A stretch of 57,255 nt of DNA, from the NCBI GenBank assembly GCA_012523265.1, contig JAAYIU010000162.1, forward strand, positions 1 to 57,255, written 5' to 3'. Made by a program: the position numbers and the translations under genes. Numbering within the stretch: position 1 is the first letter of the stretch; each line of letters begins with the position of its first letter. The stretch is from Bacteroidales bacterium (GTDB lineage Bacteria > Bacteroidota > Bacteroidia > Bacteroidales > 4484-276). This document shows, piece after piece, positions 1 through 57,255 of this stretch. The notes beneath the pieces are model-generated. The model did no database searches, was not told the DNA's origin, and saw nothing but the letters and a program-made list of their open reading frames with translations.

Positions 1-1102
1 AACGGCTCTGCGCATTGGTGCGATAAAGAACGGCAAACTCGCTGTTGGGCAACTGGTTGTTCATCTTTATCTCAAATACATTTTGCGCCACCAACTGCCC
101 CTCTTCGGTGTCGGAGGAAGTGCGCAGCAATTTTAGCTTGACACCTTCTTCGTTTTGCGTCCATATCTTTTTAAAAATCTGCTCCTTATTATAAGCTATC
201 ACGCTGTTGGCCGCGTTGACGATGTGTTGGGTAGAGCGATAATTCTGTTCGAGTTTATAGGTTTTAAGATCAGGATAATCTTTTTCAAAGTTGAGGATGT
301 TCTGAATGTTGGCGCCCCGGAAAGCGTAAATACTCTGGGCGTCGTCGCCAACCACGCAGATATTTTCGTAGCGGGCAGCCAGTTTTTTTACAATCAGATA
401 CTGGGCGTAGTTGGTATCCTGATATTCATCCACAAGAATGTACTGGAATTTCTTCTGATATTTCAGCAGCACATCGGGGAAGTCGCGCAGCAGCAGGTTC
501 ATATTAAAAAGCAAATCATCAAAGTCCATTGCCAGGGCGCGGCGGCAGCGGGCTGTGTACATCGAGTAGATGTTGCCGATAAAAGGCTTGGCAGCCATCT
601 TATCCTGGCTCATCAATTCGTGGTTGGCGTTGTAATCCTGGGCAGAGATGAGGTTGGATTTTGCCGACGAGATGCGTCCCAAGACATAGCCTGCCGGATA
701 AATCTTTGGATCAAGGCCAAGGTCTTTCAGTATGGAGCGCACCAGGCTTTTGGAATCGTCGGTGTCGTAGATGGTGAAGTTGGAAGGATAGCCCAGATGG
801 TGGCCCTCCGCGCGGAGCACACGAGCGAAGATGGCATGAAACGTTCCCATCCACACACTTTTGGCCTCGGTAGAGCCTACCAGGTTGTAGATGCGTTCTT
901 TCATTTCACGGGCGGCTTTGTTGGTAAAGGTGAGCGCCAGAATGTTGAACGGATCGATGCCCTGCTGCAGCATGTAGGCCACGCGGTAGGTCAGCACGCG
1001 CGTCTTGCCGGAGCCGGCGCCGGCAATCACCATGGCAGGGCCGCTGTAGTTGATCACACTCTCTTTTTGTACTTCGTTAAGGTCGTCAAGCAGGTTTTTC
1101 AC
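1..1102 (-). CDS. UvrD/PcrA/Rep-family ATP-dependent DNA helicase, N-terminal ~367 aa (3' end runs off the left window edge)
   Basis: My reverse-strand translation from GTG at 1102 reads VKNLLDDLNEVQKESV..AGAGSGKTRVLTYRVAYM (Walker A)..LVDEYQDTNYAQY (motif II)..VVGDDAQSIYAFRGA..LEQNYRST. The listed + ORF 155..1117 is its antisense shadow. Confidence 0.9.
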   Translation of the reverse strand, partial: MKNLLDDLNEVQKESVINYSGPAMVIAGAGSGKTRVLTYRVAYMLQQGIDPFNILALTFTNKAAREMKERIYNLVGSTEAKSVWMGTFHAIFARVLRAEGHHLGYPSNFTIYDTDDSKSLVRSILKDLGLDPKIYPAGYVLGRISSAKSNLISAQDYNANHELMSQDKMAAKPFIGNIYSMYTARCRRALAMDFDDLLFNMNLLLRDFPDVLLKYQKKFQYILVDEYQDTNYAQYLIVKKLAARYENICVVGDDAQSIYAFRGANIQNILNFEKDYPDLKTYKLEQNYRSTQHIVNAANSVIAYNKEQIFKKIWTQNEEGVKLKLLRTSSDTEEGQLVAQNVFEIKMNNQLPNSEFAVLYRTNAQSR

Positions 1103-1204
1103 AATAAAATATTTTAGGCTCCAAAATTAGTGGTTTTGGAAGAAGCAAAAGGGAATTGTTAAAAAGATTGAGAAATAGGAGCGCCAAATGTCGCGTCTTG
1201 GAGT

Positions 1205-1862
1205 TGGACTTTACTTCATTATTCTGCAGTTCGATATTCTGCGGTTCGATATTCAAAAAGAATATCGAATCCCGTACGTACGGGACCGAATATAGAATGT
1301 AGAAGTGGTGCGATGTTCGATGAATCTTAATTCTCCGAAAAAGGCTCCAAAACTTGCTCTTTGCGCCCCGCGCTTTCTTTCTTCACTTCCCTTTGACAGC
1401 GGTGGTTGAGCTTGTCGAAACCAATGGTGGCTGAGTTGGGTGTTGAGCCTGTCGAAATCAGTCGAAGCCAGGGCAGGCTTTATTCTGCGGTTCGATATTC
1501 AAAAAATAAAACGAATCTCGAATACCGAACACCGAATCTTGAATGTAGAAGTAGATTGATGACCAATGAATCTTAATTCTCCTAAATCGACGAAAAAATA
1601 TCAGAAATCGCGATCATAACCTTTGCGTCCAGCGCCAGGCTCTTAGCGCCCTGCGCCAATTCTCCGAAAGCAACGAAAAGAAAAAAAATCGAATTTCGAA
1701 TTTCGAACACCGAATATTGAATGTAGAAGTGGCTTTATTTTCTATGAATCTGAATTCTCCGAAAGCGACGGAAATTAGAAAAAGGGAATTTCGAATATCG
1801 AACATCGAATCTCGAATGTAGAAGTGCCTCAATGTTCGATGAATCTGAATTCTCCGGAAGCT
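1205..1862. repeat. Array of four direct ~80-bp repeat copies (CGAATATCGAACAYCGAAT..GAATGTAGAAGT..GATGAATCTKAATTCTCCGAAA) interleaved with other short repeat motifs
   Basis: GAATGTAGAAGT occurs at 1295, 1541, 1719 and 1814. Each is followed 12-20 nt later by (G/A)ATGAATCT(T/G)AATTCTCC. ATTCTGCGGTTCGATATTCAAAAA occurs at 1231-1254 and ~1483. ORFs called here are repeat artefacts. Confidence 0.8.
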
Positions 1863-1874
1863 ACAGTAAAGAAA

Positions 1875-2645
1875 TCAGAAACCGTTGGTATAGCCCCCCA
1901 CGCACTTCGCCCCACGCCCCGCGCCACGCGTCCTGCGCCCTGCTGCATGCCGTATATGCACAAGCCATATGGCCAAAGCAAAGGCGCCGGCAGAAGTACA
2001 TACATGCCACAGCCAATGTGTTCCGTTGGGCAGCAGCGGCTGGCTGTAGTCGTCGGCATAACGGAAAAACAAAGCCAGTACCAGAAATAGCACGCTGATA
2101 ACCGGAAGATATATTTTGTAAAAATTGGTTTTGATAAGAAAGATGATAGCCGGCAAAAAAATCATCAGGCCTGTTACGAAGTAGCCGCTGTTGATGCGCC
2201 CGCTGCCCTCGAAAAGCATAAATGAAAGCCACCGCATCAACGCAAAAAGCGTTATTACCAAAATGAGCCAGGCCTTATGTGGTAATATTTTGAGCCAAAG
2301 ATAAATGCTCACCGACAGGGTAAGTAATGCGATGGGGACAAAATCCATAAAAAGAAAAAAGTTGGATGCACGAAAAGCATGATAAATGGTGCTGCCGATG
2401 CCGCCCAAAGCCATGAGTGGTGCGGCCCAAAATATCAGGAAGGCATATTCGCGGTACCGGCCACGCAGCTGCCACAAAAGATAAAACACAGGGATAAGAA
2501 AGGTGAGCGACGAGAAGGCATTCCACGGCTCAACGATGGTGCGGCTCAGGTCGGTCTCGAAGTACCACGGCCCACTGTCGCCCAGGCCGACAGTGGCAGA
2601 TAGAAAATTTGAAATAGCTAAACCCATTTTTTTTGATCGTAACAA
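1875..2645 (-). CDS. Polytopic membrane protein of the alkaline-ceramidase / PAQR (CREST) hydrolase type
   Basis: 256-aa ORF with ~7 hydrophobic segments. Motifs: VEPWNAFSSL (ceramidase-like EPxN..S), GSTIYH (SxxxH), FMDF Asp, GTHWLWHV (HxxxH). The last ~35 codons run into a GC-rich repeat. Confidence 0.55.
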   Translation of the reverse strand: MLRSKKMGLAISNFLSATVGLGDSGPWYFETDLSRTIVEPWNAFSSLTFLIPVFYLLWQLRGRYREYAFLIFWAAPLMALGGIGSTIYHAFRASNFFLFMDFVPIALLTLSVSIYLWLKILPHKAWLILVITLFALMRWLSFMLFEGSGRINSGYFVTGLMIFLPAIIFLIKTNFYKIYLPVISVLFLVLALFFRYADDYSQPLLPNGTHWLWHVCTSAGAFALAIWLVHIRHAAGRRTRGAGRGAKCVGGYTNGF

Positions 2646-2656
2646 TCCCTGCCGGG

Positions 2657-3604
2657 CTATTGTTCAGATGAAATGACCACACGGCTGGCGCTGCTTGTGC
2701 TCCAGGCACCGAAAGCACCAAAAGCACCGTTGCTTATATTTCCGTTTACGTTGGCTGGTGCGCCGCTAAAGAGTGGCGACTGATAGCTCACTTCCTCCTG
2801 CAACTGCCAAAGAAACTCTGCATAATCTTTTGTAATGCGCGACACGCTTAGCGTAACTTCGTCGCCCGGGAAAAGCTGCTCGTTTATATCTGATTGATTG
2901 AGATAGCCCACACCGATGCCATTGGTATAATTGCCGTTGTACAGCAGGTCGTCAACCACGAATACTTCGGTGATGGTGTCGGTCACCAACACGCCGTTGC
3001 GGTAGAGGTTAAACATATAATAATCCTCTGTGGGCGGATCCCATACGTAACATTTTACCTCCCATATTCCGTCCGGCCCCCAGTCGTCGTGAAACGCAAG
3101 GGCAATGCTGTCCATCTGACTGATGGGATATATATGCGACGCAGCAGAGTAGGTGTCGGTGCCGCCGATGGCTTCGGGCAAAAGGATGTCGAGCTGGTAA
3201 TCGCTTCCGATGCGCCCGGCTACGTTCGGGTCGGTGAAATAATTGCCGGAGCCTGCAGGCGTTTCTGTGAGGATATATTTCTCTTCTGCGTTGCTGATGG
3301 TTACTTCAGCACCCGACACCCTTTTGGGAGGCTGGTTATCGAAATAGTCGGCGGTGGTGCTGAGCTTTACAAGATGCGCCGCGGTATCCGACGAAAAACG
3401 GGCGTCCACCACCAGTCGCGTATATTGCTGCTGGTCCAGGTTAACATCTATCTTTTCGGTGCATCCCGCCAAAGCAGCAACAAGTATTGCGAAAGCGATA
3501 TATTTAAAAATTCTCGTTTTCGATGCGCTCGTATTTTGCCAAACGCAACTTCTTATATTGCTTTTTTGCATTTGAAAATTTGTCATTTGAGATTTATTTG
3601 TCAT
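2657..3604 (-). CDS. DUF4249-type lipoprotein (usual partner of the adjacent TonB-dependent receptor); start codon uncertain (3604, 3586 or 3571)
   Basis: Signal peptide with lipobox (FAILVAALAGC). Size and position directly downstream of a CarboxypepD_reg-type TonB receptor fit the family. The DUF4249 assignment is from memory. Confidence 0.6.
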   Translation of the reverse strand: MTNKSQMTNFQMQKSNIRSCVWQNTSASKTRIFKYIAFAILVAALAGCTEKIDVNLDQQQYTRLVVDARFSSDTAAHLVKLSTTADYFDNQPPKRVSGAEVTISNAEEKYILTETPAGSGNYFTDPNVAGRIGSDYQLDILLPEAIGGTDTYSAASHIYPISQMDSIALAFHDDWGPDGIWEVKCYVWDPPTEDYYMFNLYRNGVLVTDTITEVFVVDDLLYNGNYTNGIGVGYLNQSDINEQLFPGDEVTLSVSRITKDYAEFLWQLQEEVSYQSPLFSGAPANVNGNISNGAFGAFGAWSTSSASRVVISSEQ

Positions 3605-3660
3605 TGTTTTTATCTTTTGTAATTTCTGTTCGCATCATATTCATACCATTATCCTTTTTA

Positions 3661-3727
3661 TTTGGGCTAAAGCCCGCTTATGATTATACAGCCTTCTGTC
3701 CCCGGCCTGAAGGCCGGGGTTAGTGAG
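3661..3727 (-). repeat. Two-hairpin REP-like element, copy 1
   Basis: TTTGGGCTAAAGCCC..N..CCCCGGCCTGAAGGCCGGGGTTAGTGA. It lies 50 nt downstream of the TonB-receptor stop, and the ATCACTAACC end is proximal to that stop. Confidence 0.85.
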
Positions 3728-3776
3728 CAGCAGGATGCATGGTTCATTATTTTCTTTCGGTTTAGGCGCTTCATTT

Positions 3777-6137
3777 TTAAAATTTAAAATTATAAGATAT
3801 ACTTGGTATCACCGAGAAGAGATAGGTCATCTCGGCGTAGGTCTGGTAGCCGCCGTCGCCGCTTTCCTGCACAAAATTGATGGCCCAGGGGTTTTTGCGT
3901 CCGTAGGCATTATATACCGAGAGGTTCCACTCGCCGTACCATTTGCGGTCGGGGTTCCGGCGCGGGCGCAAGGTCACCGACAGGTCGAGCCGGTGGTAGT
4001 CGGGCATGCGGTAGTCGTTGCGGTCGGAATAGATGGGCGCTACCACCCCACCCCACACCGCGCGACCTGTTGGAAAAGTAACGGGCAACCCGGTAGAATA
4101 AACCCAGTTAAGCCCGGCGCTCCAGCGTTGGCTTATATCGTAATTGATTACCACAGTGATATCGTTGGGCTTGTCGTAAGGAGCCACATATTTCTTCCCG
4201 TCGTTGATAGCTTCAATTTTACGTTCGGCTTTTGATAACGTATAACTAATCCAGCCGGTGAGATTTCCCTGCCTTTTCTGCACCATCAGCTCCAGGCCAT
4301 AGGCCCGTGAACGGCCAAAACGCAGCTCTGCTTCCAGCTCCCGGTTGAGGAGCAACTGCGCGTGGTCTTTAAAGTCGATGGTGTTTTGCATGTTTTTATA
4401 ATATACTTCAGCGGAAGCTTCAAACATGTTGTTATCAAAATTACGGAAATAGCCCAGCGCTCCCTGGTCGCTCACTTGCGGTTTCACATTGGGGCTTGCC
4501 GAAAACCAGATGTCGAGCGGCGTGCCGGCGGTAGAGTTTTGTCCGAGTTGCAAATATTGTATCGTTCGCGAATAGCTTCCCTTTACCGACGCCCGCTCGC
4601 TTAGCAAATACACAAAACCTATGCGCGGCTCCAGATGCGTATAAGTGTTGTAAACTTCGCCGGCGCGAATTGGCTCCCGCTCGACGATGTTATAATTTTC
4701 GTCGAAATGATAGAGTGTGTCGGCGCCCACATTTTGAAACATCGAAAACCGCAACCCATATTTTAGCCTAAGCAAAGCCCCTATCTTTTGCTCATTACTT
4801 GCATAAATTCCCGATTCGTACGCAAACTTGGATAGGATGTCGTAACTGTTCAGGAAAGTTTCGTCGCCGATGCCGCGCGCTTCGCCGGGGCTAAAAGTGT
4901 GATGGATGAGGCTTGCGCCAAAACGGATGGTGTTGTCGGTATTGAGAAACCAGGTGAAGTCGGCTTTGCCGCTGTAGTCGATAAGCTCCGATTTCCATTC
5001 AAAGGAGTTGGCCTCGCCTTCGGGAGTGCCCAGGCTATAGTCATAGCGCGAGCGCAGCAGGGTAAAATTGGAAAAGAGTTTTTTGCTAAAAAGATGATTC
5101 CAACGCAGGGTGAAGGTGCCGTTGCCCATATTCATACTTGCAAATTCATTTTTAAAAACATCGCGCCCCAGATAGGCAGAGAAAAACACACGGTTGTTTT
5201 CGTTGAAGGTGTGACTAATCTTAGCGTTCAGATCCCAAAAGAAGAGCTTGCTTCCCTGCAGGTCGTCGTTGCCAAAAAGCGGGATAAACAAGTCGGCATA
5301 GGTGCGGCGGCCGGAAACAATAAAGGAGGTATTCTCATCTGCTATCGGCCCTTCCAGAGTGAGACGGCTCGAGATAAGTCCGATGCCGCCGGTGGCTGCA
5401 AACTTTTGATTATTCCCATCCTTCATCCGCACATCGAGCAGCGACGACAGGCGGCCGCCATAGGCAGGCGGAATGTCGCCTTTGTAGAGTTTCACATCTT
5501 TGATGGCATCATTATTAAAAACCGAGAAAAATCCCAGCAGGTGGCCTGAGTTGTAAACGGTGGCTTCGTCGAGCAGCACCAGGTTCTGGTCGATGCTACC
5601 ACCCCGCACGCTAAAGCCGGTGCTGCCTTCCGACACGGTTTTTACGCCGGGCAGCAATTGTATGGCGCGGATCACATCCGTTTCGCCAAACAAAGCCGGA
5701 ATCTGGTCGATGGTTTTGGTCTCCATGCGCATCACGCTCATCTCGGCAGCGCGCACGTTGCGGTCGATGCGCTCGCCGCTGATCACCACTTCGTCGAGCT
5801 GCTGATCGACGGGCACAAGCCGCACATCGAGCGTGCGATCTATATCGAGCACCACTTTATGCTGCTGCGATTTGTAACCAATAAAAGAAAAGTTGAGCGT
5901 GTAATGTCCCGCCGGCAAACTCAAAGCATAAAACCCGTAAACATTGCTGCTCGCACCACTTTGGTTTTCGGTGATGTAAACGGTGGCGCCGATAAGCATT
6001 TCGCCGGTGCGGGCGTCGGAGATGTAACCGCTGATGTTGGGCTTCTTTACTTCACCATCCGGCTCTGCTGCCCTGCTGCACAGTGTCGAAAGAAGCGTCG
6101 CAAGCAGCAGGATAATTATTTTAAGATACATTTTCAT
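3777..6137 (-). CDS. TonB-dependent outer-membrane receptor with N-terminal carboxypeptidase-regulatory-like domain
   Basis: I prefer the start at MKMYLKIIILLLATLL (6137), which gives a signal peptide. Other features: ISGYISDARTGEMLIGATVYI (CarboxypepD_reg-like), a plug region, a long beta-barrel and a C-terminal ..SISYNFKF terminal Phe. The 6329 start adds 64 implausible residues. Confidence 0.85.
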   Translation of the reverse strand: MKMYLKIIILLLATLLSTLCSRAAEPDGEVKKPNISGYISDARTGEMLIGATVYITENQSGASSNVYGFYALSLPAGHYTLNFSFIGYKSQQHKVVLDIDRTLDVRLVPVDQQLDEVVISGERIDRNVRAAEMSVMRMETKTIDQIPALFGETDVIRAIQLLPGVKTVSEGSTGFSVRGGSIDQNLVLLDEATVYNSGHLLGFFSVFNNDAIKDVKLYKGDIPPAYGGRLSSLLDVRMKDGNNQKFAATGGIGLISSRLTLEGPIADENTSFIVSGRRTYADLFIPLFGNDDLQGSKLFFWDLNAKISHTFNENNRVFFSAYLGRDVFKNEFASMNMGNGTFTLRWNHLFSKKLFSNFTLLRSRYDYSLGTPEGEANSFEWKSELIDYSGKADFTWFLNTDNTIRFGASLIHHTFSPGEARGIGDETFLNSYDILSKFAYESGIYASNEQKIGALLRLKYGLRFSMFQNVGADTLYHFDENYNIVEREPIRAGEVYNTYTHLEPRIGFVYLLSERASVKGSYSRTIQYLQLGQNSTAGTPLDIWFSASPNVKPQVSDQGALGYFRNFDNNMFEASAEVYYKNMQNTIDFKDHAQLLLNRELEAELRFGRSRAYGLELMVQKRQGNLTGWISYTLSKAERKIEAINDGKKYVAPYDKPNDITVVINYDISQRWSAGLNWVYSTGLPVTFPTGRAVWGGVVAPIYSDRNDYRMPDYHRLDLSVTLRPRRNPDRKWYGEWNLSVYNAYGRKNPWAINFVQESGDGGYQTYAEMTYLFSVIPSISYNFKF

Positions 6138-6379
6138 AAATGAATTCGTAAGGTTTAGGTGGTTTCGATTGGATAGACTATCGACACAAAATCCGGTTAC
6201 AACCCAAAGAGACAAAAATGGTGTTTTGTTGGAGATTGAAAGAAAACTGAACAATGTATTTGTCTTTTTTGTTGCAAAAGTGATTGATTTTCTGTGCGTA
6301 ATGTTTTTTATCGATACATTCATTTTCAAAAAATCATCTTTTCAAAACGCACTGTTTTTAACAACATCATCCTACTTTA

Positions 6380-8376
6380 TGAGTTTTCTTCGCATCATTC
6401 TTATTTTCGTGCTGATTGGATTTTCACTTTCCGCATCAGCCAACCCGACTGATCCGAAGACCGACACTGCAGGCACTACGCAACAAATAGAGTGGCTCAT
6501 CCTGCACGGCAACAACAGCAACAATACCAACCTCGACTCGGCGCTTTACTACTCCAATCAGGCCGTAAAAATTGCGGAAGCAGCAAATCACTTTTTGCAA
6601 GGCAACAGCTACTTAACCCTCGGACGCACCTGGGCCAACCACACCGTTGCCGATTCGGCAGAGAAATATTTTAATAAAGCCCTTTTATTTTTTAAAAATC
6701 AAAATGATAGCATCGGCATCGCGCGGGCTATCAGCAAACTTGTGTTTGTCGAAAGTTTCTTGCGCAGCAATTACGAGCGTGCCATGGAATATGGTTATCA
6801 AAGTCTTGACATCTGGGAAAAAACCGGCAATACAAGCGGCCTGGCAGCGGCATACAACGACCTGGCCGGAATTTTTCAGGTGCAAAAACGTTATGATGCT
6901 TCCAATGAAATGTTGCAAAAAGCTATTGCATTAATACAGCAGCAAACCGAACCAAACCAGGGCGAGCTTGCATATGGATTGTCGATGCTGGCGCAAAACC
7001 ACATGTATCAGCATCAGTTCGACACCGCATTGTTTTACAACCAAAAAGCCATCGACATTTACAACCAACTAAATCAGCAGGTGAGTCTGGCGGTTGAGTA
7101 CAACAATCGTGGCAACATGTTCAAGCTTGCCGGGCGATACGACGAAGCTATTGAGTCTTACAAACACAGTCTGAAGCTGGCTACCGAAAGTAAGTTTAAG
7201 ACCATCAGGTCGGCGCTGTTTGCCAACATCGGCCATGTTAAACTGCTTCAGGGCAACTATTCCAAAGCCCTGCCCTACACCCTGAACGCCGTACAAATGA
7301 TGGAAGAGGCCGGCATGGAGGGAAACCTGGTAGAGAATTACACCCATCTGGCCGCCATTTATGCTGCGCTGGGGCGCAATGGTCAGGCTTATCGTTATCA
7401 ACAAAAGGCAATGGCAATAAATGACAGCCTCTTCTCGATAGAAAAAGAACAGATCATGGCCGAGATGGCAGCGCGCTACGAAAGCCGGGAGCAGGAAAAG
7501 GAGATCGCCACACAGCGTGAACAACTGGCACAGCAAGAAAAAATGCAACGCTTAAGCTGGTATATCGGAGGGCTGATGGTACTGGTATTATTGTTACTCA
7601 CCGGAATTGCGCTGGGCTTGCGCCATCGGATACGATTTATTAAAAAAGCCAAGGCTGCTATTGAAAAAGAAAAAGAGCGCTCCGAAAAGCTGCTGCTCAA
7701 CATCCTGCCTGCTGCCGTTGCCGAAGAGCTAAAAGAAAAGGGGACGGCACAGGCGCGCATGTATGACGAGGTGACCGTGCTGTTCACCGATTTTAAAGAC
7801 TTTACCATTGTGGCCGAAAAAATGAATGCCCAGGATTTGGTGGCAGAAATACATTACTGTTTTAAAAAGTTTGATGAGATCATCACCAAATATGGAATAG
7901 AGAAAATAAAAACCATCGGCGATGCCTACATGTGCGCCGGCGGGTTGCCCGTGCCAGGCAGCACGCACGCGCAGGATGTGGTGATGGCAGCTTTGGAAAT
8001 TCAGGAATTTATGAGAACTGAAAAAATTACCAGAGAGAAAAATAATCTGCATTTTTTCGAGCTGAGGGTGGGAATCCATACCGGCTCTGTGGTAGCCGGC
8101 ATTGTGGGTATCAAAAAATTCCAGTACGACATCTGGGGCGACACAGTGAACACTGCCCATCGGATGGAAACAAGCTGCGAACCCGGAAAAGTCAACATTT
8201 CACAATCAACCTACGAAAAGATTAAACGGCAGTTTAAATGTATCCCACGCGGAAAAATTGCTGCCAAACACAAAGGGCTTATCGCCATGTATTTTGTGGA
8301 AGAGTTGATAAAATCATCCGCTGCGAACGATAAGAAAGGCCACAGCACCAACAATAAACCTCCTAAAAATGCGTAA
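6380..8376 (+). CDS. TPR-repeat sensor / class III adenylate (guanylate) cyclase
   Basis: Start at MSFLRIILIFVLIGF (signal/TM). TPR-like repeats come next, then a TM segment (WYIGGLMVLVLLLLTGIAL). Cyclase motifs: VTVLFTDFKDFT, KTIGDAYMCAGGLP, RVGIHTGSVVAGIVG, YDIWGDTVNTAHRMETS. Confidence 0.85.
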
Positions 8377-8418
8377 TCTGCAAAGAAAAAACAGGCTTGT
8401 GCCGCTAAGAAATTTCAC

Positions 8419-9882
8419 ATGATCCGACGTATTATTCCCATTCTGATATCCTTTTCGCTGGCACTGCTGCTCGTGCTTTCTGCCTGTCGCAAAGACGACA
8501 CCATCAACAAAAGCCCGTCGGTGCGGCTTGAGTTCTCGTCCGACACGTTGATCTTCGACACCGTTTTTACTTCCATAGGCTCCATCACCGAACAGATTCG
8601 CGTGCGCAATACCAGCGATGAAAAAATCAATATTTCGCGCATAAAACTTGCCCGTGGCGCCGAATCGCGCTACAGCATCAACGTGAACGGCATGGCAGGC
8701 AACGATTTTCAAAATATCGAAATCCGCGGCAACGACAGCATCTACATCTTCGCCAAAGTTACCATCAACCCCAACGATGCCACCGCTCCTTTTGTCATCA
8801 CCGATTCCATCGTTTTTGATATCAATGGCAACCAACAGGATGTCGATTTGGTGGCCTGGGGGCAAAACGCACGCTACATCCTCTGGGACACCGACCGCCC
8901 CAATCTGCCACGCTACAAAATTGTGGCCGGCGAAGGCATCGATACTACCTGGACTAATGAACTTCCCATCGTTGTTTATGGCTATGCCGTAGTTGATTCT
9001 ACCGGCAGCCTCACCATCAATGCCGGCACAAAAGTGCATTTTCATAATGGCTCCGGATTGTGGATTTATAAAGGCGGCTCTCTTAAAGTAATGGGCACGC
9101 AGGAAGAACCCGTTTATTTCCAGGGCGACAGGCTGGAATCGTTTTATGCCGATCTGCCCGGACAGTGGGACCGCATCTGGATAAACGAAGGCGCAGTAGA
9201 TAATGTGATTAATTACGCTGTGATTCGCAATGGGTTTATCGGTTTGCAAGCCGAAACGCTTCAACAATACATGGGCAACCAGCTAACGCTCAGCAACACC
9301 ATCATCGAGAATATGTCGGGCGCGGGCATCCTCACGCGCTACTATGTGATTGCTGCACAAAACTGCGTTATCGCCAACTGCGGGCAATATGCGCTGGCAC
9401 TTACGCTGGGCGGCGCTTACGACTTCCGCCAAACACCCATAGCCAACTACTGGAATTATGGCGTGCGCAACACCGCTTCGGTATATCTCAACAACTATTT
9501 CCTCGACAAAAACTACCAGCCCGTAGCCTATCCCTTTGAGGCTTATTTCGGCAACAACATAATGTACGGCAGCCAACGCAACGAGCTGGTGATCGACGAC
9601 ACAGTGGCCGAATTTAAATATACTTTCGACCATTGCCTGATCAAAACAGAGATAAACATTGCGCAGGATTCTAATTTTATAAATAGTTTTAAAAACAAAG
9701 ACCCGCTCTTTGTGGATTATCGCCAAAACGACTTCCGTCCCGACAGCCTGTCGCCCGCCCTCGGTGTCGGCAGCCCCGGAGTAGCGGCTACTGTTCCTTT
9801 CGACATCAACGGCATTTCACGCACCGAAAGCCCCGACCTGGGTGCCTACCAATGGGTGCCTACTATTCCGCGGAGGAGATAG
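8419..9882 (+). CDS. Lipoprotein, probably with a right-handed beta-helix region; function unknown
   Basis: 487-aa ORF with lipoprotein signal LALLLVLSAC. Gly/Asn-rich repeats (TINAGTKVHFHNGSGLWIYKGGSL, IENMSGAGIL) are typical of parallel beta-helix proteins. Confidence 0.6.
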   Translation: MIRRIIPILISFSLALLLVLSACRKDDTINKSPSVRLEFSSDTLIFDTVFTSIGSITEQIRVRNTSDEKINISRIKLARGAESRYSINVNGMAGNDFQNIEIRGNDSIYIFAKVTINPNDATAPFVITDSIVFDINGNQQDVDLVAWGQNARYILWDTDRPNLPRYKIVAGEGIDTTWTNELPIVVYGYAVVDSTGSLTINAGTKVHFHNGSGLWIYKGGSLKVMGTQEEPVYFQGDRLESFYADLPGQWDRIWINEGAVDNVINYAVIRNGFIGLQAETLQQYMGNQLTLSNTIIENMSGAGILTRYYVIAAQNCVIANCGQYALALTLGGAYDFRQTPIANYWNYGVRNTASVYLNNYFLDKNYQPVAYPFEAYFGNNIMYGSQRNELVIDDTVAEFKYTFDHCLIKTEINIAQDSNFINSFKNKDPLFVDYRQNDFRPDSLSPALGVGSPGVAATVPFDINGISRTESPDLGAYQWVPTIPRRR

Positions 9883-9914
9883 CACAAGGAGAGAGAGTTT
9901 TCTGATCATTTAAA

Positions 9915-9990
9915 TTTCCCGGCCATAAATGGCCGGGCTAAGGATTCAGAGAAATTGAATCAGAGAAATTGCTATAAATGGCCGGGCTAC
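9915..9990. repeat. Partial or variant REP-like element (CCCGGCCATAAATGGCCGGGCTAAGGAT) with an internal short tandem duplication
   Basis: Hairpin CCCGGCCATAAATGGCCGGG is at 9918-9937. ATAAATGGCCGGGCTA recurs at ~9974. AATCAGAGAAATTG is duplicated in tandem. It resembles the CCCCGGCATTTATGCCGGGGCTAAAAGAC module at 37085. Confidence 0.5.
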
Positions 9991-10088
9991 GGATGCTCAC
10001 AATAAACCCTTACGATAGAGAGAGACACTGCTTCGTTTTTTTATAAAAAAAGCTTGCTTGGGATGGATAATAGAACAAATAATTTCGA

Positions 10089-10096
10089 TACATTTG
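10089..10096 (+). promoter_or_regulatory. Candidate Bacteroidota -7 promoter box (TACATTTG)
   Basis: Matches TAnnTTTG, 84 nt upstream of the 10180 start. Confidence 0.3.
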
Positions 10097-10179
10097 TTCC
10101 GTAATAGATGGCTGATACTCAAAATGAGGGGAATGGCATTTATTGTAACCTATTATTCATCAAAAAAGAAAGGGCTTTT

Positions 10180-11853
10180 ATGAAAAATCTATTTACAACT
10201 AAAACAGTTTGGATTGCTTTGATTGTGTTTCTTATCAGCAATCTTATGCAGGCACAGCCGCAGGGCGAATTCATCGCTACTGTTGGCAGTGCCGACAATG
10301 TGAAGAAAATCATCCTTCTCAACACACAGGATGGTACACTCATGTATGATGATTACATCATACTTACCAACTTTGGGCCCGGGACTGTGAAGCACGTTAT
10401 ACGTGTACAGGACGAGCTTTGGGTATCTGACCAGACCAAAGACAAAGTATATCGGATGAGTTTAACAGGTGACTCGCTGGGAGTAATTGGCGAAAGCGGT
10501 CTGGACAATTTGCGGGGCATGAACATTATCAATGGGCAGGTATGGCTGGGCAATGCAGGCTCTAACAATGGAGCGCCGGGTTATGCTGTAGTACAAATCG
10601 GACTTAACGGCACCATCATGGGCAACTTCCAGGTGAATGGCAGCCCGTGGATGTTTTTGCCTTACGCTGGCAACCATGCCCTTGTCAGCCTGTCGGATGC
10701 CGAGGGTAATCCGTCGCAAATTGCCGAATACGACCTGAATGGTAACTTCGTTGAATCCTGGAATGTGCCCGGTGAGATAAAATTTATCCAACAAATTTCT
10801 CAAACCGCCAATGGCAATTATCTGGCCGCTTCATTTTCCACGGGTGTTTATCCTTCGGGCATTCATCTCTACGACAGCCAGGGCAACTACCTGCAGATAA
10901 TTGGCGGAACTTCCGGTGGCGGCGCCAGAGGCTGCATAGAACTGGGAAACGGGAATATACTGTGGACCAACGGCCAGGGCATTCATCTTGCCGATGTAAC
11001 GGCCGGTACCAGCACGCTGATCTACGATGGTAGCTTTCAGTTTCTCGAAAAAATAACATTCGAGCCGGCGCCCGTCCTTGATCCGCCCACCAATCTTATG
11101 GCACAGCTTGATGGCAACACTGTTACATTAAGCTGGGATGCTCCGCCACCTACCGACCTTACCGGGTTTAAAATTTACCGCGACGAAGAGTTTCTGGCAG
11201 AAGTAGCTCTTGCGCCAACCACCTACGTGGACGAAGCTGTGCCGGCGGGTACGCATATTTATGGCGTATCGGCGGTGTATACCAATGGCGAATCACCCAA
11301 GGCCGGCCCGGTGATGATTACCATCGAGGGAGCCATTTATAAAATTCAGGGATTTGTCCGCGACGCCTACACCAACCTCTCCATCAGCGATGCCTGGGTA
11401 AGCACCACAAATACCGACAACGGAACCATCACCGCCGCAACACCCTTTGGCGCTCACTATGTGCTCTGGCTCAACACCGGCACCTATAATCTTACCTGTA
11501 CCGCTCAAGGCTACCTCAGTGAGACCACCGAAAACCTGGTGATCGAAGGCCAGTTGGTGTACAACCACGACTTCTACCTGCAGCCCACAACCGATGAACT
11601 GGCTACGGGAGTTTCCGGCAAAACGGCTACAACTGTACAGATTTACCCCAACCCGGCAAGAGATCACCTTACCGTAATGGGCAAGGATGTAAAAATTGTA
11701 GAAATCAGCAACCAGGAAGGCTGCTTAATGATCCAAAGCCGCCGCTCATCCGACAATCAAAAAATCGACCTTAGCACGATTCCGCCAGGTTTGTATTTTA
11801 TCAAAATCCAAACAAACACCCAAACCATCATTCAAAAACTTATTGTGAAATAA
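10180..11853 (+). CDS. Secreted multidomain protein with T9SS C-terminal sorting domain
   Basis: Start at MKNLFTTKTVWIALIVFLISNLMQAQ (signal peptide). A Fn3-like segment (DPPTNLMAQLDGNTVTLSWDAP) is followed by a CarboxypepD_reg-like segment. The C-terminus VQIYPNPARDHLTV..LYFIKIQTNTQTIIQKLIVK is a typical Por/T9SS tail. Confidence 0.8.
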   Translation: MKNLFTTKTVWIALIVFLISNLMQAQPQGEFIATVGSADNVKKIILLNTQDGTLMYDDYIILTNFGPGTVKHVIRVQDELWVSDQTKDKVYRMSLTGDSLGVIGESGLDNLRGMNIINGQVWLGNAGSNNGAPGYAVVQIGLNGTIMGNFQVNGSPWMFLPYAGNHALVSLSDAEGNPSQIAEYDLNGNFVESWNVPGEIKFIQQISQTANGNYLAASFSTGVYPSGIHLYDSQGNYLQIIGGTSGGGARGCIELGNGNILWTNGQGIHLADVTAGTSTLIYDGSFQFLEKITFEPAPVLDPPTNLMAQLDGNTVTLSWDAPPPTDLTGFKIYRDEEFLAEVALAPTTYVDEAVPAGTHIYGVSAVYTNGESPKAGPVMITIEGAIYKIQGFVRDAYTNLSISDAWVSTTNTDNGTITAATPFGAHYVLWLNTGTYNLTCTAQGYLSETTENLVIEGQLVYNHDFYLQPTTDELATGVSGKTATTVQIYPNPARDHLTVMGKDVKIVEISNQEGCLMIQSRRSSDNQKIDLSTIPPGLYFIKIQTNTQTIIQKLIVK

Positions 11854-11878
11854 CATCGCATGACAGGTACTACAAGCA

Positions 11879-11914
11879 AAAACCCGCAATACAATGAGAT
11901 CGCGGGTTTTTTTA
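11879..11914 (+). terminator. Rho-independent terminator after the T9SS protein gene
   Basis: AACCCGC-(14 nt loop)-GCGGGTT is followed by TTTTTTT, about 27 nt after the stop codon. Confidence 0.6.
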
Positions 11915-12143
11915 ACCTTTTTGCCACCAACGCCCTATCCTGGATACTTTTCTGGCACCATCAAGAATAGACATTTTTGGAAGCTGCTCTATCACGGTGG
12001 TAGTTCTGAAAAAGAACTGTCCGCTAATTCTCACAAATTCGGCGAATTAACTCGAATTTGGATTTTCAGCTTTGCCTCTATGACCCCATCGTTCAGCTTT
12101 AATATGACCTCATCACCAGCGCTAATAAGACCTCATCCCCCAG

Positions 12144-12197
12144 CCCCTTCTCCTTAAGGAGAAGGGGAGCGCCGGCGCACTGGCCGCTGCTGTGGAT
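12144..12197. repeat. Short dispersed repeat: 24-nt perfect palindrome CCCCTTCTCCTTAAGGAGAAGGGG plus CCGCTGCTGTGGAT box
   Basis: The palindrome lies at 12144-12167. CCGCTGCTGTGGAT occurs at 12184 and again at 12467. A related module (CTCCCCTTAAGGGGGAG + CCGCTGCTGTGG) lies at 37220-37253. Confidence 0.7.
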
Positions 12198-12547
12198 AAT
12201 CCTGGACGCTTGAAGAAAAGCCGGCGTACAAGTCGCTGCTGGTGGATGATTTTGGGTGGGAGAAAATGGTGGAAGGTTGAGGAATAAAAACCTTATTTCC
12301 AAACATTTAACCTTAGTGAAAAAATAGCACATCTCGCAACAACCTTATTACCTTATCAATTGCTGCAAATTCGTGTGAATTGGCTTAATTCGTTGTAATT
12401 CGTGGATTCCCTTGATTATCCGCAAATTTGATGACTTCATTCACCAACCGGGCGCCAGCACACAGTCCGCTGCTGTGGATGATTTCGGGCGAAGGATGAA
12501 ATTCTTTATCCTCCAAAAATCAATAACCAATAGTACCATTAATTTTC

Positions 12548-12555
12548 TACTTTTG
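12548..12555 (+). promoter_or_regulatory. Candidate -7 promoter box (TACTTTTG) for dgkA
   Basis: TAnnTTTG match 14 nt upstream of the ATG at 12569. Confidence 0.3.
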
Positions 12556-12568
12556 AAAACTTAAAAAA

Positions 12569-12970
12569 ATGGCAACAATGGCAAATCCTGAACAGAAACG
12601 GTCTTTTGGCATCCGGCAGCGCATTGGCAGCTTTGGTTTTGCCTTTAGAGGTTTACGGTATTTGTTGGCAACGCAACACAATGCGCGCATGCATCTGGTG
12701 GCCACGATTTTGGTCATTGCAGCGGCTTTTTATTTCGGTTTGGCTGCCGCCGAATGGATTTTGCTGCTGATCGTCGTCGGGATGGTGTGGGCTGCCGAAG
12801 CCATCAACACTGCGCTGGAATTACTAATTGATCTGGTGTCGCCGCAAAAGCATCCGCTGGCCGGGCGCGCCAAAGATGTGGCCGCAGCAGCAGTGCTTAT
12901 CACCGCCATCATTGCAGCTTTGGTGGGTGTGATCTTATTTGCACCCCACGTTATAAATAGGTTTCTTTAA
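12569..12970 (+). CDS. dgkA: Diacylglycerol kinase / undecaprenol kinase family (DgkA)
   Basis: 133 aa with 3 TM segments. Conserved core: FAFRGLRYLLATQHNARMH..VWAAEAINTALELLIDLVSP..HPLAGRAKDVAAAAVL. Confidence 0.85.
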   Translation: MATMANPEQKRSFGIRQRIGSFGFAFRGLRYLLATQHNARMHLVATILVIAAAFYFGLAAAEWILLLIVVGMVWAAEAINTALELLIDLVSPQKHPLAGRAKDVAAAAVLITAIIAALVGVILFAPHVINRFL

Positions 12971-12996
12971 TCTGATTATTAATAAATAAATAAGAA

Positions 12997-13833
12997 ATGA
13001 AAATCATTGCCGAAAGCGGATCCACCAAGACAGACTGGGTGATTGTAAAGAACCAGACCGAAACAATACGGCTTACCACCGGCGGTTACAATCCCAACTA
13101 CTTCCCGCCGTCAGCGCTGGAGCAGTCGCTGGCAGAGTTCACACATCAACTGGACGCGGCGCAGGTGGCCTCGATACATTTTTATGGCTCCGGATGTTCT
13201 ACGGAAGCTTCTCAAAACCTGGTAAGCGAAATTCTGAAAAAGCAGTTTGCGGCAGCGCAAGCCGAAGTGCACCACGATTTGTTTGGTGCGGCGCGCGCGC
13301 TTTTTGGGCGTGGCAGCGGCATTGCTTCTATCCTGGGCACCGGCTCCAGCAGTTGCGTTTTTACGGATGGAGCCATTACCGAAGCGTTGCCATCGCTGGG
13401 CTATCTGCTGGCCGACGAAGGTAGTGGCGCCGATATTGGCAAGCTGCTGCTGAACGCATATTTTAAAAACGAACTACCGACTGCTGCGCAACAAGAATTT
13501 GAAAAAGAATATGCCGCCAAGCTACAGGATTTTATCCCGCGCCTCTACGCGCGCCAGGATCCGGCCAGTTTCATCGCCTCTTTTGTTCCTTTCGTGGTAG
13601 CCCGTCGCCAGGAAGATTTTGCGCAAAAGCTGGTGCGCAAAGCTTTTGATAATTTCTTTGATGAAATCATTACCAAATATGAAAAAGCAGGGAGCTATCC
13701 TTTGGGATTTGTAGGCTCGATAGCATATCTCTTTGCCGAACCCCTGCTCGAAACAGCTACCGAACGTGGCATGCACATCAGCACCATCATCCGCAAACCC
13801 ATCGACGCGCTGGTGAAGTTTCACTCGGCGTAG
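12997..13833 (+). CDS. BadF/BadG/BcrA/BcrD-type ATPase (N-acetylglucosamine kinase-like)
   Basis: MKIIAESGSTKTDWVIV (ASKHA phosphate-1 motif), ILGTGSSS, LADEGSGADIG. The 278-aa size is typical of the family. Confidence 0.7.
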   Translation: MKIIAESGSTKTDWVIVKNQTETIRLTTGGYNPNYFPPSALEQSLAEFTHQLDAAQVASIHFYGSGCSTEASQNLVSEILKKQFAAAQAEVHHDLFGAARALFGRGSGIASILGTGSSSCVFTDGAITEALPSLGYLLADEGSGADIGKLLLNAYFKNELPTAAQQEFEKEYAAKLQDFIPRLYARQDPASFIASFVPFVVARRQEDFAQKLVRKAFDNFFDEIITKYEKAGSYPLGFVGSIAYLFAEPLLETATERGMHISTIIRKPIDALVKFHSA

Positions 13834-13850
13834 CTGCGTATGAAACCTCC

Positions 13851-14915
13851 CTATCCCTTATCAGAAAAAGATTGTGTATCCACATCCATCTGCCGGGCGC
13901 GTTTTGCCCACAGGTCGCGCGCCAGCTTTTGCATGTCCACCTGGGTATCGGTTTCGTTAGTAATTTCAAGTCCCAGTAATGTTTCAAAAATGTCTTCAAG
14001 CGTCACGATGCCTTCCACGCCGCCATACTCATCCACGATAAGTGCAATGTGTTCGCGCTTTTCGAGCATCTGCTCCAGGGTGCGGGGTATGCTAAAATTT
14101 TCGTAGGTGATCAGCATCTCGCGTTTGATCTCTTTTAGCTTTAGCGAAAACTTATCCTCGGCAAGTTTTTGCAGCACATCATATTTTAACACAAAACCGG
14201 TGATGTTGTCGATGCTTCCATCATAGACGGGAATCCGCGAATAGCGCAGGAATTCTTTATTTTTAAAAAAATCAGTCAGCAACAACTCTTCGGAAGCAGC
14301 TACCACTACGGTACGCGGCGTCATAATGGTGCGGATAGTTATCGAGCGCAGTTTGATAAGATTTTGAATCACCTTTTCTTCCGACTGATCGAAAACGCCT
14401 TCCTGGGTGCCAATGTGCGCCATGGCGGCTACTTCATCGCGGCTCACCGAAAGCTGATTGTTCTTACCCGAAAAAGAGCTGGTAATCCAACGCGAAATGA
14501 TTACCAGCGGATAGGAGATATAAATCATCGCCAGCAGAATTCGCGCCGACGGCAACGCCAACTGCCGCCAATAGCGCGCGCCAATAGTTTTGGGGATAAT
14601 TTCGCTAAGGATGAGGATGAGCAAGGTAAGAATGGCCGAGATAATGCCGAAATAGGCCTGGCCAAATATTGCCACCGCCTGTGCTCCCACCCCGGCAGCA
14701 CCCACAGTGTGCGCAATGGTGTTGATGGATAGAATGGCCGACAAGGGTCGGTCGATGTTGCTCTTAAGCTCGCGTAGCAAACCTGCCCCTTTCTTACCCT
14801 TATTTTCATTGGTTCTGATAAACGACACCGATACCGACAGTATGACGGCTTCCAATACCGAGCAGAGAAACGAAATGGCTAAAGCCAGAAAAAGATAAAA
14901 GATCAATAGACCCAT
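13851..14915 (-). CDS. CNNM/DUF21 + CBS-pair membrane protein (CorB/HlyC-like divalent-cation transporter family)
   Basis: The N-terminal 4-TM DUF21 pattern starts MGLLIFYLFLALAISFLCSVLEAVILSVS. A CBS-pair region follows (IMTPRTVVVA..RIPVY..ALIVDEYGGVEGIVTLEDIFE). Confidence 0.8.
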   Translation of the reverse strand: MGLLIFYLFLALAISFLCSVLEAVILSVSVSFIRTNENKGKKGAGLLRELKSNIDRPLSAILSINTIAHTVGAAGVGAQAVAIFGQAYFGIISAILTLLILILSEIIPKTIGARYWRQLALPSARILLAMIYISYPLVIISRWITSSFSGKNNQLSVSRDEVAAMAHIGTQEGVFDQSEEKVIQNLIKLRSITIRTIMTPRTVVVAASEELLLTDFFKNKEFLRYSRIPVYDGSIDNITGFVLKYDVLQKLAEDKFSLKLKEIKREMLITYENFSIPRTLEQMLEKREHIALIVDEYGGVEGIVTLEDIFETLLGLEITNETDTQVDMQKLARDLWAKRARQMDVDTQSFSDKG

Positions 14916-14941
14916 GGTTTCTTTTTTATTTTAAATAACAC

Positions 14942-15160
14942 TACTAACCGATTAAATTGATGGCGTTAGTTTTAGATTCTTCACTTCACTTCGTTTCGTT
15001 CAGAATGACAGTGGTTTAGGGACGTAAGTGAGGGGTGGGTGGCGGCGAAGCCGCCACCCACCCCTCACTCCCACAAATACACGAAAAACCTTGTCATTCT
15101 GAGCGTAGCAGCCTGCCCCGACTTTTCGGGGAAGAATCTAAAATTTTTACTCGGTCAGTA
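14942..15160 (+). mobile_element. MITE-like 219-bp element, copy A (terminal inverted repeats, central GC-rich palindrome)
   Basis: TIRs are TACTAACCGATTAAA and TTTTTACTCGGTCAGTA. The central palindrome is GAGGGGTGGGTGGCGGCGAAGCCGCCACCCACCCCTC. Inverted GTCATTCTGA modules are present. TTTAAATAACA flanks both ends (14930-14940 and 15164-15174). A second, inverted copy lies at 28807-29015. Confidence 0.7.
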
Positions 15161-15226
15161 TTGTTTAAATAACAATGGTTCCAATCGAAAGTTGCAGGGT
15201 AAATTCCTCTGCTGACAATAAAAAGA

Positions 15227-16171
15227 TCATCTTGTCTGAATGTTCCGGATTTGTCCTTCCACAAATAGTATCATCTCCTCCACCTGCTCGGGATGAAACC
15301 AGGTGATAGCCACATCGCGCTGAAACCAGGTGAGCTGGCGCTTGGCATAGCGACGCGTGTTGGTTTTAATTTTTTCGACGGCCTCTTCAAGTGTCATTTT
15401 TCCATCAAGAAAGGCGAAAATTTCTTTGTAGCCCACGGTGTTCAAAGCATTGAGGTGACGGTGTGGCAGCAGACCGCGCACTTCGTCCACCAGGCCGCCG
15501 CTAATCATGGCATCGGTGCGGCGGTGGATGTTGTCGAACAGTTCGGCACGCGGAAGATTCAGTCCGAGTTTTAAAATATTAAAAGGACGTGGTTGTACTT
15601 TTTTCACCCGCAGCGACGAAAAGGTAGTGCCCGTTTGGAGGCACACCTCTATGGCACGCTTGAGCCGGTTGGGGTTGTTGCGATCGACGATTTCGTAATA
15701 TTCCGGATCGAGCAGTTGCAAGCGTTGCTGCAAGCCTGCCAGGCCTTCCTTTTGAAAAATTTCATTAACATTTTTGCGCAAAGCAACGTCTGGTTCGGGC
15801 AGTTGGTCGATGCCCTTACATACGGCATCCATGTACAACCCTGAGCCACCCGTCATGATTACGCAGCGGTACTTGCGGAATAATTCGTCGAGCAGTTGCA
15901 GCACCTCCTGCTCGTAGCGCGACACATTATAATAATCGTGGATGGAAAGATGGCCGGCAAAATAGTGCTTCACCGTCGCCAGCTCCTCGGCAGTCGGTGC
16001 GGCAGTTCCTATTTTCAGCTCTTGATAAAATTGCCGGGAATCGGCTGAGAGGATAACCGTGTCGAAATGCTGCGCCAGCGCTATTGCTGTTTTTGTTTTG
16101 CCACTTGCCGTGGGGCCGACAAGCGTGATGAGTAGCGATGGAGATATGGATTTAGGATCAATAGTCATCAT
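15227..16171 (-). CDS. miaA: tRNA dimethylallyltransferase MiaA (start uncertain: 16228, 16186, 16171 or 16168)
   Basis: LITLVGPTASGKTKTAIALA (P-loop), ILSADSRQFYQELKIGTAAP, HYFAGHL, RRYAKRQLTWF. Confidence 0.85.
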   Translation of the reverse strand: MMTIDPKSISPSLLITLVGPTASGKTKTAIALAQHFDTVILSADSRQFYQELKIGTAAPTAEELATVKHYFAGHLSIHDYYNVSRYEQEVLQLLDELFRKYRCVIMTGGSGLYMDAVCKGIDQLPEPDVALRKNVNEIFQKEGLAGLQQRLQLLDPEYYEIVDRNNPNRLKRAIEVCLQTGTTFSSLRVKKVQPRPFNILKLGLNLPRAELFDNIHRRTDAMISGGLVDEVRGLLPHRHLNALNTVGYKEIFAFLDGKMTLEEAVEKIKTNTRRYAKRQLTWFQRDVAITWFHPEQVEEMILFVEGQIRNIQTR

Positions 16172-16718
16172 CGGTGCCGGACTCATCGTCGTCGTCATCA
16201 TCCGCGTCGTCGCGAACCAAATCTTCAAATTCGCTGAGCAATTCCTGCTTCAGACGCTCGGTATCGATATCTATTCTCAGATTGTCCCGCAAAACAAGGG
16301 TACCTTCCGCTGCTGCAATGTATGGATAGCGACGATGAGGCACCGGTTCCACAAATTCGGTAAGCTCAAGGCGGAAACCATGCAACTGCAGGAAGTCATA
16401 TTCGTAAATGAGCTTTTGTCCGATTTCTTTTACAAAACGGTCAATCTTCACCTCATCCATCAGGAAAACTTCAGGAATCACCTGGCTTTTTTCATCGTCA
16501 GGGCTAACATCCACTGCCATATCTATCAGCGTAATTTCGAGCATCCTGTTCCAAAAATCATCCACGATAAAAAATGAGGCAAGCTCATCTTTTTTCAAAT
16601 TCAGATTTTTAATCAAGAAGTCGTGCAGTTGCCTGAAAGTCTGGTTGCCTCTGATTTCGATTTCTCTAAAGAAATCATCCTGTTCATCGGTAATCAAATG
16701 GAATTTGCAAATATTCAT
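16158..16718 (-). CDS. pRiA4b-ORF3-like (PF07929-type) protein with poly-Asp acidic tail
   Basis: FHLITDEQDDFFREIEIRGNQTFRQLHDFLIKNLNLKKDELASFFI fits the family pattern from memory (xFxVxL..TLxxLHxxIxxAxxWxxxHLxxF). The C-terminus is DDADDDDDDESGTDDDY. Its 3' end overlaps the miaA start region. Confidence 0.5.
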   Translation of the reverse strand: MNICKFHLITDEQDDFFREIEIRGNQTFRQLHDFLIKNLNLKKDELASFFIVDDFWNRMLEITLIDMAVDVSPDDEKSQVIPEVFLMDEVKIDRFVKEIGQKLIYEYDFLQLHGFRLELTEFVEPVPHRRYPYIAAAEGTLVLRDNLRIDIDTERLKQELLSEFEDLVRDDADDDDDDESGTDDDY

Positions 16719-16855
16719 GAAGTGTACTTTTTTTAATCAAAATTTAAACGCACTAATAAACTCTTTTTTTTCAGATCCATTTTTCAACCATAAAAATGTA
16801 AGGGATGAGAACGGAAAAAAAATCAAATGTAGAAAAAAACAAGAATAGTATCGGA

Positions 16856-18274
16856 TCACGAATTATTTTTTGTGAGTGGCGTTAATCCGTGGGCACTTCC
16901 AATCTCGAGCATCAATTGCCAGGCCTGCTCAAGGCTGTTGTCGATGCGGCCATCGAGAATGGCTTCGCGGATGGCTGTTTTTATCTCGCCCACAATCCTT
17001 CCGGGCTTAATGCCAAAAGTTTCCATGATAAGCTCACCGCTGATGGGTGGCTGCCAGTTGCGCAGGCGGTCTTTCTCTTCTATCTCCACCAGTTTGTGAC
17101 GCACCAGCTCAAAATTTTTGCGGTAACGCCTGATTTTCTCCGGTATCTTCGACGACATGTCGGCCTCGCACAAAGTCATCAGGTCGTCGATGTCGTCGCC
17201 GGCATCGAAGAGCAGGCGGCGTATGGCCGAATCGGTCACCAGCTCTTCGGAGAGGACGATGGGTCGCAGATGCAACAGCACCAGCTTTTGTACGTATTTG
17301 AGCTTCTCGCCGGCAGGCAGCTTCAGGCGTCTGAAAATGGCAGGCACCATTTTGGCGCCCACAAAGTCGTGCCCGTGGAAAGTCCAGCCAACGCCATCCG
17401 CCCAGCGTTTGGTGCGCGGCTTGCCGATGTCGTGCAGGATGGCAGCCCACCGCAGCCAGAGATTGTCGGATGCTGCAGCCACATTATCCAAAACTATCAG
17501 CGTGTGATAGAAATTATCTTTATGACCAATATTATCCTTGTATTCGGCACCCTGAAGTGCCACCATCTCCGGAAAAATAAGTTGCAACAAACCCGTGTCG
17601 AAGAGCAGCCTGAAACCCGTCGAAGGTTTTTCGGCCATAATAATTTTGTTGATCTCGTCGGTGATGCGCTCCTGCGAAATGATGCTGATGCGATGTGCGT
17701 TGCGTGCGATGGCCTCGAAGCTCTTCTGTTCGATGGTGAAACCCAGCCGTGTGGCAAACCGGATGGCGCGCAGCATGCGCAACGGATCGTCGGAATAGGT
17801 GATATCGGGGTTGCGCGGTGTGCGGATGATCTTTCTCTCGAGGTCGCCGGCGCCGTCGAAGGGGTCGATGAGACGGCCGTAATCCTCTTTGTTGAGGCTG
17901 ATGCTCATGGCGTTGATGGTGAAATCGCGCCGCTGCTGATCGTCTTCCAGGGTACCATCTTCCACAATGGGATTGCGCGAGGTGCGCTGGTACGATTCCC
18001 GCCGCGCTCCCACAAATTCTATCTGCCAGTCGTGATAGCGCAGCATGGCGGTGCCGTAATTTTTAAAAACCTGCACATGTTCATTTCCAATCTTGCGTCC
18101 TACGGCCTGCGCCAATTCAATACCGTGACCCACCACCACAATGTCGATATCCTTGCCGGGGTTGCCCAGCAAAAGATCGCGCACAAAACCACCCACCACA
18201 TAGGCAGGGAGGTTCATTTGATGGGCTGTATCTGATACAAGTTCAAAAACAGGATGTCGTAGCTGTGACTTCAC
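16856..18274 (-). CDS. tRNA nucleotidyltransferase (CCA-adding) / poly(A) polymerase family protein with HD domain
   Basis: YVVGGFVRDLLLGNPGKDIDIVV (NTase GG..DxD), RRDFTINAM, DPLRMLRAIRFA, and HD region ILHDIGKP..HGHDFVGA. Confidence 0.85.
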   Translation of the reverse strand: MKSQLRHPVFELVSDTAHQMNLPAYVVGGFVRDLLLGNPGKDIDIVVVGHGIELAQAVGRKIGNEHVQVFKNYGTAMLRYHDWQIEFVGARRESYQRTSRNPIVEDGTLEDDQQRRDFTINAMSISLNKEDYGRLIDPFDGAGDLERKIIRTPRNPDITYSDDPLRMLRAIRFATRLGFTIEQKSFEAIARNAHRISIISQERITDEINKIIMAEKPSTGFRLLFDTGLLQLIFPEMVALQGAEYKDNIGHKDNFYHTLIVLDNVAAASDNLWLRWAAILHDIGKPRTKRWADGVGWTFHGHDFVGAKMVPAIFRRLKLPAGEKLKYVQKLVLLHLRPIVLSEELVTDSAIRRLLFDAGDDIDDLMTLCEADMSSKIPEKIRRYRKNFELVRHKLVEIEEKDRLRNWQPPISGELIMETFGIKPGRIVGEIKTAIREAILDGRIDNSLEQAWQLMLEIGSAHGLTPLTKNNS

Positions 18275-18287
18275 GAGAAATGGAAAT

Positions 18288-18527
18288 GGTAGTAATTAAT
18301 TGAAATTGATGGTAATTAGTAATTTTTGGTAATTGATAGTAATTGATGGTAATTGATTGTAATTTGTGGTAATTGATTGTAATTGATAGTAATTGATGGT
18401 AATTGATTGTAATTTGTGGTAATTGATTGTAATTGATTGTAATTTGTGGTAATTGATTGTAATTTGTGGTAATTGATTGTAATTTGTGGTAATTGATTGT
18501 AATTTGTGGTAATTGATTGTAATTGAA
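18288..18527. repeat. Exactly 10-bp-phased tandem array (~24 decamers GTAATTGATT / GTAATTTGTG / GTAATTGATA / GTAATTGATG)
   Basis: From 18331 to 18521 every 10-nt block of the printed sequence begins AATT, which is 20 consecutive in-register units. 20-bp and 40-bp higher-order units are visible. More degenerate units lie at 18288-18330. Confidence 0.95.
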
Positions 18528-18548
18528 AACGCCCGAAGGGCAAATTAC
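18527..18548 (-). terminator. Possible short terminator hairpin after pfkA
   Basis: The minus strand reads GCCC-TTCG-GGGC followed by GTTTTC, about 40 nt after the pfkA stop. The stem is only 4 bp, so this call is weak. Confidence 0.3.
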
Positions 18549-18582
18549 GCACAGCAAATTTCCTCACCCATCTTACTATTTC

Positions 18583-19677
18583 TTAGTCGCCAAAGCTGAT
18601 GCCGATACCACGGGCTGTTTTCATCAGGGCGGTTTCGTTATCCACCAGGTTGGGCTGCAGCAAAGCCTCGGCCAGCGACACGCTGGTGATGTAGGGATGC
18701 CGGTAAGATACCATGCGCCCAAACTCTCCGGCGAGAACCATCTCAAAGGCCTTCACGCCAAACTGCGTGGCCAGAACACGGTCGTAAGCTATAGGAATAC
18801 CCCCGCGTTGCAGGTGGCCGAGCACGGTGGTACGGATGCTGTGTTCGCAGCCGGCCTCTTTAAGTTGGTTCATCAGCACGTTGGCAACGCCGCCAAGACG
18901 ACGGTTTTCGTAGCCAATCTCTGCCTGACTAAGTGTGGAGTAGTCGCTGCCTATGGCACGGGCGCCTTCGGAGATCACGATGTTGACAAAACCACGGTCG
19001 CGCATAAAGCGATCGTTCACATGTTTGAGCACTTTATTGATGTCGTACGGAAACTCGGGCAGGATACATATCTCGGCACCGCCGGCAACGGCAGCATTCA
19101 ACGCTATCCATCCGGCATAACGCCCCATCACCTCGAGTATCATCACCCGGTTGTGGCTGGCTGCCGTAGTCACCAGTTTGTCCACTGCCTCGGTGGCAAC
19201 CTGCACAGCCGTTTGAAAACCAAATGTCGAATCGGTGGCAGAGAGGTCATTGTCGATGGTCTTGGGCACTCCAATTATGTTCAGACCCATATCGAACAGT
19301 TGCTGTGAAATGCGCTGCGAGCCATCGCCACCAATATTTATCACGGCTTCTACACCCAGATATTGCAGCTTTCGCAGCATCTCTTCGGAGCGATCCACAG
19401 TAGTCCACGAACCGTCGTTGTTTTTTATAGGCCAGGCAAAGGGGCCGCCTTTGTTGGTGGTTTGCAGAATGGTGCCTCCCCGGTAATGAATACCGGCTAC
19501 TTCCTCCTCGTCGAGAATCACTATCTCAGTAGGCTCACGCAAAACGCCATTGAAAGCCTCGATACTTCCTACAATCTCCCATTGCTTTTCGACGGAAGCG
19601 CGTTTTACAATGGCTCTGATTACCGCATTTAAACCAGGGCAGTCGCCGCCACCGGTCACTATCAAGCATCTTTTCAT
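18583..19677 (-). CDS. pfkA: 6-phosphofructokinase (PfkA family)
   Basis: LIVTGGGDCPGLNAVIRA, INIGGDGSQ, GVPKTIDNDL, MGRYAGWIAL, LGHLQRGG. Confidence 0.9.
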   Translation of the reverse strand: MKRCLIVTGGGDCPGLNAVIRAIVKRASVEKQWEIVGSIEAFNGVLREPTEIVILDEEEVAGIHYRGGTILQTTNKGGPFAWPIKNNDGSWTTVDRSEEMLRKLQYLGVEAVINIGGDGSQRISQQLFDMGLNIIGVPKTIDNDLSATDSTFGFQTAVQVATEAVDKLVTTAASHNRVMILEVMGRYAGWIALNAAVAGGAEICILPEFPYDINKVLKHVNDRFMRDRGFVNIVISEGARAIGSDYSTLSQAEIGYENRRLGGVANVLMNQLKEAGCEHSIRTTVLGHLQRGGIPIAYDRVLATQFGVKAFEMVLAGEFGRMVSYRHPYITSVSLAEALLQPNLVDNETALMKTARGIGISFGD

Positions 19678-20012
19678 TTTAATAATCTAAAGTTTTTTTT
19701 ACAAATAAAAATGCAGGCCTCCTCACCATGAGATACCTCCCGCAACTTATCATCATCTCATGATAACGCCGGCTAATGCTTTTGTGTATCCGCTTTACCG
19801 ATGAGCATCTTACAATTTGCCGCAAAAATAACTAATCCTAAAAACTTAGCCCCATGCCGACATGCCGGATGTGAGCATTAAGAAATTGTAAACTATACAA
19901 ATATTGAAATACAGATAAAAAGGCGTTACTTTGAAAAATCATCAAAAACCGGGGTGCAGATTTGAAACAATACATTTTGGGTTTTGATGAAGCGTTCGCC
20001 CGTCAAAAGTAG

Positions 20013-20020
20013 TAAGTTTG
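20013..20020 (+). promoter_or_regulatory. Candidate -7 promoter box (TAAGTTTG)
   Basis: TAnnTTTG match 62 nt upstream of the 20082 start. Confidence 0.3.
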
Positions 20021-20081
20021 CAGGCTGTTAAAAGCTTTCGAGATATTATTAATATTAAAAACATAAATAAAAAAAGCTGCT

Positions 20082-21386
20082 ATGAATAAAAAAGTAGGCA
20101 TCAGGCATGAGGACAAATATGTAATGGAACGTCGGGTAGCGATCCCGCCCCCGGAGGTCGAAATTCTTACCCGGGCCGGTCTGGAAGTCTTTGTAGAAAG
20201 TTCGCCAAAGCGTGTTTTTAAAGAAGAGGAATTTAAAGCAGCAGGAGCCACAGTAACCGACAACCTCTCGCAGGCGCCGGTAATTTTTGGTGTAAAAGAG
20301 ATGCCGCTGGATTACTTTGAAGAAGGAAAGACCTACGTCTTTTTCTCCCACGTCATTAAGGGGCAAGCCTACAACATGCCTATGTTAAAGCGCATGATGG
20401 AGAAGAAGTGCAACCTGATCGATTACGAAAAAATTACCGATGACAATGGCCGCCGATTGATTTTCTTCGGGTATTATGCCGGTCTTGCCGGGATGATCAA
20501 CTCGCTGTGGTCACTGGGCGAGCGCCTCAGAGTGCAGGGTACCGACAACCGCTTCACGCGGATACAGCAGTCGCACCGCTACAACTCGCTGGCCGAAGCC
20601 GAAAAGGCTGTGAAAGAAGTGGGTGAGATGATACGCAAAGAAGGACTGCTCAAAAAACTGGCGCCTATGGTGATTGGTTTCACAGGCTATGGCAACGTGA
20701 GCAAAGGAGCGCAACACATCGCCAACTTTTTGCCCATCAGGGAAATCACTCCTGCCCAGCTGCTGACGCTCGAAAAGTCGGGTGACTATTCTGACAGATT
20801 GGTTTATAAAGTTGTTTTTAAAGAAGAAGACCTCTCGGCTCCATTGGATGAAAACAAAAAGTTCGACCTGAAGCATTATTACGCCCATCCTGAAGAATAC
20901 CGCAACCAGTTTGAAAAATACGCTCCGCACCTCACCGTGCTGATGAACTGCATGTATTGGGACGACCGCTACCCGCAATTGCTCACCAAAGATTTTATCG
21001 AATCGCTTTACAAACAAGGCAAGATGAAACACAAGGTGATCGGCGATGTGACCTGCGACCCCGATGGCTCGATAGAATTTACCCACAAAGGTACCGAGAT
21101 AGAAGACCCTGTGTTCGTTTACGATCCCCTATCGCGCCAGGCAACGATGGGCTTTGAGGGCGACGGCATCCTGGTGATGGCTGTCGACATCTTGCCCAGC
21201 GAGCTGCCGCGTGAGTCGTCGCTCGGCTTTGGTGAGGCTTTGCGCGAATTTGTACCCGCCATCGTGCGCGCCGACTACAGCATGTCCTTCGACAAGCTCG
21301 ACCTGCCCGCTCCGATAAAAAGGGCGCTCATCCTGCACAACGGAAAGCTTACTCCTGATTACGAATACCTTCAGGAATACCTTTAG
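20082..21386 (+). CDS. Lysine-ketoglutarate reductase (saccharopine dehydrogenase, L-lysine-forming); stand-alone homologue of the LKR domain of eukaryotic AASS
   Basis: IRHEDKYVMERRVAIPP, KTYVFFSHVIKGQAYNMPML, NLIDYEKITDDNGRRLIFFGYYAGLAGMIN, FTGYGNVSKGAQHI, CDPDGSIEFTHKGT and ILHNGKLTPDYEYLQEYL align along the whole length with the human AASS N-terminal domain as I remember it. Confidence 0.8.
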   Translation: MNKKVGIRHEDKYVMERRVAIPPPEVEILTRAGLEVFVESSPKRVFKEEEFKAAGATVTDNLSQAPVIFGVKEMPLDYFEEGKTYVFFSHVIKGQAYNMPMLKRMMEKKCNLIDYEKITDDNGRRLIFFGYYAGLAGMINSLWSLGERLRVQGTDNRFTRIQQSHRYNSLAEAEKAVKEVGEMIRKEGLLKKLAPMVIGFTGYGNVSKGAQHIANFLPIREITPAQLLTLEKSGDYSDRLVYKVVFKEEDLSAPLDENKKFDLKHYYAHPEEYRNQFEKYAPHLTVLMNCMYWDDRYPQLLTKDFIESLYKQGKMKHKVIGDVTCDPDGSIEFTHKGTEIEDPVFVYDPLSRQATMGFEGDGILVMAVDILPSELPRESSLGFGEALREFVPAIVRADYSMSFDKLDLPAPIKRALILHNGKLTPDYEYLQEYL

Positions 21387-21477
21387 CCACTGCAAATTTT
21401 ACAAGCCGGGACGGCTGCTATCCGGCAGCATCCCGGCAAATTCATTCATAAATCTTATCCATAAAATTTCCGTAGAA

Positions 21478-22821
21478 ATGAAAAATATTTTGATGATCGG
21501 CGCCGGACTTTCTGCGTCTACATTGATCAAGTATCTGCTCGACCATGCCGAAGAACACGACTGGCACATCACCCTTGGCGACAAAGAGTGCGCGGCTGCC
21601 GAGCGCAAAATCAACAACCATCCGCGCGGCAAAGCCATCTTTTTCGATGCCAACGACCGCGCCCAGAGCTGGGATGAAATAAGCCGTGCTGACCTGGTAG
21701 TTTCGATGCTGCCGGCCTTCATGCACAGCCTTCTGGCTACCGATTGCGTAAAGCAAGGCAAACCCATGGTCACGGCATCCTATGTCTCTGAAGAGATCAG
21801 AGCACTCGATGCCGCAGCTAAAGAGGCGGGCGTTTTGCTGCTCAACGAAATCGGTGTCGATCCTGGCATCGACCACATGTCGGCCATGCACGTACTTGAC
21901 AAACTGAGAGATCAGGGAGCCGAGATGACGGAGTTTCGCTCTTATTGCGGCGGACTGGTGGCGCCACTTTTTGACAACAATCCGTGGAACTACAAATTTA
22001 CCTGGGCACCGCGCAACGTAGTCCTGGCCGGACAAGGCATGGCACAGGCTATCGTCGACGGCACCTATCAATACATCCCTTACCACCAGCTCTTCCGCCG
22101 CACGCGCCGCGTGGAAGTGCTTAACTATGGCGAGTTTGAAGCCTACCTCAACCGCGATTCAGTGAAATACCGCAACGTGTATGGCCTCGACGACATTCCT
22201 ACCATGGTGCGTGGAACTTTGCGCCGCCCCGGCTATTCGCAAACCTGGGACATCTTTGTGCAACTTGGCCTGACCGATGACACCGTTACCATCGAAAATT
22301 CAGAAAACATGACCTACCTGGACTTTCTGAATGCCTTCATCGAACCCGACCCCTGCTGCACACCCGAAGAAAACCTCGCCTTTTATACCGGCCTGAACAT
22401 CGATTCGATGGAGATGTACCGCCTGCGGTGGCTCGGCATTTTTGACAACAAAAAGAAAATTGGCCTGAAAAAAGCCACCCCTGCGCAGATATTGCAAAAA
22501 CTCCTTGCCGAAAAATGGGCATTTCTTCCTAACGATCGCGACATGATCGTGATGCAACACCAGTTTGGCTACAAGCTGAAAGGGGAGCAACGACACATGA
22601 TCTCCTCGATGATAGTGGAAGGCGACGACCATGTGCATACCGCTATGGCAAAAACCGTCGGGCTTCCGCTGGCCATTGCCGTAAAACTGATACTTACCGG
22701 CAAACTTAAACTCAGCGGCGTTCATATCCCTATAACAAAAGATATCTACGCACCCATCCTCAAAGAACTCGAGGAGCACGGCATCTGCTTCATCGAAGAG
22801 GAAGTGCCGGTTGAAAAATAA
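21478..22821 (+). CDS. Saccharopine dehydrogenase (L-glutamate-forming), homologue of the AASS SDH domain
   Basis: MKNILMIGAGLSAS (Rossmann), MVTASYVSEEIRALD, NEIGVDPGIDHMSAM, YCGGLVAP, NPWNYKFTWAPR, LRGTLRRPGY, DMIVMQHQFGY, AMAKTVGLPLAIA. Confidence 0.85.
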   Translation: MKNILMIGAGLSASTLIKYLLDHAEEHDWHITLGDKECAAAERKINNHPRGKAIFFDANDRAQSWDEISRADLVVSMLPAFMHSLLATDCVKQGKPMVTASYVSEEIRALDAAAKEAGVLLLNEIGVDPGIDHMSAMHVLDKLRDQGAEMTEFRSYCGGLVAPLFDNNPWNYKFTWAPRNVVLAGQGMAQAIVDGTYQYIPYHQLFRRTRRVEVLNYGEFEAYLNRDSVKYRNVYGLDDIPTMVRGTLRRPGYSQTWDIFVQLGLTDDTVTIENSENMTYLDFLNAFIEPDPCCTPEENLAFYTGLNIDSMEMYRLRWLGIFDNKKKIGLKKATPAQILQKLLAEKWAFLPNDRDMIVMQHQFGYKLKGEQRHMISSMIVEGDDHVHTAMAKTVGLPLAIAVKLILTGKLKLSGVHIPITKDIYAPILKELEEHGICFIEEEVPVEK

Positions 22822-23064
22822 TGGGTGTCTTAAAAAAACAACAGACGAATAGTTGTTTGCTGTCTGGCAAATTTTAAAAGTCATTAAAAGCAACCTTCTG
22901 GCAGTCGGTGTAAAATCCCAAATAAATTTCAATATTAGAAATTCGATGACTAAAACCATCACGAGTTTTTGAGATTTTTTTGGGGTTTTTTTCATCATTC
23001 GATGAATCAAATTGCTTGGTTGGGAGGCGGGGATTTTATTCATCGTTTCCCTGCGCTGTTTTTG

Positions 23065-23072
23065 TATTTTTG
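23065..23072 (+). promoter_or_regulatory. Candidate -7 promoter box (TATTTTTG)
   Basis: TAnnTTTG match 21 nt upstream of the 23093 start. Confidence 0.3.
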
Positions 23073-23092
23073 CCGATATTTTTATAAAAGTT

Positions 23093-24346
23093 ATGAAAGA
23101 GAATTTTAATGTAAATATCAACAGCGAGGTAGGCGATCTGGAGGCTGTCATCATCCACACTGTGGGTCGCGAGGTGGAGAACATGACTCCCGAAAATGCC
23201 GAACGCGCCTTGTACAGCGACATCCTGAACTTGTCGGTGGCGCGGCAGGAATACATCCAGCTAAGCGGGGTGCTTAGCAAAATCTGTAAGGTTTTTGAAG
23301 TGGAAGATTTGCTTGCTTCCGTCCTGAGCAACGATCAGGTTAAGAGTGACTTGTTGTCGAAAGCTTGTCCCAACTGCAGCGATCACCGCGTGTTGACGTT
23401 CCTCGACTCGCTCTCGCCCAAGGCGCTGGCGCAGCAACTCATCGAGGGCGTTGAAGTGCGCCGCGACAGTCTTTCGCGCTATCTAAGCCCCCAGCGATTT
23501 GTTGTAAGGCCTTTGCATAACTTCTTCTTCACCCGCGACGCCTCGGTATCGATAGGAAACCAGGTGCTCATCTCGAGCATGGCCAGCTCTGTGCGCGAAC
23601 GTGAGCCGCAAATCATGGAGGCGATTTTTGATTACTATCCCGATTTTAATACCAAAACCTTTTCCGCTGCCAAAGGCGGCAGCAAACACAAGACGCTAAG
23701 CATCGAAGGCGGCGACGTGCTCATAGCGCGCGAAGACGTGACCCTGATAGGAATAGGCGCGCGTACTACACCCGAAGGGGTGGACGTGATCATTGAGAAA
23801 ATGAAAGAGAAAGAGAGCGTGCATCACATCATCGTTCAGGAACTTCCCGGCGAAGGAGAGTCGTTTATCCACCTCGACATGGTATTTACGTTTCTGAGCC
23901 AAAACGAATGTATGGTGTATGAGCCTGTGGTGATGCAGCCAAATCGTTATAAAACCATTTACATCAGGATCGACAAACGTAAGGTGACCATCCGCGAAGA
24001 GAAAAACATTCTCGAATGCCTCTCCCGGCTGGGCATCGACATGCGGCCTATCTCTTGCGGCGGCACTGCCGACCAATGGACACAGGAGCGTGAGCAATGG
24101 CACAGCGGTGCCAACTTTTTTGCAATGGCTCCCGGAAAAGTCATCGGATACAACCGCAACGAAGCTACCGTGGAAGAACTCAACAAACATAATTATAAGG
24201 TAATCACAGCCGAAGACGTGATCACTGGGAAAATCGACCTGAAGGACCACAAAAAATATGTCGTCACCATCGACGGCTCCGAGCTTTCGCGCGGCGGCGG
24301 CGGCGCACGCTGTATGACCATGCCGGTGAGGCGCAAGGAAATTTAA
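23093..24346 (+). CDS. Arginine deiminase-family (guanidino-group modifying, amidinotransferase fold) enzyme
   Basis: Start at MKENFNVNINSEVGDLEAVIIH. Motifs FFTRDASVSIG, SIEGGDVLI, IHLDMVFT and the C-terminal SRGGGGARCMTMPVRR carrying the catalytic Cys. Confidence 0.75.
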   Translation: MKENFNVNINSEVGDLEAVIIHTVGREVENMTPENAERALYSDILNLSVARQEYIQLSGVLSKICKVFEVEDLLASVLSNDQVKSDLLSKACPNCSDHRVLTFLDSLSPKALAQQLIEGVEVRRDSLSRYLSPQRFVVRPLHNFFFTRDASVSIGNQVLISSMASSVREREPQIMEAIFDYYPDFNTKTFSAAKGGSKHKTLSIEGGDVLIAREDVTLIGIGARTTPEGVDVIIEKMKEKESVHHIIVQELPGEGESFIHLDMVFTFLSQNECMVYEPVVMQPNRYKTIYIRIDKRKVTIREEKNILECLSRLGIDMRPISCGGTADQWTQEREQWHSGANFFAMAPGKVIGYNRNEATVEELNKHNYKVITAEDVITGKIDLKDHKKYVVTIDGSELSRGGGGARCMTMPVRRKEI

Positions 24347-24396
24347 AACAAGCTGAAAATCTTGTCAATTCGCCAACTATAAGCCCAATTAATTGT

Positions 24397-24693
24397 TTGA
24401 TAACCATGATGCTGCCACTGCGAAAAGAGCTGTTCTGGGATATCGATTTCGACAAAATCGACCTGACAAAACACCGGCGAATAATTATCGAGCGGGTTTT
24501 GACGCTGGGCAATTGGGATGAATTTCGGTATCTTCTAAAAACCTATGATGAGCAAACTTTGGTAAACGAAATAAAACAGATTGGCTATCTCGATCCTAAA
24601 ACACTCAATTTTGTGGTAAACTTCTTCCCGATCAAAAAAACACAACTCAGATGCTACACACGGAAACAGTCGATGGAGCAACACTGGAACTAA
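24397..24693 (+). CDS. Small conserved protein, putative antitoxin partner of the downstream AbiEii-type nucleotidyltransferase (DUF6922-like, assignment from memory)
   Basis: 98-aa ORF (LFWDIDFDKIDLTKHRRIIIERVLTLGNWDEF..CYTRKQSMEQHWN). It overlaps the next ORF by 43 nt. Confidence 0.5.
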   Translation: MITMMLPLRKELFWDIDFDKIDLTKHRRIIIERVLTLGNWDEFRYLLKTYDEQTLVNEIKQIGYLDPKTLNFVVNFFPIKKTQLRCYTRKQSMEQHWN

Positions 24694-25268
24694 TCAGGCA
24701 ACTGCAGGCTGACCCGGTTTTGGAAGGCTTTGTGCTGGTTGGCGGAACAGCCTTATCACTGCAAATTGGCCATCGCATCTCCATCGATATCTACTTTTTC
24801 ACACGCAACGATTTTGACGCGCAGCAACTTCTCCAACATTTGGAACAGAAGTATCAGTTTCGGGAGCAATACCGTCACATTAACACCTTAAAAGGAATCG
24901 TCAATGGTGTGTTTGTGGATTTTATCACGCACAACTACCACATGATTAAACCTAATGAGCACATTGAAAAAATTACAATGGCCTCCAGACCCGACATTGC
25001 AGCAATGAAAGTGAATGCCATTGCCGGCAATGGAACCAGGGTTAAAGACTTCGTCGATATTTACTTCCTCTTGAAGGAATTCAGCTTTTCGGAAATAATC
25101 TCTTTTTACAAACTAAAATACAATGGCAGAAACGATTTTCATGCAATCAAAAGCCTGACCTATTTTGATGATGTTAATGAAGCTGAATGGCCACGTATGG
25201 TTCTTGAAAAAGATTTGACTCTAAAAAAATTAAAAGAGACGCTCATCAGTAAAATGTCACTTCTCTAA
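24651..25268 (+). CDS. Nucleotidyltransferase AbiEii/AbiGii (DUF1814) toxin-family protein
   Basis: FVLVGGTALSLQIGHRISIDIYFF is the NTase G-G..S-x-D-x-[D] region. The ~200-aa size and the KDFVDIYFLL segment fit the short Bacteroidota AbiEii-like proteins. Confidence 0.65.
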   Translation: MLHTETVDGATLELIRQLQADPVLEGFVLVGGTALSLQIGHRISIDIYFFTRNDFDAQQLLQHLEQKYQFREQYRHINTLKGIVNGVFVDFITHNYHMIKPNEHIEKITMASRPDIAAMKVNAIAGNGTRVKDFVDIYFLLKEFSFSEIISFYKLKYNGRNDFHAIKSLTYFDDVNEAEWPRMVLEKDLTLKKLKETLISKMSLL

Positions 25269-25558
25269 ATCTTAAATTTCTTTTTGGTTATAATTTGGGT
25301 GGCCGGGTGGGCTTTCCGCTACCCCCGGAAAAGACAAACACCGGGACGTTTAGAGCTTTTAACATAACACTATCTAACAAGTTTCACCCACGATGATGCA
25401 GTAAAATTAACACTTGCATCCGGTGCTTTGCAGCACACCCGGCACTTTGCGCCTTGCGCCCAGCGCCCGGCGATCTACTTTATTTATTGCCATCAATCAA
25501 AACCTGTCACCATATAAATATTTCCCGTCAGTGGTGTTTGCCGAGGCGAAAAGTGGCT

Positions 25559-25566
25559 TAGCTTTG
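25559..25566 (+). promoter_or_regulatory. Candidate -7 promoter box (TAGCTTTG)
   Basis: TAnnTTTG match ~30 nt upstream of the 25595/25601 start. Confidence 0.3.
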
Positions 25567-25594
25567 CACGCTGTTATCACTCACTAAAAAACTT

Positions 25595-27406
25595 TTGGTA
25601 ATGAACATAATCGAGAAAATATTGGCCAGCCATTCAGGACAAAAATCTGTAGAGCCTGGCCAGATCGTCGACGTAACGATCGACTGCCGCGTGGCACGCG
25701 ACTTTGGGGGAGCCAACGTGGTGAAAAACCTCATCGACAACGGGCTAACCATTGACGATCCTAAACGCACCTTTTTCACTTTCGACTGCAACCCGGGCGG
25801 CTCCGATCAAAAGTACGCTGCCAACCAGCACTTCTGCCGGCAATATGCCCGCGAAAACGACATTCAAATCTACGATGTCGATGCCGGCATCGGCACCCAC
25901 CTGGCCATCGACCGTGGATTGATTCTCCCCGGCGGTACTTTTGTTTCTACTGATTCGCACGCCAACATCATGGGTGCTATCGGAGCTTTTGGCCAGGGCA
26001 TGGGCGACCAGGATATCGCAGCAGTATGGGCCAGTGGGTCGGCCTGGTTTAAAGTGCCTAAATCCGTTAAGTTGGTTTTCAAGGGCGAACGTCCTGAAAA
26101 TCTCTCTGCCAAAGATATTGCGCTGAACATGCTCAACCTTTTCGGCGCCAACAAACTGCTGGGATATTCGGTTGAGTTTTATGGTGACGCCATCAAAAAA
26201 CTCACACTTGCCGAGCGCATCACCATCTCCTCCATGGGAACCGAAATGGGCGCCATCATTCTGCTTTTCCCGCCTACCGATAAAATTATTGGCGACCTGG
26301 AGCAGTTGCATGGTAAAAAAGTCACCTCCATTTACGCCGATGATGATGCTGTGTACGATAAGGTGATCAGCATCAACATCAGCAAATTCAAAACGATGGT
26401 GGCCAAGCCAGGACATCCACACGACAACATCGACATCGAAGAGGTGAAAAAAGTAAAGATCGATTCGGCATTTATCGGCTCGTGTACCAACGGGCGTATT
26501 GAAGATATGGCCGCAGCCGCAAACATTCTCAAAGGGCGCCGCGTGGCTCCCGGCGTGGTGCTCAAAATCGTCCCTTCCACCGACCAGGTGTGGCAGCAAT
26601 CGCTGGAGCTGGGTTACATCAAGACTTTTAAAGATGCCGGAGCGCTGGTCTCCAACGCAGGATGCGCAGGCTGTGCCGCCGGACAGGTAGGGCAAAACGG
26701 CCCCAATGAAATAACCGTGAGCACCGGCAACCGCAACTTTGCCGGCAAGCAAGGCAAAGGATTCGTGTATCTTACCTCCCCCGAAGTGGTGGCGGCTTCG
26801 GCTGTTGCAGGATATATTACCACCGCAAATGACATTCCCGAAGAGCCGGCAACTTTCGAAAAAACCGGTAAGACCATCCAGGGCACTGTCAAAGAAAAAT
26901 CCGACAAAAAACAGCCCACAACAGTCGAAGGCCGCATTTGGATCATCCAAAAAGACGACATCGACACCGACATGATCTTCCACAACCGCTATCTCACCAT
27001 CACCGACCTGAAAGAGATGGGACAGTACACTTTTGACAACCTGCAGGGATACGAAGATTTTGCACGCAAAGCCAAACCCGGCGACATAATCGTTACCGGT
27101 AAAAACTTTGGCGCCGGAAGCTCGCGTCAGCAGGCAGTAGATTGTTTTAAGTCGCTGGGCGTCTCGGCGATATTGGCCGAATCGTTTGGCGCCATCTACG
27201 AGCGCAACGCCATCAACGCTGCCTTCCCTATCCTTACCTACGATCCGGCCGTTATCAGCGAGCTGGAATTGCAGTCAGGCTCAGTGATAAAACTGGATTT
27301 TACTACCGGGAAAATCACCAACACACAAAACGGTAAAACTGCCACCATCACACCCTTCTCCGAAGTACAAGCCGACATCTTCAAACGCGGCGGGCTGCTC
27401 GGGTAA
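25595..27406 (+). CDS. Aconitase-family dehydratase with fused large (LeuC/HacA-like) and small (LeuD/HacB-like) subunit domains
   Basis: MNIIEKILASH..VARDFGG, STDSHANIMGAIGAFGQGMG, IGSCTNGRIEDM, GCAGCAAGQVG, NRNFAGKQG. A linker follows, then a swivel domain with IDTDMIFHNRYL, GKNFGAGSSRQQAVDC and AESFGAIYERNAIN. Confidence 0.8.
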   Translation: MVMNIIEKILASHSGQKSVEPGQIVDVTIDCRVARDFGGANVVKNLIDNGLTIDDPKRTFFTFDCNPGGSDQKYAANQHFCRQYARENDIQIYDVDAGIGTHLAIDRGLILPGGTFVSTDSHANIMGAIGAFGQGMGDQDIAAVWASGSAWFKVPKSVKLVFKGERPENLSAKDIALNMLNLFGANKLLGYSVEFYGDAIKKLTLAERITISSMGTEMGAIILLFPPTDKIIGDLEQLHGKKVTSIYADDDAVYDKVISINISKFKTMVAKPGHPHDNIDIEEVKKVKIDSAFIGSCTNGRIEDMAAAANILKGRRVAPGVVLKIVPSTDQVWQQSLELGYIKTFKDAGALVSNAGCAGCAAGQVGQNGPNEITVSTGNRNFAGKQGKGFVYLTSPEVVAASAVAGYITTANDIPEEPATFEKTGKTIQGTVKEKSDKKQPTTVEGRIWIIQKDDIDTDMIFHNRYLTITDLKEMGQYTFDNLQGYEDFARKAKPGDIIVTGKNFGAGSSRQQAVDCFKSLGVSAILAESFGAIYERNAINAAFPILTYDPAVISELELQSGSVIKLDFTTGKITNTQNGKTATITPFSEVQADIFKRGGLLG

Positions 27407-27593
27407 AGGGTGCCTGTGGTGAAGGCAAAAGAACAAACCAGTAAAGTAGAGCGAAAGGACAGGCGAAATTGCTTATCCTTTCGCTCTTCGCTTTTGCCGC
27501 TGCGGTGAAAAGAAATGCTGGGCGCGGGGAGCGGGGAGCAGGGAGCGGAACGCTTTCTCTGTGGCTCCTTACCTCATTGCTAAAACAAAAAAC

Positions 27594-27601
27594 TAATTTT
27601 G
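27594..27601 (+). promoter_or_regulatory. Candidate -7 promoter box (TAATTTTG)
   Basis: TAnnTTTG match 24 nt upstream of the 27625 start. Confidence 0.3.
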
Positions 27602-27624
27602 CCGCCACACCAAAGCAATAGCAC

Positions 27625-28812
27625 ATGAACGACGATCTGCAAGATTTCCTGAAAGCCATATCTGAAAGTTTTGAAACCAACACCCTCGTCAAACTTACCC
27701 TTAGCAAAGTGCGCAGCAAATCGGCTGACCTGCGCAATACTTTGGTGCGTCCGGTGATCATCAAAGAGTTGCTGCAGCTTAGCTTCGTGTATCGCTACCA
27801 AACCCGCGACATCACCGAAAACCTGTCCATTGACCTGGCGTTACCAAAAATAGAAGAGTCGCTCACCAACGACTTTTACCAAGGCAACCTTTTTACGACG
27901 CAGGAAGAAATACAGTGGGTTATTAATAAAAAAGGAAGCTCGCGGCTTACCCGCTCCGACGCTGGCAACACAGCACCGCTACTGCAGCCGCTCAGCCACA
28001 ACCGCCCCAAGCAGCGCCTCATCACGCCCGAAAATAACATTTACCTGCAAGCGCTCGGCATCACCAACAGCCGCTCGGAAGTGGTGCCCGCCATGAACGA
28101 TAAGTTCCGCCAGATCAATAAATTTATCGAAATCATCGAAAGCATCCTGCCCGCCTCCCCTCCCACCGGACTTTTTAAAGTTGCCGATATGGGCTCCGGC
28201 AAAGGCTACCTCACCTTTGCGCTTTATGACCATCTTACCAATAACCGAAATTTTAAAGCTGTTATCACAGGCGTGGAAATGCGGCCAGAGCTTGTGGAGA
28301 AATGCAATACCATAGCCAAACAAAGCGGTTTTGAGGGCTTGCAATTTGTCAGCGGCACCATTCAGGAATTTCAGCCGGGAAAGATAGAAATGCTTATCGC
28401 TTTGCATGCCTGCGATACCGCCACCGACGACGCCATAGCCACGGGCATCCGCGCCGGCGCCGCCACCATCATCGTGGCGCCCTGCTGCCACAAACAGGTG
28501 CGCCGTGCCATGACGCCTCCTCCGGCGCTCCGCCCCATGCTCGACCACGGCATCTTTGCCGAACGACAGGCCGAGATGCTCACCGATGCGCTGCGGGCAC
28601 TGCTGCTCACAAGGCACGGCTACCAGGTAAAAACCCTCGAATTTATTTCGAGCGAACACACCCCCAAAAATGTAATGATCGTCGCCGTGCGTTCCGGTAA
28701 AAAAGTAGCGGTTGCCCGAATAGAAAAACAAATCGCCTTGCTCAAAAAAACCTTTGGCATCGAATATCATTATCTGGAAACGCTGCTGGCGGAAGAAAAA
28801 AATCAATACTGA
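27625..28812 (+). CDS. Class I SAM-dependent methyltransferase (Methyltransf_32-like)
   Basis: VADMGSGKGYLTFALYDHL (SAM motif I), IALHACDTATDDAI, IVAPCCHKQ. The final Tyr codon and the TGA stop lie inside the MITE-like element. Confidence 0.7.
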   Translation: MNDDLQDFLKAISESFETNTLVKLTLSKVRSKSADLRNTLVRPVIIKELLQLSFVYRYQTRDITENLSIDLALPKIEESLTNDFYQGNLFTTQEEIQWVINKKGSSRLTRSDAGNTAPLLQPLSHNRPKQRLITPENNIYLQALGITNSRSEVVPAMNDKFRQINKFIEIIESILPASPPTGLFKVADMGSGKGYLTFALYDHLTNNRNFKAVITGVEMRPELVEKCNTIAKQSGFEGLQFVSGTIQEFQPGKIEMLIALHACDTATDDAIATGIRAGAATIIVAPCCHKQVRRAMTPPPALRPMLDHGIFAERQAEMLTDALRALLLTRHGYQVKTLEFISSEHTPKNVMIVAVRSGKKVAVARIEKQIALLKKTFGIEYHYLETLLAEEKNQY

Positions 28813-29015
28813 CCGACTAAAAATTATAGATTCTTTCCCGAAATTTCGGGACTCAGAATGACAAGGTTTTTCGTGTATTTGTGGGGGCGAAGGGGTGGGT
28901 GGCGGCTTCGCCGCCACCCACCCCTTCGCCTACGCCCCTAAACAACTGTCATTCTGAACGAAACGAAGTGAAGTGAAGAATCTAAAACTATCACCATCAA
29001 TTTAATCGGTCAGTA
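28807..29015 (-). mobile_element. MITE-like 209-bp element, copy B (inverted relative to copy A)
   Basis: TACTGACCGACTAAAAA...TTTAATCGGTCAGTA. The same internal modules as 14942-15160 are present in reverse order, including GGGGTGGGTGGCGGCTTCGCCGCCACCCACCCC and GTCATTCTGAACGAAACGAAGTGAAGTGAAGAATCTAAAAC. Confidence 0.7.
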
Positions 29016-29072
29016 ATGGAAAAAATGAAAATTAATAAAATCCCAACCTACTCATCTCTAACGGCTTTGCTG

Positions 29073-31541
29073 CTATGCCCTTTGTTTTTCTTTGCTTAAA
29101 AAGCGATAAGCAAGCAGCTTGATGCCATCGGTTATGAGAAACCAAACTATGGCATAGCCCCATACAAACCCTGCCCAGCCCCAGCCAAGCGGCGTCATAA
29201 ACAGCCCGTAAACCGCTATGAAGGTTGCCAAAATTTGTGTGCCCAGCACTGATATCCAAAGCGCCTTTGCCGGACGTATCGACCAGAATGATCCACGGGT
29301 TCGTGCGAGAAAAATAGTGAGATGTCCGGCTACCGACAACATCAGATACATCAGCGTTTGAATATGCGGACGATCGAGATGAAATACACGCTCACCCAGA
29401 TAAAACAATCCAAAAGCGGCCACCGGCCCTACAAGCCCCAACACTGTGGCAATTCCCAAAACAAGTCGCATATCCCAGACCTCAGGTTTGTTTTGGTAAC
29501 GCACATTGTCGTAGGCAATGGAGAGGATGGCGCCATCATTGAGTAGAGCCAGCATCACGATCATCACAGCCGTTAAAGGATAGAAATTAAAGATAAGGAT
29601 GGCCAGCGTCATAAATATTAAAACGCGTAAGGTTTCAGAAATGCGATAGATAGCGTAGCTGTTCATCCGCTGGAAAATGCGCCGGCTCTCTTTGATAGCG
29701 TCAATAATTATGGAGAGGCCGGTTTTTGTGAGTACGATAGAAGCAGCGCTCCTTGCCGCGTCGGTTGCCCCCGAAACGGCAATGCCACAATCGGCCTTTT
29801 TTAATGCGGGGGCATCATTTACACCATCACCGGTCATGCCTACAATGTGACCGAGTTTTTGCAATACATCCACAATATGAAACTTGTGCTCCGGGAAAAC
29901 CTGCGCAAAACCGTCAGCCTTGGCGATAGCTTCGCCAGCCTCTTGGGTCTCGTTGTGTTTTACATCGCCCAGGCTGCTGGCATCCATGATGTTTGAACCC
30001 ATCTTTAGTTTTTTTGCAGTTTCGCGGGCAATATCCAGCGCATCTCCGGTAACCATTTTAATTTTTACGCCCATTTTTAGCGCAGTAGCTATGGTTGCTG
30101 CTGCATCCTCGCGCGGTGGATCGAACAAGGGCAAAACACCAATAAACTGCCATTGCCCATCACCATCATCACGAGCCACGCCCAACGAACGATAGCCGCG
30201 CGCTGCAAAATCACTAACTGCTTTATCAACTTTAGTTTTAACTTTATTGGCATTGGCCGATAATTGCAATATTACCTGTGGCGCACCTTTGGTAACTTTA
30301 AAAGTTTTTCCATCGCCATCTTTAACTTTGGCCTCGGTACGTTTGTGTACCGGGTCGAATGGCTGAAAATGGAGAATTTCGTAATCTTTCAGCGTATTTT
30401 TGTCCTCCACACTTTCTAATATGGCCAGGTCGATGGTATCGTTATTTTCGGCACGTGAAGCCAAAGCCCCACACAAAATAACCTGATCCACAGTAATATC
30501 GTCTAAGGTAAAAGTCTCGCCCAACGTCAGTTTATTTTGCGTAAGCGTGCCGGTTTTGTCGGCACACAGCACGTCCACACCTGCCAGTTCTTCTATGGCC
30601 ACCAACTTACTTACTATTGCCTTTTTTTTGGCGAGTGTGCGCGCGCCAACCGCCATGGTTATTGATAATACCGTAGGCATTGCCACCGGAATAGCGGCCA
30701 CGGTAAGTACCAGTGCAAACTGCAAAGTAGTGAGCAGGGCATCTCCCCTGAATAAAGCAACTGTGATGATAATTGCCACCAACACAATTGCCAGAACAAT
30801 AAGATAATTGCCAATTTTTAAAACAGCCTTCTGAAAATGGCTTGTATTGTTTGCCTCCTGAACCAACCGGGTGGTTTTACCAAAATAAGTATTTGCACCC
30901 GTAGCATACACCAAAGCTTCTGTTTCGCCCCGTCGCATGATCGATCCTGAAAAGACAGCCTCGCCAGGCTCGCGGGTTGCAGGCAACGATTCGCCGGTAA
31001 GTGCCGATTGATCAACGTCCACCGCGTCACCCTCAAGCAGGCGCGCATCCGCTGGTACAATGTCGCCCAACCGCAGGCGGATGACATCTCCCGGAACCAA
31101 CTCACGCGATGCCGGGGTGATCCATTTCCCGTCGCGCTTGGCCCTGGCCTTGATGGCAAGTTTGGGTTTCAGGGCAGCGATGGCATTGCCCGCCTCGTGT
31201 TCTTCGTAATATCCCACTACTGCATTTACCAGAAGCAAGATTAGAATGATAAAAAAATCGGGCCACCGCCCATCCACGGCCGAAAGTATTACCGCTACCT
31301 CAATCATCCAGGGTATTGGCCCCCAAAAATACGACAGGAACTTCAGAAGCATGTTGGTCTTCTTTTCCGCAATTTCGTTAGCGCCGTATTGCGCCAGCCG
31401 TTTTTTGGCTTCCTGGTGGCTAAGGCCATTAGGCGACGAACCTAACTTTTCCCAAAGTTGCGGCATAGGAATAGATTTCAGATCGTCGTTTGAGTGTATT
31501 TCTTCTTCTGAAGTTTCCGGTTGATGATCATCTGTTTTCAT
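29073..31541 (-). CDS. P-type ATPase, plasma-membrane H+-ATPase-like (P3A subfamily)
   Basis: LTGESLP (actuator TGES), CADKTGTLTQNKLTL (phosphorylation site), MVTGDALDIA, GMTGDGVNDAPALKKADCGIAV. 822 aa with ~10 TM segments. Confidence 0.8.
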   Translation of the reverse strand: MKTDDHQPETSEEEIHSNDDLKSIPMPQLWEKLGSSPNGLSHQEAKKRLAQYGANEIAEKKTNMLLKFLSYFWGPIPWMIEVAVILSAVDGRWPDFFIILILLLVNAVVGYYEEHEAGNAIAALKPKLAIKARAKRDGKWITPASRELVPGDVIRLRLGDIVPADARLLEGDAVDVDQSALTGESLPATREPGEAVFSGSIMRRGETEALVYATGANTYFGKTTRLVQEANNTSHFQKAVLKIGNYLIVLAIVLVAIIITVALFRGDALLTTLQFALVLTVAAIPVAMPTVLSITMAVGARTLAKKKAIVSKLVAIEELAGVDVLCADKTGTLTQNKLTLGETFTLDDITVDQVILCGALASRAENNDTIDLAILESVEDKNTLKDYEILHFQPFDPVHKRTEAKVKDGDGKTFKVTKGAPQVILQLSANANKVKTKVDKAVSDFAARGYRSLGVARDDGDGQWQFIGVLPLFDPPREDAAATIATALKMGVKIKMVTGDALDIARETAKKLKMGSNIMDASSLGDVKHNETQEAGEAIAKADGFAQVFPEHKFHIVDVLQKLGHIVGMTGDGVNDAPALKKADCGIAVSGATDAARSAASIVLTKTGLSIIIDAIKESRRIFQRMNSYAIYRISETLRVLIFMTLAILIFNFYPLTAVMIVMLALLNDGAILSIAYDNVRYQNKPEVWDMRLVLGIATVLGLVGPVAAFGLFYLGERVFHLDRPHIQTLMYLMLSVAGHLTIFLARTRGSFWSIRPAKALWISVLGTQILATFIAVYGLFMTPLGWGWAGFVWGYAIVWFLITDGIKLLAYRFLSKEKQRA

Positions 31542-31708
31542 AAGAACTGATTTTCGTTATCTAAAATAATGAATTCATTCAAAAAAAAATTCTTTGTTCT
31601 AAAACACAAAAAATATGAACATTTTGAAAAAGCAAAAGTTTGAAAACAACCTGAACGATGTTAGTCGGTTGATTCAGATTTATTAATATGTCAAACATCT
31701 GATACTTC

Positions 31709-32398
31709 ATGAATTTGTACGGAAAAAAATCTAAAAGCATCCCGCAAAAAGTCATCATTATAGTGATAGAAATATTGCTGCTCTGGTGGTCGTACCGGAT
31801 TTTATTTATGGACGAAGGCACAACGCTGCTTAGGCTCATCGGGATAGATCAAAGCGCCGGAAACTTCCAGGTACGGGCAGTCATTTTTACTTTTTCTATT
31901 ATCGTTTTTTTAAGGATGACTTTCATGATAACCTATCTGCTCAAGCGAAAAATACCGTGGCAAGAAAGCATAAGCGTGCCATTTGCTTTTGCGCTCTATT
32001 TTGTTGGCTTTGCCCTTTTGGGATATGGAAGAGCTTCTGCCCCGGATTGGATCGACGTTATTGCCATCTTTCTTTTCATCTTCGGTTCATTTCTCAATAC
32101 CGGATCAGAACTACAAAGGCATTTTTGGAAAAAACATCCGGAAAATACAGGCAGATTATTTACCAGCGGTTTGTTTGGTTACTCCATGCACATCAATTAT
32201 TTCGGCGATCTGCTATGGGTCACCGCTTACGCGATAATTACCAGAAACCTTTATGCAGCCATCATCCCGATATTCCTGTTTTGCTTCTTCGTCTTTTTCA
32301 ACATTCCAAAATTGGATTGCTACCTTTGGAAAAAATACACCCCTCAGTTTGACCAGTATCGCAGGAAGACCAAAAGCTTTATTCCGTTCATTTACTGA
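31709..32398 (+). CDS. DUF1295 / ICMT-steroid reductase-like membrane methyltransferase-fold protein
   Basis: 229 aa, multi-TM. The C-terminal part LFTSGLFGYSMHINYFGDLLWVTAYA is typical of DUF1295/PEMT-ICMT-like proteins. Confidence 0.55.
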   Translation: MNLYGKKSKSIPQKVIIIVIEILLLWWSYRILFMDEGTTLLRLIGIDQSAGNFQVRAVIFTFSIIVFLRMTFMITYLLKRKIPWQESISVPFAFALYFVGFALLGYGRASAPDWIDVIAIFLFIFGSFLNTGSELQRHFWKKHPENTGRLFTSGLFGYSMHINYFGDLLWVTAYAIITRNLYAAIIPIFLFCFFVFFNIPKLDCYLWKKYTPQFDQYRRKTKSFIPFIY

Positions 32399-32664
32399 AA
32401 GCCAATTTGATTTAATTTGGTTTCGAAATTAGAAATTGTGCAAGGCTATCTCTCGTCCAAATTATTTTTGGGAGGAATGATAGTTTTCATTTTACACCCA
32501 GGGCTTGGTTATCAACAATTTGTTAGTACCGCTTTCGCTAAAAATCTGCTCTGTAATCAACTGCGAAAAGCCTTCCGGCGTTATCAACGATTGTTGAAAA
32601 ACCTGGTTGATAACCGGTGAATTAAAAACACAGAAAAAGCTTGGCTGGTACCAGAAACTCGCTG

Positions 32665-32672
32665 TATATTTG
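32665..32672 (+). promoter_or_regulatory. Candidate -7 promoter box (TATATTTG) with TTG 21 nt upstream; would drive the ORF-free unit below
   Basis: TAnnTTTG match at 32665-32672, with TTGG at 32641-32644. Confidence 0.35.
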
Positions 32673-32679
32673 TCGCATC

Positions 32680-33241
32680 AGGCCAGAGATAAAAAGTTAG
32701 CATGGCATGAATGGGGACAAAGGACGAAAGCCCTGAAATCCCTGGGAAAACGAAACGCAGGCATTCATTTGCCGGTTCGACAATAACCAGTTCTTTAAAA
32801 ATCCTTTAGCCCGCCCAACCCACAACTATCTTCTGATAGCGGTGCCGGCTTGCAAGAGCCGGGATGTTTTCGCAAACATTGTTGCCGCGGCCATCAACAC
32901 TGCAAAGCACCTCGTGTGCCGCGCTACGCTGATGAGGAAATGGAACCAGGACACCACTTGCGGAGGATTCCGTACCAGGAACTTACTTCAAACGGTGTCA
33001 GATCGCAGCCTCGTTCCACGGAACAACTTAGTCAGCGGTCTTCACAAAATGCTCTGGTTGGCACCACTTCTTGTCTTCACCGACAGCAAGCCGCCAGCCA
33101 GGCTCCACATCAGGCACCCTCACTGAATGCCTCGCGAGGAGCAACTACAATATCAGTAACCTGACGCGAAACACCCTGCCACGGCAGCGTGCCTAGCGAA
33201 CGGGAATCCATTCGACCAGAATAGATTCCCGTTTTGTTTTT
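32680..33241 (+). ncRNA. Candidate ~560-nt non-coding transcript (unclassified) ending in an intrinsic terminator, upstream of nikR
   Basis: No credible ORF on either strand. GC content looks like coding sequence rather than the AT-rich spacers elsewhere. Several stable local hairpins are present, including a GNRA-looped stem at 32845-32862. A promoter-like box lies upstream and a terminator at the 3' end. Confidence 0.35.
33201..33241 (+). terminator. Rho-independent terminator
   Basis: CGGGAATC..(ATTC-GACCA-GAAT)..GATTCCCG is followed by TTTTGTTTTT. Confidence 0.65.
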
Positions 33242-33385
33242 ACAGACTAAACCTTGCTAAAGCTTTGTTCTCCCCACTTTCCACAAACCGCTCTATCCTA
33301 CCCGCTTAGCGCCCTGCGCTCCGCGCCCCGCATTTAAATCCTTTCTAAATTTTATCCCCAATGGCTTTCGCCAAAAAAATGCAAC

Positions 33386-33393
33386 TACTTTTG
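33386..33393 (+). promoter_or_regulatory. Candidate -7 promoter box (TACTTTTG) for nikR
   Basis: TAnnTTTG match 28 nt upstream of the nikR ATG. Confidence 0.35.
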
Positions 33394-33419
33394 TGGCACG
33401 AATTATAAAAAGGTGCTAC
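33393..33419. promoter_or_regulatory. Inverted repeat GTGGCAC-N13-GTGCTAC, candidate NikR (auto)operator
   Basis: 6/7 inverted match spanning 27 bp between the -7 box and the nikR start codon. The span is similar to the 28-bp E. coli NikR operator (GTATGA-N16-TCATAC), but the half-site sequence differs. Confidence 0.25.
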
Positions 33420-33420
33420 T

Positions 33421-33819
33421 ATGACATTGAAAAGATTTGGCGTTTCGCTCGAAGAAAATCTGCTCGAAGACCTTGATCAACTTGTCGAAAACCGGAAGTT
33501 TCCCAACCGCTCGCAGGCTATCCGCTTCCTGATATCACAATCCAAAACCGAAGCGTTGTGGCTCGACGACCAGGAGGTGGCCGGCGCCATCGTGCTGGTG
33601 TACGACCACCACAAAAAGGATTTACAAATGCACGCTACCGAAATCCAGCACGATTACCACGAACTCATCCTCTCGGTACAGCATGTACACCTCGATCACA
33701 GCAACTGCCTGGAAACAATAGCTGTGAAAGGAAAAGCCACACAACTGCAGGCGCTGGCCAACCGGCTGATTGCCCTCAAGGGAATAAAACATGGCCAGCT
33801 GGTGATGAGCCGCACCTGA
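33421..33819 (+). CDS. nikR: Nickel-responsive transcriptional regulator NikR
   Basis: 132 aa. The N-terminal ribbon-helix-helix is KRFGVSLEENLLEDLDQLVENRKFPNRSQAIRFLI. The C-terminal metal-binding domain carries VLVYDHH..HDYH..HVHLDHSNCLE His/Cys ligand positions. Confidence 0.85.
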   Translation: MTLKRFGVSLEENLLEDLDQLVENRKFPNRSQAIRFLISQSKTEALWLDDQEVAGAIVLVYDHHKKDLQMHATEIQHDYHELILSVQHVHLDHSNCLETIAVKGKATQLQALANRLIALKGIKHGQLVMSRT

Positions 33820-33928
33820 TGAAATTCCAAAAAACAAAAACACAATCATAGGTAGCAGGTGTAAATAATGAAAAACAAATTTCAAAATAGAAAGAGATGG
33901 CTCTGAAATGGAATTTTGTTGCCAGGCG

Positions 33929-33998
33929 ATCACTAACCCTGGCCTTTAGGCCGGGGGTAAAAGACGAAAAAAATTCAGTGGGCTTTAGCCCAAATAAA
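33929..33998 (+). repeat. Two-hairpin REP-like element, copy 2
   Basis: ATCACTAACCCTGGCCTTTAGGCCGGGGGTAAAAGACGAAAAAAATTCAGTGGGCTTTAGCCCAAATAAA, 110 nt after the nikR stop. Confidence 0.85.
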
Positions 33999-34044
33999 AA
34001 GAATGTGATGATAAATTCTTGGAAAGGTACTGATGTAAAAGTGT

Positions 34045-34112
34045 TTTGGGCTAAAGCCCTCCGGTTTCTGACAGGGCCATCAGACCCATCCCTAAAGGGC
34101 AGGGTTATTGAG
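34045..34112 (-). repeat. Degenerate REP-like element, copy 3, head-to-head with copy 2 and ending at the start codon of the binding-protein gene
   Basis: TTTGGGCTAAAGCCCTCCGG..CCCTAAAGGGCAGGGTTATTGAG. The ATG at 34113 follows directly. Confidence 0.6.
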
Positions 34113-35213
34113 ATGCTGCAGATAAGCTATAAGCGCATTTGCATTGCAACCCTCCTTCTCTCCATCACACTTTGGAGTTGCAGCAGCAGCCATCACAAAG
34201 CCAGTGAACCGGGCATCCCGTTTACGGATATGCTCGGTCGCGAAGTGGTCGTACCGGCAAATCCGCAAAAAGTAGTAGCGCTCAACGCCGGCACGCTGCG
34301 TCTTATCACCTGGCTCGATGCTACCGATTTGATCTGTGCTGTCGAAGGCAACGAAAGTCAGCGCGCGGTGCCTTATCTTTATGCGCATCCCGAACTGCGC
34401 GAAAAGCCTTTGATTGGCTCCGGCAATCTCTACGACATGGAGTTGCTCACCGCCGCCGCTCCCGACCTCATCATTACCACCTACCTTACCCGTGCCGAAG
34501 CCGAAGAGTTGCAATCGCGCACCCGGGTTCCGGTGGTGGCCATCGTCTATGGTAACTTCGACGATGATACGGCTACGGTTTTCAAAACCCTGCACCTGCT
34601 GGGGGCTTTGCTCCATCGCACACAAAGAGCCGAAGAGGTAACCGCATTTATCCGGCACACACTGAAAGATTTGAACCACCGCACTGTTAGCGTTTCCGCC
34701 GAATTGCGCCCGCAGGTTTACGCCGGCGGCATCGCGTGGCGCGGATCGCATGGCATCACTTCTACCGAGCCACGCTTCCCGGCTTTCCGGCTGGTGAATG
34801 TAAACAATGTAGCGCAGGAACTGCCACCCGTCTGGCGGGCAGGCGGCCAAACTATTCAGAATGCTTTTATCGACAAAGAGCAACTCATCCTTTGGAATCC
34901 CCAATACATTTTTGTGGATGCCAGCGCCGCCACATTAAAACTAACCGACGAACCCTGGATTAAAATCCTTGATGCTGTTAAGCAACAAAAGGTTTATTCG
35001 CTCTGGCCTTACAACTGGTACACCACCAACTACTCCACCATCCTGGTCAACAGCTATTACATTGGCAAGCTGCTCTATCCCGAACAGTTTGCCGACGTCG
35101 ATCCGGAACAGAAAGCGCGTGAAATTTATAAAACTATTTTGGGTGCTGATGTGGTAGATGAGATGCAAAATAAATTTGGCGCTTGCTGTCAGCAAATTAA
35201 TATGGAAAGCTAA
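34113..35213 (+). CDS. ABC transporter periplasmic substrate-binding lipoprotein, FecB/BtuF (cluster A, PF01497-like) type
   Basis: I prefer the start at MLQISYKRICIATLLLSITLWSC (lipobox). KVVALNAGTLRLITWLDATDLI and PDLIITTY are typical of siderophore/B12-type binding proteins. The longer 33897 start would translate REP elements. Confidence 0.75.
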   Translation: MLQISYKRICIATLLLSITLWSCSSSHHKASEPGIPFTDMLGREVVVPANPQKVVALNAGTLRLITWLDATDLICAVEGNESQRAVPYLYAHPELREKPLIGSGNLYDMELLTAAAPDLIITTYLTRAEAEELQSRTRVPVVAIVYGNFDDDTATVFKTLHLLGALLHRTQRAEEVTAFIRHTLKDLNHRTVSVSAELRPQVYAGGIAWRGSHGITSTEPRFPAFRLVNVNNVAQELPPVWRAGGQTIQNAFIDKEQLILWNPQYIFVDASAATLKLTDEPWIKILDAVKQQKVYSLWPYNWYTTNYSTILVNSYYIGKLLYPEQFADVDPEQKAREIYKTILGADVVDEMQNKFGACCQQINMES

Positions 35214-36274
35214 TGCGAAAGCCCTTGCAAGCGTACCGCAGGAATTTACTCCGCAAGCGCATCTTTTTGGTTGTGGGGGTAGTGTTGCTGCTGATATTAG
35301 CCACTGCCGGCGTCCTGTCAGGCACGGCCAATTTGGGCTTGACCCAGATTTTTGAAGTTATCCGTGGCGAAGGAGAGCCTATTGCACGACAGATCATCAC
35401 CAACATCCGTTTGCCGCGCGTTTTGTCGGCGGTGCTAGCGGGGATGATGCTGGCAGTAGCCGGAGCGGCCATGCAAAGTCTTTTGCGCAACCCGCTGGGT
35501 TCGCCCTTTACGCTGGGCATCTCCAATGCTGCTGCCTTTGGTGCCGCCACCGCCGTGGTGCTGCTTGGCGCGGGCACCACCCACAGCAACAGCACCGACG
35601 CCATCCTTATCGACAATCCTTATCTTATCACACTTTGTGCTTTTGCCGCCAGCCTCGTGGCAACACTCATCATCCTGACGGTGACGCGGCTGCGCAATGC
35701 CGGCCCCGAAACCATCATCCTCACAGGCATCATGTCAGGCTCGTTGTTTACTGCCGGAACCACGGCGCTTCAATTTGTGGCGGATGATGTACAAATTGCT
35801 GCCATCGTTTTCTGGACTTTCGGCGACCTGGGGCGTGCCGGCTGGCGCGAGTTCTGGGTGATGCTGGCGGTGGCCATTCCCACGCTTATTTATTTTATCT
35901 ACAACCGCTGGAACTACAACGCGCTGGATGCCGGCGACGAAACCGCCGTAAGCCTGGGCGTGCGCGTAAATGCAACCCGCACCGGCGGCATGATCGTAGC
36001 CTCACTTTCTACCGCCATCGCCGTGTCGTTTTTTGGCATCATTGCTTTTGTGGGGCTGGTAGTGCCGCACATCGTGAGGGCCATCACCGGCAGCGACGAG
36101 CGTTTTCTTATACCGGCTTCGGCACTCTACGGCGGCATTTTCCTGTTGTTTTCCGATACGCTTGCGCGAACAATCATGGCGCCTATGGTGCTGCCTGTGG
36201 GAATTCTCACTTCATTCATCGGCGCGCCGCTCTTTCTTTATTTGCTCATCAAACGCCGCAGGAGGATGCTATGA
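35213..36274 (+). CDS. ABC transporter permease, FecCD/BtuC family
   Basis: 353 aa with ~9-10 TM segments. Motifs RLPRVLSAVLAGMMLAVAGAAMQSLLRNPLGSPFTLGIS and VGILTSFIGAPLFLYLL. The start overlaps the upstream stop. Confidence 0.85.
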   Translation: MRKPLQAYRRNLLRKRIFLVVGVVLLLILATAGVLSGTANLGLTQIFEVIRGEGEPIARQIITNIRLPRVLSAVLAGMMLAVAGAAMQSLLRNPLGSPFTLGISNAAAFGAATAVVLLGAGTTHSNSTDAILIDNPYLITLCAFAASLVATLIILTVTRLRNAGPETIILTGIMSGSLFTAGTTALQFVADDVQIAAIVFWTFGDLGRAGWREFWVMLAVAIPTLIYFIYNRWNYNALDAGDETAVSLGVRVNATRTGGMIVASLSTAIAVSFFGIIAFVGLVVPHIVRAITGSDERFLIPASALYGGIFLLFSDTLARTIMAPMVLPVGILTSFIGAPLFLYLLIKRRRRML

Positions 36275-37041
36275 CGATGATACGAACGGAATCGCTTAGT
36301 TTTGCTTATCGCAATGATAAAGTCCTGCACGACATTTCGTTGGATTTTACGCCTGGAAAAATTACCGCGCTCTTAGGTCCCAACGGTTCAGGAAAAAGCA
36401 CTTTATTAAAATGCTGCGCAGGAATTTTAAAAGGTTATGATGGTAATATTTTTATCGATCAGCAGCCGCTTCACCGGCTTTCGCCACGACGCAGAGCCAG
36501 ATACATTGCTTATGTGCCGCAGCAGGAAATCCATACCTTTCCGGTGTCGGTACTCGATACCATTTTAATGGGACGGAAGCCTTACATCGGGTGGATGCCT
36601 TCGCGAAATGACTACGCGGTGGTGGAAACCATCATGCACCAACTGCACCTCGACGACATCGCCCACCGCCACCTGAACGAGCTAAGCGGCGGGCAACGCC
36701 AGCGTGTGATTATTGCGCGCGCTCTGGCGCAGCAGCCACAGGTTTTGCTGCTCGACGAGCCTACCGCTAACCTCGACCTGCGGCACCAGCTCGAAGTGAT
36801 GATGATCCTTCAAAAGATTGCGCAAGATGGAATCACCATCGTAATAGCTGTTCACGACCTGAATCTGGCTGCCGGCCACTGCCACCATTTTGTTATGCTG
36901 CATGAGGGACGATGCTTTGTGCGGGGAAATCACGAAATTTTTACACCCAAAAACATTCGCAAACTTTATGAAGTAGAAGTAAAAATAATAGATAATGGAA
37001 GCCAGCCATTTATCGTTCCTGCATCTTCGGTACCGGAATAA
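36271..37041 (+). CDS. ABC transporter ATP-binding protein (FepC/BtuD-like)
   Basis: GPNGSGKST (Walker A), LSGGQRQRVIIARAL (signature), LLLDEPTANLD (Walker B), AVHDLN (H-loop). It overlaps the permease gene by 4 nt. Confidence 0.9.
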   Translation: MTMIRTESLSFAYRNDKVLHDISLDFTPGKITALLGPNGSGKSTLLKCCAGILKGYDGNIFIDQQPLHRLSPRRRARYIAYVPQQEIHTFPVSVLDTILMGRKPYIGWMPSRNDYAVVETIMHQLHLDDIAHRHLNELSGGQRQRVIIARALAQQPQVLLLDEPTANLDLRHQLEVMMILQKIAQDGITIVIAVHDLNLAAGHCHHFVMLHEGRCFVRGNHEIFTPKNIRKLYEVEVKIIDNGSQPFIVPASSVPE

Positions 37042-37076
37042 TTTTTCATTTGAAATGGCGCTGAGATAGCCAAATG

Positions 37077-37146
37077 ATCACTAACCCCGGCATTTATGCC
37101 GGGGCTAAAAGACGAAAAAAACTCAGTGGGCTTTAGCCCAAATAAA
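37077..37146 (+). repeat. Two-hairpin REP-like element, copy 4
   Basis: ATCACTAACCCCGGCATTTATGCCGGGGCTAAAAGACGAAAAAAACTCAGTGGGCTTTAGCCCAAATAAA, 36 nt after the ABC ATPase stop. Confidence 0.85.
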
Positions 37147-37219
37147 TACGACATTACAGACAAAAGCTATAACAATTTAGGTTTTAATAAAATTAGCCAC
37201 TTTCTAAGACCCCCTCTAA

Positions 37220-37291
37220 CTCCCCTTAAGGGGGAGAATGCCCGCTGCTGTGGCATGTGCGGCTGGACTCCCTTCCCTTTCAGGGGAAGGG
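37220..37291. repeat. Hairpin repeat module (CTCCCCTTAAGGGGGAG + CCGCTGCTGTGG + CCCTTCCCTTTCAGGGGAAGGG)
   Basis: It shares the palindrome type and the CCGCTGCTGTGG box with 12144-12197 and 12467-12480. Confidence 0.6.
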
Positions 37292-37383
37292 TTGGGGATG
37301 GGGTCTGAATGATTTGGGAAATCACACAACCACTTAAATAATTACCAAATGCTAACTAATTTCAAAATAAAAATAATACGATT

Positions 37384-38508
37384 ATGAACCTGCAAATTCC
37401 CTACATCGGAAAAGTAAAAAGCCGCTTTGCCGAGCCTGCCAATCCCGGCATCATGCGGGAGGCACAAAGTGAAATTGAGATTTTTGAAAACTACGCCGAC
37501 GGATTATTTAAAATAGAGCTGTCGGATTACCTGGAGGTCTATTTTCATTTTGATAAAGCCGCTCCTTACGATCTTCAAACCTACACCTACACCGGCGATT
37601 ACAAAGGCGTTTTTGCCACGCGCAGCCCGCGCCGCCCGTCACAAATTGGAAGCACGCTGGTAAAATTGCTCGAACGCCAGGGCAACACTTTGGTGGTGCA
37701 AGGCCTCGATGCATTAGACGGCACGCCGGTGCTCGACATCAAGCCGATGCACATCCCGCTCACCGAAGAACAGATGGCCGATGCCGAAATCCACAGCCGG
37801 AAAAACAATCCGCGCAAGCAGGTTTTTTCGGATATTTGGGCCAACCGCACCGACCGCCTCATGCTGGACGCCGCCCGCATGCACGGCCACTTTTGCCCGG
37901 GTCTGGCCATGGGCGTGATGATGGCCACCCATGCCATGCAGCTCATGCGCAGCAACTCCGACGGACTCGAAGATTTGCTCGCCATCACAGAAACCAACAA
38001 CTGCATCTCCGACGGCATCCAATATGTAACGGGCTGCAGCTTTGGCAACAATGGATTAATTTTTAAAGATATTGGCAAAACAGCCTTCACCCTTGCCCGC
38101 CGCGATGGCAAAGGCTACCGCATTGCATCGCGCGCCGACGCCAAAGAATACATGCGTCAGGCTTCTCCCCTATTTAGCGAAAGCTACCAAAAAGTGGTTG
38201 CCGAAAACGACCGCAGCCAGGAGGAGGTGGTGAAATTTAAAATCACCGGTATCGAAAAAGCCTTTGCCACACTCACGCTTGATTTCGATAAACTTTTTAC
38301 TACCGAGGCAGTCACCGTGGAGATTCCGGCCTATGCGCCCGTGCACGAAAGCATCGTTTGTGATAGATGTGGTGAACCGATAATGGCTTCGCGCATCATT
38401 CATCAAAGCGAGCGCAGCTTGTGCATACCCTGCGCCGGACATCGCGGTGCCGAACTAACGGGTCACGGCATTTCTGCAGGAACCAATTCTAACCCCGTCA
38501 AAGAATGA
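37384..38508 (+). CDS. Fusion protein: TrmO/TsaA (YaeB, UPF0066)-like domain + FmdE-like domain + C-terminal zinc ribbon
   Basis: The N-terminal part is IGKVKSRFAEP..GVFATRSPRRPSQIGSTLVKLL..LDALDGTPVLDIKP (TsaA fold). The middle part is HGHFCPGLAMGVMMA..NNCISDGIQYVTGCSFGNN (FmdE). The end is CDRCGEPI..CIPC (4-Cys ribbon). Confidence 0.7.
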   Translation: MNLQIPYIGKVKSRFAEPANPGIMREAQSEIEIFENYADGLFKIELSDYLEVYFHFDKAAPYDLQTYTYTGDYKGVFATRSPRRPSQIGSTLVKLLERQGNTLVVQGLDALDGTPVLDIKPMHIPLTEEQMADAEIHSRKNNPRKQVFSDIWANRTDRLMLDAARMHGHFCPGLAMGVMMATHAMQLMRSNSDGLEDLLAITETNNCISDGIQYVTGCSFGNNGLIFKDIGKTAFTLARRDGKGYRIASRADAKEYMRQASPLFSESYQKVVAENDRSQEEVVKFKITGIEKAFATLTLDFDKLFTTEAVTVEIPAYAPVHESIVCDRCGEPIMASRIIHQSERSLCIPCAGHRGAELTGHGISAGTNSNPVKE

Positions 38509-39227
38509 TTCAATTTATCACAGGACTTACAGCGGCTGCGGCGCATGTGGTTTCCGGCCCCGATCATCTGGCAGCCGTCACGCCGCTGGCCATCGAAAGC
38601 CGCCGCAAAGCGTGGGGCATCGGCCTGGCCTGGGGAGCAGGACATACGCTTGGCATTTTGCTGATTGGCATCTTGTTTTTGTTGTTTAGAGATGTGATCC
38701 CTGTGGAACGCATCTCGGAGCACAGCGAGCTGCTGGTAGGCATTATTTTGATACTCATCGGCGCGTGGGCTATCAGCAAAGTTTTTATTAAAAGCAAAAA
38801 CCACCACCACCATCCGCACATGCACACCACCGAGGACGGGGCTTATATTCATCAGCACGATCATGACCACAACCAAAACACCGAACACGTTGCAGCAGAA
38901 GCCCACCGCCATCAACATGCGCGGCGTCACCGGCAAAACATCAAGGCATCGCTGGGAGTAGGAGTTTTCCACGGTCTGGCCGGCGTGTCGCATCTGCTGG
39001 CCATATTGCCTACGCTTGCTTTGCCCACCAAAATGGATGCAGCGCTGTATCTCATAGGCTTCGGCGTGGGTACGCTGGCAGCCATGATGCTGTTTGCGGC
39101 AATACTTGGATTTGTTTCAGGCAAAACTGCAATAGCAGGCAGAGCTGCAACCCACAATCTGCTTCGTATTGTGGGAGGGGCAGCAGCTATTATTATAGGG
39201 ATATGGTGGATTGTGATGGCGGTGTAA
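38505..39227 (+). CDS. UreH/HupE-like nickel/cobalt permease with His-rich cytoplasmic loop
   Basis: 6 predicted TM segments. The N-terminal AAAHVVSGPDHLAAVTPL is an H-x5-DH metal motif. The loop NHHHHPHMHTTEDGAYIHQHDHDHNQNTEHVAAEAHRHQHARRH has ~15 His. An ATGA overlap links it to the upstream gene. Confidence 0.6.
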   Translation: MIQFITGLTAAAAHVVSGPDHLAAVTPLAIESRRKAWGIGLAWGAGHTLGILLIGILFLLFRDVIPVERISEHSELLVGIILILIGAWAISKVFIKSKNHHHHPHMHTTEDGAYIHQHDHDHNQNTEHVAAEAHRHQHARRHRQNIKASLGVGVFHGLAGVSHLLAILPTLALPTKMDAALYLIGFGVGTLAAMMLFAAILGFVSGKTAIAGRAATHNLLRIVGGAAAIIIGIWWIVMAV

Positions 39228-39262
39228 TTTCTTTTTCTTTGTTTAATAATAAGGTAATGCGT

Positions 39263-39332
39263 GAACAGGCACAGCCTGTAAAAATAAAATGGACGAGACA
39301 CAGCCTCGTCCAAACACCGTCGGAGATGATGG
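39263..39332. repeat. Two-hairpin dispersed repeat (CAGGCACAGCCTG + GACGAGACACAGCCTCGTC..CAAACACCG), copy 1
   Basis: A related full copy lies at 42136-42202 and a half copy at 40625-40650 (an identical 16-mer, GAACAGGCACAGCCTG). Confidence 0.7.
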
Positions 39333-39497
39333 ATCGATAAACAACTTCTGCTTTATTCGGAACCAAACTATATATTTCTCACGCCATACTCATAGGAATT
39401 TGGTGGATTGTGCTGGCGGTGTAAACTCGAAATCCCAATATCAATTAGTTCTGATGCGGGTTCAGTAGAAAAAGTTAGCCCATCTCCTGAATTTTTT

Positions 39498-39505
39498 TAT
39501 TTTTG
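39498..39505 (+). promoter_or_regulatory. Candidate -7 promoter box (TATTTTTG)
   Basis: TAnnTTTG match 18 nt upstream of the 39523 start. Confidence 0.3.
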
Positions 39506-39522
39506 TAGAAAAAATAGATGCT

Positions 39523-40434
39523 ATGAAAATCAATTTTTTGCTTTCGAATCTGCCTTCGGGTCTTAATAAAAGTGCTCTCATCCTCAGCCTTGTTTTATTG
39601 TTCATTGTTTCAATTTTTTCTTGCGGGAAAGATACCATGGAACGGAATTCTGAAAATCAGTTTGGTTATACTCCACCAGATTATCCTGAAAAACCAGCAG
39701 GAAGATATTTGAAATCTATCTATTTAAATGATCTTGGAATGGGTACTGCAGGCACAAAAGTTGAGTTCGAATATGATGAAAAAAATTATGTACAATCCTA
39801 TCTGTTAAGGGCTTTTGATCACAACGACATAACAGGTTTCGTTTGGCTGGAATACGATATTAATGGAAATGCCAAAAAAATAAGGCTATTAACTCCTGAT
39901 AGTACTTTAAAACAATATGATAATATTGAATACGATTTGGAGGGTAGATTTACAAAGATATCAACCTATCAGAAGAGTGATGGGAATGAAAATTTTGAGC
40001 TGAGCTATTTCAGCGAGTTTATGTATCCATCAGTCGACACCATAGTTGAGTACCATTATATTCGCTATAATAATTTTGAAATGCCTCACAAATCATTGTT
40101 TTTACTCGATTCTTCAGGAAATGTATTTCGGAAAATGAACTTCAGGTTTGAAGAAAAATACCCTTATTCCGAAAGGGAAAATTATTTTACGAAGAGGCAG
40201 AGAATTAACGAACATCATGACCTGCCAAAATATTACCTTTCAATATATGGAATTAGTATGGAGATGGTTTTATCATCCAACACCTTAACCGGATTTCAGT
40301 CATTTACCTATGAACAAGATAGCATAAAAGTTCCTTTAGGTGAGCCAAGTATCATGCCTTTCGAGTATGATGAGAAGGGGTTTCCGATTTCTCAGGATGG
40401 TGTGTATTTTTTTTATTACACGGATTTCGAATAA
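39523..40434 (+). CDS. Lipoprotein with YD-like repeats, function unknown (visibly AT-rich gene)
   Basis: The signal peptide is LILSLVLLFIVSIFSCGKD. Repeated motifs are FEYDEKNY, LEYDINGN, IEYDLEGR and FEYDEKGF. Base composition is clearly more AT-rich than in neighbouring genes. Confidence 0.6.
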   Translation: MKINFLLSNLPSGLNKSALILSLVLLFIVSIFSCGKDTMERNSENQFGYTPPDYPEKPAGRYLKSIYLNDLGMGTAGTKVEFEYDEKNYVQSYLLRAFDHNDITGFVWLEYDINGNAKKIRLLTPDSTLKQYDNIEYDLEGRFTKISTYQKSDGNENFELSYFSEFMYPSVDTIVEYHYIRYNNFEMPHKSLFLLDSSGNVFRKMNFRFEEKYPYSERENYFTKRQRINEHHDLPKYYLSIYGISMEMVLSSNTLTGFQSFTYEQDSIKVPLGEPSIMPFEYDEKGFPISQDGVYFFYYTDFE

Positions 40435-40686
40435 TAATCCTGAATGTGGAAGTCTGACCAATCTGTTTTGAGCTGATAGTGTTTATTGAACTACACCATT
40501 CAGAAGCAACACGGTTAAAACAAAACCTCTAATGTTTTTCATCATCAAAGATTTTAGCATGTTTTAAAAAGTACTTAATATTTATCTAATCAGCTTCAAA
40601 ATTCATAAAAATCTTTTAATGATTGAACAGGCACAGCCTGCAGGAATAAACCGTTGCTTCGACAAGCTCTGCCACCGTTGCTTCGA

Positions 40687-40709
40687 CCAAAAACCTTTGA
40701 GGAAAAGGG
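40687..40709 (-). terminator. Possible terminator after the DUF2254 gene
   Basis: The minus strand reads CCTTT-TCCTC-AAAGG followed by TTTTT, a few nt after the stop at 40714. Confidence 0.4.
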
Positions 40710-40713
40710 TTTG

Positions 40714-42033
40714 TCAAACGTTGATTTTCAGAAAGCTTTCGTAGCGGGTCTTCAAATCGTTGAGATCGTTTTTTACGGTGATGCCTGATTCGCCGGTTTC
40801 CAAAACCATGGCGGCATGGCGCTGGATAGCGTCCTTCTGCTCGTCACTTCGGGCAAAGTTCATCAACGTGTCGAGCGATTCCATGAGTCGGATAAGTACC
40901 GACGGGCTTCTCTCGCCGTATTGGCGGATTTGATTAAAAGAGGCGTCGATGAGGCCGGCGAAGTTTAACGGATGAACCTCCACACGAGGCGCACCATCAT
41001 CGTCGCAGCGATATTTCTCCGGAAAATGAGCACGCGTCAGGTGCGCGAGTGTTGCGGTAAGGTTGTCGATACAGGTGATGGCTGTAAACGGGTCGTTGAT
41101 ACCGGGAGAAAGCGCCCGCGCCGCCACCTCTACCATCTGACGAATGGCAAACTCCACATCCTGCAGCGGCGTACGTTGCCCGCCAATGATGATGCTGCCG
41201 CGGATATGGTGCAACAATTTTTCATCCGTTTGCTTTCTTGCATGCACTTTGGCCAAAGGCTGCTGCTTCACCACAAAACCGCCTGGCCGGGTTAGTATCT
41301 TGATAAACAGGTCGTGCTCATGTGCCAGCTCCAGCAGCCTGTCATAATCTATCACCTGAAGGTAACCATCTTGATGCGATTTTACTACATCCGCTACAAT
41401 CAGTGCGTTTAGTGTTGCCTGCGCCCGCGAGGCCAGAAGCTGCGAATCCTGCTCTTTATCCTGATCAGGGAAAAGCTTTTCAATACTATCATTCAAATTT
41501 TTATAGCTTTCCGAAATCACAGTATCGGCTTGTATTCCTAAAGAAATATGATGGATGAAAATAATCAGCAGAAAAATATTGGCAACTGCCACAACAATGG
41601 CAAACAAAATCGACAAGTTGGGGATAAAATCCAGATCGTGGTCGGACTTCACGGTGCGCAACACAAGCAGACAATAAATAAAAGTAGCGATATAGGCTCC
41701 CAGCACGATTTGATTCAGGCGGTCGTGCATAAAGTTACGCAGCAGCCGCGGGCCAAACTGCGACGAAGCCAGCGTGAGGGCAACCAACGTAATGGAAAAC
41801 ACAGTGCCCGCCACCGCGAGCATGGCACCGGCAATCGTCGAAAGGATGCCTCGGGCTGCTTCAGCTCCGCCCGAAAACAAATAACCAAGTGCACCGGCGG
41901 GTTTAAAGTCGATAGTACTGTCGAGAAAAATTAGTCCTATTGCCGAACCGATCGCAGCAAGCACCAGCAGCAACGGCACAAACCAAAAGCTGGTTTGTAT
42001 AGTCTCCCATAAATAAATAAGCTTTGCTTTCAT
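40714..42033 (-). CDS. DUF2254-family membrane protein
   Basis: The N-terminal 4-TM region is WFVPLLLVLAAIG..STIAGAMLAVAGTVFSITLVALTLASSQFGPRLLRNFM, followed by a soluble C-terminal domain. The family is recalled from memory. Confidence 0.6.
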   Translation of the reverse strand: MKAKLIYLWETIQTSFWFVPLLLVLAAIGSAIGLIFLDSTIDFKPAGALGYLFSGGAEAARGILSTIAGAMLAVAGTVFSITLVALTLASSQFGPRLLRNFMHDRLNQIVLGAYIATFIYCLLVLRTVKSDHDLDFIPNLSILFAIVVAVANIFLLIIFIHHISLGIQADTVISESYKNLNDSIEKLFPDQDKEQDSQLLASRAQATLNALIVADVVKSHQDGYLQVIDYDRLLELAHEHDLFIKILTRPGGFVVKQQPLAKVHARKQTDEKLLHHIRGSIIIGGQRTPLQDVEFAIRQMVEVAARALSPGINDPFTAITCIDNLTATLAHLTRAHFPEKYRCDDDGAPRVEVHPLNFAGLIDASFNQIRQYGERSPSVLIRLMESLDTLMNFARSDEQKDAIQRHAAMVLETGESGITVKNDLNDLKTRYESFLKINV

Positions 42034-42135
42034 AATGTAAAAGGATTATTGATGGGGCTAAAATAGTGCTTTCTGCACAGATTTATTCTGAGTTTTAAAA
42101 TAGGAAGAACCGACATCAACATCAACTAAAAGAAT

Positions 42136-42202
42136 ACCGGCAAAACCTGTAAAATAAACCAGACGAGGCGCAGACTCGTCCAAACACCGCTGCGGATGGA
42201 AG
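42136..42202. repeat. Two-hairpin dispersed repeat, copy 3
   Basis: GGCAAAACCTGTAAAATAAACCAGACGAGGCGCAGACTCGTCCAAACACCGCTGCGGATGGAAG is ~80% identical by eye to 39263-39332. A CGAATATCGAA-type repeat fragment follows at 42235-42290. Confidence 0.65.
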
Positions 42203-42408
42203 ACCGACAAACTGCGCTTTCTTGGTTTATTACAAATGAAAATTTTGAATATCGAATATTGAATACTGAATCTTGAATATCGAATTAAAACCCCGTAAGG
42301 CGAGTAAAGCGGAAAGCCCGTCAGCCGCCCTAATGTCTTAAAAAGTAAAAACAGGGGCATGCGGTTTTTTTTAAGAAATCATCAACTTTTTCAACCGCAC
42401 TAAAAAAG

Positions 42409-42416
42409 TATTTTTG
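42409..42416 (+). promoter_or_regulatory. Candidate -7 promoter box (TATTTTTG)
   Basis: TAnnTTTG match 27 nt upstream of the 42443 start. Confidence 0.3.
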
Positions 42417-42442
42417 CGCCAGCATTTTAAAAAATTATAACT

Positions 42443-42865
42443 ATGAACTGGTTGTTGCCGGCAATACTTACGGCCATATTTTATGGCACCTACAATGTCT
42501 TTATCAAGCTCTCCTCCGGGCATATTCATCAGATAGCCGGGGCGCTGATCCTTCAGATTGTGGCAGCGCTGCTGGGGGCGGGAGTTTTGTTGTTTTTAAA
42601 AATAAAAGACGTTCCCCTCGAAGTTTCTACACGTGGCATCTGGTATGCCGTGCTGGCGGGAGTTTTCGTAGGCTTGGCCGAGATTTTTTCGTTTGTCGTT
42701 TTCGCCAAAGGCGTAGATGCTTCTGCCGGCATTGCAGTCATCATTGGCGGCTCGGTGGTGGTGGGAGCTGTAATCGGCTTTCTGTTTCTCAAAGAATCGA
42801 TGCCTCCTTTGCAACTGCTGGGATTAATATTCATTGTGGCCGGAGTAGCGCTGGTTTCACGTTAA
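42443..42865 (+). CDS. Small DMT-superfamily (single EamA-like domain) membrane transporter
   Basis: 140 aa with 4-5 TM segments and a Gly-rich C-terminal TM (LLGLIFIVAGVALVSR) typical of EamA/SMR-like half transporters. Confidence 0.55.
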   Translation: MNWLLPAILTAIFYGTYNVFIKLSSGHIHQIAGALILQIVAALLGAGVLLFLKIKDVPLEVSTRGIWYAVLAGVFVGLAEIFSFVVFAKGVDASAGIAVIIGGSVVVGAVIGFLFLKESMPPLQLLGLIFIVAGVALVSR

Positions 42866-43091
42866 AAAAAGAAAACCGATGTGCCGCACCCTAAACCAAT
42901 AGCACTTCTTTTTGTTACACGCAAAGATTTCTAGTTCGTTTTAGTCCTTTAAAGTTACAATTGGTAAAATATTTCAGTTGCAAAAAAAAGACAAATGCTG
43001 ATTAACAGATCGTTCAATTAAACTTTTTTATTTTGTATTAAAAAAATTCAACTTCTAACTTCTAATCTAATCTCTAACTTCTAATCTTTCC

Positions 43092-44255
43092 ATGCTACCG
43101 TTTCCTAAAAACATTAATATTTTGAAAAATAAAAAATCAGGATTTATCCTGCTCATCATTTTCGCGATGCTTCTGGTGGTGGCATGCCGCCAATCAGGAG
43201 ATCAGGGGCAGCAACGCGGGGGCAGCAGCCAGCCCCAGCCCTATCCGGTGATAGAAATTCCGCGCATGACGCTCACCACCTGGCGCGCCTATCCTGCCAA
43301 CATCGAAGGAACCAACTCCAGCGAAGTGCGCGCCAAAGTATCGGGTTACATTACAAAAGTTCTGGTAGAAGAAGGCCAGCAAGTGCGCAAAGGACAAGTA
43401 CTCTTTGAGCTGGAGACGCAGTCGATGTCGGCGGAAGCTGATGCGCTGCAGGCCAACGTGGAGGCAGCACAGCTCGAGGTCGACAAGCTCGGCCCGTTGG
43501 TTGAGCAGAACATTGTAAGTCCTGTGCAGTTGCGTACCGCCGAGGCGCGGCTGGCGCAAGCACGCAGCAGCTACCAGAGTGCTGTGGCGAGCATCGGCTA
43601 TGCCAGTATCAAAAGCCCGGTAGATGGCGTGGTGGGAACCATCCATTACCGCAAAGGTGCCCTTGTAAATGCGCAAGACCGGCTGCCACTCACACGCGTG
43701 TCGGCCATCGGAAAAGTGTATGCGCGCTTTGCCATGAACGAAAAGGATTTTATCACCTTTATGAATTCCGCCGACGGCCATACGATCGACGAAAAAATTA
43801 AAAATAAACCAAAAGTCAAACTGCTGCTCGCCAATGGCCAAACCTACAGCCACGAAGGTATCATCGAAACAGTGTCGGGCGACATAGATCCGCGCACAGG
43901 GACAGTTTCTTTTCGCGCCACCTTCGACAACCCCGAAGGGCTGCTGCGCGACGGTAGCAGCGGCACCGTGCTGCTTCCGGAGGCGTTTGAAAATGCCCCT
44001 GTAGTACCGGCATTGTCAACCTTCGAGCAACAAAACAAAACGCTGGTGTATGTGGTGCAGGGCGACACACTGGTGGCTGCCGCCATTGATGTGCTTGCCG
44101 AGGTAGATAAACTTTATGTGATCGGCAAAGGCACAGTGGAGGCCGGCACCATCATCCTGGCCAAAGGCGCCAACAAGCTGCGCCCCGGCACCCGCATCAA
44201 GCCACAGCAGGTGCCCATCGACAGCATCACCCAATCTTTTACAACCGTTTTTTAA
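43092..44255 (+). CDS. RND efflux periplasmic adaptor (membrane fusion protein, AcrA/MexA-like) lipoprotein
   Basis: Lipobox LLVVAC. Coiled-coil hairpin region (AEADALQANVEAAQLEVDKL..QLRTAEARLAQARSSYQSA), and IKSPVDGVVG in the lipoyl/beta-barrel region. Confidence 0.85.
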   Translation: MLPFPKNINILKNKKSGFILLIIFAMLLVVACRQSGDQGQQRGGSSQPQPYPVIEIPRMTLTTWRAYPANIEGTNSSEVRAKVSGYITKVLVEEGQQVRKGQVLFELETQSMSAEADALQANVEAAQLEVDKLGPLVEQNIVSPVQLRTAEARLAQARSSYQSAVASIGYASIKSPVDGVVGTIHYRKGALVNAQDRLPLTRVSAIGKVYARFAMNEKDFITFMNSADGHTIDEKIKNKPKVKLLLANGQTYSHEGIIETVSGDIDPRTGTVSFRATFDNPEGLLRDGSSGTVLLPEAFENAPVVPALSTFEQQNKTLVYVVQGDTLVAAAIDVLAEVDKLYVIGKGTVEAGTIILAKGANKLRPGTRIKPQQVPIDSITQSFTTVF

Positions 44256-44264
44256 AATATTTCT

Positions 44265-47200
44265 ATGTTAAAATTTTTTATCGACAGGCCGGTCTTCTCC
44301 ACCGTCATCAGCATCCTGCTGGTAATTCTGGGATTGTTGGGTCTGGAGCGGCTACCGGTTACGCAGTACCCCGACATTGCTCCGCCAACGGTGCAGGTGT
44401 CGGCAAGTTATCCGGGTGCCAATGCCGAAACCATCCTGGAAAGCGTAATTATTCCGCTCGAAGAGGAGATCAACGGCGTGGAAGGAATGTCATACATCAC
44501 CTCCAGCGCCAGCAACAACGGACGCGCCAGCATCCAGGTTTTTTTCGAGCAGGGATATGATCCCGACATCGCAGCCGTGAACGTTCAAAATCGCGTATCG
44601 GCCGCCAACTCGGTGCTGCCTGCCGAAGTAATACGCGCGGGAATCACCACTTTTAAGCGCCTTAACACCTCCTTGCTCTATGCTGCTTTTTATTCTACCA
44701 ACCCTGACTACGACGATACCTTTATCCAAAATTATCTTAACATCCACATCAAGCCGGAGCTGCAGCGTATCAAAGGCGTTGGTGAAGTAGGCGCTTTTGG
44801 TGGTAAAGATTACGCCATGCGGGTGTGGCTCGACCCGGTAAAGATGGCCAACTACGGGCTTATCCCTGCCGACGTGATCAACGCCATCGGCGAACAAAGT
44901 CTTGAGGCTGCTGCCGGCGCGCTGGGACAAAATGCCGGCGAATCGTTCGAGTATGTCATCAAATACAAAGGACGCTACAAAACTTCAGAAGAATACGAAA
45001 ACATCATCATTCGCGCTTTGGGCGATGGACGCTATCTGCGCGTAAAAGATGTTGCCACCGTACAACTCGATGCTTTTAGCTACAGCACACTGTCGCAAAC
45101 ACTGGGATATCCGTCGATCAGCTTTGGTGTTTTTCAAACCCCCGGCTCCAATGCTCAGGAAATCATCGAAAACATTCATAAAAAACTGCAGGAGCTGCGC
45201 AAAGATTTCCCGGAAGGGGTCGATTATGTTGTGAATTACGATACCAACCAATTCCTTACAGCTTCCATTGGCAAGGTGCGCACCACGCTGATAGAGGCCT
45301 TTTTGTTGGTGTTTCTGGTGGTATTTGTTTTTCTGCAGGATTTTCGTTCCACGCTTATCCCGGCCATCGCCGTTCCGGTATCGATCATCGGCACATTCTT
45401 TTTCCTGGGGCTTTTGGGATATTCCATCAACCTGCTCACCCTTTTTGCACTGGTGCTGGCCATCGGTATTGTGGTGGATGATGCCATTGTGGTGGTAGAA
45501 GCAGTGCATGCCAAGCTCGAAGACGGCGCCACAAGTGCCCGCGAAGCCAGCGTTAGCGCCATGAACGAGATCGCCGGCGCCATCGTTTCTATCACATTGG
45601 TGATGGCCGCCGTTTTTATCCCCATCACCTTTATAAAAGGACCTACCGGCGTTTTTTACGAACAGTTTGGCGTCACCCTCATCATTGCTATTCTCATCTC
45701 GGCGGTCAACGCGCTTACTTTAAGCCCGGCGCTTAGCGCAATATTTCTAAAACCACAGCATGAATCGCGGCAAAAGAAGAAATTCCTGCGGCGTTTTTAC
45801 GAACTGTTTAATGTGGGTTTTAATGCAGGAAAAGACAAATATGCGCACACGCTGGCTTTTATCACGCGTCACAAATGGATTGTTCCTGCCGTGCTGATCA
45901 TCGCTATCGCTTCGATGGTGTTGCTCGACCGCAGTCTGCCCAAAGGATTTGTGCCAACAGAAGACCGGAGTGTTATTTTTATGAATGGGGAACTTCCCCT
46001 GGCAGCCTCACTCGATCGTTCTTATGAGGTGACGCAACAACTTTATGAGCATATCGATAAGATCGAAGGCATCAACACGGCCACCCTGATTGCCGGGCGC
46101 AACTTTTTTTCGGGCGCCGGCAGCTCTTACATCATGGGATTTATAAATTTAAAAAACTGGGACGAACGCAAAACCGAGGCAACCTCCGTAGAAGGCATCC
46201 AGGGGCAACTGTACCGGGCTGCCTCCTCGATTAGCGACGCCAGGATCATCTTTTTTACACCCTCAAGCATTCCGGGCTTTGGCAGCGTGGATGGTTTTGA
46301 AATGCAGCTCCTCGACCGTTCTTCCGGCTCACTGAAAGACCTCGACGCCACAGCAGGTGCTTTCACACAAGAGCTGATGCAACAGCCAGAAATCGCCTTT
46401 GCCTCCGACCCTTTCAGCACCGACTATCCGCAACTGCAAATGGAGATAGACGTGGCACGCGCCAAAGAATCAGGCGTGTCGGTGAGCGATATCCTGCGCA
46501 CCCTGCAGGGCTATGTAGGTGGATATTACACTACAAACTTCAGCCGGTTTGGCAAGCAATATCGCGTGCAGGTGCAGGCATTGCCCGAAGACAGAGTAAA
46601 TACCGAAAGCCTCAACAGCATGTTCGTAAAGACCCGCGACGGAAGCATGACGCCCGTTTCGGCATTTGTGACCCTGGAGCGTATCTACGGACCACAAACC
46701 GTTACGCGTTTCAATCTTTTTAATTCGGTAGCTATCAATGGAACCTCCGCGCCGGGCTACAGCTCGGGCGATGCCATCGATGCTATCCGCCGTGTGGCAG
46801 AGCGCTCGCTGCCCAACGAATATCAGGTGGCATTCTCGGGGCTTACCCGCGAAGAGATTGCTGCCGGCGGACAAGCCATCCTCATCTTTTTCCTTAGCAT
46901 CGTGTTTGTCTATTTCCTCCTGGCGGCGCAATACGAAAGCTACCTGCTACCGCTGTCGGTGATCCTGTCATTGCCCATCGGTGTAGCCGGAGCTTACGCC
47001 AGCACCTGGATTGCCGGGCTGGAAAACAACATTTATTTTCAAATAGGATTGATCATGCTGGTGGGCTTATTAGCCAAAAACGCAATCCTCATCGTGGAAT
47101 TTGCGCTGCAGCGACGGCGCCAGGGCATGAGCATCGTCAAAGCAGCCATCGAAGGCGCCACAGTTAGACTGCGCCCCATATTGATGACCTCCTTTGCTTT

Positions 47201-47408
47201 TATTTTTGGGATGCTTCCACTGGTACTGGCCAGTGGCGTTGGCGCCCAGGGCAACCGTTCTATCGGCACAGGCGCTGCCGGAGGTTTGTTCGTGGGCACG
47301 GTGATAGGAATATTGGTGATACCTACGCTTTTTGTCGCTTTCCAATGGCTGCACGAAAAGCTGGCGAAAAAACCTGTGGTACAATCTGTAAAAAATAGTG
47401 CTGACTGA
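44265..47408 (+). CDS. RND multidrug efflux permease (AcrB/MexB family)
   Basis: 1047 aa. MLKFFIDRPVFSTVISILLVILG, VLAIGIVVDDAIVVVE, 12-TM architecture, LLAKNAILIVEFA. Confidence 0.9.
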   Translation: MLKFFIDRPVFSTVISILLVILGLLGLERLPVTQYPDIAPPTVQVSASYPGANAETILESVIIPLEEEINGVEGMSYITSSASNNGRASIQVFFEQGYDPDIAAVNVQNRVSAANSVLPAEVIRAGITTFKRLNTSLLYAAFYSTNPDYDDTFIQNYLNIHIKPELQRIKGVGEVGAFGGKDYAMRVWLDPVKMANYGLIPADVINAIGEQSLEAAAGALGQNAGESFEYVIKYKGRYKTSEEYENIIIRALGDGRYLRVKDVATVQLDAFSYSTLSQTLGYPSISFGVFQTPGSNAQEIIENIHKKLQELRKDFPEGVDYVVNYDTNQFLTASIGKVRTTLIEAFLLVFLVVFVFLQDFRSTLIPAIAVPVSIIGTFFFLGLLGYSINLLTLFALVLAIGIVVDDAIVVVEAVHAKLEDGATSAREASVSAMNEIAGAIVSITLVMAAVFIPITFIKGPTGVFYEQFGVTLIIAILISAVNALTLSPALSAIFLKPQHESRQKKKFLRRFYELFNVGFNAGKDKYAHTLAFITRHKWIVPAVLIIAIASMVLLDRSLPKGFVPTEDRSVIFMNGELPLAASLDRSYEVTQQLYEHIDKIEGINTATLIAGRNFFSGAGSSYIMGFINLKNWDERKTEATSVEGIQGQLYRAASSISDARIIFFTPSSIPGFGSVDGFEMQLLDRSSGSLKDLDATAGAFTQELMQQPEIAFASDPFSTDYPQLQMEIDVARAKESGVSVSDILRTLQGYVGGYYTTNFSRFGKQYRVQVQALPEDRVNTESLNSMFVKTRDGSMTPVSAFVTLERIYGPQTVTRFNLFNSVAINGTSAPGYSSGDAIDAIRRVAERSLPNEYQVAFSGLTREEIAAGGQAILIFFLSIVFVYFLLAAQYESYLLPLSVILSLPIGVAGAYASTWIAGLENNIYFQIGLIMLVGLLAKNAILIVEFALQRRRQGMSIVKAAIEGATVRLRPILMTSFAFIFGMLPLVLASGVGAQGNRSIGTGAAGGLFVGTVIGILVIPTLFVAFQWLHEKLAKKPVVQSVKNSAD

Positions 47409-48796
47409 TGAAACGACGAATCACTTTTGGAATAGCAATTTTGGTGTTAATAACGCAGCAGGCTTGTTTTGTGGCGCGGGATTATACGCGCCCTGAAATG
47501 TTCGACGAAATAGGTTTTCGCACCGACACTGCCACAATGGATACACTGACGATGGCCACCATCGCCTGGCGCGACTTCTTCAGCGATCCCATCTTACAAT
47601 CCTACATCGAAGAAGGGCTGCAAAACAACCTGGACATACGCACAGCACTGACGCGAATAGATGCTGCCCAAGCCTGGATGCGACAGGGAAAGGCTGGCTA
47701 TCTGCCCTCAATCAGCGCCGACGCATCAGCGTCACATTTTGAATTTTCGGATAATGGACAAGCTCGCGGCGCCGGGTCGATAAATGTTTTTGAACTGGGC
47801 GCAGGACTTTCGTGGGAAGCCGACATCTGGGGCAAGATTCGCAGCACCCGCCGTGCTTATCAGGCGCGCTACCTGCAAAGTCAGGCTGCCCACCAGGCCG
47901 TAAAAACCCGGCTTATCGCCGGCATAGCCACGTTCTATTACGATCTGCTGGCCATCGACGCACAGATGGACATCACCCAGGCTACCATCGAAAACCGCAA
48001 AAGAAGCCTGACGACAGCCACCGCGCTGAAAAATGCCGGCAACGAAACCGAAGCCGGTGTAAAGCAAACCGAGGCTCAGCTATACACCGCGCAAGCCATC
48101 TTCATCGATCTGCAAAAGCAGGCACGCATTTATGAAAGTGCATTGTCGCTGCTGCTGGGAAGCCAACCACGCCCGCTGGCCCGCAATACATTCGACGACC
48201 AAATCGTAGATACCGTATTGCTCACCGGCATACCGCTGCAACTGCTGGGCAACCGTCCCGACATCCTCGCCGCCGAATACAACCTCATCAACGCTTTTGA
48301 GCTTACCAACGTGGCACGCAGCAACTTCTACCCGTCGCTTACTTTGTCGGCATCAGCAGGGCTGCAGAGCTTAGAGCTGCAAAACCTCTTCAGCCTCAAC
48401 TCACTTTTTGCTAATGTTGTGGGCGGACTCGCGCAGCCTATCCTCAACGGGCGGCGCATACGCACGCAATACGAGGTGGCGCAGGCCGAACAGGAACAGG
48501 CGCGGCTGCAATATCTGCAAACGTTCCTCACGGCCACCGCCGAAGTGTCGGATGCATTGTATTCGTTTGATGCAACAACCCGCAAAATAGAGGTTAAACA
48601 AAAGGAATACGAAGCTTATAATGATGCGGTGCGTTATTCGGAAGCCCTCGTCAACAATGGCCTGGCCAACTACCTGCAGGTGCTCATCGCCCGCGAGCGT
48701 TCGCTGGCGAGCAGCCTCACCCTGGCCGAAAACAAAGCCACCCGTCTGAAATATCTGGTACAGCTTTACGAAGCTTTGGGCGGAGGATGGAAGTAG
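47408..48796 (+). CDS. Outer-membrane efflux lipoprotein (TolC/OprM, NodT family)
   Basis: Lipobox ITQQAC. RPDILAAEYNL and NFYPSLTLSASAG are conserved OMF motifs. There is a 1-nt overlap (TGATG) with the permease stop. Confidence 0.85.
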   Translation: MKRRITFGIAILVLITQQACFVARDYTRPEMFDEIGFRTDTATMDTLTMATIAWRDFFSDPILQSYIEEGLQNNLDIRTALTRIDAAQAWMRQGKAGYLPSISADASASHFEFSDNGQARGAGSINVFELGAGLSWEADIWGKIRSTRRAYQARYLQSQAAHQAVKTRLIAGIATFYYDLLAIDAQMDITQATIENRKRSLTTATALKNAGNETEAGVKQTEAQLYTAQAIFIDLQKQARIYESALSLLLGSQPRPLARNTFDDQIVDTVLLTGIPLQLLGNRPDILAAEYNLINAFELTNVARSNFYPSLTLSASAGLQSLELQNLFSLNSLFANVVGGLAQPILNGRRIRTQYEVAQAEQEQARLQYLQTFLTATAEVSDALYSFDATTRKIEVKQKEYEAYNDAVRYSEALVNNGLANYLQVLIARERSLASSLTLAENKATRLKYLVQLYEALGGGWK

Positions 48797-48914
48797 TGCC
48801 AGGAAATTCCAACCGTCCGTGGCGGTGTAAACAACGACAATAAAAAACCACAAAGGTGGCGGCATTGAATTCCAACCGCACCAAATACCAGTTATTTTCT
48901 TTGCTGTGATCCGG

Positions 48915-50087
48915 CTATCTTGTTGTTTCCATTTTATAAATAGCTACCTGATAGGGTGCAAGCTCGCCCGTGAGCCTATTATTTTGAACAGATAAACTAT
49001 CAGGCCGGTTGGGGAAAAAATTAACAGCTTCTCCAGCCACATCTTCGGGCAAAGGTATTTCGTAAAGCTGATTATTTTCTGCATCTGCATTTAAAGCTAT
49101 CAGATAAAATGCGCCGTTGTAGCGCCAGGTGGCGTAATATTTAAACTGGTAAATATTATGGTATTCGTGCAGTCCATGCAGGACAACATCTTTCCACTCA
49201 CTCTGAAGTATCTCGTTTGCCACATTTGAAGCAGCCGCAAACACTTCCGGTTGCGTAACGTCGATGGTGGAGTTGTTGTCGTAATCTTTAAAAGTATAAT
49301 ACAAAATCCCCTTCATCCCCGTAACGAAGGCCAGGTAAGTCTGGCAGTCGATGTGGGCGGCAGAAGGATAGGTTTGGTCGATCCAGTTGAAGGTTTGAGG
49401 CGTCGCCATCGGGAAAATATGTTTCTCCTTGCAATCCAACACAAGATTTCGAAAATAGAAATCGGAGAGGTCGAGATAATGACCTTCGCTTTGAAGCCCC
49501 CACGGATACGACTGCATAAAAGCTACGTCGGTAAGAGGCAGCATGTACGGTACGGGAGGCTCAATATCGGCAAAGCTGATAGTAGCAACCCTGCTTTGAT
49601 CGAGCGCTATGAGATGGTTTTTTTGATTTTCTACTTCCTGAATTTCCATATAGTTGGCATCATCCATCAGATTCCAAGCCACTAAAGCAGCGTGCTGCCC
49701 GAAGGTATTAACATACAAATCGAACAATTCGGGCGTCACTGATTGCCACAGCAAACCATTCACCACATGTACCTGCTGCGCTTCACACTTTTGCAGAAAG
49801 TCGTCGTAATTAGCCAGATATCCTGGTAACTCTTCCGGGGTTTTCCAATAGCTTTCGGCATAAAGGAAATTAAATCCTCCCGAAGCGATTTGTTCTGCCA
49901 GGTTGGGATATTCTTCAAAGGGAAGTGCCTCACAATAAAACCCAAACGGAAGAAAAGCCTCGTCGTAAACGATGAGGTTGAGATCGTCGTCCACGTAACT
50001 TATTTGCTGGGCAGCAACACTGACCACAAATCCGAATAAGAGCCAAAGCAAACTCACACTTTTAAAAATCTCGCCTGATGTTTTCAT
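48915..50087 (-). CDS. Secreted protein of unknown family (paralogue of the upstream gene; no T9SS tail)
   Basis: 390 aa with a signal peptide (VSLLWLLFGFVVSVAAQ). It is collinear with 50090..51565 (ISYVDDD/VSYVNDD, GFYCE, AAH(I/L)DCQ(T/S)YL, KGIL(Y/F)Y, ATWRYN, LAPYQVAIYKM). Confidence 0.7.
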   Translation of the reverse strand: MKTSGEIFKSVSLLWLLFGFVVSVAAQQISYVDDDLNLIVYDEAFLPFGFYCEALPFEEYPNLAEQIASGGFNFLYAESYWKTPEELPGYLANYDDFLQKCEAQQVHVVNGLLWQSVTPELFDLYVNTFGQHAALVAWNLMDDANYMEIQEVENQKNHLIALDQSRVATISFADIEPPVPYMLPLTDVAFMQSYPWGLQSEGHYLDLSDFYFRNLVLDCKEKHIFPMATPQTFNWIDQTYPSAAHIDCQTYLAFVTGMKGILYYTFKDYDNNSTIDVTQPEVFAAASNVANEILQSEWKDVVLHGLHEYHNIYQFKYYATWRYNGAFYLIALNADAENNQLYEIPLPEDVAGEAVNFFPNRPDSLSVQNNRLTGELAPYQVAIYKMETTR

Positions 50088-50089
50088 AG

Positions 50090-51565
50090 CTAATATTTTA
50101 TGATTTTAATGGTTTGGTTTTGCTTGTCCGCTTTCGCAGAAATTCTGAGCAGGTAGATACCATCGGGCAGCGCTTCGAGATTTATGAATTCGCCGGGCAT
50201 TACTTCCGTCAACGCCATTACAAACCTCCCTTGTACATTATAAACCCTGCAACTAAATTTGTTTTTCACACCCGAAATGGTAAACCTTCCTTTCGTCGGA
50301 TTGGGAGTAGCAGTGATTGTTGCTTCAGTGGCCTGCTTTTCAGCAAAACCGGTATTGAGATCCATTTTATAAATAGCAACCTGATACGGTGCTAAGTTTC
50401 CGGTGAGGTGATTGTTAATCAAAGCTAAGCTGTCGGGGCGGTAATCAAAAAGGTTAACCGGCTCACCGATAACATCGTCGGGCAGGGGAATATCGTAAGC
50501 AAAGCTAATATCCGCGCTGGCGTTGGCGGCCATTACGAATAAATTATTGTTGTATCTCCAGGTGGCGCAGTGGCGATATTGACCAACATTATAATATTGA
50601 TGTTCGCCGTGCAGAATCACCTCTTTTAGTTCGCTTTGCAACACTTCGGTGGCAATATCAGAAGCAGCCTGATAAAGCTCCGGCTGTGTGATGTTGATGG
50701 TAGAATTATTGTCGGAATCGAGAAAAGCATAAAACAGAATACCCTTGTTGCCGGCAATAAAGCCCAGATAGCTCTGGCAGTCGAGATGAGCTGCCGGCGG
50801 ATAAGGATTATTTTCCCAGTTGTGCGTCTGGGCAATTATCATTGGAAATACAACTTGATGCGCTGTTGTTTTTTTATTAAAACGGTATCTGTACGCCACC
50901 ATGTCGAGGTCGGGCGTGCCCCAGGGATAGCCCCACGGTCCCTGGTAAAAAATAGAGCTTTCCAGATGTTGTATCATATACTGAAAAGGGGGCGTAATCA
51001 ATTCAAAATCGGCCATGCTTACCCTGGTAGTATCGAGTTGCTGCAATCGCTGCTTCTGTTCCATCACAGCCAGCTCGGCGTAGTTGGCATTGAACAGTAA
51101 ATTGTAGCCAATCAACGACGGGAAGATTTTCAGGGCATTTACATAAGCATCAAACCGCGTAGGGTCGTTGAGATATTGCGGCAACACGATGATATTTTTG
51201 AGGTTTAAGCCATTGCATTGATTGAGAAACATCTCGTAGCTGCCGATATCCGGGACGTACGTTTCGGTAACGATTGTGTTAAAACCTCCATCAGCAATAT
51301 CCTGGGCCAGATCAGGCCAGGTATAAAAGTTCATGTATTCGCAATAGAAACCGACAGGTAAAAATACTTCTTCGTCCACCATCAGATTCCCATCATCATT
51401 TACATAGCTTACCATCTGGCCAAAGGCTCCACTGCTGAAAATCATCAACACAGCCAAAAATACCCGGCGCAGTGTCAGGAAATTAATACCTGCTGGCGGA
51501 GCTTCCGGAGCGTAGCCCTGATTATTTTGCATCAATTTTATAAAAAAATTCATATTTCCTGCCAC
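50090..51565 (-). CDS. Secreted protein of the same unknown family with T9SS C-terminal sorting domain
   Basis: 491 aa. The core is collinear with the downstream paralogue. The extra C-terminus ATPNPTKGRFTISG..DGIYLLRISAKADKQNQTIKIIKY is a Por/T9SS tail. The start codon is uncertain. Confidence 0.7.
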   Translation of the reverse strand: MAGNMNFFIKLMQNNQGYAPEAPPAGINFLTLRRVFLAVLMIFSSGAFGQMVSYVNDDGNLMVDEEVFLPVGFYCEYMNFYTWPDLAQDIADGGFNTIVTETYVPDIGSYEMFLNQCNGLNLKNIIVLPQYLNDPTRFDAYVNALKIFPSLIGYNLLFNANYAELAVMEQKQRLQQLDTTRVSMADFELITPPFQYMIQHLESSIFYQGPWGYPWGTPDLDMVAYRYRFNKKTTAHQVVFPMIIAQTHNWENNPYPPAAHLDCQSYLGFIAGNKGILFYAFLDSDNNSTINITQPELYQAASDIATEVLQSELKEVILHGEHQYYNVGQYRHCATWRYNNNLFVMAANASADISFAYDIPLPDDVIGEPVNLFDYRPDSLALINNHLTGNLAPYQVAIYKMDLNTGFAEKQATEATITATPNPTKGRFTISGVKNKFSCRVYNVQGRFVMALTEVMPGEFINLEALPDGIYLLRISAKADKQNQTIKIIKY

Positions 51566-51724
51566 TTAAGTAAAATGGCAAAGGTAGGGCATAATCGGTT
51601 CGGTGAAAATACACCGCGTCGCGCATCGAAGAAGGGCCACTGCAGTATTAATCGGAATAAGTGGGAGAGATGCAACCCGATGGCCTTCACCTTTGATTGT
51701 GGATAGACCATCTACAGCGTCTCG

Positions 51725-51790
51725 TTTGGGCTAAAGCCCATTGATTTTTTTTGCCTTTTCACCCCCGGCCTAAAGGCCGGGGTTAGTGAT
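51725..51790 (-). repeat. Two-hairpin REP-like element, copy 5
   Basis: TTTGGGCTAAAGCCCATTGATTTTTTTTGCC..CCCCGGCCTAAAGGCCGGGGTTAGTGAT. It lies 8 nt downstream of the mtaB stop. Confidence 0.85.
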
Positions 51791-51797
51791 TAATTGG

Positions 51798-53075
51798 CTA
51801 AAGACCAATGATGATCGGGTCGTCGCCATCTTCTAAAGAAATTAATTGCACATCCACGAAAGTGTTGGGCTGCGCCTGATGCGTAGGGAATTTCACCGGC
51901 ACATAAAGCTCTCCGTATCCCTGCGCCATGCCGCTGTCGATTTTTTCGATCAATACCCGCTGCTTTTTCCCGATAAGGGATTCGCGAAAGCGTCGTTTTT
52001 CGGCATCTGCTACCTGGCGCAGCAGCTCGCTGCGCCGGGTTTTTTCTTTTTCACTTACGTGATCGGACATCCGCTCGGCGCGGGTGTTTTTCCTTATGGA
52101 ATATTTAAAAGTGTGGACGTGACCGAAGTTGAGCGCTTTTACAAGCCGGAGCGTTTCGTCAAAATCCTGCTGCGTTTCGCCGGGAAATCCAACTATTATA
52201 TCTGTGGTAAAATTGAAAAGCGGGTAACGCGTGCGCACTTTCTCTACTATTTGGCGAAAGCCTGCAACCGAATACATGCGGCGCATGGCAAGCAAAATCT
52301 TGTCGGAGCCGCTTTGCAGGCACAGGTGCATGTGGGGCGTTAGTTTGGGATGATCGAAAAGATCGAACAGCTTGTCGCCAAAGCCGTCGGGTTCGATAGA
52401 GCCGATACGCAGTCGGAAGTCGCCTGGCAGCGCCAGAATGCCCGCCACCAAATCTTCAAAATTCAAACCTTCTGCATCGTACCTCCCGATATTGACGCCG
52501 GTGAGCACGATTTCTTTATAGCCAAATTCCACCACGCGGCTGATGTTGTCGTAGATTTCCTGCGGCTTGCGGCTGATGGCCCGACCCCGCACACGCGGTA
52601 TAATGCAAAATGTGCAGAAGTTGTCGCAGCCATCCTGAATTTTTATCCAGCTGCGTGTATGGAAAGTTTCGCGTGCCGGCTCATAATTGAAAAGCGCCGG
52701 GTCGAAGCTGTCGGGATGCACCACCTCGCCCTTATAATGGCCGTCGATAAGCTCGAAGATGGAGCTTTTGTGTTCGTTATCCACAAACCAGGTAACGTTG
52801 GGTTGCTGCTGTTCGAGGTGCTCGCGGTGGTTGTTCACCATGCAGCCCGTCACCACCAGCATGGCATCGGTGTGTTTTTTGGCTGCCTGGTTGATCACCT
52901 GGCGCGACTTGCTGTCGCTTTGGTTGGTAACGGTGCAGGTGTTGATCACCACCACGTCGGCGGCATCTTCAAAATCGACCACCTGATAGCCGCTGCTGCT
53001 AAAGCGCGAAGCCAGCGAATCGGTCTCAAACTGATTGAGTCGGCAACCCAGGGTTTTGAAAGCTATTTTTTTCAT
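51798..53075 (-). CDS. mtaB: tRNA (t6A37) methylthiotransferase MtaB (radical SAM MTTase)
   Basis: MKKIAFKTLGCRLNQFETDS (UPF0004 N-domain), CDNFCTFCIIP (CxxxCxxC), and a C-terminal TRAM-like segment. Confidence 0.8.
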   Translation of the reverse strand: MKKIAFKTLGCRLNQFETDSLASRFSSSGYQVVDFEDAADVVVINTCTVTNQSDSKSRQVINQAAKKHTDAMLVVTGCMVNNHREHLEQQQPNVTWFVDNEHKSSIFELIDGHYKGEVVHPDSFDPALFNYEPARETFHTRSWIKIQDGCDNFCTFCIIPRVRGRAISRKPQEIYDNISRVVEFGYKEIVLTGVNIGRYDAEGLNFEDLVAGILALPGDFRLRIGSIEPDGFGDKLFDLFDHPKLTPHMHLCLQSGSDKILLAMRRMYSVAGFRQIVEKVRTRYPLFNFTTDIIVGFPGETQQDFDETLRLVKALNFGHVHTFKYSIRKNTRAERMSDHVSEKEKTRRSELLRQVADAEKRRFRESLIGKKQRVLIEKIDSGMAQGYGELYVPVKFPTHQAQPNTFVDVQLISLEDGDDPIIIGL

Positions 53076-53144
53076 CTGATAAAAATCGAATTCGGCTTTG
53101 ATACATCAGTATCTTTCCATGAACTCATCATAACATTCTATTTA

Positions 53145-53208
53145 TTTGGGCTAAAGCCCAATAAATTTTTTTGTCTTTCCACCCAGCCTAAAGGCCAGGG
53201 TTAGTGAT
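53145..53208 (-). repeat. Two-hairpin REP-like element, copy 6
   Basis: TTTGGGCTAAAGCCCAATAAATTTTTTTGTC..CCCAGCCTAAAGGCCAGGGTTAGTGAT. It lies 26 nt downstream of the miaB stop. Confidence 0.85.
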
Positions 53209-53233
53209 CAGTTGGCTATAAAAAACGCAACAT

Positions 53234-54592
53234 TTAGTTCCCGGTCGTTAATTCGGCCACCGCCACGCGTTCGCCTTCTACCGAGAAGTCGGTGGCGCTG
53301 GTGATGACAATGTCGGTGAAGGTGCCGATAAGTTTTTCATCCAGAGCGGCAAAGCGGCAAACGATCTTTCCTTCGGTCAAAGCCGAAAGAAATCCCGGTT
53401 TACGGTCGTGGCCGGTCACCAGCACGCGGTAGCTTTTCCCGACCATATCTGTGTTGTGTACCAGGGCATGCTTACGCAAATCGTTGCTCAGCTCGTGGTA
53501 GCGGCGGCGTTTGATGTCGGGCGCGATGTCGTCGGCCCAACGGGAGCTGGCCGCACCCGGCCGCGGTGAATACTGGGCAATATACGCCATGTTGTATTTA
53601 AATTCCTCCATCATCAGGCGGGTGTTGGTGTGCTGCTCTTCGGTTTCGCCCGAAAAGCCGGTGATGATGTCGGTGAAAATGGTGGCTTCGGGAATTATGC
53701 GGCGAACGGCATGAATGATCTGGCGGTATTTATCCACAGTATGCTTGCGGTTCATGTGGATGAGCACCATGTCGTCGCCACTCTGCACGGGCAGATGAAA
53801 CTGCCGTGCCAGGCAACGGTAGCGCGCCACCATCTCCACCACTTCGTCGGTCATGTCGCGCGGATGTGGCGAAGTAAAGTACACCCAGAATTCCCTTTCA
53901 GAATCCTCTCCCATTTTTCCTATCGCTTCAAGCAATTGCGGAAACGAAAGCTCTTCACCTTTTTTATCCAAACCATAGGAATTTACATTTTGCCCCAGCA
54001 AAGTAATGGATTTGTACCCCTGCTCCACCAGTTGCTGCACCTCTTGGATAATCTCTGCGGATGGACGCGACACTTCCCGTCCGCGGGTGTAGGGTACGGC
54101 GCAAAAGGTGCAAAACTTATCGCAGCCGTTTTGTATGGGAACAAAAGCCTCGAAGTCGGAGCTATAATGCGGCGTAATGCGCCAGAAGTCGTCGATGCTG
54201 TCGTTGGAAGGCATCCGTTTCAGGTCGCCAAATAGTGAGGCGGGCGTCACCACGCCATAGTGGCGGATCATCTCGGGCAGCTTTTCCAGTTCACTCATCC
54301 TAAAAACGATGTCGAAAAGTTTCAGAAACTTCTCCATGTCGGCGGGCAGGATGCATCCGGAGATAAAAGTGATCAGGTTGCGGCGGCTCTTCCATTTGTT
54401 CCAGCGGGTGATGCGCGAATAAACTTTGTCGATAGCTTTCTGGCGCACCGAGCAGGCCAATATTCCCACCAGATTTGCTTCTTCTTCGTGGTCGGTCCAC
54501 TGGTAGCCGGTTTGCGTTTCGATGATGGTGCGCACCCGCTCACTGTCCGACATATTCATTTGGCATCCGAGGGTGATCAGATGATATTTCAT
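53234..54592 (-). CDS. miaB: tRNA (i6A37) methylthiotransferase MiaB (radical SAM MTTase)
   Basis: MKYHLITLGCQMNMSDSE, CDKFCTFCAVPYTRG (CxxxCxxC), and a C-terminal TRAM domain (GKSYRVLVTG..FTDIVITSA). Confidence 0.8.
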   Translation of the reverse strand: MKYHLITLGCQMNMSDSERVRTIIETQTGYQWTDHEEEANLVGILACSVRQKAIDKVYSRITRWNKWKSRRNLITFISGCILPADMEKFLKLFDIVFRMSELEKLPEMIRHYGVVTPASLFGDLKRMPSNDSIDDFWRITPHYSSDFEAFVPIQNGCDKFCTFCAVPYTRGREVSRPSAEIIQEVQQLVEQGYKSITLLGQNVNSYGLDKKGEELSFPQLLEAIGKMGEDSEREFWVYFTSPHPRDMTDEVVEMVARYRCLARQFHLPVQSGDDMVLIHMNRKHTVDKYRQIIHAVRRIIPEATIFTDIITGFSGETEEQHTNTRLMMEEFKYNMAYIAQYSPRPGAASSRWADDIAPDIKRRRYHELSNDLRKHALVHNTDMVGKSYRVLVTGHDRKPGFLSALTEGKIVCRFAALDEKLIGTFTDIVITSATDFSVEGERVAVAELTTGN

Positions 54593-54641
54593 TTTATTAA
54601 AATCTAAATTTTTAAAAAAGAAATCCTAAGCGTACAGGCCA

Positions 54642-55319
54642 TCAGAAATAAACCTCGGCGTGCATGTTTTCGGTAGCCACGCCCTTTTGTGCAAGGATCT
54701 CAAAAGCTTCATGGATCATCTTTACGTTGCCACAAAGGTAATATTGTGTGGCGGTGTCGATGGTGGTCTGGCGCAGATAATCCGTTACACGCCCGTTGAA
54801 GTCGCCGTTGGTATCGGCAGTTGTACAAAGAATGTAGCGGTCGCGATGGTATTGGTCGCGTTCGTAGGCTTCATTACTATATCTAACCCCGTGCAGCAGC
54901 GTGTAGTCGAGCTGCGGATAGCTGCGCACATAGCTGCGGAAGGGCGCTATGCCCGTGCCGCTGGCGATAAACATGTAGCGGGCGGTATTTATTTCGTTGG
55001 GTCTTAACGTAAAAAATCCCAAGGGGCCATCCATCTGCAGTTGCGTGCCGGGCTTGAGTTTTTTCAGGCGGCGGCTTACGTCGCCTTCGAGCACCTCTTT
55101 GATAAGCACCTCGAAATATTCGTCGTTTTCGCCACTATACACGGAATATTCGCGGGCGTTGTTTTCGTCTTTTATACCAAGAATTACATGTTGTCCGGCC
55201 AGGAATTCCCGCTGGTGCCGGTCGAAGCGAAGCACGTAAGCGGTGGGAGTAAGATTCCGGGTTTCCTGAACGGTGATGGCTTGGGTTGCTAAAGGTATTT
55301 TGGTTGTCGGTTGTGTCAT
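54642..55319 (-). CDS. Ferredoxin/flavodoxin-NAD(P)+ reductase-family FAD-binding oxidoreductase
   Basis: AREYSVYS (RxYS FAD motif), IASGTGIAPF (NAD(P)-binding GTGIAP), YLCGNVKM. Confidence 0.75.
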   Translation of the reverse strand: MTQPTTKIPLATQAITVQETRNLTPTAYVLRFDRHQREFLAGQHVILGIKDENNAREYSVYSGENDEYFEVLIKEVLEGDVSRRLKKLKPGTQLQMDGPLGFFTLRPNEINTARYMFIASGTGIAPFRSYVRSYPQLDYTLLHGVRYSNEAYERDQYHRDRYILCTTADTNGDFNGRVTDYLRQTTIDTATQYYLCGNVKMIHEAFEILAQKGVATENMHAEVYF

Positions 55320-55577
55320 GTCAATAGTAAATTCTCAAAATTAATCCTCCCGTAAAAGGGAGCTTTTTAATAAAAACCATTAACAGGCACCTGGTGGGGT
55401 TGTTCATCTTATTATAACGTCATCCATTAAAGGAAACAACTGAATCCGATGGATTGGGTTTGTCAGGATAATTAACCAATTTTACCTCAACATTTAAAAG
55501 CTGAACGCTGAATAAGGCGTCGATGAATGGCAACCACCCTACATCTTGCGACTTCCGGCTGTCGGTGATTTTTGAAT

Positions 55578-55585
55578 TATCTTTG
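55578..55585 (+). promoter_or_regulatory. Candidate -7 promoter box (TATCTTTG)
   Basis: TAnnTTTG match 35 nt upstream of the 55620 start. Confidence 0.3.
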
Positions 55586-55619
55586 CGGAAGTTTTTAATA
55601 GCAACAAAAAGAGCAGGAG

Positions 55620-56324
55620 ATGAACATTGTAATAACAGGAGCCAGCAAAGGGATTGGCAACGCATTGGTAAGACGGCTTTCCGCCGATAGTGCGCATCAT
55701 ATTGTAGCCATCGCGCGCGATGCCGAAAAGCTGGACGCACTTGCGGAGGAGTGTCGCCGGCAAAACAACGACGCGCATGTGTACCCCATTGCTTTCGACC
55801 TGCTCACGCCCGGATATTCCTTCAGCCTTATTCCCGGGATCGTTGAGGCTTTCGATAGCATCGACGTGCTGGTAAATAATGCCGGTCTGTTGATCAAGAA
55901 AGATTTTGCCACCTTTTCGGATGAAGATTTTGATGCCCTGATGAACGTCAACGTGAAAAGTGTTTTTAAACTTACACGAGCGCTGCTGCCCTACTTTGCG
56001 CGACCGGCACACATCGTCAACATTGGCAGCATGGGCGGCATACAAGGCACGTCCAAATTTCCGGGCATGTCGTTGTACAGCGCTGCCAAAGGCGCCGTGG
56101 CAGTGCTCACCGAAGCCCTGGCCGAGGAGTTGTCCGACAGAAAAATTTCGGTGAACTGTCTGGCTTATGGCGCCGTGCAGACGGAGATGCTGGCGCAGGC
56201 TTTCCCGGGATACACCGCGCCATTAAGTTCTGAAAATATAGCTGAGTTTGTTGCTTGGTTTGTAATTCACGGCCACAATTATTTTAATGGGAAAATACTT
56301 CCTGTTTCTTCATCAACACCTTAA
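55620..56324 (+). CDS. Short-chain dehydrogenase/reductase (SDR) family oxidoreductase
   Basis: MNIVITGASKGIGNAL (TGxxxGxG), NNAG, YSAAKGA (YxxxK). Confidence 0.85.
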   Translation: MNIVITGASKGIGNALVRRLSADSAHHIVAIARDAEKLDALAEECRRQNNDAHVYPIAFDLLTPGYSFSLIPGIVEAFDSIDVLVNNAGLLIKKDFATFSDEDFDALMNVNVKSVFKLTRALLPYFARPAHIVNIGSMGGIQGTSKFPGMSLYSAAKGAVAVLTEALAEELSDRKISVNCLAYGAVQTEMLAQAFPGYTAPLSSENIAEFVAWFVIHGHNYFNGKILPVSSSTP

Positions 56325-56344
56325 AAAAATACTTTTCTAAAAAA

Positions 56345-56767
56345 ATGGATCACCAGGATCTGATCACACACAGCGGCATCGTCACGCGGCGCGAAACCGG
56401 CACCATCTACGTAAGTATCGTGGCCGAATCGGCATGCGCGGCTTGTCATGCCAAAGGAGTTTGTGGTATGTCTGAGATGCAGGAAAAGGTTGTGGAGATC
56501 AACGACGCCGAACATACGAAACTTGCCGTGGGCACTCCGGTGACGGTGGCCATGAAACGTACCACCGGACTTAAAGCCGTTTTGTTCGGATATTTCCTGC
56601 CTTTTGTGCTGTTGCTGACAACACTTTTCGTTGCAATGGGTTATTACGGCAACGAAGGCAAGGCAGGCCTGTTGGCATTGGCCATTCTGCTGCCCTACTA
56701 TCTTGTGCTCTACATGCTGCGCGACAAGATGAAAAAAAGATTTGAATTTACTATACTCGACACATAA
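56345..56767 (+). CDS. RseC/MucC-family (SoxR-reducing system) membrane protein
   Basis: GIVTRRETGTIYVSIVAESACAACHAKGVCG followed by two TM helices. The 140-aa size fits the family. Confidence 0.7.
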   Translation: MDHQDLITHSGIVTRRETGTIYVSIVAESACAACHAKGVCGMSEMQEKVVEINDAEHTKLAVGTPVTVAMKRTTGLKAVLFGYFLPFVLLLTTLFVAMGYYGNEGKAGLLALAILLPYYLVLYMLRDKMKKRFEFTILDT

Positions 56768-56798
56768 TCAACTACATTTTACTAAATATTGAAATCCG

Positions 56799-57255
56799 AT
56801 GAAACAACTACTAATCTATCTTGTACTGCATGCATTTCTACCTTTACTTGCACCGGCACAGCAGCCACTCTCGCCACGCACAGTGCGCAAAGCTGCCTTT
56901 GCCGACAAAACGCCGCAGCAACTGCGCGATATGACGGTGATACTGCCCGGCGAACGCAAACGCGCCTGGAAAGATGGCATCATCAAAAATGAATCGGTGG
57001 AGATGACACCGAAAAATGAGGCGAACTACGAGCCGGGAACCTATGAAAACCTGCAACAAACCAAAGGTGAAATAAAATCGCGCGGGCCGATGGTAAACAT
57101 CGACGGCGTGGGCAACGTGAACGGCGTTTATCCGCCCGACACCGACGGCGACGTTGGGCCGAATCATTATTTTCAGATGATAAATCTCTCCTTTGCCATT
57201 TACAATAAAAACGGAACCAAGCTATACGGCCCCGCCGACAACAGCACGCTGTGGC
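56799..57255 (+). CDS. Secreted protein, N-terminal fragment (continues past the right window edge)
   Basis: My translation from ATG 56799 reads MKQLLIYLVLHAFLPLLAPAQQ (signal peptide)..VNIDGVGNVNGVYPPDTDGDVGPNHYFQMINLSFAIYNKNGTKLYGPADNSTLW. The frame stays open to the end of the window. It is absent from the ORF track because it has no stop. Confidence 0.7.
   Translation, partial: MKQLLIYLVLHAFLPLLAPAQQPLSPRTVRKAAFADKTPQQLRDMTVILPGERKRAWKDGIIKNESVEMTPKNEANYEPGTYENLQQTKGEIKSRGPMVNIDGVGNVNGVYPPDTDGDVGPNHYFQMINLSFAIYNKNGTKLYGPADNSTLW

Follow-up and report, generated by a model that had tools for sequence, protein, structure and literature searches.

The window examined here, a stretch of DNA of 57,255 nucleotides, belongs to an uncultured Bacteroidales MAG (G000; 476 contigs, 47.5% GC, 93% complete), and the congeners G002, G005 and G007 were used for comparison. 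A pfkA-like phosphofructokinase gene with a PFK domain (18583..19677, − strand) lies upstream of a cca-like tRNA nucleotidyltransferase gene of the CCA-adding/poly(A) polymerase family (16856..18274, − strand), in which the PolyA_pol head, RNA-binding and HD domains were found. The GTG start codon of cca at 18274 is backed by the conservation of GTGAAGTCACA in three congeners. The 308-bp spacer between the two genes is mostly occupied by a tandem array of decamers, and both this filling and the flanking genes agree with the first-pass annotation. Read on the − strand, the order is the pfkA stop codon, 58 nt with a GC mini-hairpin, the array in the AATTAC sense, 17 nt and the cca start codon; the 58 nt were counted from the pfkA stop to the nearest GTAATT and the 17 nt from the outermost GTAATT, which lies in a degenerate part of the array.

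The 58 nt next to pfkA contain about 1.5 units of a second satellite (18527..18563, − strand), composed of the GC mini-hairpin and CAAATTAC. On the − strand this fragment reads GCCCTTCGGGCG followed by TTTTC and forms a weak terminator-like hairpin just after pfkA, with the stem at 18542-18530. The same region holds GAAATTTG (18555..18562, − strand), a relaxed nAnnTTTG match to the Bacteroidota −7 box, which would correspond to GGAATATTTGCTG in the alignment with array-less G007. It is the only nAnnTTTG match of the spacer in the cca direction, and another is located at 18598, inside pfkA. The hairpin was compared with the two-hairpin REP-like family of the window, and the sequences are unrelated. 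As a genome-wide word, CAAATTACG was not enriched (14 and 16 seen vs 15 expected). Its occurrences cluster in another satellite, a hairpin repeat of 24-25 bp that is a frequent neighbour of decamer arrays.

Structure of the decamer array

The core of the array (18319..18528, + strand) consists of 21 decamers of the form GTAATT-N4 in perfect 10-bp register, with no C on the + strand and no G on the − strand. The GTAATT motifs start at 18319, 18329 and so on to 18519, and all 20 of the 20 successive spacings are 10 bp (210 bp in total). About three degenerate units out of register are found at the cca-proximal end (18288..18318, + strand), where GTAATT starts at 18292 and 18312 and the spacings are 20 and then 7. 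The earlier count of about 24 decamers with perfect register over at least 200 bp was thus reproduced as 21 in-register units plus about three degenerate ones. The core units are GTAATTGATT (nine copies), GTAATTTGTG (six), GTAATTGATA (two), GTAATTGATG (two), GTAATTTTTG (one) and GTAATTGAAA (one), and the commonest tails, meaning the last four bases, are GATT (nine), TGTG (six), GATA (two) and GATG (two).

Higher-order organization was present too. The 20-bp unit GTAATTGATTGTAATTTGTG occurs in four exact copies (18429..18508, + strand), and an exact 50-bp duplication (18329..18428, + strand; copies 18329-18378 and 18379-18428) repeats the unit series GATA-GATG-GATT-TGTG-GATT twice. Tandem Repeats Finder reported period 20 at 18292-18526 (11.9 copies, score 295) and period 40 over the same interval (5.9 copies, score 326), and period 50 was also detected. 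The longest exact repeat block in the array is 80 bp. The units are contiguous with no spacers between the repeats, and the earlier statement that this is no CRISPR array was upheld.

The base counts of the + strand from 18288 to 18527 are A71, C0, G57 and T112, giving a GC skew of 1.0. Over the array, each frame contains 12-16 stop codons on the + strand vs 0-1 on the − strand, and the ORFs 18243-18557 and 18316-18567 run through the − strand. That the array encodes a repetitive peptide on this open strand, with at most one stop per frame, is nevertheless hardly credible: the open frames follow trivially from the missing G, the frame is shifted where array copies differ by units of 9, 10 or 20 bp, the repeat ORFs overlap the conserved start region of cca, and most members of the decamer family present the strand with stops in all frames to genes. 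Pfam gave only sub-threshold noise for the repeat ORFs, with no match above the curated cut-off. Since stops are missing on the − strand only, no Pfam domain was matched at that cut-off and 9- and 10-bp changes break the frame, we agree with the first-pass annotation that the array is non-coding.

The array in other assemblies and in related genomes

In the independent metagenome contig Ga0172382_10005545 the array recurs with its units in identical order, and the 1500-bp flank of this contig is 99.93% identical to the window. The contig contains 21 GTAATT motifs vs 23 here and is shorter by exactly one 20-bp unit (three vs four copies of GTAATTGATTGTAATTTGTG). Because of this contig and of an orthologous array in G002, the sequence comparison indicates that the array is not an invention of the assembly. 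A collapsed, expanded or chimeric repeat from short-read metagenome assembly would fit a source genome of 476 contigs in which three of the eight decamer arrays lie at contig ends, and an error of the assembler could account for the single 20-bp unit that separates the two assembled versions of the locus. Such an artefact is very improbable, however, given an independent contig with nearly identical flanks and the same unit order, an array at the orthologous site in the assembly of another species, and a longest exact repeat block (80 bp) below the usual read lengths. An exact copy number taken from a short-read assembly is uncertain, and so is a biological origin of the 20-bp difference.

In G002, whose CCA protein is 93% identical, the array at the pfkA-cca site comprises 47 units and 482 bp vs 233 bp in G000, and its steps include twelve of 9 bp and thirty-one of 10 bp, so that helical register is not kept. 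In G005 and G007 (CCA 92% identical) the pfkA-cca pair is retained and the spacer has no array, a sign that the array is dispensable. The distance between the genes is 308 bp in G000, about 520 bp in G002 and about 120 bp in G005 and G007. More distant relatives have at this place both a hairpin resembling a terminator and a canonical TAnnTTTGC box. At its two ends the G000 spacer can still be aligned with G007, through GGAAATTTGCTG by the pfkA stop and CCAAAAATT...ATTTCC by the start codon, and from this alignment the array would sit mid-way in an older spacer of about 120 bp.

Three other orthologous pairs of arrays were compared. The array at the 3' end of a LuxR-type gene is 96 bp in G000 vs 476 bp in G002, that in the CorC-SurA spacer 166 bp vs 325 bp, and that at the 3' end of a pullulanase gene at least 126 bp vs 246 bp. 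Four G000 arrays thus have orthologous arrays in G002, with lengths that differ 2- to 5-fold. At the CorC-SurA site, no array was present in G005, G007, G004 or G008; L028, considered as a third ortholog of this site, is not an ortholog. The predicted variation of copy number between strains was therefore borne out, both by the 23 units here vs 47 in the G002 ortholog and by the one 20-bp unit fewer in the 99.9% identical contig. In the decamer arrays as a whole, steps of 10 bp greatly outnumber all others.

Transcription and RNA composition of the spacer

Promoters of the primary sigma factor of Bacteroidota (Bacteroides sigma-ABfr) contain TTTG and TAnnTTTG elements. The spacer between pfkA and cca lacks TAnnTTTG on both strands, and the array cannot hold TTTG in the cca direction because there is no G on that strand. 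The proposal that the array occupies the promoter region of cca was for these reasons not sustained. Matches to a sigma-70-like ATTACA-16-TACAAT arrangement occur in the array and were discounted, being of a different type from the TTTG and TAnnTTTG elements named above. With no canonical Bacteroidota promoter possible in the array in the cca direction and only 17 nt left to the cca start codon, cca is most likely transcribed through the array, and judging from these motifs transcription would start either from pfkA or from the relaxed box GAAATTTG at 18562-18555.

The − strand of the array contains 0 G and 24% C over 240 nt. Its RNA folded no better than shuffled sequences (z = −0.8), and no Rfam match was obtained for the array. 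The rho gene is present in G000, as shown by a Rho_RNA_bind match. The array therefore has the composition of a rut site, that is, at least about 80 nt of C-containing, G-poor, unstructured RNA in a host with Rho, and this likeness concerns composition only, not function. The array could in principle act as an RNA element, a 240-nt G-free unstructured leader or intercistronic RNA serving either as a rut-like loading pad for Rho, by which transcription running on into cca would be attenuated, or as a structure-free platform that favours initiation independent of a Shine-Dalgarno sequence. In addition to the composition, the poor folding and the presence of rho, no TAnnTTTG box lies in the 17 nt between the array and the cca start. 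Starting translation without a Shine-Dalgarno sequence is known from Bacteroidota and from leaders poor in G, TMV omega among them. The 5' leader of TMV is G-free and contains ACAATTAC three times (PMC9502800), and it shares CAATTAC with the array units, although this is a resemblance only. We consider this role unlikely, because most members of the family lie the opposite way to the copy in the window and yield a sense RNA without C directly behind a stop codon, so that a G-free RNA cannot be the purpose of the family. A terminator-like hairpin also precedes the array, and the array-less relatives would express the same gene pair without it.

Predicted curvature of the array

The ratio of end-to-end distance to contour length predicted for the 240-bp array was 0.66 with the Bolshoy-Trifonov and 0.58 with the De Santis wedge parameters, vs background medians of 0.945 and 0.959 and 1st percentiles of 0.73 and 0.84; in both cases the parameters were set after the published tables. 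The array thus combines helix-phased AA/TT tracts with a predicted curvature above background, and the earlier prediction of strong intrinsic curvature was matched by both dinucleotide wedge models, with ratios below the 1st percentile. The idea that helical phasing is a selected property fared worse: the G002 ortholog contains 9-bp units, and most satellites of G000 have periods of 7 or 8 bp.

On these grounds the array might be regarded as an architectural DNA element, a curved segment of phased AATT motifs or a platform on which a nucleoid-associated protein, or another protein that binds DNA, would dock cooperatively. The element would modulate the transcription of cca or the local chromosome structure. 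Such an element would account for the 21 units in exact 10-bp register, the models' ratios of 0.66 and 0.58 against a background median of about 0.95, the dominance of the 10-bp step in all arrays, and the invariant 6-7-bp core with a free spacer position that recurs in many genomes. It is none the less an unlikely explanation. The G002 ortholog is out of phase through its 9-bp units, and the many 7- and 8-bp satellites of the same genomes behave alike in their positions. Orthologous arrays vary 2- to 5-fold in length, and in the sister species the array is missing from two orthologous sites and the family is all but absent. Moreover, the neighbouring genes are unrelated housekeeping genes, a candidate for the binding protein was not found, and the curvature is a predicted one, with parameters set after published tables.

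A dispersed decamer family in a repeat-rich genome

The first-pass annotation proposed that the array be sought elsewhere in the genome and in related strains, and it proved to be one of many. At least eight decamer arrays are present in G000, on contigs C72, C133, C217, C238, C252, C307, C346 and C413, and since three of the eight end contigs the true number is probably higher. A 26-nt three-unit pattern was detected in 8 of 41 related genomes, and G002 alone gave 117 matches, with arrays up to about 480 bp. In a scan of one genome per prokaryotic species, 52 decamer loci were obtained in 23 assemblies, 17 of which are labelled Bacteroidota or Bacteroidales. One further assembly is labelled 'Clostridia', but its coordinates are identical to those of G002 of the same genus; the other five are MAGs in which the decamers may be binning contaminants. 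Only four contigs among 2.9 million viral contigs contained the pattern, two of them giant-virus MAGs, and a phage or plasmid vector for the family was rejected on this basis. Our literature search for the decamers found no description of them and returned only incidental primer or sequence matches.

From 710 units in 62 runs, the family consensus is GTAATT[G/T][A/G]T[D]. Positions 1-6 (GTAATT) and 9 (T) are near-invariant across genera (at least 1.78 bits), with the conservation of positions 1-6 inflated by the seeding of units on GTAATT. Position 7 is G or T, position 8 is A or G, and position 10 is A, G or T, with C in 4 of the 710 units.

G000 contains 382 tandem-repeat loci in 4 Mb, of which 164 have periods of 7, 14 or 21. 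The other satellites include 8-mers, with two arrays of about 240 bp, and the decamer array of the window is the third longest. As these 382 loci are mostly heptamers, the 10-bp period looks incidental. Matches to the heptamer pattern GAACAAC numbered 28 in G000 and 38 in G002, vs one in G005 and two in G007; within one sub-lineage, then, several unrelated satellites have expanded side by side, which points to a general mutational propensity, not to a function specific to the decamer. For a trans-acting cause of this proliferation in G000 and G002 and not in G005 and G007, the domains of mutS, mutL, rho, RNase HI and RNase HII were inspected; they are present in all five genomes tested and gave no lead.

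Position and strand relative to stop codons

The decamer arrays were placed with the GTAATT strand on top, and neighbouring genes of at least 100 codons were considered, a stop codon supplied by the first unit also being counted. On the GTAATT-sense side, a gene stop lay within 12 nt of the array start in 13 of 45 cases (about 11 independent loci after the orthologs of G000 and G002 were collapsed), compared with 1 of 44 on the opposite side and strand. Genes such as those for CorC, the LuxR-type protein and pullulanase, which are real genes, end 4-19 nt ahead of the first unit. The distances from decamer arrays to downstream start codons are mostly more than 50 nt. When all G000 satellites with a GC skew of at least 0.3 (n = 125) were examined by symmetric tests of both sides, a gene end abutted 49 of 117 on the G-rich-sense side vs 7 of 111 on the C-rich-sense side. 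The pfkA-cca array of the window belongs to the minority, inverse orientation of the decamer family. The first-pass annotation had allowed that identical arrays scattered at random, with no positional preference, would make an ordinary satellite; the arrays are indeed scattered, and their placement is not random, since gene 3' ends are preferred.

Part of the stop-codon rule can be explained by purifying selection: an array at a gene end would be tolerated only with the strand that has stops in all frames, since in the other orientation translation would continue into the repeat. The frequency of arrays at stop codons goes beyond this, and the candidates are an expansion, linked to transcription, of untranslated RNA regions with G skew, or a genuine function at 3' ends. 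Short operonic spacers were dismissed as the cause, as the CorC-SurA spacer measures 200-370 bp in array-less relatives and the array still lies exactly at the stop. A terminator regularly placed between the stop codon and arrays of inverse orientation was also considered; no consistent hairpin was found there, and other satellites often intervene. In the literature searched, no description of a stop-codon association of such repeats was found.

A more speculative reading is that the decamer and the other C-poor satellites are oriented gene-boundary elements. They would start at the stop codon or supply it, provide stops in three frames, and give a C-free, G-skewed 3' RNA that is blind to Rho and prone to R-loops, with an invariant GTAATTG core readable by a putative protein. 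The inverted pfkA-cca copy would then become a G-free, Rho-loading leader of strain-variable length ahead of a housekeeping gene. We regard this reading as improbable.

Discussion

Taken together, the array is best explained as a non-coding satellite generated by slippage, one locus of a new, lineage-specific and dispersed decamer family, (GTAATT[G/T][A/G]T[D])n, and we put the probability of this reading at about 0.6. A dedicated promoter device of cca, which the first-pass annotation had implied, is unlikely: the same decamer occurs at many unrelated loci, and the gene pair of G005 and G007 does without the array.

In the slippage-made satellite, replication slippage or unequal recombination would both make and resize the arrays; resizing steps of 10 bp and 20 bp were seen when array copies were compared. 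The arrays would accumulate in the intergenic DNA of the sub-lineage of G000 and G002, in which unrelated satellites appear to have proliferated with them. At the pfkA-cca locus, the array and the fragment of the second, hairpin-containing satellite would lie in the midst of an ancestral spacer of about 120 bp, the distance between the genes having grown to its present length here and in G002. The consequences for the locus would be by-products with no designed function. The DNA is predicted to be strongly curved; cca would be transcribed through the array by read-through from pfkA or from the weak box by the pfkA stop; and cca would gain an unstructured leader of 240 nt, free of G and of different length from strain to strain. 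Any effect of such a leader, on Rho loading or initiation, is treated as a by-product because most family members face the other way.

Some observations speak against this explanation. The core is very uniform across genera and position 10 is nearly free of C, which looks like a constrained motif plus spacer, and such a decamer core might be due to a binding site or to a constraint acting on one strand instead of neutral drift. The rule of position and orientation (13/45 vs 1/44 for the decamers and 49/117 vs 7/111 for all skewed satellites) is not predicted by slippage. Finally, one identical unit is found at dozens of loci.

The single pfkA-cca locus matters little in itself, as a hypervariable satellite that happens to curve and happens to lie ahead of cca. 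The decamer family explains many contig breaks in MAGs of this Bacteroidales group, and its arrays are a ready strain-typing (VNTR) marker. The strand asymmetry of the satellites (49/117 vs 7/111) calls for a mechanism, whether selection against read-through into repeats that lack stops, transcription-linked expansion or a real 3'-end function.

Comparison with known repeat systems

Phased A-tract curved DNA, as in bends of the kinetoplast type, has AnTn tracts once per helical turn. The array likewise places AATT every 10 bp for 21 turns and has a strong predicted curvature. It differs in that its tracts are only A2T2, its phasing is not kept in the ortholog and its bend is a predicted one. 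Its period is also 10.0 and not about 10.5, from which a superhelical instead of a planar path is expected.

Iterons bound by plasmid Rep proteins and the 11-bp repeats of R1 parC bound by ParR are further direct repeats of about this length. Like them, the array repeats a unit of about 10 bp directly and in helical register, an arrangement that can form a protein-coated superhelical platform. It differs in flanking chromosomal housekeeping genes and in occurring at dozens of loci, with no adjacent rep or par. Its neighbours on the two sides are the PFK and CCA-adding genes, where iteron or partition arrays adjoin rep or par on plasmid or phage replicons, and the four viral matches noted above stand against 2.9 million contigs.

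Among contingency repeats, the AGAT repeats in the 5' UTR of Moraxella uspA2 are phase-variable, as cited in PMC4679880. The array resembles these in being a tandem repeat of strain-variable copy number between an upstream signal and a start codon; it lies outside both ORFs, in a spacer with no TAnnTTTG and with one relaxed box upstream of the array. In contrast to contingency repeats, it neighbours housekeeping genes, its unit is 10 bp, it is hundreds of bp long, and elsewhere the family is found mostly at gene 3' ends. Its neighbours pfkA and cca are not of the surface, virulence or restriction-modification classes.

The TAACTGA heptamer direct repeats are known from Beggiatoaceae, Cyanobacteria and some Bacteroidetes, including Paludibacter and Gramella, with up to about 40 copies (MacGregor 2015, PMC4679880), and in Beggiatoa they lie just upstream of start codons in forward orientation (PMC4679880). 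Like these repeats and the cyanobacterial STRR, the decamers form dispersed intergenic arrays with one unit containing TAA and TGA and with a patchy distribution that includes Bacteroidetes; the corresponding spacers of close relatives are shorter and repeat-free, and contigs often end in arrays. The differences are the period of 10 instead of 7, with the unit GTAATT[G/T][A/G]T[D] in place of a 7-nt family unit, and a core TAATTGA one base off TAACTGA. Furthermore, decamer arrays begin at stop codons (within 12 nt in the 13 of 45 arrays), with downstream starts mostly more than 50 nt away, whereas the Beggiatoa repeats precede starts; the copy in the window is inverse.

The closest class for the decamer arrays is that of the long simple sequence repeats (LSSR), to which we assign them like the cyanobacterial STRR and the TAACTGA heptamer arrays. 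As summarized in PMC4679880, the survey of Mrazek et al. 2007 described prokaryotic LSSR with units of 5-11 nt as mostly intergenic, present at many loci per genome and sporadically distributed, with changes of length by whole units attributed to slippage and with heptamers dominant. On that summary, the decamers agree in the head-to-tail arrangement of a short unit (1-11 nt) far beyond chance, with Tandem Repeats Finder scores of 295-326 and 21 in-register units here; in the many, mostly intergenic loci, namely eight on eight contigs of G000 and many in G002; in the sporadic distribution; and in the length change by whole units, which is 2- to 5-fold between G000 and G002 and includes the 20-bp difference of the metagenome contig, where assembly error is possible. 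They differ from the dominant heptamers of the survey in their 10-nt unit, heptamers being dominant in G000 too. What sets them apart further is a family common to several Bacteroidales genera and linked to stop codons in a strand-asymmetric manner.

Association of G-skewed repeats with stop codons and neighboring satellites

Across the whole genome of the Bacteroidales MAG that contains the window (G000; C-numbers denote its contigs), 49 of 117 G>C-skewed short tandem repeats started at, or no more than 25 nt from, a stop codon whose gene runs in the same direction, and the matching count on the C-rich-sense side was 7 of 111. In 26 cases the stop codon was provided by the array itself. Examples of such stop-codon-associated arrays were found at C238:6530-6698, C72:12141-12236 and C217:1-153.

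A second satellite was often found next to decamer arrays (GTAATT-N4 units), on their 3' side when the GTAATT strand is read as top. This satellite consisted of 24-25-bp units, each combining a GC mini-hairpin (GCGAAGC / CCGAAGG type) with CAAATTAC, which is the reverse complement of GTAATTTG. It was present at C72:12653-12851, C383:2034-2120, C74:1-82 and C307:2557-2660, and in the window at 18527-18563. On contig C72, a gene for a 117-aa 23S_rRNA_IVP (four-helix-bundle) protein (C72:12256-12609, corresponding to L098:1457-1810 in the retrieved locus) started 19 nt past a decamer array and was followed by the hairpin satellite. The arrangement resembles a small cassette enclosed by the two satellites, with a LuxR-type gene on one side and a porin gene on the other.

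In further Bacteroidales MAGs, decamer arrays were fused directly to other satellites, producing compound repeat blocks within single spacers (retrieved loci L037:6053-6100, L064:2759-2800, L059, L033, L044 and L065). The satellites joined there were AGTTATC heptamers, CATCAATAAC decamers, GATTGAAT octamers and GAGAAAT heptamers.

Other repeat families and spacer indels

Two octamer ATCATCAC arrays of G000 (C404:1173-1416 and C302:2672-2907; about 240 bp and about 30 copies each) matched the decamer array in length. Numerous heptamer families, including GAACAAC, AAATTCC, GTGAGCG, AGAAGTG and others, also occurred in this genome. The window itself carried AATATTG x6.4 (42241-42285), GAATATC x4.6 (1786-1817) and a 95-bp unit x2.3 with CGAAT-type heptamers inside (1658-1874).

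The CorC-SurA spacer, downstream of the CorC gene (L105 = C10 of the related genome G005; L097 = C238 of G000), was an indel hot spot. At the position of the G000 array, G005 carried about 290 bp. A stretch of about 200 bp was common to G000 and G005 and absent from the array-rich congener G002 and the related genome G007; this stretch may hold an antisense small ORF.

Taxonomic labels of array-bearing records

The GenBank MAG 'Clostridia bacterium isolate INTA.CYC.150' (SABY01 records; loci L021, L029, L032, L034, L035, L045, L049, L054, L058, L066 and L068) had contig coordinates identical to those of G002, which is assigned to the same genus as G000, and at pfkA, cca and the genes for CorC and pullulanase this MAG was 87-95% identical to G000. 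The 'Clostridia' title looks like a mislabel. A few decamer arrays (L036, L038, L057, L060, L061, L070 and L072) came from MAGs that bear the labels Bradymonadales, Gammaproteobacteria, Nitrososphaerales, Thiomicrospira and Omnitrophota. The contigs that carry them are short and of low coverage, and are probably binning contaminants of Bacteroidales origin.

Follow-up and report, generated by a model that had tools for sequence, protein, structure and literature searches.

Stand-alone intergenic sRNA genes of Bacteroidota, such as GibS of Bacteroides thetaiotaomicron, have a TAnnTTTG −7 box, an element on the −33 side, an intrinsic terminator and no ORF, and are restricted to narrow clades; the sigma-ABfr consensus comprises TAnnTTTG at −7 and a TTTG-like element near −33 (PMC7366714). 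The large RNAs OLE, GOLLD, ROOL, raiA and HEARO exceed 500 nt, contain many stable hairpins with GNRA/UNCG-type loops and have no known function (PMC12286853, PMC10861870). Few bacterial non-coding RNAs exceed 500 nt and possess both a promoter and a terminator of their own, and OLE, GOLLD, ROOL and raiA proved to be architecturally or functionally unusual. A third group is formed by the riboswitches and leader RNAs of metal operons (NiCo, cobalamin).

The window analysed here is a whole stretch of 57,255 nt from a Bacteroidales bacterium (contig JAAYIU010000162.1). The spacer between its DUF1295 gene and nikR, which the first-pass annotation had put at ~1 kb, measures 1022 nt. It contains a block that, on balance, we believe to be an RNA gene complete in itself, whose product, encoded on the plus strand, would be a structured non-coding RNA of ~565 nt belonging to no known family. 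The locus is composed of the following features, with L077 and L091 denoting loci of two Lentimicrobiaceae-like lineages:

31709–32398: DUF1295 gene, left neighbour of the element
32505–33245, plus strand: conserved block of 741 bp, ~91% identical to L077, which recurs directly downstream of DUF1295 in L091 and L077
32505–32647, plus strand: upstream conserved non-coding region, 87% identical to L077 and L091
32640–32672, plus strand: predicted promoter, with a −33-like CTTGGCTGG (32640–32648), a spacer (32648–32662) and the −7 box TATATTTG (32665–32672)
32679–33243, plus strand: predicted non-coding transcript of ~565 nt, its start placed from the −7 box and its end from the U-tract
33198–33243, plus strand: intrinsic terminator (stem 33198–33234, then U-tract UUUUGUUUUU), the right-hand edge of the element
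33246–33420, plus strand: nikR upstream region, outside the element, with the nikR −7 box TACTTTTG (33386–33393)
33421–33819: nikR, right neighbour of the element

In its stand-alone position, −7 box, −33-side element, terminator, lack of a protein-coding ORF and narrow distribution, the element is similar to the Bacteroidota intergenic sRNA genes. It differs from them in GC content (~52%, compared with ~35% reported for Bacteroides intergenic sRNAs; PMC7366714) and in being predicted to consist mostly of hairpins instead of a single-stranded seed followed by a terminator. No Rfam family resembles it in sequence or by model. A length of ~565 nt is long for an intergenic sRNA. Size (>500 nt), the many stable hairpins, the GNRA/UNCG-type loops, the absence of a known function and a sequence conserved beyond the needs of pairing are shared with OLE, GOLLD, ROOL, raiA and HEARO. 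However, the covariance models of these RNAs do not match the element even with the cutoff relaxed to E ≤ 10, no tRNA, phage or mobile element lies nearby, and the element was found in about three species-level lineages, with no covariation support for an ornate tertiary architecture. The likeness to NiCo and cobalamin riboswitches is limited to a position upstream of the nikR/btuF-like ABC transporter operon, in this species alone; unlike these riboswitches, the element has no Rfam riboswitch match, is separated from the operon by its terminator and the nikR promoter, and is missing upstream of nikR in the closest relatives.

The homologue set comprised three full-length copies and two 5′ fragments. 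The promoter sequence proposed in the first-pass annotation, with TAnnTTTG at 32665–32672 of the plus strand, was confirmed, and a sigma-70-type scan also flags TTGGCT-18-TATATT at 32641–32670. CTTGG stands 21 nt upstream of TATATTTG. Both promoter boxes are kept and the spacer is variable in five sequences: the 15 nt of the spacer (32648–32662) are 33% identical between the window and L077, and the −7 box with the start region (32663–32680) is 100% identical across all copies. From its sequence, the element has a predicted promoter of its own, of sigma-ABfr type, as is characteristic of Bacteroidota intergenic ncRNA genes. The window has a single occurrence of the composite motif CTTGGYTGG-N16-TAnnTTT; further occurrences in the sister species are all ahead of T9SS cassette genes. 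The conserved region upstream of the promoter contains repeats of GTTATCAAC (32508–32516 and 32580–32588, with an inverted copy at 32606–32614) and an inverted repeat, GCTTTCGC/GCGAAAAGC (32531–32538/32563–32571), with a variable centre. These repeats are probably binding sites of a regulator, which would make the ~135 bp region a putative operator. The hairpin at 32575–32617 has three pairs fewer in L077, and we therefore judge it to be probably a DNA motif, not an RNA stem. The ORF frame of the upstream region has no start codon in L077, and in our own reading of the alignment 10 of its 37 residues differ. The 106 nt to the left of this region are 35% identical to L077 and unalignable.

At the other end of the unit, the annotated intrinsic terminator was borne out, with arms (33199–33213/33219–33233) that are 93% complementary and a hairpin with a ΔG of −20.2 kcal/mol and a z-score of −5.8. 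It escaped a simple terminator scan, presumably owing to an internal loop in its stem. In the same type of scan no intrinsic terminator was evident between the DUF1295 stop and the element, so read-through from DUF1295 is possible. Homology to L077 and L091 stops at 33241–33245. L087/L088 have two occurrences of the 35-nt exact core of the terminator, one behind the element and one behind the last T9SS gene, and in L011 a copy of the module follows a T9SS-tail remnant. The element is thus predicted to end in a Rho-independent 3′ terminator, and the terminator module appears to be reused. The invariant −7 box and start, the free promoter spacer, and the sharp edges at the upstream region and the terminator support a stand-alone RNA gene.

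Between these boundaries the block is non-coding in its pattern of change. As annotated, the only ORFs of at least 60 aa inside the unit are the overlapping pair 32842..33126 and 32850..33164, no ORF of that size is present on the minus strand (the longest there has 43 aa), and the GC content is coding-like (0.50–0.565 over 32700–33200 versus 0.36–0.41 in the 400 nt before). Substitutions are distributed over the three codon phases as 10/14/11, compared with 22/13/49 in DUF1295; three 1-nt indels break the frames, and the ends of ORFs vary between copies. Conserved small ORFs were considered and rejected, as none is under protein-level constraint; those sharing a stop column either have 7 of 22 residues changed or are frame-shifted. 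No Pfam match was obtained, and a protein search with frame +1 (212 aa) returned nothing at E ≤ 10. When the 104-aa ORF was compared by HMMER with 1.84 billion representatives, just the spurious ORF of the sister species and one low-complexity protein were found. A six-frame concatenated query gave no protein among the matches listed, a weak result since the known spurious orthologous ORF was also missed. The translated check for a decayed gene is therefore clean in the frames that were cleanly searched, the other frames being less well covered. Judged by the alignment, the element has no apparent conserved coding potential, and the frames tested lack the translated similarity to a protein family that would mark a pseudogene.

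Searches for known RNAs were also negative. Rfam 15 covariance models, 6S RNA and group I/II introns among them, gave no match in the whole window at gathering thresholds. With the limit set to E ≤ 10, matches in the region and in both orthologues were at chance level, the best being tfoR over the terminator (23 bits, gathering threshold 70). ARAGORN predicted no tRNA and no tmRNA. These results agree with the earlier statement, made by eye, that signatures of tmRNA, RNase P, SRP and the cobalamin riboswitch are absent, and the Rfam comparison assigns the region to no known family. A mobile element (MITE or IS fragment) was rejected in view of the lack of a second copy and of terminal inverted repeats at the edges; the sole long-range inverted repeat (71%) lies outside the conserved block. 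Phage and plasmid blastn and viral-contig scans contained no match to the element, and in the literature on Lentimicrobium or T9SS ncRNAs nothing relevant was found.

The predicted RNA folds into a series of local hairpins:

32825–32840, plus strand: hairpin CUAUC-UUCU-GAUAG, with a compensatory pair at 32827/32838
32845–32880, plus strand: two adjacent 7-bp hairpins, CCGGCUU-GCAA-GAGCCGG (GNRA loop) and GAUGUUU-UCGC-AAACAUU
33013–33024, plus strand: hairpin GUUC-CACG-GAAC, which folds as predicted and has a compensatory change in L091
33056–33099, plus strand: long hairpin GGUUGGC...GCCAGCC with inner stem CUU.GUC-loop-GAC.AAG, nearly invariant
33102–33142, plus strand: hairpin GCUCC...GGAGC with inner stem AGGCA/UGCCU and a variable tip
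33165–33198, plus strand: hairpin CAC-CUGC-CACG-GCAG-GUG inside CGC/GCG, with the loop CACG in the window and UACG in L077

The local hairpins noted earlier at 32845–32862 (GCAA loop), 33013–33024 and 33176–33187 fold as described. The pairing of ATGAATG (32707) with CATTCAT (32763) had to be abandoned, being missing from both the MFE and consensus structures and broken by changes in L077. Two further pairings were set aside: the 9-nt complement 32759–32767/33124–33132, which is not conserved, and the MFE pairing of 32743–32756 with the U-tail of the terminator, probably an artefact of an A-rich segment meeting a U-tail and excluded from pair counts. The pair 32827/32838 is U-A in the window, C·A in L091 and C-G in L077. 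The hairpin pair at 32845–32880 has a ΔG of −15.8 kcal/mol and makes up 55% of the ensemble; its first member is unchanged in the three lineages, and differences in the second are limited to U-A to U·G plus a loop change. In the hairpin at 33013–33024, L091 has GUUU-UACG-AAAC, i.e. a double C-G to U-A change at 33016/33021, and in L077 the loop alone differs (UACG). The long hairpin at 33056–33099 (ΔG −18.1 kcal/mol, z −4.3) has one loop substitution over three lineages. In L091 the tip of the following hairpin (33116–33133) is entirely exchanged, with both of its stems retained.

The fold of the 565–576 nt has a z-score of −4.3 with 100 shuffles and −3.5 with 20 shuffles. Since 4 of 36 background windows of the stretch reach z ≤ −3.9, thermodynamics alone is not exceptional. 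The consensus fold has a z-score of −6.0. Substitutions spare the predicted stems. Changes in L077 break 11 MFE pairs, compared with 18.1 ± 2.5 expected (5 of 2000 permutations), and in the ancestral fold 21 of 73 lineage-specific changes fall at paired bases, where ~38 would be expected. In the window lineage four pairs are broken versus 9.5 expected (P = 0.009). This stem avoidance was controlled for base identity. Variable sites are also clustered (dispersion 2.0 vs 0.85). Covariation analysis of the three sequences identified two compensatory pairs, 139 of 156 predicted pairs being invariant, and is not significant, as 104 of 500 shuffles reach the observed score.

Conservation between the window and L077 follows the boundaries of the unit, with identities of 35% in the left spacer, 87% in the upstream region, 91% in the RNA body, 96% in the terminator and 25% in the right flank. 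Fourfold-degenerate sites of the flanking genes differ by 25% and 33% in the same comparison. The three copies of the element are almost equidistant (8.9–10.7%). The flanking genes place the window and L091 as close relatives, and between these two the element is no better conserved than fourfold sites (1–14% different). Because the copies are nearly equidistant despite this close kinship, recombination history may account for some of the apparent constraint. In L091 and L077 the element lies directly downstream of DUF1295. The DUF1295 genes of L081 (83% aa identity) and of the distant relatives L085 and L086 are not followed by it; it is therefore not essential to the clade. As stated in the first-pass annotation, it has no other copy in the window. 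One copy was present in each contig examined, and its internal spurious ORF is found on about as many contigs as the DUF1295 of the same species; uniqueness in the window and this match in contig counts indicate a single-copy element. In contig JAQUBL010000018.1 (GCA_028686755.1) its coordinates are ~17288–18028. A NikR-based scan of genome contigs covered 66 loci, none with the element beyond terminator and promoter. A metagenome scan with a degenerate 5′-end pattern recovered the same species alone, and a homologue search through spurious ORFs recovered the sister species alone, a 41-aa cluster representative not being returned by a word-indexed search. By these sequence searches, the element appears confined to a few related Lentimicrobiaceae-like Bacteroidales from anaerobic digesters, always right after DUF1295, and it is probable that it represents a new, lineage-restricted ncRNA gene.

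These divergence values also bear on a different reading, in which the block is a non-functional relic, i.e. a decayed gene or a mobile or recombined fragment that drifts neutrally and owes its conserved look to a recent shared origin through recombination of close relatives. A 9–11% distance between all copies is similar to what the ATPase and methyltransferase genes show at fourfold sites when the window is compared with L091 (10–14%), and the spread of fourfold divergence among adjacent genes, 1.3% to 14%, points to a mosaic region that recombines; the narrow distribution, the non-significant covariation and a fold z-score that is not unique in the window are in agreement with such an origin. 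We nevertheless regard it as unlikely. A relic is at odds with the lack of protein similarity in the frames tested, with the strong clustering of substitutions and their avoidance of stems after the base-identity control, with one stem mismatch repaired differently in two lineages, with promoter boxes that are constrained around a free spacer, and with a single-copy element whose edges have no terminal inverted repeats.

The synteny of the locus shows that the element has a history separate from that of nikR. L077 and L091 carry it without nikR next to it, the next gene in L091 coding for a peptidase M49. L088, the sister species, has a T9SS cargo cassette of ~5.4 kb and a 58-nt tandem array that separate element and nikR, with a copy of the terminator module on either side of the cassette. 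All three downstream contexts (nikR, T9SS cassette, peptidase M49) diverge right after the terminator. The nearest nikR relatives, L011 (NikR 96%) and L012 (91%), have no element and keep the same nikR promoter region. A comparison of nikR-upstream spacers in relatives had been proposed; it revealed conservation of the element elsewhere and its absence at the position upstream of nikR in L011, L012 and L088. Judging from gene order, the element travels with DUF1295, not with nikR, and its adjacency to nikR appears to be a by-product of a cassette deletion in the window species; it lacks the conserved position that would be expected of a cis-regulatory leader of nikR.

In the model that we favour for the self-contained RNA gene, a primary-sigma promoter of sigma-ABfr type, located behind ~135 bp of repeat-bearing DNA, would initiate transcription near 32679, the RNA would fold as a chain of stable hairpins, several with GNRA or UNCG-type tetraloops, and the strong intrinsic terminator would stop transcription at ~33243. 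The ancestral order placed the element just upstream of a T9SS cargo cassette with a similar −33/−7 promoter and the same terminator module. The window species has lost the cassette, the simplest route being recombination of one terminator copy with the other, and this brought the RNA gene beside nikR by accident. The comparisons show how the block is conserved, that it is non-coding, that changes spare its stems and how its gene neighbourhood came about; we infer that it is also transcribed, into an RNA with a regulatory or protein-binding role in trans that may be co-regulated with the T9SS cargo genes. A further-reaching proposal, which we consider rather doubtful, is that it represents the first example of a new class of large (~565-nt), structured RNAs acting in trans in Lentimicrobiaceae, which would share the unusual promoter type CTTGGYTGG-N16-TAnnTTT with neighbouring T9SS cassettes and serve the control or biogenesis of the secreted proteins encoded there. 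If transcribed and structured, the element would be an orphan large RNA from the uncultured, industrially important Lentimicrobiaceae of anaerobic digesters and a first hint of RNA-level regulation tied to T9SS cargo cassettes; its immediate impact is modest owing to the narrow distribution.

The same arrangement in the sister species could also mean that the element is a long cis-acting leader and attenuator of the T9SS cassette, left behind as an orphan in the window species. There it stands directly upstream of the cassette, one terminator module ends both units, and by our own estimate the two lineages without the cassette seem to accumulate substitutions in the element faster, relative to neutral. 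We find this rather improbable. The cassette has a promoter-like motif of its own ~130 nt past the element terminator, which is duplicated together with the cassette in L087, and the terminator is strong (ΔG −20 kcal/mol), with no obvious anti-terminator pairing seen. Moreover, promoter, stems and terminator are intact in two lineages with other downstream genes, and changes in the window lineage still avoid stems (P = 0.009).

The constant position of the element immediately after DUF1295, on the same strand and with no intrinsic terminator detected after the DUF1295 stop codon, would also be seen if the element served as an extended, structured 3′ UTR of DUF1295 or arose from that mRNA by processing. 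Such an origin is quite improbable, given that the block contains the conservation pattern of a promoter (a −7 box without change, a scrambled spacer and a −33 side that is kept), the unconstrained 60–106 nt right after the DUF1295 stop, and the DUF1295 genes of L081 (83% aa) and of more distant relatives that have no element. A stand-alone gene on the plus strand also accounts better for the orientation of the signals than a functional transcript on the minus strand, which we consider very improbable: the G/U-rich minus strand equals or surpasses the plus strand in folding (z −4.4, −5.5), and half of the one-sided stem changes are wobbles there (by our own count five fit each strand, which gives no discrimination), but no TAnnTTTG box is present in or beside the block on that strand, the right flank, where its promoter would be required, differs in all three contexts, and the U-tract and the GNRA/UNCG loops (GCAA, GAAA/GAGA, UACG) are correct on the plus strand alone.

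The first-pass annotation had proposed a structured ncRNA or leader linked to metal regulation. Its first part holds, in that a discrete, conserved, non-coding promoter-to-terminator unit with local structure and no known family is present; the role as a nikR leader does not. That the element is a regulatory RNA tied to nickel or another metal, or the leader of the nikR operon, is suggested by adjacency in the window species and nothing else; it is hardly credible, and the link is refuted by synteny, as the element is missing upstream of nikR in the closest relatives, which keep the nikR promoter region, the cassette and tandem array intervene in L088, the element of L091 precedes a peptidase gene, and the strong terminator and nikR's own −7 box part the two units. 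Guilt by association with the nickel regulon would mislead here, the adjacency being a deletion artefact. The nikR −7 box (33386–33393) is itself conserved, and of the sequence between element and nikR, 33246–33420 is common to the window and L011, and 33331–33420 to the window, L012 and L088.

The spacer between the end of the DUF1295 gene (32398) and the start of nikR (33421) is 1022 nt long and contains no called gene, and gene callers left it equally empty in ten public contigs of the same species. The first-pass annotation had placed a Bacteroidota-type promoter and an intrinsic terminator in this spacer, and both were borne out (consensus of Bacteroidota promoters: a -7 TAnnTTTG and a TTTG near -33; PMC7366714):

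32665–32672, + strand, -7 box TATATTTG, with TTGG 21 nt upstream
33198–33234, + strand, terminator hairpin (dG -20.2 kcal/mol, z -5.8), with UUUUGUUUUU directly 3′

Its two overlapping ORFs (94 and 104 aa), the lack of any ORF of at least 60 aa on the minus strand, the coding-like GC content (0.50–0.565) and the GCAA, CACG and CACG hairpins were likewise confirmed. The long-range pairing of ATGAATG with CATTCAT that it had proposed occurs in no predicted structure and is broken by changes in a relative.

The host organism is a Lentimicrobiaceae-like Bacteroidales member from anaerobic digesters. In a DUF1295-based search, the element was found directly 3′ of DUF1295 in contigs of a sister species (L077–L080 and L087–L090; DUF1295 84% aa identity) and in a closer lineage (L091), and two short contigs (L083 and L092) contained its 5′ part only. 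It was not present after DUF1295 in L081 (83%) or in the more distant relatives examined. The homologous block spans 32505–33245 and has abrupt edges.

Identity of the block and its flanks in the window to sister-species contig L077
32399–32504, left spacer, 35%
32505–32647, upstream region, 87%
32648–32662, promoter spacer, 33%
32663–32680, -7 box and start, 100%
32681–33198, RNA body, 91%
33199–33245, terminator, 96%
33246–33300, right flank, 25%

Each lineage has its own neighbor 3′ of the element: in the window it is nikR, L077 has a T9SS cargo cassette, and L091 carries a gene for peptidase M49. In all three, the break in synteny falls just past the terminator. The element thus accompanies DUF1295, not nikR. 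A second indel in this neighborhood concerns a P-type ATPase gene (29073–31541, minus strand): in the window and L091 it separates the methyltransferase gene from DUF1295, and in the sister species, where these two genes are adjacent, it is missing.

The ORFs of the element had no Pfam match, and for its most open frame, a 212-aa read-through translation, no matching protein turned up at E≤10. In a full HMMER scan against 1.84 billion representatives, the 104-aa ORF matched only one low-complexity protein and P0122, a 41-aa spurious ORF called inside the orthologous element of the sister species. A pseudogene is disfavored for these two frames, neither of which yielded a homologous protein family. 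Relative to the sister species, the window copy has three 1-nt indels and different ORF ends; substitutions per codon phase are 10/14/11, compared with 22/13/49 in DUF1295. The only small ORFs with a common stop position either have 7 of 22 residues changed or are frame-shifted in one lineage. The element matches no known RNA family: Rfam 15 gave no match at gathering thresholds in the whole window and only chance-level matches at E≤10 for the element region and two orthologues; ARAGORN found nothing.

When the 565–576-nt stretch was folded against shuffled sequences, z was -4.3 on the + strand and -4.4 on the minus strand. Among 36 equal-length stretches of the window, 4 had z≤-3.9 (mean -0.66, sd 1.64), and the candidate scored -3.5 in the same scan (20 shuffles), so thermodynamics alone is suggestive, not decisive. 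The lowest fold z-score of the window (-5.5) belongs to the 565-nt stretch from 28801; an intergenic element with two copies in inverted orientation lies at 28801–29018 and 14939–15166. Its copies share 86.5% identity over 230 nt, and it contains a palindrome (28886–28930). Between the window and L077, 8.9% of sites differ in the RNA body versus 25% and 33% of the fourfold-degenerate sites of the adjacent genes, and the intergenic flanks are not alignable. Variable sites are clustered (dispersion index 2.0 versus 0.85 expected, P<0.001). The L077 changes break 11 pairs of the window RNA MFE structure, compared with 18.1±2.5 under base-matched random placement (5/2000 permutations). On a majority-rule ancestor fold, lineage-specific changes affect paired bases in 6/23, 8/26 and 7/24 cases (∼12–14 expected each); those of the window lineage break 4 pairs instead of 9.5 (P=0.009), and those of L091 break 4 instead of 7.6 (P=0.03). 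Two pairs show compensatory change: at 32827/32838 the window has U-A, L091 C·A and L077 C-G, and at 33016/33021 L091 has U-A and the two other lineages C-G. Hairpin 33102–33142 has its tip wholly exchanged in L091 with both stems kept. The consensus fold has z-scores of -6.0 (+ strand) and -5.5 (minus strand); 139 of the 156 predicted pairs are invariant among the three sequences, and covariation is not significant. With slightly better than even confidence, we read the element as an independent gene, probably regulated, for a structured RNA that acts in trans.

The main alternative is a neutral relic. The three copies of the RNA body (32681–33198) are almost equidistant (9.5%, 8.9% and 10.7%), while the flanking genes pair the window with L091: fourfold divergence between these two is 1.3% (DUF1295), 9.6% and 14% (methyltransferase), and 25–34% to L077. 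The element is therefore no better conserved between the window and L091 than silent sites, which keeps a relic alive as an unlikely contender. Possible sources of the near-equidistance are mosaic recombination, suggested by how much the fourfold values vary from one gene to the next, or a faster rate in the two cassette-less lineages.

The preferred reading of an RNA gene draws in part on the promoter region. In five sequences both boxes are kept and the 15-nt spacer is scrambled. A conserved stretch of ∼135 bp precedes the promoter and carries GTTATCAAC repeats and an inverted repeat, GCTTTCGC/GCGAAAAGC, with a variable center, which suggests regulated transcription. A 22-nt piece of this region, motif CGCTTTCGCTAAAWATYTGCTC (32530–32551), recurs ∼100 nt before the M49 gene (L091 5598–5621) and has a weaker match at the nikR promoter, on its -33 side (33364–33382, 84% over 19 nt). 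Either a shared operator or a scar of recombination may account for it. The -33/-7 arrangement CTTGGYTGG-N16-TAnnTTT occurs once in the 57-kb window, at the element, and elsewhere among the 92 fetched loci only before T9SS cassette genes adjoining the element:

window 32640–32671
L077 4898–4929
L087 10390–10421

This common motif suggests regulation shared between the element and the T9SS cargo genes; that the RNA is linked to T9SS cargo expression is a doubtful extension. Equally doubtful is that the element is an orphaned cis-leader of the cassette. In L088 of the sister species, the order is methyltransferase, DUF1295, element, four T9SS-type genes (∼5.4 kb), nikR and ABC transporter, and both the element and the last T9SS gene are followed by an exact 35-nt core of the terminator module. 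In one strain (L087) the whole terminator-promoter-cassette unit forms a tandem duplication with a period of 5.49 kb (L087 4722–5059 and 10216–10551). In another strain (L088) a 58-nt × 6.2 tandem array (L088 10318–10677) separates the cassette terminator from the nikR promoter. A DUF1295 3′ UTR, which would fit the constant position behind this gene, is slightly less probable still; the element has promoter boxes of its own.

An RNA from the minus strand is very improbable. Its fold z-scores are comparable, and G·U pairing in one-sided stem changes fits either strand equally often. However, the promoter boxes and the U-tract 3′ of the terminator hairpin are present on the + strand only, and the right flank, the only site for a minus-strand promoter, is different in each lineage. 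Loops on the + strand read GCAA, GAAA/GAGA and UACG.

Least probable is the nickel-linked leader of the first-pass annotation. Both nearest nikR relatives are without the element: L011 (NikR 96%) shares only 33185–33420, the terminator module and nikR upstream region, and L012 (NikR 91%) only 33331–33420. In L012, nikR is closely preceded by the last T9SS gene, which has 93% identity to its L077 counterpart, and in L011 a T9SS C-terminal tail remnant precedes the terminator module. The ancestral state would thus have had the cassette between element and nikR, as in L088, and the simplest reading is that the window lineage lost it when the two terminator copies recombined. On this reading, and with nikR keeping its own -7 box (33386–33393) in all lineages, the nickel association is accidental. 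L011 (SABY01000004.1), filed as 'Clostridia bacterium', shares 90% identity with the window's Bacteroidales nikR operon across 5.6 kb and is probably a mis-binned contig.

The element resembles Bacteroidota intergenic sRNA genes in its predicted sigma-ABfr promoter and intrinsic terminator (PMC7366714), but it is long and hairpin-dense, with a GC content of ∼52% versus their ∼35%. In size it is like the large orphan RNAs OLE, GOLLD, ROOL and raiA; unlike them, it lacks breadth and covariation support, and it matches none of their models. From its sequence features, it is best filed as a candidate for a new, lineage-restricted stand-alone bacterial ncRNA gene, attractive for its structure-sparing evolution and size and limited in interest by its narrow distribution.

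Elsewhere in the window, a ∼75-nt REP/MITE-like repeat with GGGCTTTAGCCC is scattered in intergenic spacers, one copy lying between nikR and the binding-protein gene, and it is also present in L011:

window 33928–33998
window 37076–37145
window 3657–3729, minus strand
window 51725–51800, minus strand
window 53139–53219, minus strand
L011 8626–8708
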